Source: Minisyncoccota bacterium (GTDB lineage Bacteria; Patescibacteriota; Minisyncoccia; 2-02-FULL-40-12; GWA2-44-9). Taken from it: a stretch of 28,119 nucleotides of DNA. The notes below the pieces were generated by a model, which was given only the letters and a program-made list of their open reading frames with translations, ran no database searches and had not been told where the DNA came from. A program made the translations under genes and the position numbers. The stretch covers positions 1-28,119 of the forward strand of contig DATDZX010000043.1 in NCBI GenBank assembly GCA_036516715.1, written 5' to 3'. Positions 1 to 28,119 of this stretch are shown one piece after another (position 1 is the first letter of the stretch; the number at the start of each line of letters is the position of its first letter).

Positions 1-2
1 CG

Positions 3-428
3 GGGATAATAGAGAAAGATGTTCTGCCGGAATTATTCACTGAGCCGTTCGAGGCTAAAAGGCTGGTGGCTGAATTCGGGACAGAAAAAGGGATGGAAGA
101 GATAAAAGTTTTTTTTCTAAGCCGAGCGGCTAGGAATGATAAGATCATAAAAAAACTTATTGCGCTGGATGTGCCTAAGGGATTTGTTGATTTTCACAAA
201 AAAGGGGTCGCTTTCTTTAAGTCTCTTAACTACCAGTATCAATCAATAAGCGAGGCCGATAAGGATCCAGTCAAGGCTTTAATTGCCCTGAACAACTTGC
301 AAGACACATATCTTCAGTCACAATATATTCTTTCAGATTTGGCTGGGATGATTAAAAAGCTTGATATAGACATAGAAAGCAAAGAATTCAAATCTTTCAT
401 TCTCCAACTCTATGACCCAACGCTCTAA
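3..428 (+). CDS. Hypothetical protein, 5'-truncated by the window edge; first visible gene of the T4SS-like operon
   Basis: The frame is open from base 3 (GIIEKDVLPELFTEPFEAKRL precedes the track's GTG at 66), so the true start lies upstream. The stop overlaps the next ATG by 17 nt. Confidence 0.75.
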   Translation, partial: GIIEKDVLPELFTEPFEAKRLVAEFGTEKGMEEIKVFFLSRAARNDKIIKKLIALDVPKGFVDFHKKGVAFFKSLNYQYQSISEADKDPVKALIALNNLQDTYLQSQYILSDLAGMIKKLDIDIESKEFKSFILQLYDPTL

Positions 429-1944
429 ATACACCCTCCTTATTATTCTAGCGATTCTTTTTGCTTCCCCCTTCATGGGCCAGGCGACTGATGTCCACTA
501 TCTGGTTAAAGAATTCACGCTTGATCCGGCGGCAAGATTAATCGCCAGAACCGTCTTTCAAAATTTGTCCCAGTCTCTTGTTTCTCAAATTCAAGGAAAG
601 GGTAGAGATGGAGGACCGGCTTTTGTAACCAATTGGCGGAATTTTGAAACTGATGCCCAATACCGAGGGGAGGATATCTTCCGGGTTATCCTCGCCTCTT
701 CTAAGCTTTGCGGATACATAGACGATGAGATCAAGAATATTTTTGGCGCCAAGACAAAGATACCCCTTGCCGGTATCAACACCCGAGTCGGCAGCCTAGA
801 ATCATTCGGCTCCAGGGTTAATTGTACATTGCCTCAAGGATTTGATTTGGCTAAATATCAAAAAGATTTTAAAGGAAACGGCGGCTGGCAAGTTTTTAGC
901 CGGCTATCGGAACCTCAGAATAATTACTACGGTGTCCTCCTTGAATCACTTAATGAATTGGGTAAGCAAAGCGCTCTTGAAGTAAGTGCCGATCTTAATG
1001 AGGCCTTAGCAAATGATGGATTCCTTTCTGCCCGCAAGGGGCGGGCCGGGAATGATAGCTGCCAAGGCCGAGGTGCGAATGCAAAATGTGTTGTCCTTGG
1101 TAATGTTGTTACTCCCGGAAAGCTTCTGGGCGAAACGGTGGCTAATACCATAGACCAGGACCTAAACTGGTTGGTCAGTTCAGATGAAATATCCGAAGTA
1201 ATGATTGCTGTTGTAAACGCAACTATCAGCCGGCTGGCCAACCTGGCAGAAAGCACCGCTTCTTATCCGGATCCCAAGCTCGACGAAGCCCAGCTATTAA
1301 AAGAAGAGTACTGCACAGCGGATAAACCGAGCAAAAGAGCTATCAGCACTTATGGAAAGATATTTCCTGGCTATTCCGGGGGAGGCACCGACAGCCCTTG
1401 CAAATCGATAAGGAACAACGACAATCCCTACCCATACCAGCAATGTGTTTTGGCCTGCTTCAAGGCCGTCGGGGCTATCCCGGCTAACATATCCGTGCCA
1501 CCTCTTCCCTCCGGCAGCTCTTTGCCTGAAAGTCCGAGCCCAAGTAGCGCCCCAACACAAACTACTAATCCCACAGCTAGTCCCACCCCTTCTCCAAGTA
1601 CTTCCTCCCCAACGTCTCTTCTTTCTGACCTTAAAGCCGAAAGAGACAAATATGGTAATACCCTGACAGAAGATGAGGTTGGTAAGCTGCTAAACGCTGT
1701 GGCCTGGAAAAATAGAGGGGCGGGCTGGGTTTTACTGGGTAAATCATCGGGCGCAAATTGCCCTTCGCCTAGCGGCCCTAAAATCTCATGCGACTTCCTA
1801 TATCATAAACCTTCCAGGAGCGGGTTTGATGTTTTAATCGACTCAGATTCCAAAGCAACGCCAACCTGGCAAGGGCCGGACACTGTTGTTAATAGCCTTT
1901 TAGCCAGTGGCCAGAGAACTCTAGTTGACCCCATCCAACCGTGA
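412..1944 (+). CDS. Exported Cys-rich modular protein (signal peptide, Pro/Ser/Thr linker, small C-terminal domain)
   Basis: N-terminal hydrophobic signal (YTLLIILAILFASPFMGQA), 10 Cys, PST-rich linker PPLPSGSSLPESPSPSSAPTQTTNPTASPTPSPSTSSPTS. Overlaps both neighbours. Confidence 0.85.
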   Translation: MTQRSKYTLLIILAILFASPFMGQATDVHYLVKEFTLDPAARLIARTVFQNLSQSLVSQIQGKGRDGGPAFVTNWRNFETDAQYRGEDIFRVILASSKLCGYIDDEIKNIFGAKTKIPLAGINTRVGSLESFGSRVNCTLPQGFDLAKYQKDFKGNGGWQVFSRLSEPQNNYYGVLLESLNELGKQSALEVSADLNEALANDGFLSARKGRAGNDSCQGRGANAKCVVLGNVVTPGKLLGETVANTIDQDLNWLVSSDEISEVMIAVVNATISRLANLAESTASYPDPKLDEAQLLKEEYCTADKPSKRAISTYGKIFPGYSGGGTDSPCKSIRNNDNPYPYQQCVLACFKAVGAIPANISVPPLPSGSSLPESPSPSSAPTQTTNPTASPTPSPSTSSPTSLLSDLKAERDKYGNTLTEDEVGKLLNAVAWKNRGAGWVLLGKSSGANCPSPSGPKISCDFLYHKPSRSGFDVLIDSDSKATPTWQGPDTVVNSLLASGQRTLVDPIQP

Positions 1945-4403
1945 AGAAAACAGCCCGCCAACTATTCATTTTTCTTGTTGCTCTGTCTCTTCTTTTGCCT
2001 TTTATCTCCTTACCCCTAGAAGCGAAGGCTTGGTCCGCCACCGATTCTTTGTCGCTACTACTCAGCTGGGGCGGGGGTAGGTACTTCAGGGGCCTGGCCG
2101 TAGATGCTCTCACCACCATCTTTGAATGGGAAGGGAAGTTGCTCAGCACCATGGCCAATTTCATGAATTGGGCCATATATCTTCGGCCGTACCCCAAGCT
2201 GGCCGTAATCACTGGTGTTTGGAAGATTTTAAGGGATTTCGCTAACATGCTTTTCATCCTGGCCTTAATCTGGATGGCTTTTGCTACCCTCTTTGGTAAG
2301 AAAGATTACGCTTTCGCCACCCTGATCAAGAATTTCCTTATCGTCGCCGTCCTAATTAATTTTAGCCTTGTTCTGGGCGGACTGGTTATTGATACAACTC
2401 AAGTCGTTTCGAATATATTTTTAACCTCCATCGGTAACGTGGGGGATAGGTTTGGAGAATATCTTAATCCAAGCCTCCTTTTCCCGAACGCTCCAGAGGT
2501 TGGTGGCGGGGTAACATCATTTTCCCAGTACAGTAATCAGGTAGCGGATAAGCTGGGAGCGTCTTTGATTACCCTTATCTTCACTGTTATTCTTTTGGGG
2601 ATTCTTTTATTCAGTTTCACTACCGCCGCTTTGTTCGCTTTAGCCCGAGTACCGATTCTCTGGGTCTTACTTACCATCTCGCCCATTGCCTGGATGGCAT
2701 ATATCATGCCCGGAACGAGAAAGTTCTGGAACAATTGGTGGACTGAGTTCGTGGCCTGGAATATTTTCTTGCCCATCTATCTCTTCTTTATATATATCGG
2801 CTTGGCTTTTTTGAGCAAACAAGGGGAAATACTAGCCGCGGTGGCAGGGACCCAGAATATTACCCAGGGGGTAGTGGACTCCGGATTAAGCTCTCTTACC
2901 TTCGGCCTATTTTTCTTCTATCTTTTCACCGCCTATATCCTTATTCAAGGCCTCTCTTGGGCCAGGTCCTGGTCTGTTTTGGCCACTAAAGGTATCGGGG
3001 GTAGTGTCAGTAAGAGGTTCGAATCAAGGATTGACTGGGCAGCTGGAACGGCTAAGAATATTACTGGTATATCCGCTGGACAGGCAGCCGCACAAAACAG
3101 ATACAAGGCGATTAAGGAGGGGGCCACAGCAAGGTACGGACAATTCCAACAGGAAGGCTTCCAAAACCGCTTCTTAAGAAATATTTATGGCGGCAAATCG
3201 GCCCAGGAACAACGAGAGGCAAAATGGAAGGAACGGTTTGGCATTGAAGGATCTAAAGACGCGCAACTTAAAAAAGACATCGGAAATTGGAAGAATAAGT
3301 ATCAGAATATGGACAATTCTCAGCTTCGGGCTCAGATGTCGCAAGGCCAAGAATATCAGAGGCTGGCTGCTAGAGAGATTCTTCAAAGCCGAAATCAACT
3401 TAGCCACGCAGAGCAGACACAAACATACGATCTTTACGCAAAAAATAATAGGATTAGCGCTGAAAAGTTTGCTGAGGGCCTTAACTACGGCAATATGTCT
3501 TCTGCTGACCGGGCAAACTGGATTAATAAGGTGCAACGAAATGAATTGAGAAAAAAGATTCAAAATACTCGTGCTGAAAAAGGAGACTTTACAAATCTGG
3601 CGGACATAAGGGCAGGCGCCACTATTTATACTACTGATTCAGAGAGGGCTGAATTTCTTAAAAAGGCAGGACGGCGAATCGCAAATCCGAGAGATCTTGC
3701 CCCACTTATATCTACCGGAAGTACCGAAGAGCAGCTAGCTGTAAGAGAAATCATGGCTGATAGGGGCGCATTGCGTGGTTCTGAATTACGAGATACCTAC
3801 CTCCTCCATGGAGATGGTACTGAAGCAGCAAGAAAATTCGCTTCAGATAAGGTTAAGTTCGACAAACTTACAGCGGTGGACAGGGCTACATGGTTTTCTT
3901 CGCCCGATGTTACTGACCCAGATACCAGGAGAAAGGTGGTTGAAATAGCCATGGATAAAGGCGACTTTGCTACCAGTGCTCAACTTGAAAATGCCGCTCG
4001 CTTGGTTAACCCTGATGGCACTGATTTGTTTGAAGGCCTTGATGACAAAACTGAACTTTTGAAAAAGGCCCATAAAAACAACTTTCTTCAAGCTGTGCAA
4101 GCCGAGGCCACTATAACCGGATTGGCCCCTGCCACAGTTATGTCTGAACATATAAGAAGAGCAAAACCTGAGACTCTTGCTGAATTCTCGACCACGACTT
4201 GGAGTGATGCTGGTTTTGTTGCGGCAGTGGGAGCGAGAGTAACGGCCCTACAAACAGCCAATAACCGTAGAGTGATCAATGTCCCACCAGCTCCACCGGA
4301 AGTGGTGCCTGGGGCTGGAGATAACTTTGTTGCCAAATTAAGAGAGGCGGCTAGTAGTGATGCAACTAAATTGGCAGCAATAAGCACAATAACTCCTCCT
4401 TAA
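1941..4403 (+). CDS. VirB6/TrbL-like polytopic membrane protein with a long repeat-containing C-terminal tail
   Basis: Signal peptide, then about 7-8 hydrophobic segments in the first ~350 aa (W..LRDFANM.FI, LINFSL..GG..ID, R.PILW.LL..SPIAW..YI.P), followed by a hydrophilic tail. Lies upstream of PrgI and VirB4. GTGA overlap with the previous gene. Confidence 0.75.
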   Translation: MKKTARQLFIFLVALSLLLPFISLPLEAKAWSATDSLSLLLSWGGGRYFRGLAVDALTTIFEWEGKLLSTMANFMNWAIYLRPYPKLAVITGVWKILRDFANMLFILALIWMAFATLFGKKDYAFATLIKNFLIVAVLINFSLVLGGLVIDTTQVVSNIFLTSIGNVGDRFGEYLNPSLLFPNAPEVGGGVTSFSQYSNQVADKLGASLITLIFTVILLGILLFSFTTAALFALARVPILWVLLTISPIAWMAYIMPGTRKFWNNWWTEFVAWNIFLPIYLFFIYIGLAFLSKQGEILAAVAGTQNITQGVVDSGLSSLTFGLFFFYLFTAYILIQGLSWARSWSVLATKGIGGSVSKRFESRIDWAAGTAKNITGISAGQAAAQNRYKAIKEGATARYGQFQQEGFQNRFLRNIYGGKSAQEQREAKWKERFGIEGSKDAQLKKDIGNWKNKYQNMDNSQLRAQMSQGQEYQRLAAREILQSRNQLSHAEQTQTYDLYAKNNRISAEKFAEGLNYGNMSSADRANWINKVQRNELRKKIQNTRAEKGDFTNLADIRAGATIYTTDSERAEFLKKAGRRIANPRDLAPLISTGSTEEQLAVREIMADRGALRGSELRDTYLLHGDGTEAARKFASDKVKFDKLTAVDRATWFSSPDVTDPDTRRKVVEIAMDKGDFATSAQLENAARLVNPDGTDLFEGLDDKTELLKKAHKNNFLQAVQAEATITGLAPATVMSEHIRRAKPETLAEFSTTTWSDAGFVAAVGARVTALQTANNRRVINVPPAPPEVVPGAGDNFVAKLREAASSDATKLAAISTITPP

Positions 4404-4404
4404 T

Positions 4405-4857
4405 ATGTATAGCCTATATAGCCCATATGAAGTTGACTTGGATAATTGTCTTCGGGACCGAAGAGCTTGGGAATCTTTTTCAAATAAAATAAAAAGTCTT
4501 CCTGGCCCACTTAAGCATGCCCTCTTTGCGGCGGAAACCGCCGCCTATATTCAAAGTCTTTGTCTTTTATACAAACTTTCCGATAGTCAATCGGCTGAAA
4601 TTGCCAGAATCACTAGGGATATTATCTTGGGCGATCTGCTTGTAGGGGACATGGTCAAAGCCCTTTCAGATAAAACTGGTCTAGATCAAAATTCCAGCAA
4701 AACCCTAGCTGAATCTATCGCAAAAAAAGTTTTCCTTCCAGTTGTTCAAGAGTTAAAAGAACATCAAAAAAATAGACCTGAAAAAACAGGGCCAACCAAA
4801 GGCGAAATAAGCGACCTTAACCCCCATAATGTGGTAAACTTAAGAGAAGACAAATGA
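4405..4857 (+). CDS. Hypothetical cytoplasmic helical protein of the T4SS-like operon
   Basis: 150-aa ORF 1 nt after the previous stop, with an ATGA overlap into prgI. No TM segment. Confidence 0.8.
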   Translation: MYSLYSPYEVDLDNCLRDRRAWESFSNKIKSLPGPLKHALFAAETAAYIQSLCLLYKLSDSQSAEIARITRDIILGDLLVGDMVKALSDKTGLDQNSSKTLAESIAKKVFLPVVQELKEHQKNRPEKTGPTKGEISDLNPHNVVNLREDK

Positions 4858-5159
4858 GATTTCAAGTGCCCCAATTCGTTGAAACAGAAGTTAAAATAAT
4901 CGGCCCCCTTACTTTAAAGCAATTTCTTTGGGTGGCGGCTGGAGCTGTCCTTCTGTTTCTTTTCTTCAACACCTTAAGAGGTATCTGGTTCTTTGTGGCC
5001 GCTATTCCAACAGTAGTCATCGCCTGCGCTATGGCCTTCCTTAAGATTAATGACCTAACCTTGGTAGAATATGTGTCTTCTTTCTTTTCTTTCCTATCCT
5101 CTCCTAAAAGATATGTCTTCAAGAAAGCAACCGAAAAGACATACTTAAACAATGGCTAA
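4854..5159 (+). CDS. PrgI-family (VirB3-like) membrane protein
   Basis: Characteristic N-terminus MRFQVPQFVE.E.KIIGPLTLKQF, two TM helices, C-terminal SP..YVFKK. Confidence 0.85.
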   Translation: MRFQVPQFVETEVKIIGPLTLKQFLWVAAGAVLLFLFFNTLRGIWFFVAAIPTVVIACAMAFLKINDLTLVEYVSSFFSFLSSPKRYVFKKATEKTYLNNG

Positions 5160-5814
5160 CAATTCAACCCAAAAACTAATCGAGGTTAGCGATATTCAAG
5201 ACAGCATCATCTTAACCAAAGATGGCGCCTTGCATTCAATTCTTGAGGCCTCAGCCATCAACTTTGAATTAAGATCGGAAGACGAGCAGATTGCCATTAC
5301 CCAGAACTTTCAAAGATTCTTGAATTCCATTGATTTCCCAATCCAGATAATGGTTAGCTCCCGCCAGCTCTCCATGGAGCCATACCTCCAACTCATCGAC
5401 CAGGCGACTAACGGCCTTGCCAATGAGCTCCTAAAGATCCAAGGGCTTGAATATCAGAAATTCATCAAAGAGCTCCTTGAACTCTCAAACATTATGTCTA
5501 AGAAATTCTATATCTGTATTCCTTTCTATCCCATAGAGGCTCCTTCTGGAACAGACATTAAAAGGGGATTGTTGGGCTTCCTGAAGCCTTCTTCCAGACA
5601 AGGCCCCCAGTTGTCGCCGGAAGACATTGAGAAGTATCGGCCACAGATGCTCCAGCGGGTGAACCTTGTCTATGACGGCCTCTTGGGGGCCAGCCTCAAG
5701 ACCAGGCTCTTAGAAGGCAATGAATTAGTGAATCTAATCTACGGATATTATAACGCCACCACTGAGGCGCCTTTAAATAAAGAAGCAACAACGGAATATG
5801 AATCCAAACAATAG
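5152..5814 (+). CDS. TraC/VirB4 N-terminal-like partner protein
   Basis: INFEL.SE.EQ.AI...FQ.FLNS.DFPIQI motif typical of the gene between prgI and virB4 in these clusters. Overlaps both neighbours. Confidence 0.7.
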   Translation: MANNSTQKLIEVSDIQDSIILTKDGALHSILEASAINFELRSEDEQIAITQNFQRFLNSIDFPIQIMVSSRQLSMEPYLQLIDQATNGLANELLKIQGLEYQKFIKELLELSNIMSKKFYICIPFYPIEAPSGTDIKRGLLGFLKPSSRQGPQLSPEDIEKYRPQMLQRVNLVYDGLLGASLKTRLLEGNELVNLIYGYYNATTEAPLNKEATTEYESKQ

Positions 5815-7552
5815 CCCAAAAACATCATTGAGTGAGCTTCTCGCTCCTTCAGCCTTAGCCATCACCCCCAACTATATCCAAGTGGGGGATAAGGTGGCGA
5901 GGACTTTGGTTTTGGTTACTTATCCCCGCTACCTCAATACGAGCTGGTTTTCTCCAGTCATTAATCTTGACCAGGAATTTGATATCTCGATATTCGTTCT
6001 GCCAACCCATACGCCGGATGTTCTAAAACAGCTAAGAGACAGGCTCGCTAAGCTTGAAGCCCAGGCAATGGAAGAGGCATCAAAAGGAAAAGTCAGAGAC
6101 CCCCTCCTTGAAACAGCCATCCAAGATATTGAAACTTTGCGGGATAAGCTCCAGCAGGGGACGGATAAATATTTTGAGTTGGGGATATATATTACCTTTT
6201 ACGAGAAAGACTTAAAGAAATTAAACGAAACAGAATCCAAGATCAAGGGCTTACTAGAATATCAGTCCATATTCTCAAGACCATCAACATTTAGAATGCT
6301 TGATGGATTTAATTCAACTCTGCCTTTGACTCTTGATCGCTTAGCCACTCACACTTCCCTAAATACCGAGCCTCTTTCTTCTGTCTTTCCGTTCATATCA
6401 TTCGATCTAACATCGAATAACGGAATACTTTATGGTATTAATACCCATAACAATTCCTTGGTGCTATTTGATCGTTTCAATTTAGAGAATGCGAACTGTA
6501 CAGTATTCGGCATGAGTGGTGGTGGTAAATCCTACACTGTTAAGCTTGAAATCTTACGAAGCATGGTCTTCGGTACCCAGGTTATTGTCGTCGATCCGGA
6601 AGATGAGTACAAATACTTAGCCGAAACAGTCGGTGGTACCTCAATTAAGATATCAATTAACTCAGACCAACACGTTAATCCATTCGACCTGCCGATACCA
6701 AAAGAAGGAGAGTTTCCAGCGGATGTCTTTAAGTCGCACATTCTTGACCTTACCGGCCTTCTAAGGTTAATTCTGGGGAATCTTACCCCAGAAGAAAGCT
6801 CTATTCTTGATGAAGCCCTTCTCCAAACTTACGCCGTTAAAGACATTACGCCTGGATCAGACTTTACCCAAGCCACACCCCCCCTTCTTTCGGATCTCCA
6901 AAAAATTCTAGAGGGTCTCACTGGAGCCGAATCAATGGCGATTCGCCTTAAAAAGTATACCGAGGGAACGTTTGCTGGATTTCTAAACAAACCCACGAAT
7001 GTACCCCTGGATAATCAGTTGATTGTTTTCAGTATTAAGGAGATGGAGGAGGAACTCCGGCCTATCGCCATGTATCTGATTCTCACACATATCTGGGTCA
7101 CGATCCGACGAACCCTTAAAAAGAGAATCCTGGTGGTTGATGAGGCTTGGTGGTTGATGAAGTATGAGATTGGAGCTAACTTCTTGTCCAACATCGCCAA
7201 AAGAGCCAGAAAATACTATGCCGGCCTTACAACTATCTCCCAAGATATCCCTGATTTCTTGGCCAGCTCTCAAGGAAAAACAATCCTCACCAATTCATCT
7301 ATTCAGATATTGATGAAGCAATCGCCGGCCGCAATTGATGTTGTCCAACAGACATTTAATCTGACTGATGCCGAGAAATTCTATCTCCTCGACGCCAGGG
7401 TTGGTTTTGGTCTCTTCTTTTTGGGCCAAAATCATGTTGGTATCAGAGTTGTCGCCTCCTATGCTGAAGACCAGATCATTACTTCTGACCCAAGACAGTT
7501 GTTAGAAATAGAAAAAGCCAAAGAAGAGTGGGCTAAATCACAGAAACAATAA
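5798..7552 (+). CDS. virB4: VirB4-like (TraG/ConE-type) secretion ATPase
   Basis: Walker A GMSGGGKS, VVDPEDEY motif, Walker B LVVDEAW, RARKY..GL..ISQD motif. Confidence 0.9.
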   Translation: MNPNNSPKTSLSELLAPSALAITPNYIQVGDKVARTLVLVTYPRYLNTSWFSPVINLDQEFDISIFVLPTHTPDVLKQLRDRLAKLEAQAMEEASKGKVRDPLLETAIQDIETLRDKLQQGTDKYFELGIYITFYEKDLKKLNETESKIKGLLEYQSIFSRPSTFRMLDGFNSTLPLTLDRLATHTSLNTEPLSSVFPFISFDLTSNNGILYGINTHNNSLVLFDRFNLENANCTVFGMSGGGKSYTVKLEILRSMVFGTQVIVVDPEDEYKYLAETVGGTSIKISINSDQHVNPFDLPIPKEGEFPADVFKSHILDLTGLLRLILGNLTPEESSILDEALLQTYAVKDITPGSDFTQATPPLLSDLQKILEGLTGAESMAIRLKKYTEGTFAGFLNKPTNVPLDNQLIVFSIKEMEEELRPIAMYLILTHIWVTIRRTLKKRILVVDEAWWLMKYEIGANFLSNIAKRARKYYAGLTTISQDIPDFLASSQGKTILTNSSIQILMKQSPAAIDVVQQTFNLTDAEKFYLLDARVGFGLFFLGQNHVGIRVVASYAEDQIITSDPRQLLEIEKAKEEWAKSQKQ

Positions 7553-8226
7553 TGCTTTTTCTTGTTGCCAGCCAAATAGACCAAGGGCCCGACCCGGAAA
7601 TAAATCGGGCTATCGCCTTGGCCATGGAACAGGCGATCCACCAAGAAGAGCAGAAGCTGGAAGCGGTTGTTGATGAAGGAAAATCTTTTCGGAAACCATC
7701 TAAGATAAAGTATGGCTTTCTGATTATTTGTGCTGTTATCAAAGATCTCCTCGATATCCTTGCTATTCCCGCCGCGGCGACTGTCGCTGGATATTTTGTC
7801 CTTAAGGCCATTTCGGTTGTTATTTCAGTTTTGATTCTTGCCGTTTTCTGGTTTACTAGAACCAAGCAAAAAAGAGCCGAAAAATATATCGATGAAATCG
7901 GAGAAGTCCTCGCTGAGATCCAAGAAAATATAGCCCATTATACCCGCCTAGCCCTTCGTACCGCCAAGATCGCTCGGCGAGTCCCGGGTGGGGGCAGAAT
8001 TGCAAGACAGGTCCCTAGGTTATTGGTCAGAGCCAGAAGAGTGGCCAGAAAAAATCCGATCACTAAACTTTTGTTCGCGAGCGCCCTAGACCTTGTTCCC
8101 ATAATCGACGTTGTTCCTTGGACATCTCTAGGAGTAGCCCTGAGTTATCTAGATGAGAGAAAAAGCTTCCAGAATGCATATACCGCGGCGAGTGAAGCCG
8201 AGGAAATGGTCCTGGAGCCAGCCTAA
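7552..8226 (+). CDS. Membrane protein with an Arg-rich amphipathic segment
   Basis: TAATG overlap with virB4. Two or three hydrophobic segments, a basic stretch, and C-terminal LDLVPIIDVVPW. Confidence 0.8.
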   Translation: MLFLVASQIDQGPDPEINRAIALAMEQAIHQEEQKLEAVVDEGKSFRKPSKIKYGFLIICAVIKDLLDILAIPAAATVAGYFVLKAISVVISVLILAVFWFTRTKQKRAEKYIDEIGEVLAEIQENIAHYTRLALRTAKIARRVPGGGRIARQVPRLLVRARRVARKNPITKLLFASALDLVPIIDVVPWTSLGVALSYLDERKSFQNAYTAASEAEEMVLEPA

Positions 8227-9291
8227 ATGTCATTCACCAAAAACCAAAACATATTAATTTTTACCCTCCTCGTCGCCTTGGCTGGAACTTTGTCATACCT
8301 TTTTCTCCTTCCCCAAGACAACTCATACCAGAGAGGGGCCTTGATTGATCGCTTTGACACAGTGGCCACAACCGCAGAAGAAGATTACCGGCCCATTTTA
8401 GTGCCTTTAGGGAGCGACGAGGCTGTTTCTTTAGCATCTAGCCTGAAAGGAGAGGAAGTTTTGTATTATGAAGTCAGCACGGGTAGAACATATTCTTTTG
8501 ACCCAAAGACTCGAACTAGGGAGGTTGTGTCAGAAAATATTCTTGAGGGATTTGAGCGGTCAATCTGGTCACCCGCAAGAAAAGAGGTGATATCTCTATT
8601 CACCACCCGCCAGGGCCAGGAGTATCGATACTACGACTTTGAATCAAAAATATCTACAACATTGCCCAAGGGAATATCTTCAGTTGTTTTTTCACCCGAT
8701 GGCTCCCGTATTGCATACTTCCTCCAAAAAGAAGGTGGGGATAATCAAATAATGGTTAGCCGACCGGATGGCTCACTGCCAAAGGAAATTCTCAAAACAA
8801 GAATACCTTCATTAAATATATCTTGGCCTAAAGAAGAGATGCTTTCCTTGCAATATAAAAAAGAGGGGGGAGAAGGTGGCCTCTACACCCTCACTCTTTC
8901 TGGAAACTTAGAAAAAAAGCTGAGTGGGGCTCCATCTTTGTCCGTTCTTTGGTCTCCAAGCGCAGAACAGCTTCTTTATTCCACAGAAGACCCTAGCGGG
9001 GCCACAAGTTTTTATATTATGCGTGGCCAAGAAACAAAAAAGATTAACATTGAGGCTTCCTCTGAATTGTGCGCCTGGGACAACAACGAGGAAAATATTT
9101 TTTGTTTAGTATCATCGCGGGAAAGCGCCGGTGAGGTGGCCCTCTCCTCATTGGACGCCAAAACCTTAGAGACCACAGTGATTCGACCCAGACTAGATGT
9201 AAGGCCAAAAGAAGTCCTCTTGACTCGTCTTAACGGCTATCTTATTATTCTGGACCGCCACAACCAGCTCTACGCCGCTCCACTAAACTAA
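8227..9291 (+). CDS. Membrane-anchored TolB/WD40-like beta-propeller protein
   Basis: One N-terminal TM, then recurrent blade motifs (IWSPA, VFSPDGSRIAY, ISWPK, LWSPSAEQLLY, CAWDN). Confidence 0.75.
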   Translation: MSFTKNQNILIFTLLVALAGTLSYLFLLPQDNSYQRGALIDRFDTVATTAEEDYRPILVPLGSDEAVSLASSLKGEEVLYYEVSTGRTYSFDPKTRTREVVSENILEGFERSIWSPARKEVISLFTTRQGQEYRYYDFESKISTTLPKGISSVVFSPDGSRIAYFLQKEGGDNQIMVSRPDGSLPKEILKTRIPSLNISWPKEEMLSLQYKKEGGEGGLYTLTLSGNLEKKLSGAPSLSVLWSPSAEQLLYSTEDPSGATSFYIMRGQETKKINIEASSELCAWDNNEENIFCLVSSRESAGEVALSSLDAKTLETTVIRPRLDVRPKEVLLTRLNGYLIILDRHNQLYAAPLN

Positions 9292-9314
9292 CAGAGGCCC
9301 CTCGGCCTCTGTTA
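9289..9314. terminator. Probable bidirectional terminator between the convergent T4SS-like and jag operons
   Basis: Perfect 11-bp inverted repeat taacagaggcc-cctc-ggcctctgtta whose outer ends are the two stop codons. Confidence 0.75.
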
Positions 9315-9785
9315 TAACGGTTTAATCACTATTCTTCTTTGGGGTTCGTTGCCAATGCTTTCGGTGGTAATATCAGGATATGCCGCTAGCTCCATGTGGA
9401 CGATTCTCCGCTCATGGGAAGGCATAGGCACCAGGGCTTCGGCTTTTTGAGTAGTTCTGACCCTCGTCACGGCATGCTTGGCCACGTCGATAAGGTAGGT
9501 GGCTCTTGATTTACGATAGTCGTTTACATCCAGAATAACAGGTAGCGTCTGCTTTGTTTTCTTGGTGAGGATGGCTTTGACAACATGCTCAAAGGCCTGT
9601 AGATTTTGGCCATTTTTACCAATGAGGAAGCGGGCGTTCTCGGGGGCGTAGACGGACACAGCCAAAGAAGGGGTACTATCATACTCGTTTTCCTTAAGCT
9701 CAACCTGGCATTCCAGGTTCATGTAGCCGGTGATCTTTCTGACAACGCCGGTGATATCTTCTTTGTGTTCTGAAATAATATTCAT
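9312..9785 (-). CDS. jag: Jag/EloR (KhpB) RNA-binding protein, KH + R3H domains
   Basis: KH motif LIGKNGQNLQAFEH and R3H motif MPSHERRIVHMELA. The ATG at 9785 (ATGA overlap with the yidC stop) is preferred to the track's TTG at 9872. Confidence 0.9.
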   Translation of the reverse strand: MNIISEHKEDITGVVRKITGYMNLECQVELKENEYDSTPSLAVSVYAPENARFLIGKNGQNLQAFEHVVKAILTKKTKQTLPVILDVNDYRKSRATYLIDVAKHAVTRVRTTQKAEALVPMPSHERRIVHMELAAYPDITTESIGNEPQRRIVIKPL

Positions 9786-10468
9786 TTCTTCTTTTGGATA
9801 TATGTTTGTTCGCCGATGGAAAAGAGGGTTGTGGCGATCCAATACAGAATTAGGCCGGCCGGCAACTTCCATCCGATAATTATAATGAAGAGGGGGAAAA
9901 AATACAACATTTGCTTATTTAGCGCCGCCATTTCATTTCCCGCTGCTAAAGAGGTATTGGCTGCGCTTTGCTTGGCTTGTAAGAACTGAAGGACACCAGC
10001 AGCTAAAACAAGGCTAATGTTGCTCTTGGTAATATCAATTAAACCAAGAAACATTTTGTTTATCACCTCCGGATTTTTAATAAAAGAATAGAGAAGGGAA
10101 AGGCTTTCTGGATTTAGCCCAGCGATAAAGGCTTGGTAAAGAGCAATTAGGATTGGGAGTTGGATGATAAGCGGGAGGCAGCCCCCAAGAGGATTAACTT
10201 TGCTTTCTTTATATAGTTCCATTATGGCTTTATTTTGAGCCACTTTATCACTTTTGTATTTTTCCCTAATCTCCTTAATTTTAGGATTCAGCTCTTGCAG
10301 CGCCTTCTGGGACCTCTGGGTTTTTATAGACAAGGGCAGGAAAATAACTCTAATTAGGACTGTAAGGATGATTATGGCCATGCCAAAATCATGGCCGGGA
10401 ATAAAATTGTATATCGCTACAACGATATTAAATAAGGGTCGGTAGAATAGTTCTTGATAAATGGCCAT
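9782..10468 (-). CDS. yidC: Membrane protein insertase YidC/SpoIIIJ (short form without a periplasmic domain)
   Basis: FGMAIIILTVLIRVIFLPL, NPLGGCLPLIIQLPILIALY and LPAGLILYW motifs, plus conserved synteny. Confidence 0.95.
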   Translation of the reverse strand: MAIYQELFYRPLFNIVVAIYNFIPGHDFGMAIIILTVLIRVIFLPLSIKTQRSQKALQELNPKIKEIREKYKSDKVAQNKAIMELYKESKVNPLGGCLPLIIQLPILIALYQAFIAGLNPESLSLLYSFIKNPEVINKMFLGLIDITKSNISLVLAAGVLQFLQAKQSAANTSLAAGNEMAALNKQMLYFFPLFIIIIGWKLPAGLILYWIATTLFSIGEQTYIQKKK

Positions 10469-10470
10469 AT

Positions 10471-10704
10471 TTATTGAATGGGGTCATACCCGCCCTGAGA
10501 GAAAGGGTGGCACCGACACAAGCGGGCAGCAGCCTTTATGGCCCCTTTACGTGGGCCGTATTTTTCTATTGCCTCGAGGGCATACTCGGAGCAGGTCGGC
10601 TGGAATCGGCAAGGAGAGTAAATAAAAAAAGGAGGCTTAACTTGCCATAACCATTGAGATACTGACTTATACCTTTTGATAAAATTAGTAAGGATTCTTT
10701 TCAT
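10471..10704 (-). CDS. yidD: Membrane protein insertion efficiency factor YidD
   Basis: [19 protein letters not shown] and [15 protein letters not shown] motifs. Confidence 0.95.
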
Positions 10705-10708
10705 GTAT

Positions 10709-11047
10709 TTATCTAATACTCTCTAGGAGACGGCGTAGTTCTTCTTTTGCCTCTTTAAGGTTTTCTTTGGCCTGACGAGACTGAACAATTACGATGATAT
10801 CTGTATTTAAAACTCCTTTTTTGAAATATTCTCTCATCGTTTCACTGAGTGTCCGTCGGATTTTGTTCCTTTGAACAGCGCTTTTTGAAATCTTGCCCGA
10901 GACAACAACTGCTCCCCTCGATTTTTCTTTGGGAGAAGGTTTGTGTCGGAGAGTAAGCATCCGCCCCCTCACTGTCCGTCCGGTTTTAAAAATGGTGTCA
11001 AAATCTTTCTTTTTTCTGACCCGGTTATCTTTTTTAAGGGCCGACAT
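10709..11047 (-). CDS. rnpA: Ribonuclease P protein component
   Basis: [11 protein letters not shown] and the RNR-like motif [11 protein letters not shown]; sits between rpmH and yidD. Confidence 0.9.
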
Positions 11048-11184
11048 TAGACGGTTAGTTGCTTCCGCCCTTTCCTTCTCCTCCGGGACAAGACATTTCT
11101 TCCAGACTTTGAATTCATGCGGGAAAAGAAGCCGTGGGTTCTGTTCCTTTTCTTCTTTTTTGCTTTAAAAAATCCCTTCTTCAT
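11047..11184 (-). CDS. rpmH: 50S ribosomal protein L34 (45 aa; not in the ORF track)
   Basis: Hand translation: [51 protein letters not shown] and RR.KGR..LTV motifs, TAATG overlap with rnpA, divergent from dnaA. Confidence 0.95.
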
Positions 11185-11212
11185 TGTTAGATAATGTTTA
11201 TTTTTATTATGA

Positions 11213-11241
11213 AGTATGGCATTTTACTCCGCTCGCGTCAA
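11213..11241 (-). promoter_or_regulatory. Probable sigma70 promoter of the rpmH operon
   Basis: Minus strand TTGACG-17 nt-CATACT with TG at the extended -10 position. Confidence 0.55.
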
Positions 11242-11396
11242 TTTAATGGTTGGATTAATATTCCTGATGGTATTTTTTGTTTGTCAATATTTACTCTCAG
11301 TCTTCCACCTGATATAAACACCTTGTCCACTAGACTATACTCTTCCGTTCTTGTTTGATGAGAATATAATGAGGATCGGATATCACTAACCTCTAC

Positions 11397-12767
11397 ATGA
11401 CAAACGAAGAATTATGGAAGGCGGTGTTGGGAGAGATGGAACTATCGCTTACGCGGGCAAATTTTACTACTTGGTTTAAGAATACTGCAATAATCTCTAG
11501 GGACCGAAACCAGATTGTGGTCAACGTCCCAAATGGCTTTATTAAGGAATGGCTCGAAAACAAGTTTAACCGGAAGATTTTGGATTCCATCCGCGGTCTG
11601 ACCCCTGAAATCAGGGAGGTCCGCTATACCGTCGGCAAACCTAAGCCAGAATTAATCCGCCAAGACTTCTCGTCTATCATTATGGAGAAGGAGCTGGAAA
11701 CCAAGGCAGATATTCCAGCCGATGCCGACATTGACCGAAACACCAATCTTAATAAGAGATACTCTTTTGACTCATTTATTGTTGGTTCAAGTAACGAATT
11801 GGCCCATGCCACCTGCCTTGGGGTAACTAAAGGGTTGGGCCGGACGTATAACCCTCTTTTCCTTTACGGCGGTGTAGGCCTCGGAAAGACCCACCTCCTT
11901 CAAGCGGTTGGCAATAAGGTGGCAGAGAACAAAGACCGAAAGGTAATGTATATATCTGCTGAGAAATTCACGGCTGATATTGTTGAGGCGATTAAAAACA
12001 AAACTATTGAGGATCTAAAAAACCACTACGCAAAATTAGATCTTTTAATGATTGATGACGTCCAATTCATCGCCGGCAAAGAGAAGACTCAAGATATTGT
12101 TTTCTCTACCTTTAATGAACTATACAGCAAGAACCGTCAGATTATTCTTTCCTCCGATCGACCGCCCCAAGCCATTACGGCCCTCGAAGAGCGCCTTAGA
12201 TCTCGTTTTGGTGGCGGAATGACGGCGGATATTAATTTGCCAGACTACGAAACAAGGCTGGCAATCTTAAAGCAGAAGTCTATGGAAAAGAAGTATGAAT
12301 TGGCTGATGACATTCTTTCATATATCGCCACCCATATTCAAAAAAATGTCCGCGAATTAGAGGGGGCTCTTAATAGAATTATTGCTTTCAGCCAAATATA
12401 TAACCGGGTTCCGGATTTAAAGGAATCTAAAAGCATCCTCACGAGTTATTTGGCAGCTCCATACAAGAAAACATCTCCCCAGAGTGTTTTGAAGGCGGTA
12501 GCTGATTTTTACAGCATCTCTCTTCCTGATTTGTCTAAAAGAAGTCGTAAAAAAGAGGTGGTTCGCCCGCGCCAAGTCGCTATGTTTCTCTTAAGAGAGG
12601 AGACGAAGCTCTCTTTTCCTGAAATCGGACAAAAATTGGGAGGACGAGATCATTCAACAGTTATCCATGCTTGCGAGAAAATACGAGAAGAATCATCGAT
12701 CGAAGAATCATTAAAACAAGAGTTGGTAATGATTAAAGAAAGAGTTTATAACTCTTTTGATAAGTAG
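11397..12767 (+). CDS. dnaA: Chromosomal replication initiator DnaA
   Basis: NPLFLYGGVGLGKTHL, DLLMIDDVQF, RELEGAL and the domain IV signature RQVAMFL...GGRDHSTVIHA. Confidence 0.99.
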   Translation: MTNEELWKAVLGEMELSLTRANFTTWFKNTAIISRDRNQIVVNVPNGFIKEWLENKFNRKILDSIRGLTPEIREVRYTVGKPKPELIRQDFSSIIMEKELETKADIPADADIDRNTNLNKRYSFDSFIVGSSNELAHATCLGVTKGLGRTYNPLFLYGGVGLGKTHLLQAVGNKVAENKDRKVMYISAEKFTADIVEAIKNKTIEDLKNHYAKLDLLMIDDVQFIAGKEKTQDIVFSTFNELYSKNRQIILSSDRPPQAITALEERLRSRFGGGMTADINLPDYETRLAILKQKSMEKKYELADDILSYIATHIQKNVRELEGALNRIIAFSQIYNRVPDLKESKSILTSYLAAPYKKTSPQSVLKAVADFYSISLPDLSKRSRKKEVVRPRQVAMFLLREETKLSFPEIGQKLGGRDHSTVIHACEKIREESSIEESLKQELVMIKERVYNSFDK

Positions 12768-12994
12768 TGGATAAATCGTGGAGAATATGGATAAGTGATT
12801 TTTTATCCATACACTCTCCTCTTATTATCCTTAATTTATACGAAGCTTATTAACAGAAACTTTAAAAAATAAACCTTCTAAAATTCAGATAAAACCTTCT
12901 TTAAAACAATTTTTAAAAAAGTTTTCAACAAAAATTATTCCCTTAATAGTAATAATAAAAATAAATATATTAAGTATATTATTATGAATATTAA
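12766..12994. other. Probable replication origin oriC
   Basis: dnaA-dnaN intergenic region. One-mismatch DnaA boxes at 12766-12774 (agtggataa), 12786-12794 (tatggataa) and 12803-12811 (ttatccata); weaker boxes at 12777, 12825, 12847 and 12922; very AT-rich 12943-12994. Confidence 0.8.
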
Positions 12995-14089
12995 ATGAAA
13001 CTAACAATAACTCAAAAAAATATTTATAAAGCTTTATCCCTAACCGAACGCGTTGTTACCAAAAACGCTTCTTTGCCTATTTTAAATAATGTTTTAATAA
13101 AAACAGAAAATGGGCGGCTTAAGATAGCCGCTACAAACCTAGAAATTGGAATAACCTGTTTTGTTGGGGCGAAAATTGACGAACCAGGAGAAATTACCTT
13201 ACCAGCAAAGATACTAACCGACTTTATTTCCGCCATTACTGATGAAAAAATAATACTTTCTACAAAACAAAGCACAATGTCTATTGTTTCAGATAAATAT
13301 AAAACCCAGATTTTAGGAGTTGATCCAAAAGATTTTCCAATTATTCCAAAGATAAAAACACAACCTTTTTGTAAGATAGAATCTAGCCTTTTAAAGGAAA
13401 TACTTGTTTCCGTCGCTGACTCGGTGGCCGGCTCTGAAACCAGGCCTGAACTTTCAGGGGTTTTTCTTAAATTTAAAAAGGATAAGATAATCTGTGCCTC
13501 GACTGATAGTTTTCGCCTCTCTGAAAGGGTGGGGGCGATAAAAGCATCAGAAGAGAAAAGTGTTATTTTGCCCAAGAACACCGTCTCTGAATTAATTAGA
13601 ATAACCAACGAAGTTGGTGGTTCCATGGAGGTGAGGGTGGGAGAAAATCAAATATCTTTTTCTAGCGATGATTGTGAGGTTATTTCTCGCCTTATCGACG
13701 GGGTTTACCCGGATTATCAAAAAATTATTCCAGAAAAGTCTCTTTCTCAGATTTTGGTTAAAAAAGACGAGTTGGAGAAAAATACAAGGTTAGCTGGAAT
13801 ATTTTCTTCTAGGATTTCAGATGTAAAAATAAGTAGTTCAAAAGACGTCCTGACAATTACTGCCCAAAACTCTGAAAAAGGAGAAGTGGAAGCAAAGATG
13901 CCAATCGTTCTTAAAAACGATCCATTTGAGGTATCCCTTAATTACCACTACCTCCTTGATGGACTTAAACACATCTCTTCAGAGCATGTGATCATTGAGT
14001 TTACTGGAGAGGGAAGCCCGCTAGTCATAAAACCAAGCACCCCAGAAAAATTATTCACCTATATTATTATGCCCCTAAGACAATCATAA
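12995..14089 (+). CDS. dnaN: DNA polymerase III beta sliding clamp
   Basis: LPILNNVLI, ATNLEIGI, TRPELSGV, STDSFRLS, SRLIDGVYPDYQKIIP and the terminal IIMPLR. Confidence 0.99.
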   Translation: MKLTITQKNIYKALSLTERVVTKNASLPILNNVLIKTENGRLKIAATNLEIGITCFVGAKIDEPGEITLPAKILTDFISAITDEKIILSTKQSTMSIVSDKYKTQILGVDPKDFPIIPKIKTQPFCKIESSLLKEILVSVADSVAGSETRPELSGVFLKFKKDKIICASTDSFRLSERVGAIKASEEKSVILPKNTVSELIRITNEVGGSMEVRVGENQISFSSDDCEVISRLIDGVYPDYQKIIPEKSLSQILVKKDELEKNTRLAGIFSSRISDVKISSSKDVLTITAQNSEKGEVEAKMPIVLKNDPFEVSLNYHYLLDGLKHISSEHVIIEFTGEGSPLVIKPSTPEKLFTYIIMPLRQS

Positions 14090-14376
14090 TGTTTAAAGGG
14101 TTATCAAAAATAGTTGCAAAAAAGAAGATTTTATACAAAGGTGCCGAGGCCACTAGCTTGGCGGTAGAGGATTTAGTGTATAGTTTTTTGTCTGAAAAAA
14201 GGAATCTCCAGCCCTTCATTCAAGATATACTTATTGAATATAATTTTAGAAAAAACAGCCTTGCGTTGAAAGCTAAGAAAAAGACTGTGGCCAATGAGCT
14301 TTCCTTTCTCCAGCTACCACTCCAGGGCTTCTTAAAGGCCCAAGGAGTTTCTCTTAAACAAATCCTTATAATGTAG
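14089..14376 (+). CDS. Putative DciA/DUF721-like helicase-loading protein
   Basis: TAATG overlap with dnaN. The C-terminal half (L.LKAKKKTVANEL......L..FL....V..I.I) resembles the DciA KH-like fold pattern. Confidence 0.5.
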   Translation: MFKGLSKIVAKKKILYKGAEATSLAVEDLVYSFLSEKRNLQPFIQDILIEYNFRKNSLALKAKKKTVANELSFLQLPLQGFLKAQGVSLKQILIM

Positions 14377-14379
14377 CCA

Positions 14380-16575
14380 CTAAAAGCTAGGAAGAGGTGA
14401 TTCGGAAGGCGAAGGTGACGGTTGGTTCGGGGGGGTGTAGATGTTGGCTATCGGCCACTCCCAATTTCTAAACTGAGGGTCACCTTCTGGGTTAGAGGGG
14501 AATGGGCCCTGAGGGTTGTCTTTGTCAACATAATAAAGAATAGAATGGTATTCAGTAAAGCCGTCATCTCTGACATGGCTGTAATTCCCGTCCAACATTA
14601 TTTTATTCACCACCACCGGATCGGCTTGGCGGAAAGATTCATTAGGCAAAACAGCCAAGGCTCGGGAAATGAAATAGTTCCACATTGGCCCGGAGGCGCT
14701 GACACCAGCCCCAGCGGCCGTCATTGGGCTATTGTCGTTGTTGCCATTCCAAACACCAACCACAAGATTAGGAGTATAGCCCACAACCCAACCATCTCGA
14801 TTTTCTTGAGTCGTTCCTGTTTTGGCGGCGACATCTCTCCCCGGGATGTATAAAGAGCTGGAATAACCAAATACGCCGGCCCGGGCGGCATTGTCTGAAA
14901 GAATATCATTCATCTGGCGGGCGATTTGTTCATCTAAAACCCTCTCCGATTGGTCTTCTTTCTGCTCAAGCACGGCTCCACCCGAAGACTCAACTCTTTC
15001 GACGATAACCCAAGGGTTTCTAACACCATCATTGGCGAACACACCATAAGCGGAAGCAAGGTCAATTAGCCGAACTTCTGCTCCGCCGAGAACAAGAGAC
15101 AAGCCATAGGTATTCTTAGGATCAACACTCACAATACCCATCTTTCGGGCCAGAGAGACAGTCTCTTGAATACCGGCCAAGTAGAGAGTTTTAACTGAGG
15201 GAATATTGAGAGATTGAGATAAGGCCTGGCGCAAGGTCACTGGACCTCGGAATCTACCGTCGTAGTTTCTAGGATGATAGCAGGCTTGGCCATACCGATC
15301 TCTAAGCTGGTTCCCGTCGGGAGAACATAAAGGGCTGAATTCTGTTTTTAAATCAAAAATAATTGTTGAGTCGGTGTAGCCTTTATTAAGCGCCTGGGCG
15401 TAAGCAAAAGGCTTAAAGGCTGATCCTGGTTGGCGGTTAGCCGTCGCCACGTTATAGTTGCCATCATTGGCTGAGTCAAAATAGTTACGGGAACCAACCA
15501 GGGCCAAAACCTCACCTGTCTTTGGGCTTATCGCCACCAAGGAGCTGTTCTTAGCCTTATACCTCTCGGTGTTTACTTTTGCATATTTAGCCACCGCCTC
15601 CTCGGCGAGATTCTGGAGATTGGCGTCTAAGGTGGTAATAATACGGAAGCCTCCGTTCTCTACCGCATCCCGACCATATTTCCGCTCCAAATATTCTTTA
15701 ACCATAATCACAAAATGAGGAGCTTGGAATTTTTCCTCGCTCTTCTTAAATTCTAGTTTTTGCTGGGAGGCGGCACTGAATTGGTCGTTGGTAATGTAAC
15801 TTAAGTCTTTCATCCGGGAGAGAATAAAGTTTTTGCGGCCCATGAGCTCGTCGACATGGTTGCCGTAAGGGGAGTAATAGCTGGGAGCCTTAGGCAAGGA
15901 AGCTAGAGTGGCAGCCTCGGCGATAGTCAGCTCAGAAGCACCCTTACCAAAATATGTCTTGCTGGCTGCCTCAATACCATAGGCATTTGATCCGTATGGG
16001 ATCTGGTTCAAATACATCCAAAATATTTCATCTTTAGAAAATCTTCTTTCAATCTCTACCGAAAGGACCAATTCTTTGATTTTTCTAGTAAAAGTTTTTT
16101 CATCTCCAACTAAAGCCTTTTTAATTAATTGTTGGGTGATGGTGGAGCCGCCTTGGGCTAGTTCTAGCGACCCTATGTTTTTAAAAAACGCTCTCACAAT
16201 GCCCTTAATCTCAAAACCCCGGTGGCTATAGAAATTAGAGTCTTCAGCCGCTAGGGTAGCCCTTTTTACGCTCTCAGGGATCTGTTCCCAAGGGATGACC
16301 GTCCTCTTTTCTTCTCCGTGGATGTCGTAAAGAAGAATTTGGCCAGTCCGGTCATATATTTTGGTTGATTCTTTTATTTTCCTCAAAGCGATAGATTCGG
16401 GATCGGGGAGCCGGCGTTCAAGATAAATGAAAAGAGAAAGGAATATTATGACCCCAATCACAAAAACCCAAACAAAAAGGAGGACAAGTTTTTGAATTAG
16501 GTTAAGAGCCTTCTTTTTGCTGGTGGGCAGGAGGGAAAGAAAAAAATGCTTAATGTGGCGGAGAGTTTTATCCAT
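14380..16575 (-). CDS. Class A penicillin-binding protein (PBP1A-type transglycosylase/transpeptidase)
   Basis: TG motifs AAEDSNF.SH.G, GGSTITQQLIK, RKIKE, EIFWMYLNQIPYG; TP motifs GSAFK, SLN, KTG. The ATG at 16575 is preferred to the GTG at 16596. Confidence 0.95.
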   Translation of the reverse strand: MDKTLRHIKHFFLSLLPTSKKKALNLIQKLVLLFVWVFVIGVIIFLSLFIYLERRLPDPESIALRKIKESTKIYDRTGQILLYDIHGEEKRTVIPWEQIPESVKRATLAAEDSNFYSHRGFEIKGIVRAFFKNIGSLELAQGGSTITQQLIKKALVGDEKTFTRKIKELVLSVEIERRFSKDEIFWMYLNQIPYGSNAYGIEAASKTYFGKGASELTIAEAATLASLPKAPSYYSPYGNHVDELMGRKNFILSRMKDLSYITNDQFSAASQQKLEFKKSEEKFQAPHFVIMVKEYLERKYGRDAVENGGFRIITTLDANLQNLAEEAVAKYAKVNTERYKAKNSSLVAISPKTGEVLALVGSRNYFDSANDGNYNVATANRQPGSAFKPFAYAQALNKGYTDSTIIFDLKTEFSPLCSPDGNQLRDRYGQACYHPRNYDGRFRGPVTLRQALSQSLNIPSVKTLYLAGIQETVSLARKMGIVSVDPKNTYGLSLVLGGAEVRLIDLASAYGVFANDGVRNPWVIVERVESSGGAVLEQKEDQSERVLDEQIARQMNDILSDNAARAGVFGYSSSLYIPGRDVAAKTGTTQENRDGWVVGYTPNLVVGVWNGNNDNSPMTAAGAGVSASGPMWNYFISRALAVLPNESFRQADPVVVNKIMLDGNYSHVRDDGFTEYHSILYYVDKDNPQGPFPSNPEGDPQFRNWEWPIANIYTPPNQPSPSPSESPLPSF

Positions 16576-16587
16576 ACTATCGATTGA

Positions 16588-16637
16588 TAATGCCACAAAA
16601 ACTTAATATTTACAAGAATAGAATTGCAGTCTATTAT
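16588..16637. promoter_or_regulatory. Overlapping divergent sigma70 promoters for pbp (-) and tyrS (+)
   Basis: Plus strand TTTACA(16609)-17-TATTAT(16632); minus strand TTGTAA-17-CATTAT with TG extension. Confidence 0.5.
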
Positions 16638-16646
16638 GCATTTAGG

Positions 16647-17819
16647 ATGAATATTAAAACAATCTTAGAGAGAGGGGTGGACGAGGTTATTGAGAGGGAC
16701 CACCTTGAGGGTCGCTTAGCGAAGGGAGACAAGCTCCGAGTAAAGCTAGGAATTGATCCCACCGCTAAAGATCTTCACCTTGGCCACACGGTTGTTCTAA
16801 GGAAAATGAGGCAGTTTCAAGATCTTGGCCACCAGGCCGTTTTAATCATTGGCGACTTCACGGCCAAGGTCGGAGATCCCTCTGGTAAAAACGAGTCTCG
16901 GCCCCAGCTTACCGACGAGCAAATTAAGGATAACCTAAAAGAATATTTGGATCAGGCTAGTAAGGTAATTGATATTAAAAAAACCGAGGTTAGATATAAT
17001 TCAGAATGGTTGGCCCCAGGAGGAACGCCGTTCTTGTTAGAGCTGACAAGCAAATTTACGGTCGCTCGTTCTTTGGAGCGCGATGATTTCCAGAAGCGGT
17101 TAAAAGACAATAGAGACATAAGCGTCCTGGAAATTCTTTACCCTCTTCTCCAGGGTTATGACTCCGTGGCCGTCAAGGCCGACGTTGAGCTGGGTGGAAC
17201 CGATCAAAAATTCAACCTCCTAACCGGAAGAAAAGTCCAAAGGAGATACGGCCAGGCAGAGCAGGACATCATAACCTCACCCTTGATTGAGGGTCTTGAT
17301 GGAGTAAAAAAAATGAGCAAAAGCTTGGGTAACTATATTTCTCTTTCTGATTCGGCTCAGGATATGTTTAATAAAACCATGTCTATACCCGACGCTCTCA
17401 TGGTTAAATATTTCACTCTTCTAACTGATGTCTCAGATACAGAAATAAGCCAGCTTGAAAACGACCAACTTAATCCATCTCTTGCAAGTCAGCCTCAATT
17501 AGAATGGAAAAAAAGATTAGCCAGCGAAATCGTCAGCCTTTATCACGGCCAAAATGCTGCCAAGCAGTCCCAAGCTGAATTCGAAAATGTGTTTAGTAAA
17601 GGAAAGCTGCCAGAAGAAATACCTGAACACAAAGGAGCCGGCCAATCAATTATTGATGTGATGGTCGAGAGTGGCTTGAGCGACTCAAGGACTCAAGCCA
17701 AGCAGTTGATTGATCAAGAGGCGGTAACCAGGAATGGAGAAAAAGTCGAGTGGGGGACCCTCCTTCAGCCAGGAGATGTGGTGAAGGTTGGTCCAAGAAA
17801 GTTTCTAAGGATTATATAG
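16647..17819 (+). CDS. tyrS: Tyrosine--tRNA ligase
   Basis: LGIDPT..LHLGH (HIGH), GGTDQKFN, KMSKS and a C-terminal S4-like domain. Start moved to the ATG at 16647 (MNIKTILERG) because the track's start overlaps the divergent pbp. Confidence 0.97.
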   Translation: MNIKTILERGVDEVIERDHLEGRLAKGDKLRVKLGIDPTAKDLHLGHTVVLRKMRQFQDLGHQAVLIIGDFTAKVGDPSGKNESRPQLTDEQIKDNLKEYLDQASKVIDIKKTEVRYNSEWLAPGGTPFLLELTSKFTVARSLERDDFQKRLKDNRDISVLEILYPLLQGYDSVAVKADVELGGTDQKFNLLTGRKVQRRYGQAEQDIITSPLIEGLDGVKKMSKSLGNYISLSDSAQDMFNKTMSIPDALMVKYFTLLTDVSDTEISQLENDQLNPSLASQPQLEWKKRLASEIVSLYHGQNAAKQSQAEFENVFSKGKLPEEIPEHKGAGQSIIDVMVESGLSDSRTQAKQLIDQEAVTRNGEKVEWGTLLQPGDVVKVGPRKFLRII

Positions 17820-17847
17820 AAAACACCGCCCCTGGGGCGGTGTTTTC
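17819..17847. terminator. Bidirectional intrinsic terminator
   Basis: Perfect 14-bp arms gaaaacaccgcccc-t-ggggcggtgttttc with A/T tracts on both sides, between convergent genes. Confidence 0.85.
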
Positions 17848-17849
17848 AG

Positions 17850-18026
17850 TTATTCAACTTCGTCTTCTTCTTCATCGTCATCATCTTCGTCTCCATCAGC
17901 GTCCTCCTCATCATCATCATCATCCTCATCCTCATCGTCTTTTTCATCCTCCTCCACCAAAATTTCCGTGTCAGCAATATCTTGAGAATCAAGACCCTGA
18001 GCCAAAAATGTTTCTAACTCTTCCAT
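17850..18026 (-). CDS. Hyperacidic 58-aa protein (not in the ORF track)
   Basis: Hand translation: MEELETFLAQGLDSQDIADTEILVEEDEKDDEDEDDDDDEEDADGDEDDDDEEEDEVE; 37/58 residues are D/E, using mixed GAT/GAC/GAA/GAG codons. The stop lies 2 nt before the terminator. Confidence 0.8.
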   Translation of the reverse strand: MEELETFLAQGLDSQDIADTEILVEEDEKDDEDEDDDDDEEDADGDEDDDDEEEDEVE

Positions 18027-18114
18027 GCCATAAATACAACCGCAGCCCCGATCCGTATTTCTGCGAAATCCGGCTCTTTCGCTGTCGGTTTTTGTTATAA
18101 AAATTGTTAAGCTT

Positions 18115-18594
18115 TTATAGCTTGTTGCCCATTATACTGTGTGCACAACAAATTGCAATAGCTAAGGCATCAGCCGCATCATCTGGATGAATTTTATCCT
18201 TAATTCCCAGCAAAAGTTTCACCATTTTCTGAACCTGATCCTTGTCTGCCCGGCCATAGCTTGAGACAGCCTGTTTTACCTGTAAAGGGGTATATTCATA
18301 GACTGGGATCTTAGCCAAACCAAGGGCTAAAAGGATGGAGCCTTTCGTCTCACTGACGGCTAGGGCCGTTTTTTTGTTTTTCATAAAGAATAGTTTTTCG
18401 ATTCCAGCGCAAGTCGGGGCATGAGAGACTATAATTTTTTGGATTTCCTGGTGGACATAAAGCATGTCCAGGGCTTTATCCTTAAACGAGGGCTCAATAA
18501 CCCCATAAGCCAAAGGAGAGAGCTTACTCTTATCATATTGGACGACCCCAAAGCCGACGCGGGTCGTGCCTGGATCAATGCCGAGAATAATCAT
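18115..18594 (-). CDS. ruvC: Holliday junction resolvase RuvC
   Basis: ILGIDPGTTRVGFG, IEKLFF, EYTPLQVKQAV.SYGRADK.QV and DDAADALAIA catalytic motifs. Confidence 0.97.
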   Translation of the reverse strand: MIILGIDPGTTRVGFGVVQYDKSKLSPLAYGVIEPSFKDKALDMLYVHQEIQKIIVSHAPTCAGIEKLFFMKNKKTALAVSETKGSILLALGLAKIPVYEYTPLQVKQAVSSYGRADKDQVQKMVKLLLGIKDKIHPDDAADALAIAICCAHSIMGNKL

Positions 18595-19100
18595 ACTGAT
18601 ACATTTAAGGCCACATCTTCCACGTCATCGTGATTATCAAGGGCCTCCAATAATTTATCTAATTTTGCTTCTGCCCCCTCTGGCACCTTCTCGATGGGTT
18701 GATGGAACATCCAACTGACACTTCCCAGAGAGACCATTTTAGCTTCATGGCTTGAAAGAATGGATTTAATTTCGGATATAGTCCTGTTTTTGTTATCCGT
18801 CACTCCTTTTATCCGCATTGCCACGCCACCTGGACCAAGAGCCTCAACGACAATCTCTTCCAGCTGAGCAGCCCCTTTTTCTGAAACCTTTTTTACAGCC
18901 CGCTCGATATTTTCATTGGGCATGTTCATCGCCCGGGCTTGCTCAATGGCCGAAGCGAGGGAGGGGTTTGCTTTTGGGTCAGCTCCTTTGCGGGCGGCAA
19001 GAGTGATGATTCGGCTTAATTTAGAAAAAACCTGGCCACGTTTTTGATCGGAGGCCGCCTTTTTGTGACGAATTTGAGACCAGCGCGAATGCCCACTCAT
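18591..19100 (-). CDS. yebC: YebC/PmpR-family protein, internally shortened (169 aa)
   Basis: MSGHSRWSQIRHKK, N..LA.AIEQAR..NMP.ENIERA, EA.GPGGVA, DNKNRT, and C-terminal L.ALDNHDDV.DV. Confidence 0.93.
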   Translation of the reverse strand: MSGHSRWSQIRHKKAASDQKRGQVFSKLSRIITLAARKGADPKANPSLASAIEQARAMNMPNENIERAVKKVSEKGAAQLEEIVVEALGPGGVAMRIKGVTDNKNRTISEIKSILSSHEAKMVSLGSVSWMFHQPIEKVPEGAEAKLDKLLEALDNHDDVEDVALNVSV

Positions 19101-19102
19101 AT

Positions 19103-20119
19103 TTAAATATCCAAAGTTTTCTTTGCGGGAAGATTTACGTGCTTATATCCATGCGACGTGAGAACTCTTCCTTTTGAGGTTCTAGCCAAAAACCCAACTC
19201 GGATAAGATACGGCTCATAGACCTCCTCTAAGGTGCTCTCTTCTTCGGAAATAGCGGCGGCAATTGATTTTATCCCTACCGGTCCGCCGTCGAATTTGTC
19301 GGCGATAGTGAAGAGGATTCTCCGATCAACCTCTTCAAGGCCATGCTCATCAATCTCAAGCATGGCCAAACTTTCTTGGGCAATTTTCCGGCTTATACTC
19401 TTGGCGTCTTTCATTTGAGCATAGTCTCTGACTCTTTTAAGGAGGCGGTTAGCCACTCGAGGCGTGAATCTTGAGGCATTAGCGATTGATTCTAGGGCCC
19501 CTTCCTCGATTGAGACCCTTAGCAATTTAGCGGACCGCTTTACAATCTCCCTGATTTCTTCTGGAGTGTAGAAATCAAGCCGGAAATTGACCCCAAAGCG
19601 GGATCGGAAAGGGGAGGAAAGCATGGAGATCTTGGTGGTGGCAGCAATCAAAGTAAATCTTGGTAGATCAATCTGGAGCATTTTGGCTGCCGTACCCTTG
19701 CCAATAACGATGTCCAGCTTATAGTTCTCCATTGCCGGATAAATAACTTCCTCCACATTTTTATTCAGCCGGTGAACTTCATCAACGAATAAAACGTCGC
19801 CATCGCTAAGCCCAGTAAGAATGGAGCCGACATCACCGGCTTTCTCTAGAGCGGTCCCGGAAGTGACCCTAAGATTTGCCCCTAATTCGTGGGCGATAAG
19901 GTGGGCGAGAGTGGTCTTGCCTAACCCCGAAGGACCGTGAAGGAGAATGTGCTCAATGGGCTCATTTCTCTTTTTAGCTGCCCCGATGATGACCTCAAGG
20001 TTTTGTCTTATCTTTGATTGACCGACGTACTCTTTAAAGTTCCTGGGCCGCAAGGCCTGATCAAGGACTTGATCATCTAAACCTTCAGAAGGCGAGGTAA
20101 TTTGAGGCTTGACATCCAT
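19103..20119 (-). CDS. ruvB: Holliday junction branch-migration ATPase RuvB
   Basis: LRP..F.EY.GQ, Walker A GPSGLGKTT, LFVDEVHRL, FTLIAATT, EEVYEPYL...G...RT.KGR. Confidence 0.98.
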   Translation of the reverse strand: MDVKPQITSPSEGLDDQVLDQALRPRNFKEYVGQSKIRQNLEVIIGAAKKRNEPIEHILLHGPSGLGKTTLAHLIAHELGANLRVTSGTALEKAGDVGSILTGLSDGDVLFVDEVHRLNKNVEEVIYPAMENYKLDIVIGKGTAAKMLQIDLPRFTLIAATTKISMLSSPFRSRFGVNFRLDFYTPEEIREIVKRSAKLLRVSIEEGALESIANASRFTPRVANRLLKRVRDYAQMKDAKSISRKIAQESLAMLEIDEHGLEEVDRRILFTIADKFDGGPVGIKSIAAAISEEESTLEEVYEPYLIRVGFLARTSKGRVLTSHGYKHVNLPAKKTLDI

Positions 20120-20137
20120 CTTTTAATTGATTAGAAT
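20109..20137 (+). promoter_or_regulatory. Near-consensus sigma70 promoter pointing into the ruvB-pilB intergenic region
   Basis: TTGACA(20109-20114)-17 nt-TAGAAT(20132-20137); the -35 overlaps the first ruvB codons on the opposite strand. Confidence 0.55.
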
Positions 20138-20192
20138 ATATACTGTAATTCCCGAAATAGAAGGGGATTTTCTTTCGGCTAAGCCTTACTTG

Positions 20193-20363
20193 GCGCGCCT
20201 TTCCAATCTGTAGGCAAATTGGGTTGTCGTCTAAAGACCTATGATCCAATCGGGATACTATCGAGTCGGATAGTTTGGTTTCGACTGGGCTACTCCTCAG
20301 AACTATCCTGCCCCACTTTTATTACTAAACTTGGGATCTTGCCTACAGATTGGAAAAGCGCGC
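20193..20363. ncRNA. Structured non-coding RNA candidate, 6S (ssrS)-like
   Basis: 171 nt closed by a 25-nt inverted repeat (24/25 matched), with an internal 8-bp helix ggatagtt/aactatcc and an asymmetric A/U-rich central region. Strand unresolved. Confidence 0.55.
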
Positions 20364-20369
20364 TTTTTG

Positions 20370-22016
20370 CTACCCGACAACTCTCTCAATTTCATCAAAT
20401 GAGGTAATACCCTCGATCATTTTCAGATAACCATCCTGAAGCATGGTAATCATGCCCTCCTGAACTGCCAATTTTTCAATATCAGATACGGCTGGATTCT
20501 GAAGGGTTAACTTTTCCATCGCTTCAGTCATGGCGAAGCCTTCAAAAACACCAATTCTCCCTGAATAGCCAGTCTGACCGCATTGGTCGCATGAGCTTGG
20601 CCCATAAACCAGAGTTGATTCAAAAACGTCTTTCTTAATCGCTGAAAGAGAAGATTGGACCTTGGCCAGTTGTTCAGGACTCAGCTTGCTTTCCTTTTTA
20701 CAATGAGGACACAGTTTTCTGACTAATCTTTGAGCCATAGCTAGCTTAATGCCCGAGGCGACAATATGCGGCTCGATTTTAAAGTTCACTAGCCTAGGCA
20801 CGGTCCCGGCGGCATCATTGGTGTGTAGTGTTGAAAGAACCAAGTGGCCGGTCAAGGCTGCCTGAAGGGCGATCTGGGCTGTTTCCCCGTCTCTTACCTC
20901 GCCGACTAATATAATGTCAGGGTCTTGGCGGACGATGGCTCTCAGACCGTCAGCAAAGGTATATTTTTTCTTCACATCGACTTGGGTTTGGGAGATGCCT
21001 TCGATGTGGTATTCGATGGGATCTTCGATGGTTATGATTTTGCTGTCAGGGCTATTTAAGGCCTCGATGCAGGCGTAGAGAGTTGTCGTTTTGCCTGAAC
21101 CAGTTGGGCCAGTAGTCAAGATGGCACCTGTTGGCTTTGAGAGTCTTTCTTTTAGGAGGGCCAACAATTCTGGCCTCATGCCTAAATCGTTAAGCTTCGT
21201 CCGAATGGTTCTTGGGTCGAGAAGTCTCATGACCAATGTTTCCCCGTACTCGCTTGGCAGAACCGAAACCCTAACCTCTATTGCCGATCCTTTGTGGTGA
21301 ATGGTGAACCTACCATCTTGGGGAGTCTTATGAATATTCAGCTGAAGGCCCGAGAGGACCTTGATCCGATTCAGAAGCTTCACATATGTTTCCGGGTCTA
21401 CAAAACCGATGTCTTGGAGAAGGCCATCTAAACGGTAGCGCAGGCGGACCTTGTTTTCTTGGGGCTCAAGATGGACATCGGAAGCCGAGGTTCTCAGGGC
21501 ACCAGCAATAACAATTTCTAGAAGCTTGGTAGTCGAAACCTTTTGGACCTGGGCCTGAAGATCCGACACGTCCTTTATCTCCGCCTCAAGCTTGGCCAGA
21601 TCTTCTTCCTCGATGTCGATAGAGCCGACCTTAAATGTTTCTTGGGTCTTCACCAGGGCGTATCTGCCCCAGGCTCTTTCCAGGGAGTGGGGAGAGGTAA
21701 TAATGAGGGTAGGAATATACCCCTGGGAAGAAAGGGAGGCCAAGACATCTTTGGCCTCTTTAAGTTCAGGGTCACAAGTGGCAATCGTTAGATTCTTGCC
21801 TGTTTTGAAAAGAACGGCCAGCAAGGCGCCCCTCGCCTCTGGCTCTGGGACTAAGGTTAAAGCCTCAACATCAATTGGAGCCGATGAAAGGTCGGAAAAA
21901 GGCAGCCCAAGCTTTTGGGCCAGAGCCCGGTATTGATCCTCGCTGCCTTGAAGGCGGATTTCAGAAAGTTTCTTTTCCAACTCCTCCTGAGTCTGAGAAG
22001 ATGATTGTGGCGGCAT
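20370..22016 (-). CDS. pilB: PilB/GspE-family type IV pilus/T2SS extension ATPase
   Basis: ASDVHLEP, RYRLDG, PQDGRF, Walker A GPTGSGKTT, TIEDPIEY, RQDPDIILVGEVRD, His box STLHTNDA, Zn motif CPHC...CDQC. Confidence 0.9.
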   Translation of the reverse strand: MPPQSSSQTQEELEKKLSEIRLQGSEDQYRALAQKLGLPFSDLSSAPIDVEALTLVPEPEARGALLAVLFKTGKNLTIATCDPELKEAKDVLASLSSQGYIPTLIITSPHSLERAWGRYALVKTQETFKVGSIDIEEEDLAKLEAEIKDVSDLQAQVQKVSTTKLLEIVIAGALRTSASDVHLEPQENKVRLRYRLDGLLQDIGFVDPETYVKLLNRIKVLSGLQLNIHKTPQDGRFTIHHKGSAIEVRVSVLPSEYGETLVMRLLDPRTIRTKLNDLGMRPELLALLKERLSKPTGAILTTGPTGSGKTTTLYACIEALNSPDSKIITIEDPIEYHIEGISQTQVDVKKKYTFADGLRAIVRQDPDIILVGEVRDGETAQIALQAALTGHLVLSTLHTNDAAGTVPRLVNFKIEPHIVASGIKLAMAQRLVRKLCPHCKKESKLSPEQLAKVQSSLSAIKKDVFESTLVYGPSSCDQCGQTGYSGRIGVFEGFAMTEAMEKLTLQNPAVSDIEKLAVQEGMITMLQDGYLKMIEGITSFDEIERVVG

Positions 22017-22087
22017 TGTTAAAAGTGTAACATTTTCAACCCCGATGCCTCAATCTAGCCCAGTTTCCCTTTTTGTAAAGGAAATTT

Positions 22088-22096
22088 TGTGGATAA
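22088..22096 (-). promoter_or_regulatory. Perfect DnaA box in the pilB/nusA divergent promoter region
   Basis: tgtggataa = reverse complement of TTATCCACA, 10 nt upstream of the nusA -35. Confidence 0.5.
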
Positions 22097-22106
22097 GGGC
22101 AAGAAC

Positions 22107-22135
22107 TTGACCGAATAGCCCATTCTTGCTACCAT
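22107..22135 (+). promoter_or_regulatory. Probable sigma70 promoter of nusA-tig
   Basis: TTGACC-17 nt-TACCAT with TG extension. Confidence 0.6.
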
Positions 22136-22205
22136 TTGTGTGTCGATTGTAATTAGGGTCCGCTATGCGGGCCCTAACTTCTAAAAAACTAAATAACAAT
22201 TAAAT

Positions 22206-23453
22206 ATGCTTGACACAAAACAATTCGCTTCGGCTATCAAGCAGATCGCCGAAGAAAAGGGAATCTCAGAGCAAAGCGTCTTTGAGACCATTGAGGCTGC
22301 TATTGCCGCGGCCTACAAAAGGGAATACGGCCAGAAAGGCCAAGTCATTAGGGCCAAATTAGACATGGAAACCGGCAAACTGGACGTGACTCAGGTTTTC
22401 TATGTCGTGGAAGGAGCGGATGAAGAAGGTAACATAACTGGACCCTTGCCGACAAAGCTGGCAGAAGAGAGACCGGACTTCCAAGACCTGGAAAGCGGCC
22501 GAAGAGGAAGACCGGAAGAGAGCACCCCTCAAGAAGGGGAGGAGCTAAAGATAAAGTTTAATCCGGAAAAATACATTCTTCTTGAGGAAGCCAAAAAAAC
22601 CCAGAAGGGCGCTAAGGTCGGCGATGAGATCATTACCAAGCTTGAGCCGAAGACCGAATTCGGCCGGATCGCCGCCCAGGTGGCCAAGCAGGTTATTATC
22701 CAAAGGCTCAGAGAAGCTGAACGGGGCGCCATCTATTCCGAATTCAAAAATCGGGAGGGTGAGATTGTTAGCGGAGTCGTCCAAAGGAAAGAAGGCCCTT
22801 TAGTTTTTGTGGATCTAGGCAAAACCAACGGCATCCTGCCGCCGGTTGAACAGATGCCCACCGACAATTATCGCATCAGCCAGCGATACCGCTTCTATCT
22901 TTTAAAGGTAGAAGAGACATCTCGGGGCCCAGCCGTAGTTCTCTCCCGATCCCACCCCAAGCTTGTAGAGGGTCTTTTCCGAATGGAAGTGCCGGAGATT
23001 GATAGCGAGGCCGTCCAGGTCAAAGCCATTGCCAGAGAAGCTGGCTCCCGGACCAAAATCGCTGTCGCCTCAGAAGAAGAGGGCATTGATCCTATTGGCT
23101 CTCTTGTTGGCCAGAAAGGGGTTAGGGTTCAGACAGTCATTAATGAGCTTTCAGGAGAAAAGATTGATATTATTTCCTGGGCCCAGGAACCTAAAGAATT
23201 CATTGCCAATGCTTTTTCTCCAGCCAAGGTTCTCAGTGTTACTCTTTTGGATGATGTAAGGAAGCATGCCTTAGTTGAGGTTTCTGATGATCAATTCTCT
23301 CTAGCAATCGGTAAAAGAGGCCAGAACGTCCGTTTGGCGGCCAAGCTGTCTGGCTGGAGAATTGATGTCCGTTCACCGAAAGAAAAAATGGAATTCCCTG
23401 AATTAGAAAAAGCAGAAGGGGAACCACCTAAAGATGGAGTACAAAACGAATAA
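22206..23453 (+). CDS. nusA: Transcription elongation factor NusA
   Basis: FGRIAAQVAKQVIIQRLREAER, S1 domain, SRSHP, F..EVPEI, AREAGSRTKIAV, GEKIDII, LAIGKRGQNVRLAAKL.GW.ID. Confidence 0.98.
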   Translation: MLDTKQFASAIKQIAEEKGISEQSVFETIEAAIAAAYKREYGQKGQVIRAKLDMETGKLDVTQVFYVVEGADEEGNITGPLPTKLAEERPDFQDLESGRRGRPEESTPQEGEELKIKFNPEKYILLEEAKKTQKGAKVGDEIITKLEPKTEFGRIAAQVAKQVIIQRLREAERGAIYSEFKNREGEIVSGVVQRKEGPLVFVDLGKTNGILPPVEQMPTDNYRISQRYRFYLLKVEETSRGPAVVLSRSHPKLVEGLFRMEVPEIDSEAVQVKAIAREAGSRTKIAVASEEEGIDPIGSLVGQKGVRVQTVINELSGEKIDIISWAQEPKEFIANAFSPAKVLSVTLLDDVRKHALVEVSDDQFSLAIGKRGQNVRLAAKLSGWRIDVRSPKEKMEFPELEKAEGEPPKDGVQNE

Positions 23454-24705
23454 AGGAAAAGAAGGTTTGGAAATTGAGATATCTTTGGATAAGGATGAGC
23501 TTTTGAAATACATAAAAGATGTCGAGGTCCAACTAATCCAAGATCTTGAAATTGATGGTTTCAGAAAGGGCAAAGTGCCAGTTGAAGTGGGTCGGAAATA
23601 TTTGGATCCTGAAAAAGTAAGAAGCCTGGCTCTGGAATATGCCGTCGAGCGGAGCTTAGCTGAGGCGGCCAGAAAAGGAGGGCTTGAAGTCTACCAAGCG
23701 AATAAGGTGGAGATTAAAGAGAATACGGGGGAGAGCCTCAGATTCACCGCTGTCCTTACCTTGTTCCCTCAAGTCGCCTTCGGAGATATTAAGGATTTAA
23801 AGGTGGAAAAAAAGAAAATCGATGTCGTGCCCAAAGAAATAGATGAAACCATCGAGGCAATCAGAGTCTCCCGCGCGAAATTTTTAGATTCTGACCTTCC
23901 GGCCCAGGAAGGCGACCGGGTAGAGATCGACTTTGATGTTAAAAAGGATGGCCAGAGCATTGAAGGAGGGACAAGCAAAAACCACCCCTTAACTATTGGC
24001 AAGAAGGCTTTTATCCCTGGATTTGAAGAGGCCTTGGTGGGGATGAAAAAGGAAGAAGAAAAGAAGTTTTCTTTAATGGTTCCCAAGGATTATGGGAATA
24101 AAGACATTGCTGGCCAAAAGCTAGATTGCACAGTTACCATGAAGGACATAAAAAAAGTCCAGCTGCCAGAATTGGACGACGCTTTTATCCAGGGCTTGGG
24201 CAGGTTTAAAAATAAAGAACAGCTGGTGCTAAACATTGAGGAAGGCATCAGGGCAGAGAAAGAGGAGAAAGAAAAAGAAAGAGTCCGGTTGGAAGTTTTA
24301 AATAAAATTATCCAAGCCTCTGATTTTGATGTGCCTGAGACTTTCATTGAAGATCAACTAAGGCAAATGATTGAAAACTTCCATCAAGATCTCCACCAGC
24401 ACGGCATGGAGTTGTCGGTATATTTAGCCAGGTTTGGTAAGACAGAAGATGATTTAAAAAAAGAATGGCGGGAAGATGCGGCTAAACAGGTGAAAATGAC
24501 CTTTATTCTTCGCCAGATAGTAAAAGACAAAGGGATAAAAGTCGATGGCTCAGAGGTGGAAGAGACCGTGAACATGGCTCTTCAGTCTACTGTGCAATCA
24601 GGCCCTCAGCCCCCAATAGACATCCAACATTTAAGGGCCTCTATCTCGGCCAAGCTAGTCAACGAAAAAGCCCTTCAATATCTAGAAAAGGAGTACGTAA
24701 GTTAG
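23434..24705 (+). CDS. tig: Trigger factor
   Basis: Ribosome-binding signature GFRKGKVP, FKBP-type domain (GDRVEIDF...FIPGFEEALVGMK) and a helical C-terminal domain. Confidence 0.95.
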   Translation: MEYKTNKGKEGLEIEISLDKDELLKYIKDVEVQLIQDLEIDGFRKGKVPVEVGRKYLDPEKVRSLALEYAVERSLAEAARKGGLEVYQANKVEIKENTGESLRFTAVLTLFPQVAFGDIKDLKVEKKKIDVVPKEIDETIEAIRVSRAKFLDSDLPAQEGDRVEIDFDVKKDGQSIEGGTSKNHPLTIGKKAFIPGFEEALVGMKKEEEKKFSLMVPKDYGNKDIAGQKLDCTVTMKDIKKVQLPELDDAFIQGLGRFKNKEQLVLNIEEGIRAEKEEKEKERVRLEVLNKIIQASDFDVPETFIEDQLRQMIENFHQDLHQHGMELSVYLARFGKTEDDLKKEWREDAAKQVKMTFILRQIVKDKGIKVDGSEVEETVNMALQSTVQSGPQPPIDIQHLRASISAKLVNEKALQYLEKEYVS

Positions 24706-24731
24706 AAAACGCCCGTGAGGGCGTTTTCTAA
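24702..24731. terminator. Intrinsic terminator after tig, potentially bidirectional
   Basis: Perfect 13-bp arms ttagaaaacgccc-gtga-gggcgttttctaa. Confidence 0.85.
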
Positions 24732-24752
24732 TAAACCGAGAATTCGTGAGGC

Positions 24753-24781
24753 TTGCAGTAATATGTATTCTGATATAGAAT
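24753..24781 (+). promoter_or_regulatory. Probable sigma70 promoter of the doxX-desulfurase operon
   Basis: TTGCAG-17 nt-TAGAAT. Confidence 0.55.
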
Positions 24782-24795
24782 ATTTTTGAATTGTT

Positions 24796-24841
24796 TCGCT
24801 CCTTTCCTTCTGCTTCGGATGAGTCAGAGGGAAAGGAGCGA
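24796..24841. repeat. 17-bp inverted repeat (long hairpin) upstream of doxX
   Basis: tcgctcctttccttctg / cagagggaaaggagcga; 16 Watson-Crick pairs plus one G-U on the plus strand; 12-nt loop starting cttcgg. Confidence 0.85.
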
Positions 24842-24911
24842 TTTAGCACCGAGAGCCTCTCGAGACTCCTAGTCTATATATATATTACTATACTTTTTCG
24901 ATTTTGTCAAT

Positions 24912-25292
24912 ATGTTCCAATCTTTCCGATACTCCAACATTTTTCTCCGCTTAGGCTTAGCCTTCGTTTTCTTATGGTTTGGGATTGATAAGTTTTTCGA
25001 CCCTACCTACTGGCTCCAAGCTTGGGTTCCTCAATCAGTCAGTCAATATGCTTTAAATTGGGGGATCCAGCCGAACGACCTTGTTTATGCGGTTGGTGTT
25101 TTTGAGACGCTTGTCGGGATCAGTCTCTTGGGAAATCTTTTTGTTCCGTTATTTTCTGGATTAGCCATTATTTTCCTTTTGGCCATAACTCTTTTTCACG
25201 GTTTTAATGAGGTGATTGTTAGGGACGTTGGATTAATAGGGGGCCTGCTGTCTCTCTTGGTCTGGCCTCGCCAAAGAAAGCTCTTCTTGTAA
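24912..25292 (+). CDS. DoxX-family membrane protein
   Basis: LRLGLAFVFLWFGIDKF, GVFE.LVG..LL and IVRDVGL.GG motifs; about 4 TM segments. Confidence 0.85.
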   Translation: MFQSFRYSNIFLRLGLAFVFLWFGIDKFFDPTYWLQAWVPQSVSQYALNWGIQPNDLVYAVGVFETLVGISLLGNLFVPLFSGLAIIFLLAITLFHGFNEVIVRDVGLIGGLLSLLVWPRQRKLFL

Positions 25293-25294
25293 CC

Positions 25295-26446
25295 ATGGCA
25301 CCTCTATATTTTGATTATGCTGCTTCCACACCTTTGGATGTTAGGGTTCAGAGAGAAATTAGAAAAGCGGAAGCCCTTTACGGGAATCCGTCTTCATTTA
25401 ATGGGAAAGGAAGAGAAGCCCGGGAGGCTCTTGAAAGGGCTAGGACTAATGTGGCCAAGTTTCTCAATGCCCGCCCCAGAGAGATAGTTTTCACTTCTTC
25501 AGGATCAGAAGCTAACAACTTAGCAGTTTTGGGATTGGCTAAGCATTTTAAAAAAGGGGAGATCATTGCTAGTGCCATTGAACACCCCTCACTTTTGGCC
25601 CCTCTCAAAAAGATTCCTCAAAGCATGAAGTATTATATAGCGCCGGTAGATTCAGAAGGAGTCATTAAATTAAATGAATTAGATAAGCTGATAACCCCCA
25701 AAACAATTCTTATTAGCCTTATCTACGCTAACAATGAGATTGGGACGATTCAGCCGATCAAGAAAATAAAGAGAATTATTAGGGAGAAAGAAAAAGAATA
25801 CAGTACTAAAATCCTATTCCATATCGACGCCTGTCAGGCCACCGGATACCTGGAGATGAATGTCCAGAACCTGGGTGTCGACATCTTAACACTTAATAGC
25901 TCTAAGGTTTATGGTCCTAGGGGCGTCGGGGCTTTGTTTATAAGAACAGGAGTTGTTCTTGATCCTCTGATTCACGGCGGTGATCAAGAGGCTAGGCTCA
26001 GGGCCGGGACCGAAAACTTGGCCGGTATAATTGGATTTGCCAAAGCTCTCTCCCTGGTTAAACCTCAAGAAGGGGAGAGGCTTAAAAAGCTCAGAGATTA
26101 TTTTTTTGAAAAGATGCCAGCTGTTCTGCCGGAGGCCATTATCAACGGAGATAGGACAGAGAGGTTGGCTAATAATATAAATATTTCACTACCCAATCTT
26201 ACAAGCGAAGAATTGCTGTTAGAATTGGATAAGTATGGCATCTCAGCCGGCAGCGGATCGGCTTGCACGGCTCGATCTGTTGAGCCGTCACATGTTCTAA
26301 GGGCTATCGGAGTTCCAAAAGAATATCTGCAGGGAGCGTTAAGATTTTCTTTAGGTCGAGGCACCAACAAAAAACAAATTAACCAATTATCGGGCGTGCT
26401 TCCAAAGATTGTTCGCAATTTAGAAAAGAGATTGAAAAGCCTCTAA
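25295..26446 (+). CDS. iscS: Cysteine desulfurase, IscS/NifS group I
   Basis: LYFDYAASTP, GNPSS, FTSSGSEANN, ANNEIGTIQP, HIDACQ, PLP lysine SSKVYGPRGVG, RAGTEN, catalytic SGSAC. Confidence 0.92.
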   Translation: MAPLYFDYAASTPLDVRVQREIRKAEALYGNPSSFNGKGREAREALERARTNVAKFLNARPREIVFTSSGSEANNLAVLGLAKHFKKGEIIASAIEHPSLLAPLKKIPQSMKYYIAPVDSEGVIKLNELDKLITPKTILISLIYANNEIGTIQPIKKIKRIIREKEKEYSTKILFHIDACQATGYLEMNVQNLGVDILTLNSSKVYGPRGVGALFIRTGVVLDPLIHGGDQEARLRAGTENLAGIIGFAKALSLVKPQEGERLKKLRDYFFEKMPAVLPEAIINGDRTERLANNINISLPNLTSEELLLELDKYGISAGSGSACTARSVEPSHVLRAIGVPKEYLQGALRFSLGRGTNKKQINQLSGVLPKIVRNLEKRLKSL

Positions 26447-26460
26447 ATATGAGGTAAAAT
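26432..26460 (+). promoter_or_regulatory. Probable sigma70 promoter for the tRNA pair
   Basis: TTGAAA-17 nt-TAAAAT, 21 nt before tRNA-Arg. Confidence 0.6.
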
Positions 26461-26481
26461 ACAAAAGCGTTATTTATCTTA

Positions 26482-26553
26482 GTCCCCGTAGCTTAACGGA
26501 TAAAGCAGCAGCCTTCGAAGCTGTTGATGGGGGTTCGATTCCCTCCGGGGACG
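26482..26553 (+). tRNA. tRNA-Arg (anticodon UCG)
   Basis: Acceptor gtccccg/cggggac, anticodon loop ctTCGaa, T-arm ggggg-ttcgatt-ccctc; CCA not encoded. Confidence 0.95.
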
Positions 26554-26563
26554 CAGGAAGTAT

Positions 26564-26636
26564 CCGCCCATAACTCAATTGGTAGAGTAGCGCCCTCTTA
26601 AGGCGAGTGTTCCAGGTTCGAGTCCTGGTGGGCGGA
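26564..26636 (+). tRNA. tRNA-Lys (anticodon CUU)
   Basis: Acceptor ccgccca/tgggcgg, D-stem actc/gagt, loop ctCTTaa, T-arm ccagg-ttcgagt-cctgg; CCA not encoded. Confidence 0.93.
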
Positions 26637-26651
26637 CAATGTAGTTTTGTA

Positions 26652-26684
26652 AAACCAAAACCGCCCATGAGGGCGGCTTGGTTT
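26652..26684. terminator. Probable bidirectional terminator between the tRNAs and the 3D-domain gene
   Basis: ccgccc-atga-gggcgg core extended by aaaccaa/ttggttt. Confidence 0.7.
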
Positions 26685-27228
26685 ATATCACCTCAATTCG
26701 GATCTTCTTGAGTCCAAACTGAAGGGCAGACTGTCGGTCAGGAAACCAGACGTCTACTCTTTCCGTGTAGCGCTTGTTCATTCGGTCCTCCACGATAAAG
26801 ATCTTATCACCATAAATGTCTGGAATTTTGATGGCAGTACCGAATGGCAAGAAGTTTGCAGCGACAACACCATCGCGGACATGGGTTCCCCAAGCCGTAA
26901 TGAATGGGGAATCGTCGGTCTGGTCGGGAGTAGACGAATATCCAGTAGCAGCAACCACGTATGCCTTCTTTGTAGCTGGCGCCTTTGAGGCGGCAGGAAT
27001 AACAGATGTGGCAGAGAGAGCTGATTGAGTGAAAGCTCTTCCTTCGGGTTGCTTCATGGATGAAGCCTGTTTTCTAATATTGTAATAGAGCGAATCGAAC
27101 GACCAGCTGTCTTCGCTTACAGATACGACTTCTTTCTCGCCGAATCCAAGGAAGGCGGCTGAGGCAGTGCTCCCCAAAAGGGAAGTGGCCATAACGATAG
27201 CTAAAGCTGCGATAAAATACTTGTTCAT
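26683..27228 (-). CDS. Exported 3D-domain (MltA/Sps-like) peptidoglycan lytic protein
   Basis: Signal peptide MNKYFIAALAIVMATSLLGSTASA; 3D motif ATGYSSTPDQTDDSP, VAANFLPFGT.I.IP, VEDRM, VDVW. The ATG at 27228 is preferred to the TTG at 27258. Confidence 0.88.
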   Translation of the reverse strand: MNKYFIAALAIVMATSLLGSTASAAFLGFGEKEVVSVSEDSWSFDSLYYNIRKQASSMKQPEGRAFTQSALSATSVIPAASKAPATKKAYVVAATGYSSTPDQTDDSPFITAWGTHVRDGVVAANFLPFGTAIKIPDIYGDKIFIVEDRMNKRYTERVDVWFPDRQSALQFGLKKIRIEVI

Positions 27229-27315
27229 GGTTTTAAAAAGGGTAATTTGAGCAAACAAAAAATGGCTGTTAAAGCCATCCTTTGTAGTAAGCTCCTTTTT
27301 GTAGCCTACGAGGAT

Positions 27316-27345
27316 ATTATACCATACTTTGTAGGTTTAAGTCAA
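27316..27345 (-). promoter_or_regulatory. Strong sigma70 promoter of the 3D-domain gene
   Basis: TTGACT-18 nt-TATAAT with TG extension. Confidence 0.65.
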
Positions 27346-27388
27346 TACCCTCTAAAAACCAGCCTAAATTGTTATTTTAAGGATTAGT

Positions 27389-27871
27389 CTATCTGGGCAC
27401 CTTCTTTTTCTTGAAGGGCCAGAGGACCTTAAGCATGGAAATGCCCCGACGGGCTGATATGATGATAAAGATAAAGCCAACCACTAACAGGAACCCATCA
27501 TAGCTCCATCGGGCCGGATCTCCATCTGAGAGTCTAAGCCAAATGCCGAACTCATCAAAGGCTAAGCCGACCCCAAAACCGTAGAGAAGAGAGATGAGGT
27601 ATTTGGCTCTTGGGGCGTCATCAAATACTAAAGCCAAGTATCCAGAGATAGTTAATATGATGATTCCCCAGGCATAATGATGGACATGATATGAATAAAG
27701 CTCGATAAAGAATTGAGGGTGGTAATAACTTATTAGCCTGGCTCCGCCGAAGGTAAGAAGAAAGGCAAAAGCGATAGGGAAGAGAAGATAGAGATACAAA
27801 CCCGGCTGGTCATCTTTGACCTTTTCTTGGATTATATTCTTTCTTGTTATTCGGAAAAGAAATTCAAACAT
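27389..27871 (-). CDS. Integral membrane protein of unknown function (HxHH and DE motifs)
   Basis: About 4 hydrophobic segments; YHVHHYAWG and GLAFDEFG motifs. Confidence 0.8.
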   Translation of the reverse strand: MFEFLFRITRKNIIQEKVKDDQPGLYLYLLFPIAFAFLLTFGGARLISYYHPQFFIELYSYHVHHYAWGIIILTISGYLALVFDDAPRAKYLISLLYGFGVGLAFDEFGIWLRLSDGDPARWSYDGFLLVVGFIFIIISARRGISMLKVLWPFKKKKVPR

Positions 27872-28029
27872 TAGCTCATTCCAATTAACCTTGAAATTAC
27901 AAATAATCCCAGGAGAGAAACAAATCCAAAGAGAATTGCGAATATACGCGATGAATCATCTCCCGTTTTCCGATAGTGGATGCCTGAAAAAACTGATCCT
28001 GCAATTGCGAAAAATATTCCTAATGTCAT
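27871..28029 (-). CDS. 52-aa two-TM micro-protein (not in the ORF track)
   Basis: Hand translation: MTLGIFFAIAGSVFSGIHYRKTGDDSSRIFAILFGFVSLLGLFVISRLIGMS. TAATG overlap with the next gene; fills the whole gap after tRNA-Gly. Confidence 0.7.
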   Translation of the reverse strand: MTLGIFFAIAGSVFSGIHYRKTGDDSSRIFAILFGFVSLLGLFVISRLIGMS

Positions 28030-28048
28030 CTGTATGGGATTAGCCTAG

Positions 28049-28119
28049 AGCGGGTGAAGGGGATCGAACCCTCGTACCTGACTTGGCAAGCCAGTTCACT
28101 ACCACTGTGATACACCCGC
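28049..28119 (-). tRNA. tRNA-Gly (anticodon GCC)
   Basis: Acceptor gcgggtg/cacccgc, loop ttGCCaa, T-loop ttcgatc; the 5' end coincides with the window end; CCA not encoded. Confidence 0.95.

Follow-up and report, generated by a model that had tools for sequence, protein, structure and literature searches.

The window (the whole stretch of 28,119 nucleotides that was analysed) holds a chromosomal type IV secretion system (T4SS) locus, which adjoins jag-yidC-rnpA-dnaA. The features of the locus are as follows:

1941–4403, forward strand: extended VirB6-like gene, 820 aa, with a GTG start that overlaps the stop of the upstream gene (ORF list and translation)
aa 3–30 of its product: N-terminal, signal-peptide-like helix preceding the hydrophobic VirB6 core
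2118–2975 (aa ~60–345), forward strand: hydrophobic VirB6 core, from hydropathy, AF2 helices and a structural match to TrwI/VirB6
2976–3311 (aa 346–457), forward strand: basic helical linker, net charge +11, pI 10.1
3312–3680 (aa 458–580), forward strand: repeat unit 1, eight helices, net charge +6, pI 9.8
3312–3488, forward strand: putative four-helix sub-repeat A of unit 1 (sub-repeat B, 3489–3680)
3649–3667, forward strand: 19-nt remnant of a DNA repeat, with a second copy, 84% identical, at 4051–4069
3668–4818, forward strand: strain-variable cassette of ~1.15 kb, which takes in unit 2, the C-terminal end of VirB6 and the greater part of the 150-aa gene downstream
3684–4082 (aa 582–714), forward strand: repeat unit 2, eight helices with a 10-aa insertion before the last one, net charge -5, pI 5.1
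3684–3860, forward strand: putative sub-repeat A of unit 2 (sub-repeat B, 3861–4082)
4083–4400 (aa 715–820), forward strand: C-terminal tail subdomain, which has helices and one small beta-hairpin, with P..P...PG.G as a conserved motif
4405–4857, forward strand: small soluble protein of 150 aa, with neither a TM segment nor a signal peptide and with a conserved C-terminal NVVNLR motif
4854–5159, forward strand: PrgI/VirB3-like (37.7 bits against a cut-off of 27)
5152–5814, forward strand: TrsD/TraC-like (PMC12102498)
5798–7552, forward strand: VirB4 ATPase (PMC12102498)

In the 820-aa protein, six to seven hydrophobic segments precede aa 340 and a hydrophilic tail of 475 aa comes after them. 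This is the layout of an extended VirB6, the definition of which asks for five or more hydrophobic helices and a large hydrophilic domain toward the C-terminus (PMC12857230). Pfam TrbL/VirB6 (PF04610) matches aa 106–329 with 21.4 bits and an E-value of 2.4e-4, short of the 25.9-bit cut-off, and PF19590 (TrbL_3) is present in homologues 40–47% identical to the protein. The core helices have a pLDDT mostly above 88 in the AF2 model, and the core is strongly conserved among 97 homologues. A VirB6 fold of this polytopic core is indicated by Foldseek, the best matches of which, to the N-terminal 350 aa, are TrwI/VirB6 of plasmid R388 (PDB 7o3v, 8rt9 and 8rtd; chains 8rt9_F, 8rtd_L and 7o3v_J; probability 1.0, TMt 0.45–0.46, with E-values of merely 0.02–0.08). 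TrwI shares 13% sequence identity with our protein and, in contrast to it, has no comparable tail.

The VirB6-like gene adjoins VirB3-like and VirB4 genes, as is expected for the VirB6 family, and VirB6-PrgI-TrsD-VirB4 synteny is kept in L004–L008. The same gene set and order (VirB6, small gene, PrgI, TrsD-like, VirB4) are found in the Patescibacteria-clade T4SS, which comprises VirB4, TrsD, PrgI/VirB3, VirB6 and a VirB2-like component (Quinonero-Coronel et al. 2025, PMC12102498). An apparent split VirB4 was considered as a frameshift and rejected, being the normal pair of TrsD and VirB4 (PMC12102498). No relaxase was found in the T4SS locus. The sequence-only reading of this DNA had called the protein VirB6-like and compared it with extended VirB6 proteins; its assignment to the extended VirB6 proteins, within a T4SS of the Patescibacteria, was borne out. 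As part of our best explanation, the 820-aa ORF is the VirB6 subunit of a chromosomal, origin-proximal, relaxase-free T4SS of the Patescibacteria type.

The tail of this protein carries a tandem duplication, which the sequence-only reading had proposed by eye as a hidden repeat at 3309–4076 (aa 457–712) and the unit borders of which are refined here to aa 458–580 and 582–714. BLASTP aligns unit 1 with unit 2 at 52.8 bits (37/126 identities, 29–30%; E 2e-14), and the Smith-Waterman score of 129 stands against 28.5±4.7 (maximum 52) in 2000 composition-preserving shuffles (z≈21), which confirms the duplication. The units match end to end in register, loops and conserved G, W, R and F positions included, and all the motif pairs quoted earlier fall in register in this alignment. 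The profile of unit 1 recovers unit 2, and vice versa, at E 1e-45 or better. The closest homologues (P0003–P0007) keep the two-unit layout, and no third copy was detectable by local alignment in aa 380–450 or 715–820. Over the 122 aligned unit codons, DNA identity is 43%, and at third positions it falls to 29.5%, roughly the chance level. Third codon positions are thus saturated and the duplication is old, as had been suggested. The 19-nt remnant is the sole DNA repeat between the units and codes for the FLKKA/LLKKA motif that ends each of them.

A tail that is all-alpha and rich in charged residues, with no DNA-level repeat beyond this remnant, might owe its internal similarity to convergence or to the compositional bias of helical sequence, with no duplication involved. 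However, such an origin has next to no probability. It is effectively refuted by the distance from shuffles of the same composition, by the register that extends through loops and conserved residues, by the cross-unit profile matches and by the nesting of the second-unit clade within the first units. By itself, a tandem duplication is an ordinary evolutionary event.

The AF2 model of the two units (pLDDT 94.8, pTM 0.86) is one rigid all-alpha solenoid of 8+8 helices, and pLDDT exceeds 90 throughout the tail in the full-length model. In the AF2 model, 109 of the 122 aligned unit positions have the same DSSP state and all eight helices are in register; both units are thus modelled with one and the same eight-helix pattern, and the repeat module is alpha-helical, as had been expected. 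Each unit of ~123 aa is in turn probably made of two four-helix sub-repeats of ~60 aa. This is suggested by the pattern of 4+4 helices per unit, by the occurrence of half-unit and 1.5-unit architectures in relatives and by an hhalign comparison of the A and B halves of 100 units (score 21.8, P 8e-5, probability 60%), for which column-shuffled controls gave 8.3±1.7, with 0/150 reaching the observed score, and the reversed control gave 12.0.

Neither Pfam nor NCBIfam has a family for the VirB6 tail, and Foldseek searches of the PDB with the full-length and two-unit models gave no match to the tail at E ≤ 1e-3. An annexin found in a PDB sequence search with the unit profile (E 0.17) was treated as chance. 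The PDB list is headed by ARM, HEAT, TPR and 14-3-3 proteins with a TM of at most 0.38, and the ESM Atlas neighbours of the tail are HEAT-repeat proteins (TM 0.5–0.6), where feature-search scores of at most 0.66 serve as leads only. Like the HEAT/ARM solenoids, the tail is a rod of stacked helical repeats. However, the HEAT/ARM period is ~40–47 aa with two to three helices, whereas the tail has a period of ~62 aa with four helices, and it matches none of the HEAT, ARM and TPR families of Pfam. Membership of the HEAT/ARM family was therefore rejected, the resemblance being that of a generic solenoid only.

The module is an unnamed domain confined to the VirB6-like tails of one Patescibacteria order. 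The unit profile gave 72 matches among 1.84 billion cluster representatives. All unit-bearing matches of at least 600 aa also match the N-domain HMM and have the unit at about aa 350–650. Only proteins with the Patescibacteria-type N-domain were matched, apart from three long, low-scoring ones (E 6e-6 to 4e-4) that have no N-domain and at most a partial unit. The module was detected in 26 of the order's 105 genomes (profile A2) and in 4 out of 401 genomes taken from the phylum as a whole. Relatives differ in copy number, a prospect raised by the sequence-only reading; the profile search for units finds one in most proteins and about half, 1.5 or 2 in some.

All ten full second units fall in one clade (support 93/91, in 94% of bootstrap trees), so the second copy probably arose by one duplication. 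The backbone of the unit tree is unresolved and single-copy proteins are interspersed among two-copy ones, which means that one duplication requires later losses. Units 1 and 2 score equally on the HMM in P0004, P0006 and P0007, and both copies therefore appear to be maintained.

More interesting than the duplication is a polymorphism of the cassette between strains, which is new here. Compared with the allele of L006, the cassette is 40–63% identical at the nucleotide level while its flanks are 99.7–100% identical, and the boundaries are sharp. One contig of run X2 joins position 3667 to 4819 via 1130 other letters; contigs with the allele of the window are present in that run as well, so individual metagenomes contain both alleles. 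On its left side, the cassette breaks off where the 19-nt remnant ends (3667). The basic unit 1 is constant from strain to strain, and the acidic unit 2 is the variable one. A second lineage (P0021/P0023) has no small gene, and its cassette consists of the tail alone.

A word-based homologue search with the 150-aa protein returned itself alone. A three-sequence profile of the protein, run over whole genomes, finds its family in 71 of the 105 genomes of the order, immediately 3′ of VirB6 wherever both were located. The idea that the small gene tracks the number of units was rejected, the small-protein family being wider than the profile-A2 unit (71 vs 26 of 105). A variable C-terminus, a co-varying small downstream ORF and sharp recombination boundaries are also reminiscent of a polymorphic toxin/immunity-like pair carried on VirB6. 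We consider this extremely improbable, because the distal-tail alleles of the window and L006 are clearly homologous (54% identity) and share the same solenoid module instead of being unrelated toxin domains, no toxin or immunity family matches, the small gene belongs to one conserved family and the P0021/P0023 lineage swaps its tail without any small gene.

As judged from sequence, the cytoplasmic side is favoured for the tail, given its basic juxtamembrane linker, its lack of Cys and its co-varying, signal-less neighbour. The 80 aa past the last hydrophobic helix contain a mean of 10 K/R vs 4.4 D/E in the 97 homologues; the tail carries a net positive charge in 99% of homologues, with 0.03 Cys per tail on average. 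Hydropathy gives an ambiguous topology, in which seven segments place the tail outside and six place it inside. When aa 207–256 are taken as one span, the N-terminus lies outside, five spans follow and the C-terminus lies inside. This is the topology reported from experimental mapping of A. tumefaciens VirB6. The positive-inside rule is satisfied at every loop if the tail is inside, but not if it is outside; the rule is weak for long domains.

The cryo-EM structure of R388 VirB6 shows that topologies derived from hydrophobicity cannot be relied on for VirB6. Most of the R388 protein is outside the membrane, which is spanned by two N-proximal helices alone, the rest lying in the periplasm (PMC9259494, PMC12857230). 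If this arrangement is valid for the present protein, its tail could exit to the outside of the cell. It is possible, if somewhat unlikely, that the tail lies outside the cytoplasmic membrane: most of the protein would make up a stalk or protochannel of five subunits, in the manner of R388 VirB6 and Legionella DotA, and the solenoid tails would extend this structure through the wall toward the host cell; the duplication would then lengthen the reach, and the variable distal half would be the exposed part that contacts the host or is antigenically selected. The match of the N-domain to TrwI/VirB6, with its two membrane-spanning helices (PMC9259494), is consistent with such an arrangement, as are the proposal that C-terminal domains of extended VirB6 protrude and the surface exposure reported in Rickettsiales (PMC3556328). 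Sharp allelic cassettes, seen here in two lineages, typify exposed or specificity-determining parts, and no VirB5 or OMCC equivalents were seen in the operon. However, an outside location sits poorly with the strongly basic linker, with a co-varying neighbour that has no export signal and with a tail that has neither Cys nor wall-binding motifs, and it breaks the positive-inside rule.

The sequence-only reading had further suggested that the tail may recruit substrates in place of a type IV coupling protein. No VirD4/TcpA-like gene is present in the T4SS operon, and an alpha-solenoid would make a plausible receptor surface. However, two T4CP-like ATPases are encoded off this contig in the genome bin, which is 72% complete (L001 1–1989 and L002 655–2205, on contigs C39 and C36), both above Pfam cut-offs (TrwB_AAD_bind 40.1 and 37.7 bits vs 20.5; T4SS-DNA_transf 21.5 vs 20.1), and VirD4-like components have been reported at Patescibacteria T4SS loci (PMC12857230). 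Replacement of a coupling protein by the tail is thus not supported and appears very improbable, and the system differs in this respect from the Ptl, Brucella and ComB-like T4SSs, which have no coupling protein.

We think it moderately likely that the VirB6 tail is a once-duplicated, lineage-specific solenoid that serves as a cytoplasmic docking scaffold, with a constant proximal part and an exchangeable distal part. In an ancestor within the family, a module of ~123 aa was duplicated in tandem, probably once, to give a rigid rod of 16 helices, both units of which have diverged and appear to have been kept under selection. The hydrophilic tail (~475 aa) may then serve as a scaffold for protein docking at the cytoplasmic side of the machine, where its conserved basic proximal part would stay with the core machine (VirB4/TrsD/PrgI) and its distal part (unit 2 plus the C-terminal subdomain) would bind a variable partner, most plausibly the 150-aa downstream protein. 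The distal tail and the gene of this protein would be exchanged as one recombination cassette, and the duplication would have lengthened the docking surface and split off a constant half from an exchangeable one.

Coupling of the tail to the small protein is suggested by the shared cassette (3668–4818), by the position of the gene after VirB6 throughout the order and by the lack of a signal peptide or TM segment in its product. On the other hand, co-replacement may merely reflect adjacency, and the P0021/P0023 cassette comprises the tail without the small gene. Cytoplasmic docking would also crowd five 50-kDa tails between the membrane and the VirB4 hexamer. A bolder proposal, which we regard as unlikely, is that the distal tail, together with the small protein encoded downstream, is a swappable specificity module of the T4SS. 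Strains that live side by side and are otherwise identical would maintain alternative alleles of it by recombination at conserved motif boundaries, the duplication having made the constant and swappable halves. If this is true, the tail would set which partner, substrate or host the T4SS of the epibiont works with.

According to a review (PMC12857230), the Patescibacteria T4SS is essential in Southlakia epibionticum (Wang et al. 2023). It is the sole T4SS shown to be required for its bearer to grow. Term searches of PMC12102498 and PMC12857230 gave nothing on the VirB6 tail or its repeat module, on variation in the number of units or on the exchange of cassettes between strains. The locus offers a confidently folded, lineage-specific tail module together with natural variants of ~0.5 to 2 units and allele swaps in isogenic backgrounds, and these variants and swaps are ready material to test the binding partner and the membrane side of the tail.

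The concept of the extended VirB6 is said to go back to Alvarez-Martinez and Christie in 2009. Such proteins include RvhB6 of Rickettsiales and VirB6-3/-4 of Anaplasma phagocytophilum (PMC3556328), as well as the MPF_FA VirB6 of 700–900 aa, and the function of their extended domains is, according to a recent review, still to be found (PMC12857230). Like those of Rickettsiales and Anaplasma, the protein described here combines a hydrophobic core with a large hydrophilic C-terminal domain, and its repetitive tail is the most strain-variable part of the T4SS. The repeats of Anaplasma VirB6 are recent, near-identical tandem arrays at the DNA level, strongly acidic and variable in unit number. In contrast, the repeat in our tail is ancient and saturated at the DNA level, with the 19-nt remnant and a third-position identity of 29.5%; the tail is net basic, forms a confidently predicted solenoid and changes between strains by replacement of divergent cassettes.

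The tail of the 820-aa VirB6-like protein contains two divergent copies of a single module, placed in tandem as the sequence-only reading had claimed. The two units, with refined boundaries, and the genes directly downstream are as follows.

1941-4403, + strand: VirB6-like ORF of 820 aa, carrying both repeat units
3312-3680, + strand: repeat unit 1, aa 458-580
3684-4082, + strand: repeat unit 2, aa 582-714
3649-3667 and 4051-4069: 19-nt DNA repeat coding for the FLKKA / LLKKA motif that closes each unit
4405-4857, + strand: gene of a 150-aa soluble protein with a conserved C-terminal NVVNLR motif
5152-5814 and 5798-7552: TrsD/TraC-like and VirB4 gene pair, overlapping by 17 nt

A BLASTP comparison of aa 450-580 with aa 581-730 scores 52.8 bits (E 2e-14), with 29% of 126 columns identical. 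The self-alignment is also significant against shuffled controls, as the Smith-Waterman score of the unit pair is 129 while 2000 shuffles score 28.5±4.7 (maximum 52), corresponding to z≈21. Alignment of the units places a 10-aa insertion ahead of the last helix of unit 2, and no likeness to either unit is found in the 70 aa preceding or the 105 aa following the pair. The 122 aligned codons share 43% nucleotide identity overall, and at third codon positions the identity of 29.5% is close to the random level. Since the 19-nt stretch is the sole remnant of a repeat at the DNA level, the duplication is old, in line with the age proposed earlier on the same ground. The duplication is real, yet evolutionarily ordinary.

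Analysis of the protein and its surrounding locus places it in the extended-VirB6 class of a known T4SS type. The Pfam TrbL/VirB6 match over aa 106-329 is sub-threshold, and PF19590 TrbL_3 is present in relatives at 40-47% identity, the named ones among them belonging to Candidatus Parcubacteria, Paceibacterota and Yanofskybacteria. An AlphaFold2 model built from 97 homologues has a mean pLDDT of 87, and TrwI/VirB6 of plasmid R388 gives the best matches to it in the PDB (probability 1.0, TMt 0.45), with E-values of only 0.02-0.08. The VirB6 gene is followed by the 150-aa gene, PrgI/VirB3-like, TrsD/TraC-like and VirB4 genes and then jag-yidC-rnpA-dnaA, a T4SS-to-dnaA order common to the window and the contigs of relatives. 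The locus represents the relaxase-free, chromosomally encoded T4SS of Patescibacteria (described in PMC12102498, reviewed in PMC12857230). A split ("two-piece") VirB4 was rejected, the two genes being the conserved TrsD/TraC-like plus VirB4 pair that is normal for Patescibacteria T4SS. An upstream ORF with no family match (412-1944; 496-677 aa) and a 354-aa beta-propeller protein with a weak PD40/TolB-like match (8227-9291) are syntenic with the T4SS in related contigs L004-L008. In the TrsD-like gene, 34 nt (5260-5293) recur with three differences in far deeper contigs (16-20x) of 4/4 metagenome runs, probably as the same conserved gene segment from a more abundant relative.

The two-unit segment modelled alone contains 16 helices (pLDDT 94.8, pTM 0.86) and is accordingly predicted to form one rigid all-alpha body. 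DSSP states of the units agree at 109 of 122 aligned positions with all eight helices of each unit in register, so that the alpha-helical repeat module suggested earlier is reproduced in the predicted model. Nearest structures to the tail are generic alpha-solenoids, HEAT-repeat proteins reaching TM 0.5-0.6 in the ESM Atlas, and a PDB structure search with the two-unit model returned nothing at E 1e-3. The helices of each unit follow a 4+4 pattern in which a 13-residue second helix recurs with a period of about 62 aa. Profile-profile comparison of one half with the other (100 units) scores 21.8 (P 8e-5, probability 60%), a value reached by 0 of 150 column-shuffled controls (8.3±1.7); the reversed control scores 12.0. 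This score, together with the half-unit and 1.5-unit architectures found among relatives, makes it probable but not proven that the unit is composed of four-helix sub-repeats of ~60 aa.

A 12-row profile of the unit matched 72 proteins among 1.84 billion cluster representatives (E ≤ 1e-3), and Pfam, NCBIfam and PDB sequence searches returned no relative of the module. An HMM of the VirB6 N-domain recognised every unit-bearing protein of ≥600 aa, with the unit at about aa 350-650; matches below 600 aa resemble fragments. For three long low-scoring matches (E 6e-6 to 4e-4), no N-domain and at most part of the unit was recognised. Whole-genome searches detected the module in 26 of the 105 species of the order and in just 4 of 401 genomes sampled phylum-wide, two of these marginal. 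Copy number varies: the majority of proteins contain a single copy, about a dozen add a C-terminal half to it, and many apparently "unit-less" homologues match the first half alone in an iterated profile. Two full copies are present in P0001, P0003, P0004, P0006, P0007, P0029, P0059 and a few fragments; among the species genomes of the order they are limited to the window's own bin (G000), G427 and G428, with one copy in the congener G429. A maximum-likelihood tree of 89 units groups all ten full second units in a single clade (support 93/91; 94% of bootstrap trees), which fits one duplication event. Two-copy proteins have their first units in two groups intermixed with single-copy proteins, so that later losses or transfers would be required; the backbone of the tree lacks resolution.

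The distal part of the tail is exchanged between strains. Contig L006, an independent ENA assembly encoding P0003, matches the window at 99.7-100% identity along 1880-3600 and 4815-13161, and identity falls to 40-63% over about 3620-4815. Divergent segments in this and a second, independent case are given below.

Window 3668-4818 versus L006 1891-2912: sharply bounded divergent cassette, about 1.15 kb
L007 3689-4739 versus L008 7050-8145: second divergent segment, in the VirB6 tail (aa ~350-700 of P0021/P0023)

Within the cassette, the distal VirB6 tail retains 54% and the 150-aa protein 37% protein identity. Logan contigs show the two alleles to be genuine and to occur side by side in public metagenomes. 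Run X2 contains a contig in which 3667 is linked to 4819 via 1130 other nucleotides, and further contigs that carry the window's allele with zero differences; a contig of run X1 spans the left boundary into the window's allele, and the L006 allele can be read from loose ends at 4819 in X1 and X3. The conserved FLKKA-coding 19-mer marks the left breakpoint and the NVVNLR motif the right one, so the exchange affects unit 2 and leaves unit 1 constant. Just before the cassette, the window shows six clustered substitutions (3605-3622) against Logan contigs of three runs, although these contigs follow the window's allele as far as 3864, which points to a third mosaic haplotype or a shift of the breakpoint. 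L007 and L008, from sister samples, are 98-99% identical outside a segment of about 1.05 kb, and in their lineage VirB6 has no small gene behind it. Across all homologue pairs with ≥75% N-domain identity, divergence is usually much greater in the tails than in the core.

The family of the 150-aa protein is confined to Patescibacteria, was detected in 71 of the order's 105 genomes and directly follows VirB6 in every genome of the order where both were located. This neighbour, which is exchanged along with the distal tail, lacks both a signal peptide and a TM segment, which argues for a tail on the cytoplasmic side. Family-wide, the 80-aa stretch past the last hydrophobic helix contains a mean of 10 K/R and 4.4 D/E, 99% of the homologues have a tail of net positive charge, and Cys is practically absent from the tails. 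With aa 207-256 taken as one span, the positive-inside rule is met at every loop, giving a topology which we take to be that mapped for A. tumefaciens VirB6. Weighing this evidence, we moderately favour a cytoplasmic docking scaffold. An extracytoplasmic stalk or contact extension is less likely. Against a cytoplasmic tail, the R388 VirB6 structure has only two membrane-crossing helices, predicted TM helices sitting in its periplasmic stalk (PMC9259494). Extended VirB6 proteins of Rickettsiales have been proposed to be exposed at the surface (PMC3556328), and according to reviews neither the topologies nor the function of extended VirB6 proteins are established (PMC12857230). The earlier proposal of a tail that takes the place of a coupling protein is not supported, as two T4CP/VirD4-like ATPases are encoded away from the T4SS operon in the genome bin (520 kb, 72% complete). 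Both ORFs, on contigs C39 (L001 1-1989) and C36 (L002 655-2205), score above Pfam cut-offs, and the families matched between them are TrwB_AAD_bind, T4SS-DNA_transf and TraG-D_C.

Term searches of the text of T4SS papers found no description of the tail module. The novelty lies in the module and its population-level exchange, which should be of moderate interest to T4SS and CPR specialists. The closest analogy is with Anaplasma VirB6-3/-4, which also have a strain-variable, repetitive tail. However, the Anaplasma repeats are recent acidic arrays, repetitive at the DNA level, with strain differences in unit number, whereas here the repeat is ancient and the tail is basic, is predicted to be a solenoid and varies through cassette replacement.

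Follow-up and report, generated by a model that had tools for sequence, protein, structure and literature searches.

A hyper-acidic, predicted disordered microprotein encoded behind ruvC across the class Paceibacteria

Between ruvC and a convergent tyrS, a small Patescibacteria genome carries a frame of 58 codons that specifies mostly aspartate and glutamate, and the locus raises the question of whether this frame is a gene and, if so, what its product might do. The source genome (0.52 Mb in 60 contigs, 72% complete) is of the Parcubacteria/Paceibacteria type, and the stretch of DNA analyzed here, called the window, is 28,119 nucleotides long (contig DATDZX010000043.1 of assembly GCA_036516715.1). 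An initial annotation, made from the letters of the window, had drawn attention to the frame as unannotated and as a candidate for an undescribed component. The frame and its parts are located as follows.

17850 to 18026, minus strand: coding sequence of the hyper-acidic microprotein, 58 amino acids plus TAA (ATG at 18026-18024, TAA at 17852-17850), from translation and composition
17853 to 17954, minus strand: poly-Asp/Glu tract, residues 25 to 58, 30 of 34 acidic, with Val at position -2
17991 to 18026, minus strand: N-terminal hydrophobic/amphipathic head, residues 1 to 12, with a predicted helix at residues 2 to 10 (AlphaFold2)

Translation confirmed the reported count of 37 acidic residues and a single basic one (20 Asp, 17 Glu, and 1 Lys, with neither Arg nor His), as well as the 34-residue tail that had been described as almost wholly acidic. 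All four Asp and Glu codons are mixed, as had also been stated (GAT, 14; GAA, 10; GAG, 7; GAC, 6), and the tract is thus no pure triplet repeat. The head contains the motif ETFLAQGL. When all 519,558 bp of the genome were scanned in six frames, the densest acidic segment, with 23 D/E per 25 residues, lay in this open reading frame (ORF); the next most acidic segment has 14 D/E per 25 residues and lies within a 636-aa protein. The tract is therefore the sole hyper-acidic stretch across the six frames of the 0.52-Mb genome.

Identification of the neighboring genes by Pfam supported the earlier placement of the ORF at the end of a ruvB-yebC-ruvC run. The surrounding features are listed below.

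19103 to 20119, minus strand: ruvB, with RuvB_N, AAA_lid_4, and RuvB_C domains
18591 to 19100, minus strand: yebC, a short form of 169 aa, with PF20772 and a partial PF01709 match
18115 to 18594, minus strand: ruvC, the constant upstream neighbor (PF02075, E value of 1e-43), present in every relative
18131 to 18158, minus strand: promoter-like element TTGCAA-16-TATAAT in the last codons of ruvC, 10 of 12 matches
18027 to 18114, minus strand: 88-nt spacer or leader with a long imperfect hairpin (MFE of -23.4 kcal/mol, z of -2.87)
17819 to 17847, both strands: bidirectional intrinsic terminator hairpin common to the acidic ORF and tyrS, with a 13-bp perfect stem
16584 to 17819, plus strand: tyrS, the convergent downstream neighbor, with tRNA-synt_1b and S4 domains

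The terminator (-23.1 and -23.4 kcal/mol, with z of -6.5 and -6.8, on the two strands) begins 2 nt past the stop of the acidic ORF and overlaps the final base of the tyrS stop. The initial annotation had credited the ORF with a terminator of its own and with filling its gap exactly. The former statement holds but does not go far enough, as the hairpin is not private and also ends the convergent tyrS; the latter holds only in part, as the 88-nt spacer precedes the ATG. In most relatives tyrS likewise lies convergent on the 3' side of the acidic ORF, and nearly all of them have a comparable hairpin 0 to 22 nt past the stop codon.

Homology search cannot see this family, because only composition is conserved. 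When the 58-aa sequence was compared with the proteins of 40 relatives, it matched only itself; a word-indexed search of 5.8 billion clusters, which was flooded by acidic words, returned nothing at E values up to 10; and a profile of the 38 members first collected matched none of 1.84 billion representative proteins. Pfam gave no family at E values up to 1 for any of the 38 members, and NCBIfam, PHROGs, and PDB gave no match to the family either, in agreement with the view that the component is undescribed. The source protein was also absent from an exact-sequence look-up in 15 billion predicted proteins, as were 9 of the 10 family members tried, which accords with its having been called unannotated, yet the ESM Atlas contains the 58-aa sequence letter for letter (its other matches score 0.84 or less and are uninformative). 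Gene callers mostly skip the acidic ORF, and a RuvC-linked acidic protein was not found in literature searches.

Since sequence search was blind to the family, we sought its members by synteny, as acidic ORFs directly 3' of ruvC. By position, a member is an ORF of 34 to 70 aa on the ruvC strand, starting 3 to 290 nt past the ruvC stop and, in nearly all loci, having a hairpin soon after its own stop; by composition, it has at least 12 D/E in a 25-residue segment, few basic residues, a hydrophobic cluster near the N terminus, and a hydrophobic C-terminal end. The source ORF fits on both counts, with a spacer of 88 nt (family median, 104 nt) and a hairpin 2 nt past its stop, and with 23 D/E in 25 residues, one Lys, the ETFLAQGL head, and Val at -2. 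In the same order, an acidic ORF directly follows ruvC in all 28 assessable genomes, which represent four families with RuvC sequences 43 to 62% identical; these ORFs encode 35 to 70 aa with 30 to 64% D/E, and one further locus stops at a contig edge. Other orders of the class Paceibacteria have the acidic ORF after ruvC in 31 of 67 genomes, and the remaining loci comprise 17 with another cassette in the slot, 3 with an empty slot and that cassette elsewhere, 2 with runs of N exactly there, and about 14 with neither. Among 28 genomes of other Patescibacteria classes, no acidic ORF was found after ruvC, and the slot is taken by ruvA (often) or by unrelated genes.

The family set thus consists of 60 loci, the source and 59 further genomes, with RuvC identities of 37 to 62% and the acidic ORF always in the D/E frame. 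The check that the initial annotation had proposed against its own claim, namely, whether relatives lack a frame-conserved acidic ORF, was therefore run, and the ORF survived it. Besides, all matches of the 38-member profile were ruvC adjacent, although it recovered only 6 members in 81 class genomes, and the gene downstream varies (tyrS, PBP1A, and others) while the acidic ORF stays with ruvC. Judged from this synteny, the acidic ORFs are an undescribed family across the class Paceibacteria, defined by position behind ruvC.

Such a frame might nevertheless be no gene at all but a purine-rich, slippage-prone spacer that stays open by chance. The tract is indeed GA rich, a one-base shift of the frame gives an open frame too, the gene callers mostly pass over it, and there is one length variant of 3 nt, namely, a soil metagenome contig whose flanks are identical over about 800 nt and whose acidic tract is 3 nt shorter. 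Against this stands the codon phase. Counted over the first 38 members, GA dinucleotides number 1107, 36, and 96 in codon phases 0, 1, and 2, and GAN codons end in A in 405, T in 244, G in 230, and C in 228 cases. This strict single-phase periodicity with all four third bases, kept across 38 divergent genomes, argues for D/E coding rather than a simple purine repeat. Furthermore, all 60 members start with ATG, the stop lies just ahead of the terminator in nearly all loci, and the tract is unique in its own genome. The exact 3-nt difference of the length variant also counts on the coding side. The nonrepetitive ends (heads and C-terminal motifs) are conserved within subclades, with 31 synonymous versus 19 nonsynonymous codon differences, a count from eight comparisons whose pairs are not fully independent. 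Since RuvC scans of metagenomes and genomes yielded no relative closer than 57% identity, a classical dN/dS analysis is impossible. The phases and the synonymous excess agree with the earlier attribution of the mixed codons to selection at the protein level rather than slippage. Taken from these codon patterns, the 58-codon frame is almost certainly a translated gene; a noncoding purine tract is for practical purposes excluded by the phase data and close to refuted, and we regard a spacer held open by chance as extremely improbable. A look for expression evidence turned up neither transcript nor peptide, and no RNA run was among those listed.

Family members have a median length of 56 aa and consist of 53% D/E and 8% K/R, with Cys and His virtually absent, and the general plan is a hydrophobic head, a polyanion of 30 to 45 residues of poly-D/E, and a hydrophobic C-terminal tip. 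The acidic tail contains 36% E, 26% D, and 7% K, and across the members compared the tract is conserved in composition, not in sequence or length. Among the 60 members, hydrophobic residues account for 47 to 50% at positions 6 to 8 versus 10 to 20% within the tract, and their enrichment spans positions 5 to 10 and the last two residues. The last residue is hydrophobic in 48% of the 60 members (20% of these aromatic) and position -2 is so in 30%, whereas positions -3 to -11 are hydrophobic in only 5 to 12%; the tip has no fixed motif. AlphaFold2, given the family alignment, modeled a helix at residues 2 to 10 and coil elsewhere, at moderate confidence (mean pLDDT, 65.6; pTM, 0.18). The microprotein is thus predicted to be intrinsically disordered outside a short N-terminal helix.

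As to expression, no terminator was found between ruvC and the acidic ORF at the locus, and the ORF lacks a Shine-Dalgarno sequence, as do the other genes in the window, where such starts are the rule. The spacers between ruvC and the ORF in 55 relatives are more structured than shuffled sequences (mean z of -1.46, with 19 of 55 below -2), and those of one family (f1) share a recurrent basal stem in which a CTTGTTT-like segment pairs with a AAAGAAGA-like segment around a variable GC-rich apex. Of the 60 loci, 30 have a promoter-like element (TTGCAA/TTGAC(A/T)-16-TAnAAT) with 10 or more of 12 matches, 40 to 120 nt ahead of the ATG. At the source locus, the 5' end of the transcript is predicted near 18124. 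It sits in the ruvC end or, as TTGAC(A/T)-16-TAnAAT, in the spacer, and its -10 part is retained at fixed spacing even at loci with differing RuvC tail residues. Because this element is conserved within the ruvC end or spacer, the acidic gene is probably transcribable alone as well as with ruvC. The same promoter-like element weakens the operon argument.

If the gene is translated, the act of translation rather than the peptide could be the function, in that a long N-proximal D/E run would destabilize the ribosome in an Mg2+-sensitive manner and so serve as a cis-acting translational device, with the peptide itself being irrelevant. In E. coli, D/E runs close to the N terminus reportedly make elongation abort (PMC9718836). 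It would suit such a device that acidity is the only conserved property of the tract and that the stop codon in relatives lies 0 to 22 nt ahead of the hairpin. However, no further cistron separates the ORF from a strong terminator, and in its own order nothing on the same strand lies downstream to be regulated. The tract is also three to four times longer than such sensors require, and a sensor would have no use for heads and a C-terminal tip that are conserved. We therefore consider a cis-acting device very unlikely. An IRD-type leader peptide (MgtL-like) was considered separately and set aside, with a strong terminator located 2 nt past the stop and the next gene being convergent.

The reading that we favor, with a probability of about 0.5, is that the product is a disordered polyanion acting in trans as a nucleic acid mimic or competitor for a basic DNA- or RNA-binding protein, by analogy with known acidic proteins. 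Composition and predicted disorder make the mimic or polyanion reading the best inference. With carboxylates on two-thirds of its residues, predicted disorder, and conservation limited to composition, the protein could hardly act other than electrostatically, and the conserved hydrophobic ends suggest docking on some partner. The gene would be read from the ruvB-yebC-ruvC transcript and probably also from its own promoter in the 3' end of ruvC, via the 88-nt structured leader, and transcription would end at the strong bidirectional terminator 2 nt past the stop. The hydrophobic ends of the microprotein would then dock on a basic DNA- or RNA-binding protein, and the docked poly-D/E tract would compete with nucleic acid for the basic surface. 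In this account the gene, its conservation, its layout, and its predicted disorder come from the data, whereas the trans mode, the mimicry, and the docking are inferred.

Proteins of this kind are known in several systems. In the delta subunit of RNA polymerase, an acidic region contributes to displacing DNA from the enzyme (PMC7749165). Like delta (RpoE of Firmicutes and Mollicutes), the microprotein has a long, disordered, nearly pure D/E polyanion and belongs to a monoderm-type bacterium, and the polyanion of delta competes with nucleic acid on a basic channel. Delta, however, has about 170 aa with a folded N-terminal HARE-HTH anchor, whereas the microprotein has a helix of about 10 residues and no known RNA polymerase link. 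The HARE-HTH domain (PF05066) is absent, none of 38 members has a Pfam match, and only 24 residues lie outside the acidic tract; the microprotein is thus no member of RpoE.

In eukaryotes, DSS1 shuts down the DNA binding of BRCA2 HD-OB1 (PMC11329725), and it has a role in recombination via masking of DNA-binding surfaces (PMC11329725, PMC7641332). Like the eukaryotic DSS1/Sem1 proteins (about 70 aa), the microprotein is small, acidic, and disordered by prediction, and DSS1 carries interspersed hydrophobic and aromatic anchors. DSS1 differs in being less acidic and in having partners (BRCA2, RPA, and the proteasome lid) without a counterpart here, whereas the link of the microprotein to recombination is positional. 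A Pfam search gave no match to DSS1_SEM1 (PF05160), and membership in that family was rejected.

Prothymosin-alpha is about half D/E, is fully disordered, and binds highly basic nucleic-acid-binding proteins by charge. Npm2 and Nap1 also carry acidic intrinsically disordered regions (PMC10987829). Histone chaperones of the prothymosin-alpha type differ from the microprotein in being eukaryotic, longer, and without hydrophobic end motifs, and they show no homology to it.

Ocr, Ugi, ArdA, T7 Gp5.9, and DinI, from phages and bacteria, are small acidic blockers of DNA-binding proteins, and several of their targets are recombination or repair enzymes. DMP12 is also a small acidic DNA mimic (PMC3643605). 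Mimics of the Ocr, Ugi, ArdA, DinI, and DMP12 type are folded and present their charges in a B-DNA-like manner, whereas disorder is predicted for the microprotein, whose gene belongs to the vertically inherited core of a bacterial class. With AlphaFold2 giving coil after residue 10 and a pTM of 0.18, and with no match in Pfam, NCBIfam, PHROGs, or PDB, it was not assigned to the folded DNA mimics (Ocr, ArdA, Ugi, DinI, and DMP12/19).

Finally, the tail of bacterial SSB (D-[IL]-P-F) combines an acidic stretch with a hydrophobic tip, as the microprotein does, and this arrangement docks onto genome maintenance enzymes. The SSB tail is short and attached to an OB fold, unlike the microprotein, which has neither an OB fold nor a D-[ILV]-P-F tip. 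The idea of a detached SSB tail was ruled out, as in 28 of the 30 relatives read the SSB itself ends in D[LIV]PF, and in the remaining two the open frame has a different end. The kind of protein proposed here, a small acidic disordered competitor, is therefore already known, and what is new is this class-wide, ruvC-linked family, for which such a mechanism is proposed.

Which partner might be bound? The Ruv proteins are prime candidates only because ruvC is the constant neighbor while the gene downstream changes. The initial annotation had suggested a regulator of RuvC, RuvB, or YebC or a chaperone for basic proteins such as ribosomal proteins, and for a Ruv link gene position is the sole evidence. 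As a special case of the polyanion reading with the partner named, the microprotein may be a specific regulator of Holliday junction processing that binds RuvC or RuvA/RuvB and occupies the DNA cleft, keeping the resolvase inactive or handing over to RuvAB. In 60 genomes ruvC is the one constant neighbor with a variable gene downstream, no terminator separates it from the acidic ORF, and in other Patescibacteria classes the slot often belongs to ruvA. Besides, DSS1, the closest functional analogue, is also a recombination factor. Where the ORF follows, the C-terminal tail of RuvC is slightly shorter and carries fewer basic residues (mean K/R of 0.93 versus about 1.9 to 2.1), although phylogeny and the overlap of the promoter with those codons confound this comparison. 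On the other hand, the acidic gene has promoter-like signals of its own, RuvA is encoded elsewhere in 40 of 41 relatives, so the Ruv system is complete, and about half of the other Paceibacteria orders keep ruvC without the ORF. As all the genomes are kin, adjacency to ruvC may simply be inherited gene order. A dedicated Ruv regulator accordingly seems doubtful to us.

Two related proposals were rejected. Replacement of RuvA by the acidic ORF is ruled out by the presence of RuvA elsewhere in those 40 of 41 relatives, and RuvC is not more basic where the ORF is present (pI of 9.25 with the ORF versus 9.11 without, no difference). A complex prediction with a RuvC dimer and the microprotein scored 0.00, which counts neither for nor against binding.

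A further alternative dispenses with a specific partner and regards the microprotein as bulk polyanion, a free or tethered poly-acidic peptide whose function depends on composition only, as in counter-ion or Mg2+ handling, charge balance, ribosome tuning, or envelope tuning. Such a polymer could be supplied by this gene or by an ATP-grasp ligase of the RimK/Rlo type that makes polyglutamate. RimK/RimB and RloABC systems make poly-alpha-glutamate peptides or tails (PMC11957051). Unlike the gene-encoded microprotein, their acidic polymer is made by enzymes, and functional equivalence would be hypothetical. In Paceibacteria without the ORF, the slot carries a 7TM_transglut protein (PF14402), an ATP-grasp fused to a RimB-like peptidase (PF14397/PF08443/PF05618), and further RimK-like ATP-grasps, a cassette whose domains resemble those of Rim and Rlo operons. 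In one genome (G182) it lies between ruvC and the convergent tyrS, exactly in the slot of the acidic ORF.

Among 80 sampled class genomes (besides G000), PF14402 was found in 20, and none of these 20 has the ORF behind ruvC; conversely, the 33 genomes of that sample with the ORF all lack it, as do 41 genomes of the source's own order. In three genomes the cassette is at another site and the ORF is still absent. Among roughly 80 genomes carrying either the ORF or the cassette, none was thus seen with both. The raw two-by-two table of ORF versus PF14402 gives a Fisher P value of 2e-11 with relatedness uncontrolled, the trait being uniform within GTDB families. On the RuvC tree, however, 2 independent changes suffice, and the only 3 independent pairs on supported branches give a sign test P value of 0.5. 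Because the trait is uniform within families and independent changes on the RuvC tree are few, the complementarity of ORF and cassette is suggestive, not demonstrated.

Conservation of the tract in composition only would also suit a bulk polyanion. The conserved hydrophobic ends, however, argue for specific docking, about 14 genomes have neither ORF nor cassette, and the product of the cassette may be something else, its 7TM partner hinting at an envelope role. We therefore regard a bulk role as possible but unlikely, and similarly it is a tentative proposal, which we would not expect to be right, that the poly-D/E microprotein and the RimK/Rlo-type cassette are interchangeable answers to one cellular need. 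Composition-only conservation and the exclusive RimK-like cassette fit the less specific bulk role and the competitor acting in trans equally well.

Patescibacteria genomes hold about 500 to 900 genes. With so few genes per genome, retention of the acidic gene in some 60 of the sampled genomes, spread over dozens of families of one class, makes it unlikely to be dispensable decoration. The family may serve as a clean bacterial example of a conserved disordered polyanion that can be found by synteny only. Should the competitor proposed here cover a surface by which the Ruv machinery, or some other basic protein, binds DNA, bacteria would have their own counterpart of the DSS1- and prothymosin-type regulators. 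If it is instead interchangeable with the cassette, the microprotein would be a ribosomally made equivalent of polyglutamate; two unexplained systems, the acidic gene and RimK-like polyglutamate synthesis, would then be linked, and solving either would explain both.

In E. coli, translation is aborted by long D/E runs placed near the N terminus (bioRxiv 10.1101/2021.02.02.429294), so efficient synthesis of the microprotein is not guaranteed. The family is also a natural test case for minimal ribosomes translating more than 30 consecutive acidic residues.

In relatives belonging to Paceibacteria that lack the acidic ORF (the gene for the 58-aa hyper-acidic microprotein), we found a RimK/Rlo-like cassette directly 3' of ruvC, and among the genomes searched the cassette and the acidic ORF never occurred together. 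The cassette was present at ruvC loci L086, L088, L096-L101, L103, L124, L127, L144, L151, L152, and L192-L201 (e.g., L096:1975-3457 and L192:458-2411). It consists of a gene for a 7TM_transglut protein (PF14402) and one for a fusion of an ATP-grasp with a RimB-like peptidase (PF14397/PF08443/PF05618), often with additional RimK-like ATP-grasps. In one relative (G182), the cassette was exactly bounded by ruvC and convergent tyrS.

At three other ruvC loci, the expected position of the acidic ORF was occupied exactly by undetermined bases, i.e., runs of 100 Ns (L136 and L155) or 10 Ns (L126). The low-complexity acidic tract seems to break assemblies or to be masked, and our counts of acidic-ORF presence are therefore lower bounds. 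Besides, the ORF following ruvC at L158 (genome G161), with only moderate acidity and a CxxC...CxC cluster, may represent either an unrelated small protein or a variant that binds metal.

The features of the window considered below are as follows.

14089-14376 (+), 95-aa ORF overlapping the dnaN stop
14380-16596 (-), PBP1A-type gene
18027-18114 (-), ruvC-ORF spacer with a long hairpin (fold z of -2.87)
18131-18158 (-), promoter-like element, including the -35 hexamer TTGCAA
18591-19100 (-), yebC

In several other orders, the same-strand gene lying 3' of the acidic ORF, past a hairpin, encodes a PBP1A-type transglycosylase/transpeptidase (L125, L126, L145, and L147-L150). Since the same PBP gene in the window is located just past the inverted tyrS, ruvC-acidic ORF-PBP1A looks like the older gene order.

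In the promoter-like element, the -35 hexamer arises from the codons for a conserved Ile-Ala-Ile in RuvC, with the -10 lying in the variable tail of the protein. Accordingly, the last residues of RuvC, where N, I, Y, and T abound, seem to have been molded by a promoter lying within the coding sequence. Folding was analyzed in the spacer of the window and in the ruvC-ORF spacers of loci L003-L033, and the mean folding z of such spacers was -1.46 (55 loci). In family f1, CTTGTTT-like segments pair with AAAGAAGA-like segments, forming a basal stem around a variable GC-rich apex. Nothing in Rfam matched the spacer hairpin. As a 5' stem-loop it could be stabilizing; alternatively, it could serve as a site of processing or as a target for autoregulation.

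As for the remaining observations, the 95-aa ORF, for which DciA has been suggested as an identity, had no Pfam match at E values up to 0.01. No recognizable Shine-Dalgarno sequence was found at any of the 27 gene starts in the window, and translation initiation in this organism seems to be largely Shine-Dalgarno independent. SSB (PF00436) had no match in the whole assembly holding the window; because 38 of the 40 relatives searched possess it, the gene most likely resides in the 28% of the genome that the assembly lacks. Finally, the yebC product is only 169 aa long. YebC measures approximately 150 to 190 aa in most genomes of the same order, against approximately 240 to 320 aa for the majority of the other orders and for the other classes. 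Because the best stretch of its central TACO1/YebC domain covers only profile positions 1 to 55 of 160, a sub-domain seems to have been deleted.

Follow-up and report, generated by a model that had tools for sequence, protein, structure and literature searches.

Several described systems provide points of reference for the RNA reported here. In 6S RNA, a continuous duplex mimics promoter DNA. Comparative genomics has yielded orphan structured bacterial ncRNA classes such as raiA, OLE, HEARO and ROOL. Cis-encoded antisense sRNAs and symmetric bidirectional promoters are exemplified by GadY and by divergent transcription from shared -10 regions. More generally, bacterial RNA classes that are conserved throughout a taxonomic class, and that combine their own promoter with an intricate covarying fold, are rare, and such classes have repeatedly proved to be ribonucleoprotein components or unusual regulators. 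The locus described below shares some features with each of these systems and departs from each in others.

The element is found in Paceibacteria/Parcubacteria, which are ultra-small and mostly uncultured bacteria of the candidate phyla radiation (CPR) with genomes of about 0.5-1 Mb, where almost every retained element is presumably needed. We are highly confident that a genuine gene for a structured RNA, with a promoter of its own and belonging to an uncatalogued family, lies in the intergenic region between ruvB and a pilB-like ATPase gene. Judged from comparative sequence data, this RNA appears to represent a new class that matches no catalogued family, that is kept across a class of Parcubacteria/Paceibacteria, and that is nearly absent from other classes of Patescibacteria.

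The window, by which we mean the whole stretch of 28,119 nt that was analysed, carries the two genes on its minus strand with a gap of 250 nt between them. Within this gap, an earlier note made from the sequence alone had drawn attention to two long complementary arms, and these are present exactly as it described. The arms (P1 in Table 1) are 25 nt each, pair at 24 of 25 positions (96%), lie 121 nt apart and constitute the longest inverted repeat of the window. When the gap was folded and compared with shuffled versions of itself, z-scores of -6.7 (minus strand) and -6.6 (plus strand) were obtained, and none of 200 shuffled sequences was equally stable. A search of the window with Rfam 15 at gathering and relaxed thresholds returned only three tRNAs, all located elsewhere in the window. 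Likewise, no match was found for the 401-nt region 20050-20450 on either strand at E<=10, or for 40 homologous loci at E<=1. A new class was one of the two options raised in the earlier note, and it is this option that is favoured by the absence of Rfam 15 matches together with the covariation-supported fold and the class-wide conservation detailed below. Furthermore, the literature that we searched on CPR/Parcubacteria ncRNAs, 6S RNA and the signal recognition particle (SRP) yielded no description of an RNA between ruvB and pilB.

The source genome (520 kb, 72%-complete) has one copy of the element. With BLASTN, one homologue per genome was recovered in 56 of the 62 genomes of the same family, and these represent all 23 of its 23 genera. 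A covariance model built from 54 aligned homologues (R1) then located a single locus in each of 101 genomes of the order, out of 105 searched, spanning four of four families and 49 of 49 genera, where the second match reported for each genome is the same place read on the other strand. Among 151 genomes sampled across the class, R1 with strict filters detected the RNA in 86, a figure that is an underestimate because three of five apparently negative genomes, when rechecked beside ruvB with the filters off, carry diverged copies. One of these rescued copies has a 75-nt insertion in P4. A broader model built from 45 diverse sequences (R2) was applied to a 151-genome sample of the phylum, where, apart from a single genome assigned to a different class, its matches all fell within this class. 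Finally, scanning public genome contigs for an exact pattern gave 85 contigs, which without exception come from metagenome-assembled genomes of Patescibacteria/Parcubacteria, with many assigned to Candidatus Yanofskybacteria. The earlier note had named many genomic copies as the mark of a MITE-like repeat. We find one copy per genome, at the same locus and with the same flanks, and a MITE or other dispersed repeat is therefore rejected.

The secondary structure model draws on three analyses: RNAalifold applied to 54 homologues, pair counts from 45 class-wide sequences, and APC-corrected mutual information from 94 distinct sequences. All three agree, and the top mutual-information pairs coincide with the predicted helices. 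Over the whole fold, 93.6% of cells are paired, as against 36-49% in slid controls. Covariation across relatives, which the earlier note had singled out as a means of checking its proposal, is extensive, with compensatory changes in 49 of 56 pairs. The features of the locus are collected in Table 1.

Table 1. Features of the ruvB-pilB locus, in positions of the 28,119-nt window
Feature	Position	Strand	Description
ruvB	19103-20119	minus	Pfam RuvB_N, AAA_lid_4, RuvB_C; divergent from the RNA gene
Sigma-70-type promoter	20109-20137	plus	TTGACA 20109-20114, 17-nt spacer, TAGAAT 20132-20137; matches 11/12
Variable 5' leader	20144-20192	plus	Start placed near 20144 from the position of the -10 box
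Leader hairpin	20147-20153 / 20163-20169	plus	AAUUCCC / GGGGAUU; predicted from sequence and fold
U-rich run 3' of leader hairpin	20168-20175	plus	
P1 closing stem, 5' arm	20193-20217	plus	Inner 13 nt AAUCUGUAGGCAA nearly invariant
P2 hairpin	20218-20250	plus	AUUGGGUU / GAUCCAAU; 7/7 pairs covary
P3/P4 arm	20251-20310	plus	Most conserved part of the RNA
P3	20251-20257 / 20304-20310	plus	CGGGAUA with UAUCCUG
P4	20268-20296	plus	Tandem U-G/G-U pairs; UUCG loop 20280-20283
P5 hairpin	20312-20335	plus	CCCA / UGGG and variable extension; 4/4 pairs covary
P1 closing stem, 3' arm	20339-20363	plus	UUGCCUACAGAUU...; pairs with 20193-20217
U-tract	20364-20368	plus	UUUUU, directly 3' of P1; with P1, presumed intrinsic terminator
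pilB-like T2SSE ATPase gene	20370-22016	minus	Pfam T2SSE, 2.6e-119; convergent with the RNA gene

The closing stem P1 comprises 23-25 bp, of which 20 of 23 pairs exhibit compensatory changes. Its outer half covaries freely, and its inner 13 bp (AAUCUGUAGGCAA/UUGCCUACAGAUU) are conserved in sequence and covary in distant members. Three elements, P2, the P3/P4 arm and P5, meet on P1 in a tight junction that leaves 0-4 unpaired nucleotides between helices. P2 corresponds to the auuggguu/gauccaau helix proposed in the earlier note, which is real and covaries, and its tip is a variable GUC-UAAA-GAC hairpin. Some distant members lack P2, and one of them apparently also lacks P5, so the invariant core consists of P1 and the P3/P4 arm. 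The helix ggatagtt/aactatcc, also put forward in that note, is not a conserved pairing. In its place, covariation gives P3 and P4, the latter formed by GGAUAGUUUGGU with ACUGGGCUA-UCC and supported by exchanges between UA and CG, AU and GC, and GC and AU. Similarly, we rejected the alternative helices GGAUAGUU/AACUAUCC and ACUAUC/GAUAGU, which are not kept in relatives (L055, for example), whereas P4 covaries. Beyond P3 there are conserved internal loops, with UAUC-GAG-UC on one side and UCAGAAC on the other, along with a short middle helix between P3 and P4. The largest internal loop of the RNA, about 6-12 nt by 2-7 nt, is located in this arm. Two G-U pairs (20252-20309 and 20277-20286) are invariant. 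Mutual information among the 94 distinct sequences pointed to no convincing pseudoknot, and P1 and P2 gained only short extensions from it. Overall, inner P1 and P3/P4 hold most of the sequence conservation, and P2, P5 and outer P1 only covary.

Which strand encodes the RNA is indicated by several observations that agree with each other. R1 scores 150.9 bits on the plus strand of the source window against 48.4 on the minus strand, and the same asymmetry is evident in every genome. The wobble pairs of the plus strand, namely the two invariant G-U pairs and the run of U-G/G-U pairs in P4, become A-C mismatches on the minus strand, where P4 is unable to form. Taken together with the promoter described below, these data indicate that the structured RNA is encoded on the plus strand, antisense to pilB and ruvB. 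The earlier note had favoured the minus strand in part because the single mismatch in the arms becomes a G-U pair there. This is true of the C-A mismatch in the source sequence, but it is a local accident, and the wobbles of the family as a whole favour the plus strand.

The same evidence bears on the idea that the locus is a DNA-level element, such as a MITE-like repeat or a protein-binding palindrome, or else an oversized two-way terminator. Its 25-bp terminal inverted arms and its location between two genes are what one might expect of such an element. However, there is one copy per genome at the same locus in 101 of 105 genomes, which refutes the MITE part of this proposal, and the G-U-dependent helices and strand-asymmetric scores reveal selection on an RNA. 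Moreover, the conserved promoter points inward, and a terminator would have no need of the conserved 120-nt interior. We therefore assign this explanation almost no weight.

The plus-strand promoter noted earlier (TTGACA-17-TAGAAT) is confirmed as a match at 11 of 12 positions, and alignments of homologues show the box to be conserved. Of 81 homologues scored, 80 carry a promoter ahead of P1 on the plus strand that matches at 10 or more positions, 74 have at least 11 matches, and TTGACA is perfect in 80. In the opposite orientation, which served as a control, the best promoter scores are 6-8 of 12. Between the end of the -10 box and P1, homologues have anywhere from 5 to 130 nt. Within this leader, a number of relatives have, by eye in the alignments, a hairpin AUCCCG...CGGGAUUUU similar to that of the source sequence, and a U-run comes after it there as well. 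The five-U tract reported after the stem is also present (TTTTT in the DNA), and at least four U residues occur in the 8 nt past P1 in 53 of 81 homologues, with the tract weak or absent in about a third. The 121-nt 'loop' enclosed by P1 is outside the range recognised by a simple terminator scan.

From these signals, we infer that transcription starts near 20144, about 7 nt past the -10 box, and that it yields a primary transcript of about 225 nt ending at P1 and its U-run. The folded RNA would have a size of roughly 180-225 bases, including a conserved core of 171 nt (20193-20363). Given its length of 25 bp, P1 is a potential substrate for RNase III, and the mature RNA may not be identical to the primary transcript.

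The RNA gene is almost always located between ruvB and pilB. Class-wide, about 28 of 30 loci have a RuvB-sized frame (320-365 aa) next to the RNA on the opposite strand, as judged by size and position. In about 27 of 30, an opposite-strand frame of about 450-610 aa takes the place of pilB, as judged by size only. The flanking proteins were identified as such in the source window and in five other genomes (with a RuvB query), and elsewhere by size and position. The one homologue outside the class likewise adjoins a RuvB-sized frame, of 361 aa. Relative to the RNA gene, ruvB is oriented head-to-head and pilB tail-to-tail, and signals of the three genes overlap on both sides. The ruvB start codon (20117-20119, minus strand) is within the spacer of the RNA promoter, just past the -35 hexamer, and in most homologues of the family the hexamer overlaps or abuts this codon. 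At the other end, the pilB stop codon on the opposite strand follows the U-tract at 20370. No conserved neighbouring gene other than ruvB and pilB was found that might hint at a protein partner.

This arrangement raises the possibility that the product of the locus is not an RNA with a task of its own, and that strong antisense transcription and the P1 hairpin together form a local (cis) regulator or insulator of pilB and of ruvB-yebC-ruvC. The RNA promoter would compete with, or mirror, a weak ruvB promoter, P1 would terminate transcription in both directions, and convergent transcription coupled with full complementarity would knock down read-through from pilB to ruvB. The fixed position of the gene between ruvB- and pilB-sized frames, the RuvB-sized frame at the out-of-class match, and the -35 hexamer over or beside the ruvB start codon in most family members are all consistent with such a role. 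In addition, 48 of 80 loci show no conserved sigma-70 promoter for ruvB within the gap, a Shine-Dalgarno sequence is not visible ahead of ruvB, and the A-rich 5' flank of P1 means that the minus strand also has a stem followed by a short U-run. In the source window, the -10 region of the RNA promoter reads TATATT in reverse, about 15 nt upstream of the ruvB ATG, which suggests that a two-way promoter region might be common to the RNA gene and ruvB. By inference, a sense/antisense link between pilB and ruvB, as the earlier note envisaged, could also exist, since the whole RNA gene is antisense to the spacer between them and has a -35 box that overlaps the start of ruvB.

However, antisense interference needs no elaborate invariant fold, and yet P3/P4 is the most conserved part of the RNA and 49 of 56 pairs covary. 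The leader that overlaps the region upstream of ruvB is, with its range of 5-130 nt, the least conserved part. Even the fixed position can be explained passively: with signals overlapping on both sides, rearrangements would be harmful and the gene order could be frozen, although the same overlap makes local effects on ruvB and pilB plausible. On balance, we consider an exclusively local function unlikely.

The explanation that we prefer, at a probability of about one half, is that the locus encodes a structured RNA of a new class, which acts in trans and binds protein and whose transcription has secondary local effects. RNA polymerase would start near 20144 and stop at P1 and the U-run, and the resulting RNA would act in trans as a stable scaffold or regulator by binding a conserved protein. 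Its docking surface would be formed by the nearly invariant inner 13 bp of P1 together with the invariant loops and G-U pairs of P3/P4, and P2, P5 and outer P1 would be structural only. Conservation is highest in inner P1 and P3/P4 and lowest in the leader on the ruvB side, which is the pattern expected of a protein-docking surface and not of a simple antisense RNA. Because the gene has ruvB head-to-head on one side and pilB tail-to-tail on the other, its transcription would probably affect both genes locally as well. The routes for such effects might include promoter competition at ruvB, collision or pairing with read-through from pilB to ruvB, and two-way termination at P1.

It is important to note that strict head-to-head linkage to ruvB across a deep clade, and also at the out-of-class match, would be unusual for a purely trans-acting RNA, and that this linkage fits a local role at least as well. 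Furthermore, the candidate partners Ro60/TROVE, CsrA and Ffh were not found in the genomes searched. The TROVE domain (PF05731) is present in none of five family genomes, and no Y-RNA match was obtained from Rfam, which speaks against a Y RNA of a Ro60 ribonucleoprotein. A sponge of the CsrB/RsmZ type was similarly rejected, given that CsrA (PF02599) was found in none of the five genomes and that the GGA triplets of the RNA are inside helices. RNase P RNA and tmRNA were both found elsewhere in the same genomes, and hence the RNA between ruvB and pilB is neither of these. A replacement for a missing RuvA was also considered and rejected, since RuvA is present, elsewhere in the genome, in 61 of the 62 family genomes. 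Finally, genomic targets complementary to the invariant segments of P1 or P4 were sought in the source genome, and nothing beyond chance was found.

A separate observation concerns the SRP itself, which the genomes of this family appear to lack: no Ffh, FtsY or SRP RNA was detected. Five family genomes, of which four are near complete, gave no real match in Pfam searches for PF02978 (the M domain of Ffh) or PF00448 (the GTPase domain of SRP54), and the same search was positive for 14 of 14 control genomes. PF02978 was also found in none of the 151 genomes sampled from the class and in none of the 151 sampled from the phylum. A back-translated DTAGRL pattern occurs at 27 places, about as often as the control pattern (roughly 16 matches), and none of the six matches that we inspected is in a plausible gene. 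An E. coli Ffh query against the 62 family genomes recovered nothing but a 128-aa fragment resembling SRP54-N. This fragment lies at the end of a contig in one bin that is 75% complete, looks archaeal and is probably contamination. Similarly, tblastn with E. coli Ffh and a motif scan found nothing in the source genome, and nothing in a relative whose genome of 615,149 bp is a single contig and 100% complete. The positive controls SecY (four of four near-complete genomes), RuvA (61 of 62) and RuvB were found. The literature searched contained no statement on the SRP status of Patescibacteria, and we know of no report that they lack this particle. If confirmed independently, such an absence would be of wide interest in itself.

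It is tempting to ask whether the RNA might be a highly divergent SRP RNA (4.5S/scRNA), given that no SRP RNA is otherwise detectable in these genomes and that the candidate is hairpin-rich and closed by a stem. However, the SRP RNA models (RF00169/RF01854) match neither the region nor any of the five family genomes, and the protein partner that such an RNA would require, with its Ffh M domain and SRP54 GTPase domain, was not found in those five genomes. There is also no GNAR-capped helix resembling domain IV: the loop of P4 is UUCG, and it is replaced by insertions in some lineages. An SRP RNA is thus extremely improbable.

A bolder proposal is that the RNA is a subunit of a Paceibacteria-specific ribonucleoprotein that carries out a core cellular job and not gene-specific regulation, which we regard as very unlikely. 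In its boldest version, the RNA could be part of machinery that replaces a lost universal function, given the apparent absence of SRP. Alternatively, since the RNA is branched and strictly linked to ruvB, it could serve as a decoy or guide for Holliday-junction proteins.

For annotators, the covariance model accounts for a recurrent 'empty' gap. RNA biologists are offered a compact fold of about 170 nt with clear candidate docking surfaces, and CPR biologists a possible handle on the expression of ruvB and of the pilus ATPase gene.

Among known systems, 6S RNA (SsrS; RF00013 and lineage-specific 6S families) invites the closest comparison, and a functional analogue of 6S RNA would be abundant and would bind the sigma-70 RNA polymerase holoenzyme, here through an unusual multi-arm architecture. 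Both RNAs come from a stand-alone, single-copy gene that measures about 180 nt and has a strong sigma-70 promoter. In both, the two ends pair into a long closing stem, conservation within a lineage is wide and the genomic position is stable. The size of the present RNA (about 175-225 nt, with a 171-nt core that the leader extends to about 225 nt), its consensus promoter matching 11 of 12 positions, its single-copy status and its broad conservation all resemble ssrS. No recognisable 6S RNA was found elsewhere in five family genomes, where the best hit, of 13 bits and E = 0.8, is not credible. Furthermore, in minimal variants the P3-P4 loop (about 12 by 4-7 nt) and P5 on its 3' side loosely recall the 6S bubble with its 3' hairpin.

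However, RF00013 and related models match nothing at E<=10 in the 401-nt region on either strand, nor does RF00013 match anywhere in the whole source genome or in the 40 homologous loci. In place of the 6S rod with its large single-stranded central bubble, the helices of this RNA meet in a tight three- or four-way junction that leaves 0-4 unpaired nucleotides and no open bubble of about 15 nt, and from what is established for 6S RNA, a branch between the closing and distal stems would break the continuous promoter-mimicking duplex. The interpretation preferred in the earlier note, a 6S RNA laid out on the minus strand and co-transcribed with pilB, fails on three counts, namely the lack of an RF00013 match, the wrong shape and the wrong strand. 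We consider even a functional analogue that lacks the canonical 6S form to be improbable.

A second comparison can be made with bacterial Y RNAs of the YrlA type, which are bound by Ro60/Rsr. As in those RNAs, the 5' end pairs with the 3' end in a long stem that includes a segment of conserved sequence suited to protein docking, and a multi-arm, cloverleaf-like module caps the stem. In contrast to YrlA-type RNAs, the present RNA has no T-loop or D-loop signatures and no adjoining rsr gene.

The locus also resembles those of cis-encoded antisense sRNAs and bidirectional promoters, in that the RNA is opposite the spacer of two co-oriented genes and its promoter, with the reversed -10 region TATATT, overlaps the start of the divergent gene. 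Unlike those systems, which have no need for an elaborate conserved tertiary-type fold, here it is the fold that is most conserved and the overlapping leader that is least conserved.

A further comparison is with the orphan structured ncRNA classes, which, like it, were defined by covariation-supported structure and by conservation without coding potential, and whose functions were unknown at discovery. Compared with raiA, OLE, HEARO and ROOL, the RNA between ruvB and pilB has a different fold and sequence, is confined to Paceibacteria (CPR), and is unusual in being locked head-to-head to ruvB.

No signal recognition particle (SRP) component, whether Ffh, FtsY or SRP RNA, could be detected in the family of this window, including the whole genomes of the source organism and of a relative, G033, that is assembled as a single contig (615 kb, 100% complete; loci L230-L260). 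In G033, a direct search with the E. coli Ffh query and the DT[AS]GR motif likewise found no Ffh. Furthermore, the Ffh M domain was recovered from 0 of 151 sampled genomes of the class (Paceibacteria) and 0 of 151 sampled genomes of the phylum, and the positive controls SecY, RuvA and RuvB were recovered. If true, the absence of SRP in Patescibacteria would be remarkable.

A single open frame in the family genome G016 resembles the N-terminus of SRP54/Ffh, with 29% identity to residues 6-127 of E. coli Ffh, and is interrupted by the contig end. Given that this frame is the only match of its kind among 62 family genomes and appears archaeal in style, we believe that the contig on which it lies is probably a contaminant of the G016 bin, which is 75% complete.

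Coordinates of the features discussed
Feature	Location	Strand	Remark
Leader hairpin AAUUCCC...GGGGAUU, then UUUUCUUU	window 20147-20175	+	immediately downstream of the putative transcription start
ruvB, then yebC, ruvC	window 18115-20119	-	
ruvA	G000 (source genome), contig C26, 8594-8809		separate contig from ruvB
SRP54-like open frame, 128 aa	L217:1498-1881 (G016 contig C64)		

The leader of the structured RNA encoded between ruvB and the pilB-like gene carries a small hairpin that, with the trailing UUUUCUUU, makes up a terminator-like signal. Similar hairpins (AUCCCG...CGGGAUUUU) are present in the leaders of a number of relatives, and in other relatives the leader is nearly absent. The hairpin could act as an attenuator or as a 5' protective element, or it could be a piece of the ruvB upstream region. 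Within the body of the RNA, some lineages (L225:1225-1458 on the minus strand, L111, L112, L115, L118 and L119) replace the tetraloop of P4, the distal helix of the P3/P4 arm, with insertions of approximately 20 to 75 nt. Thus, the UUCG loop itself is dispensable, and expansion of P4 is tolerated. Many public contigs that carry a Yanofskybacteria/Paceibacteria-type version of the RNA (L134, L138, L139 and others) are titled 'uncultured Candidatus Saccharibacteria bacterium', a name that these assemblies probably carry as a placeholder or in error.

The ATG of ruvB falls within the promoter of the RNA, whose -10 region reads TATATT on the opposite strand, approximately 15 nt upstream of this ATG, and no Shine-Dalgarno sequence for ruvB is visible at 20117-20140 of the window. 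These sequence features suggest that the promoter is symmetric and serves both directions, and that the leader of ruvB is very short. Downstream, the yebC frame spans just 169 aa, and Pfam covers 55 of the 160 positions of its second and third domains; its end overlaps the start of ruvC by 4 nt. The yebC gene may be truncated or frameshifted. In the source genome, ruvA is located on another contig, and in relatives its coordinates are likewise unrelated to those of ruvB; this arrangement of ruvB-yebC-ruvC with ruvA elsewhere differs from the usual ruvAB operon.
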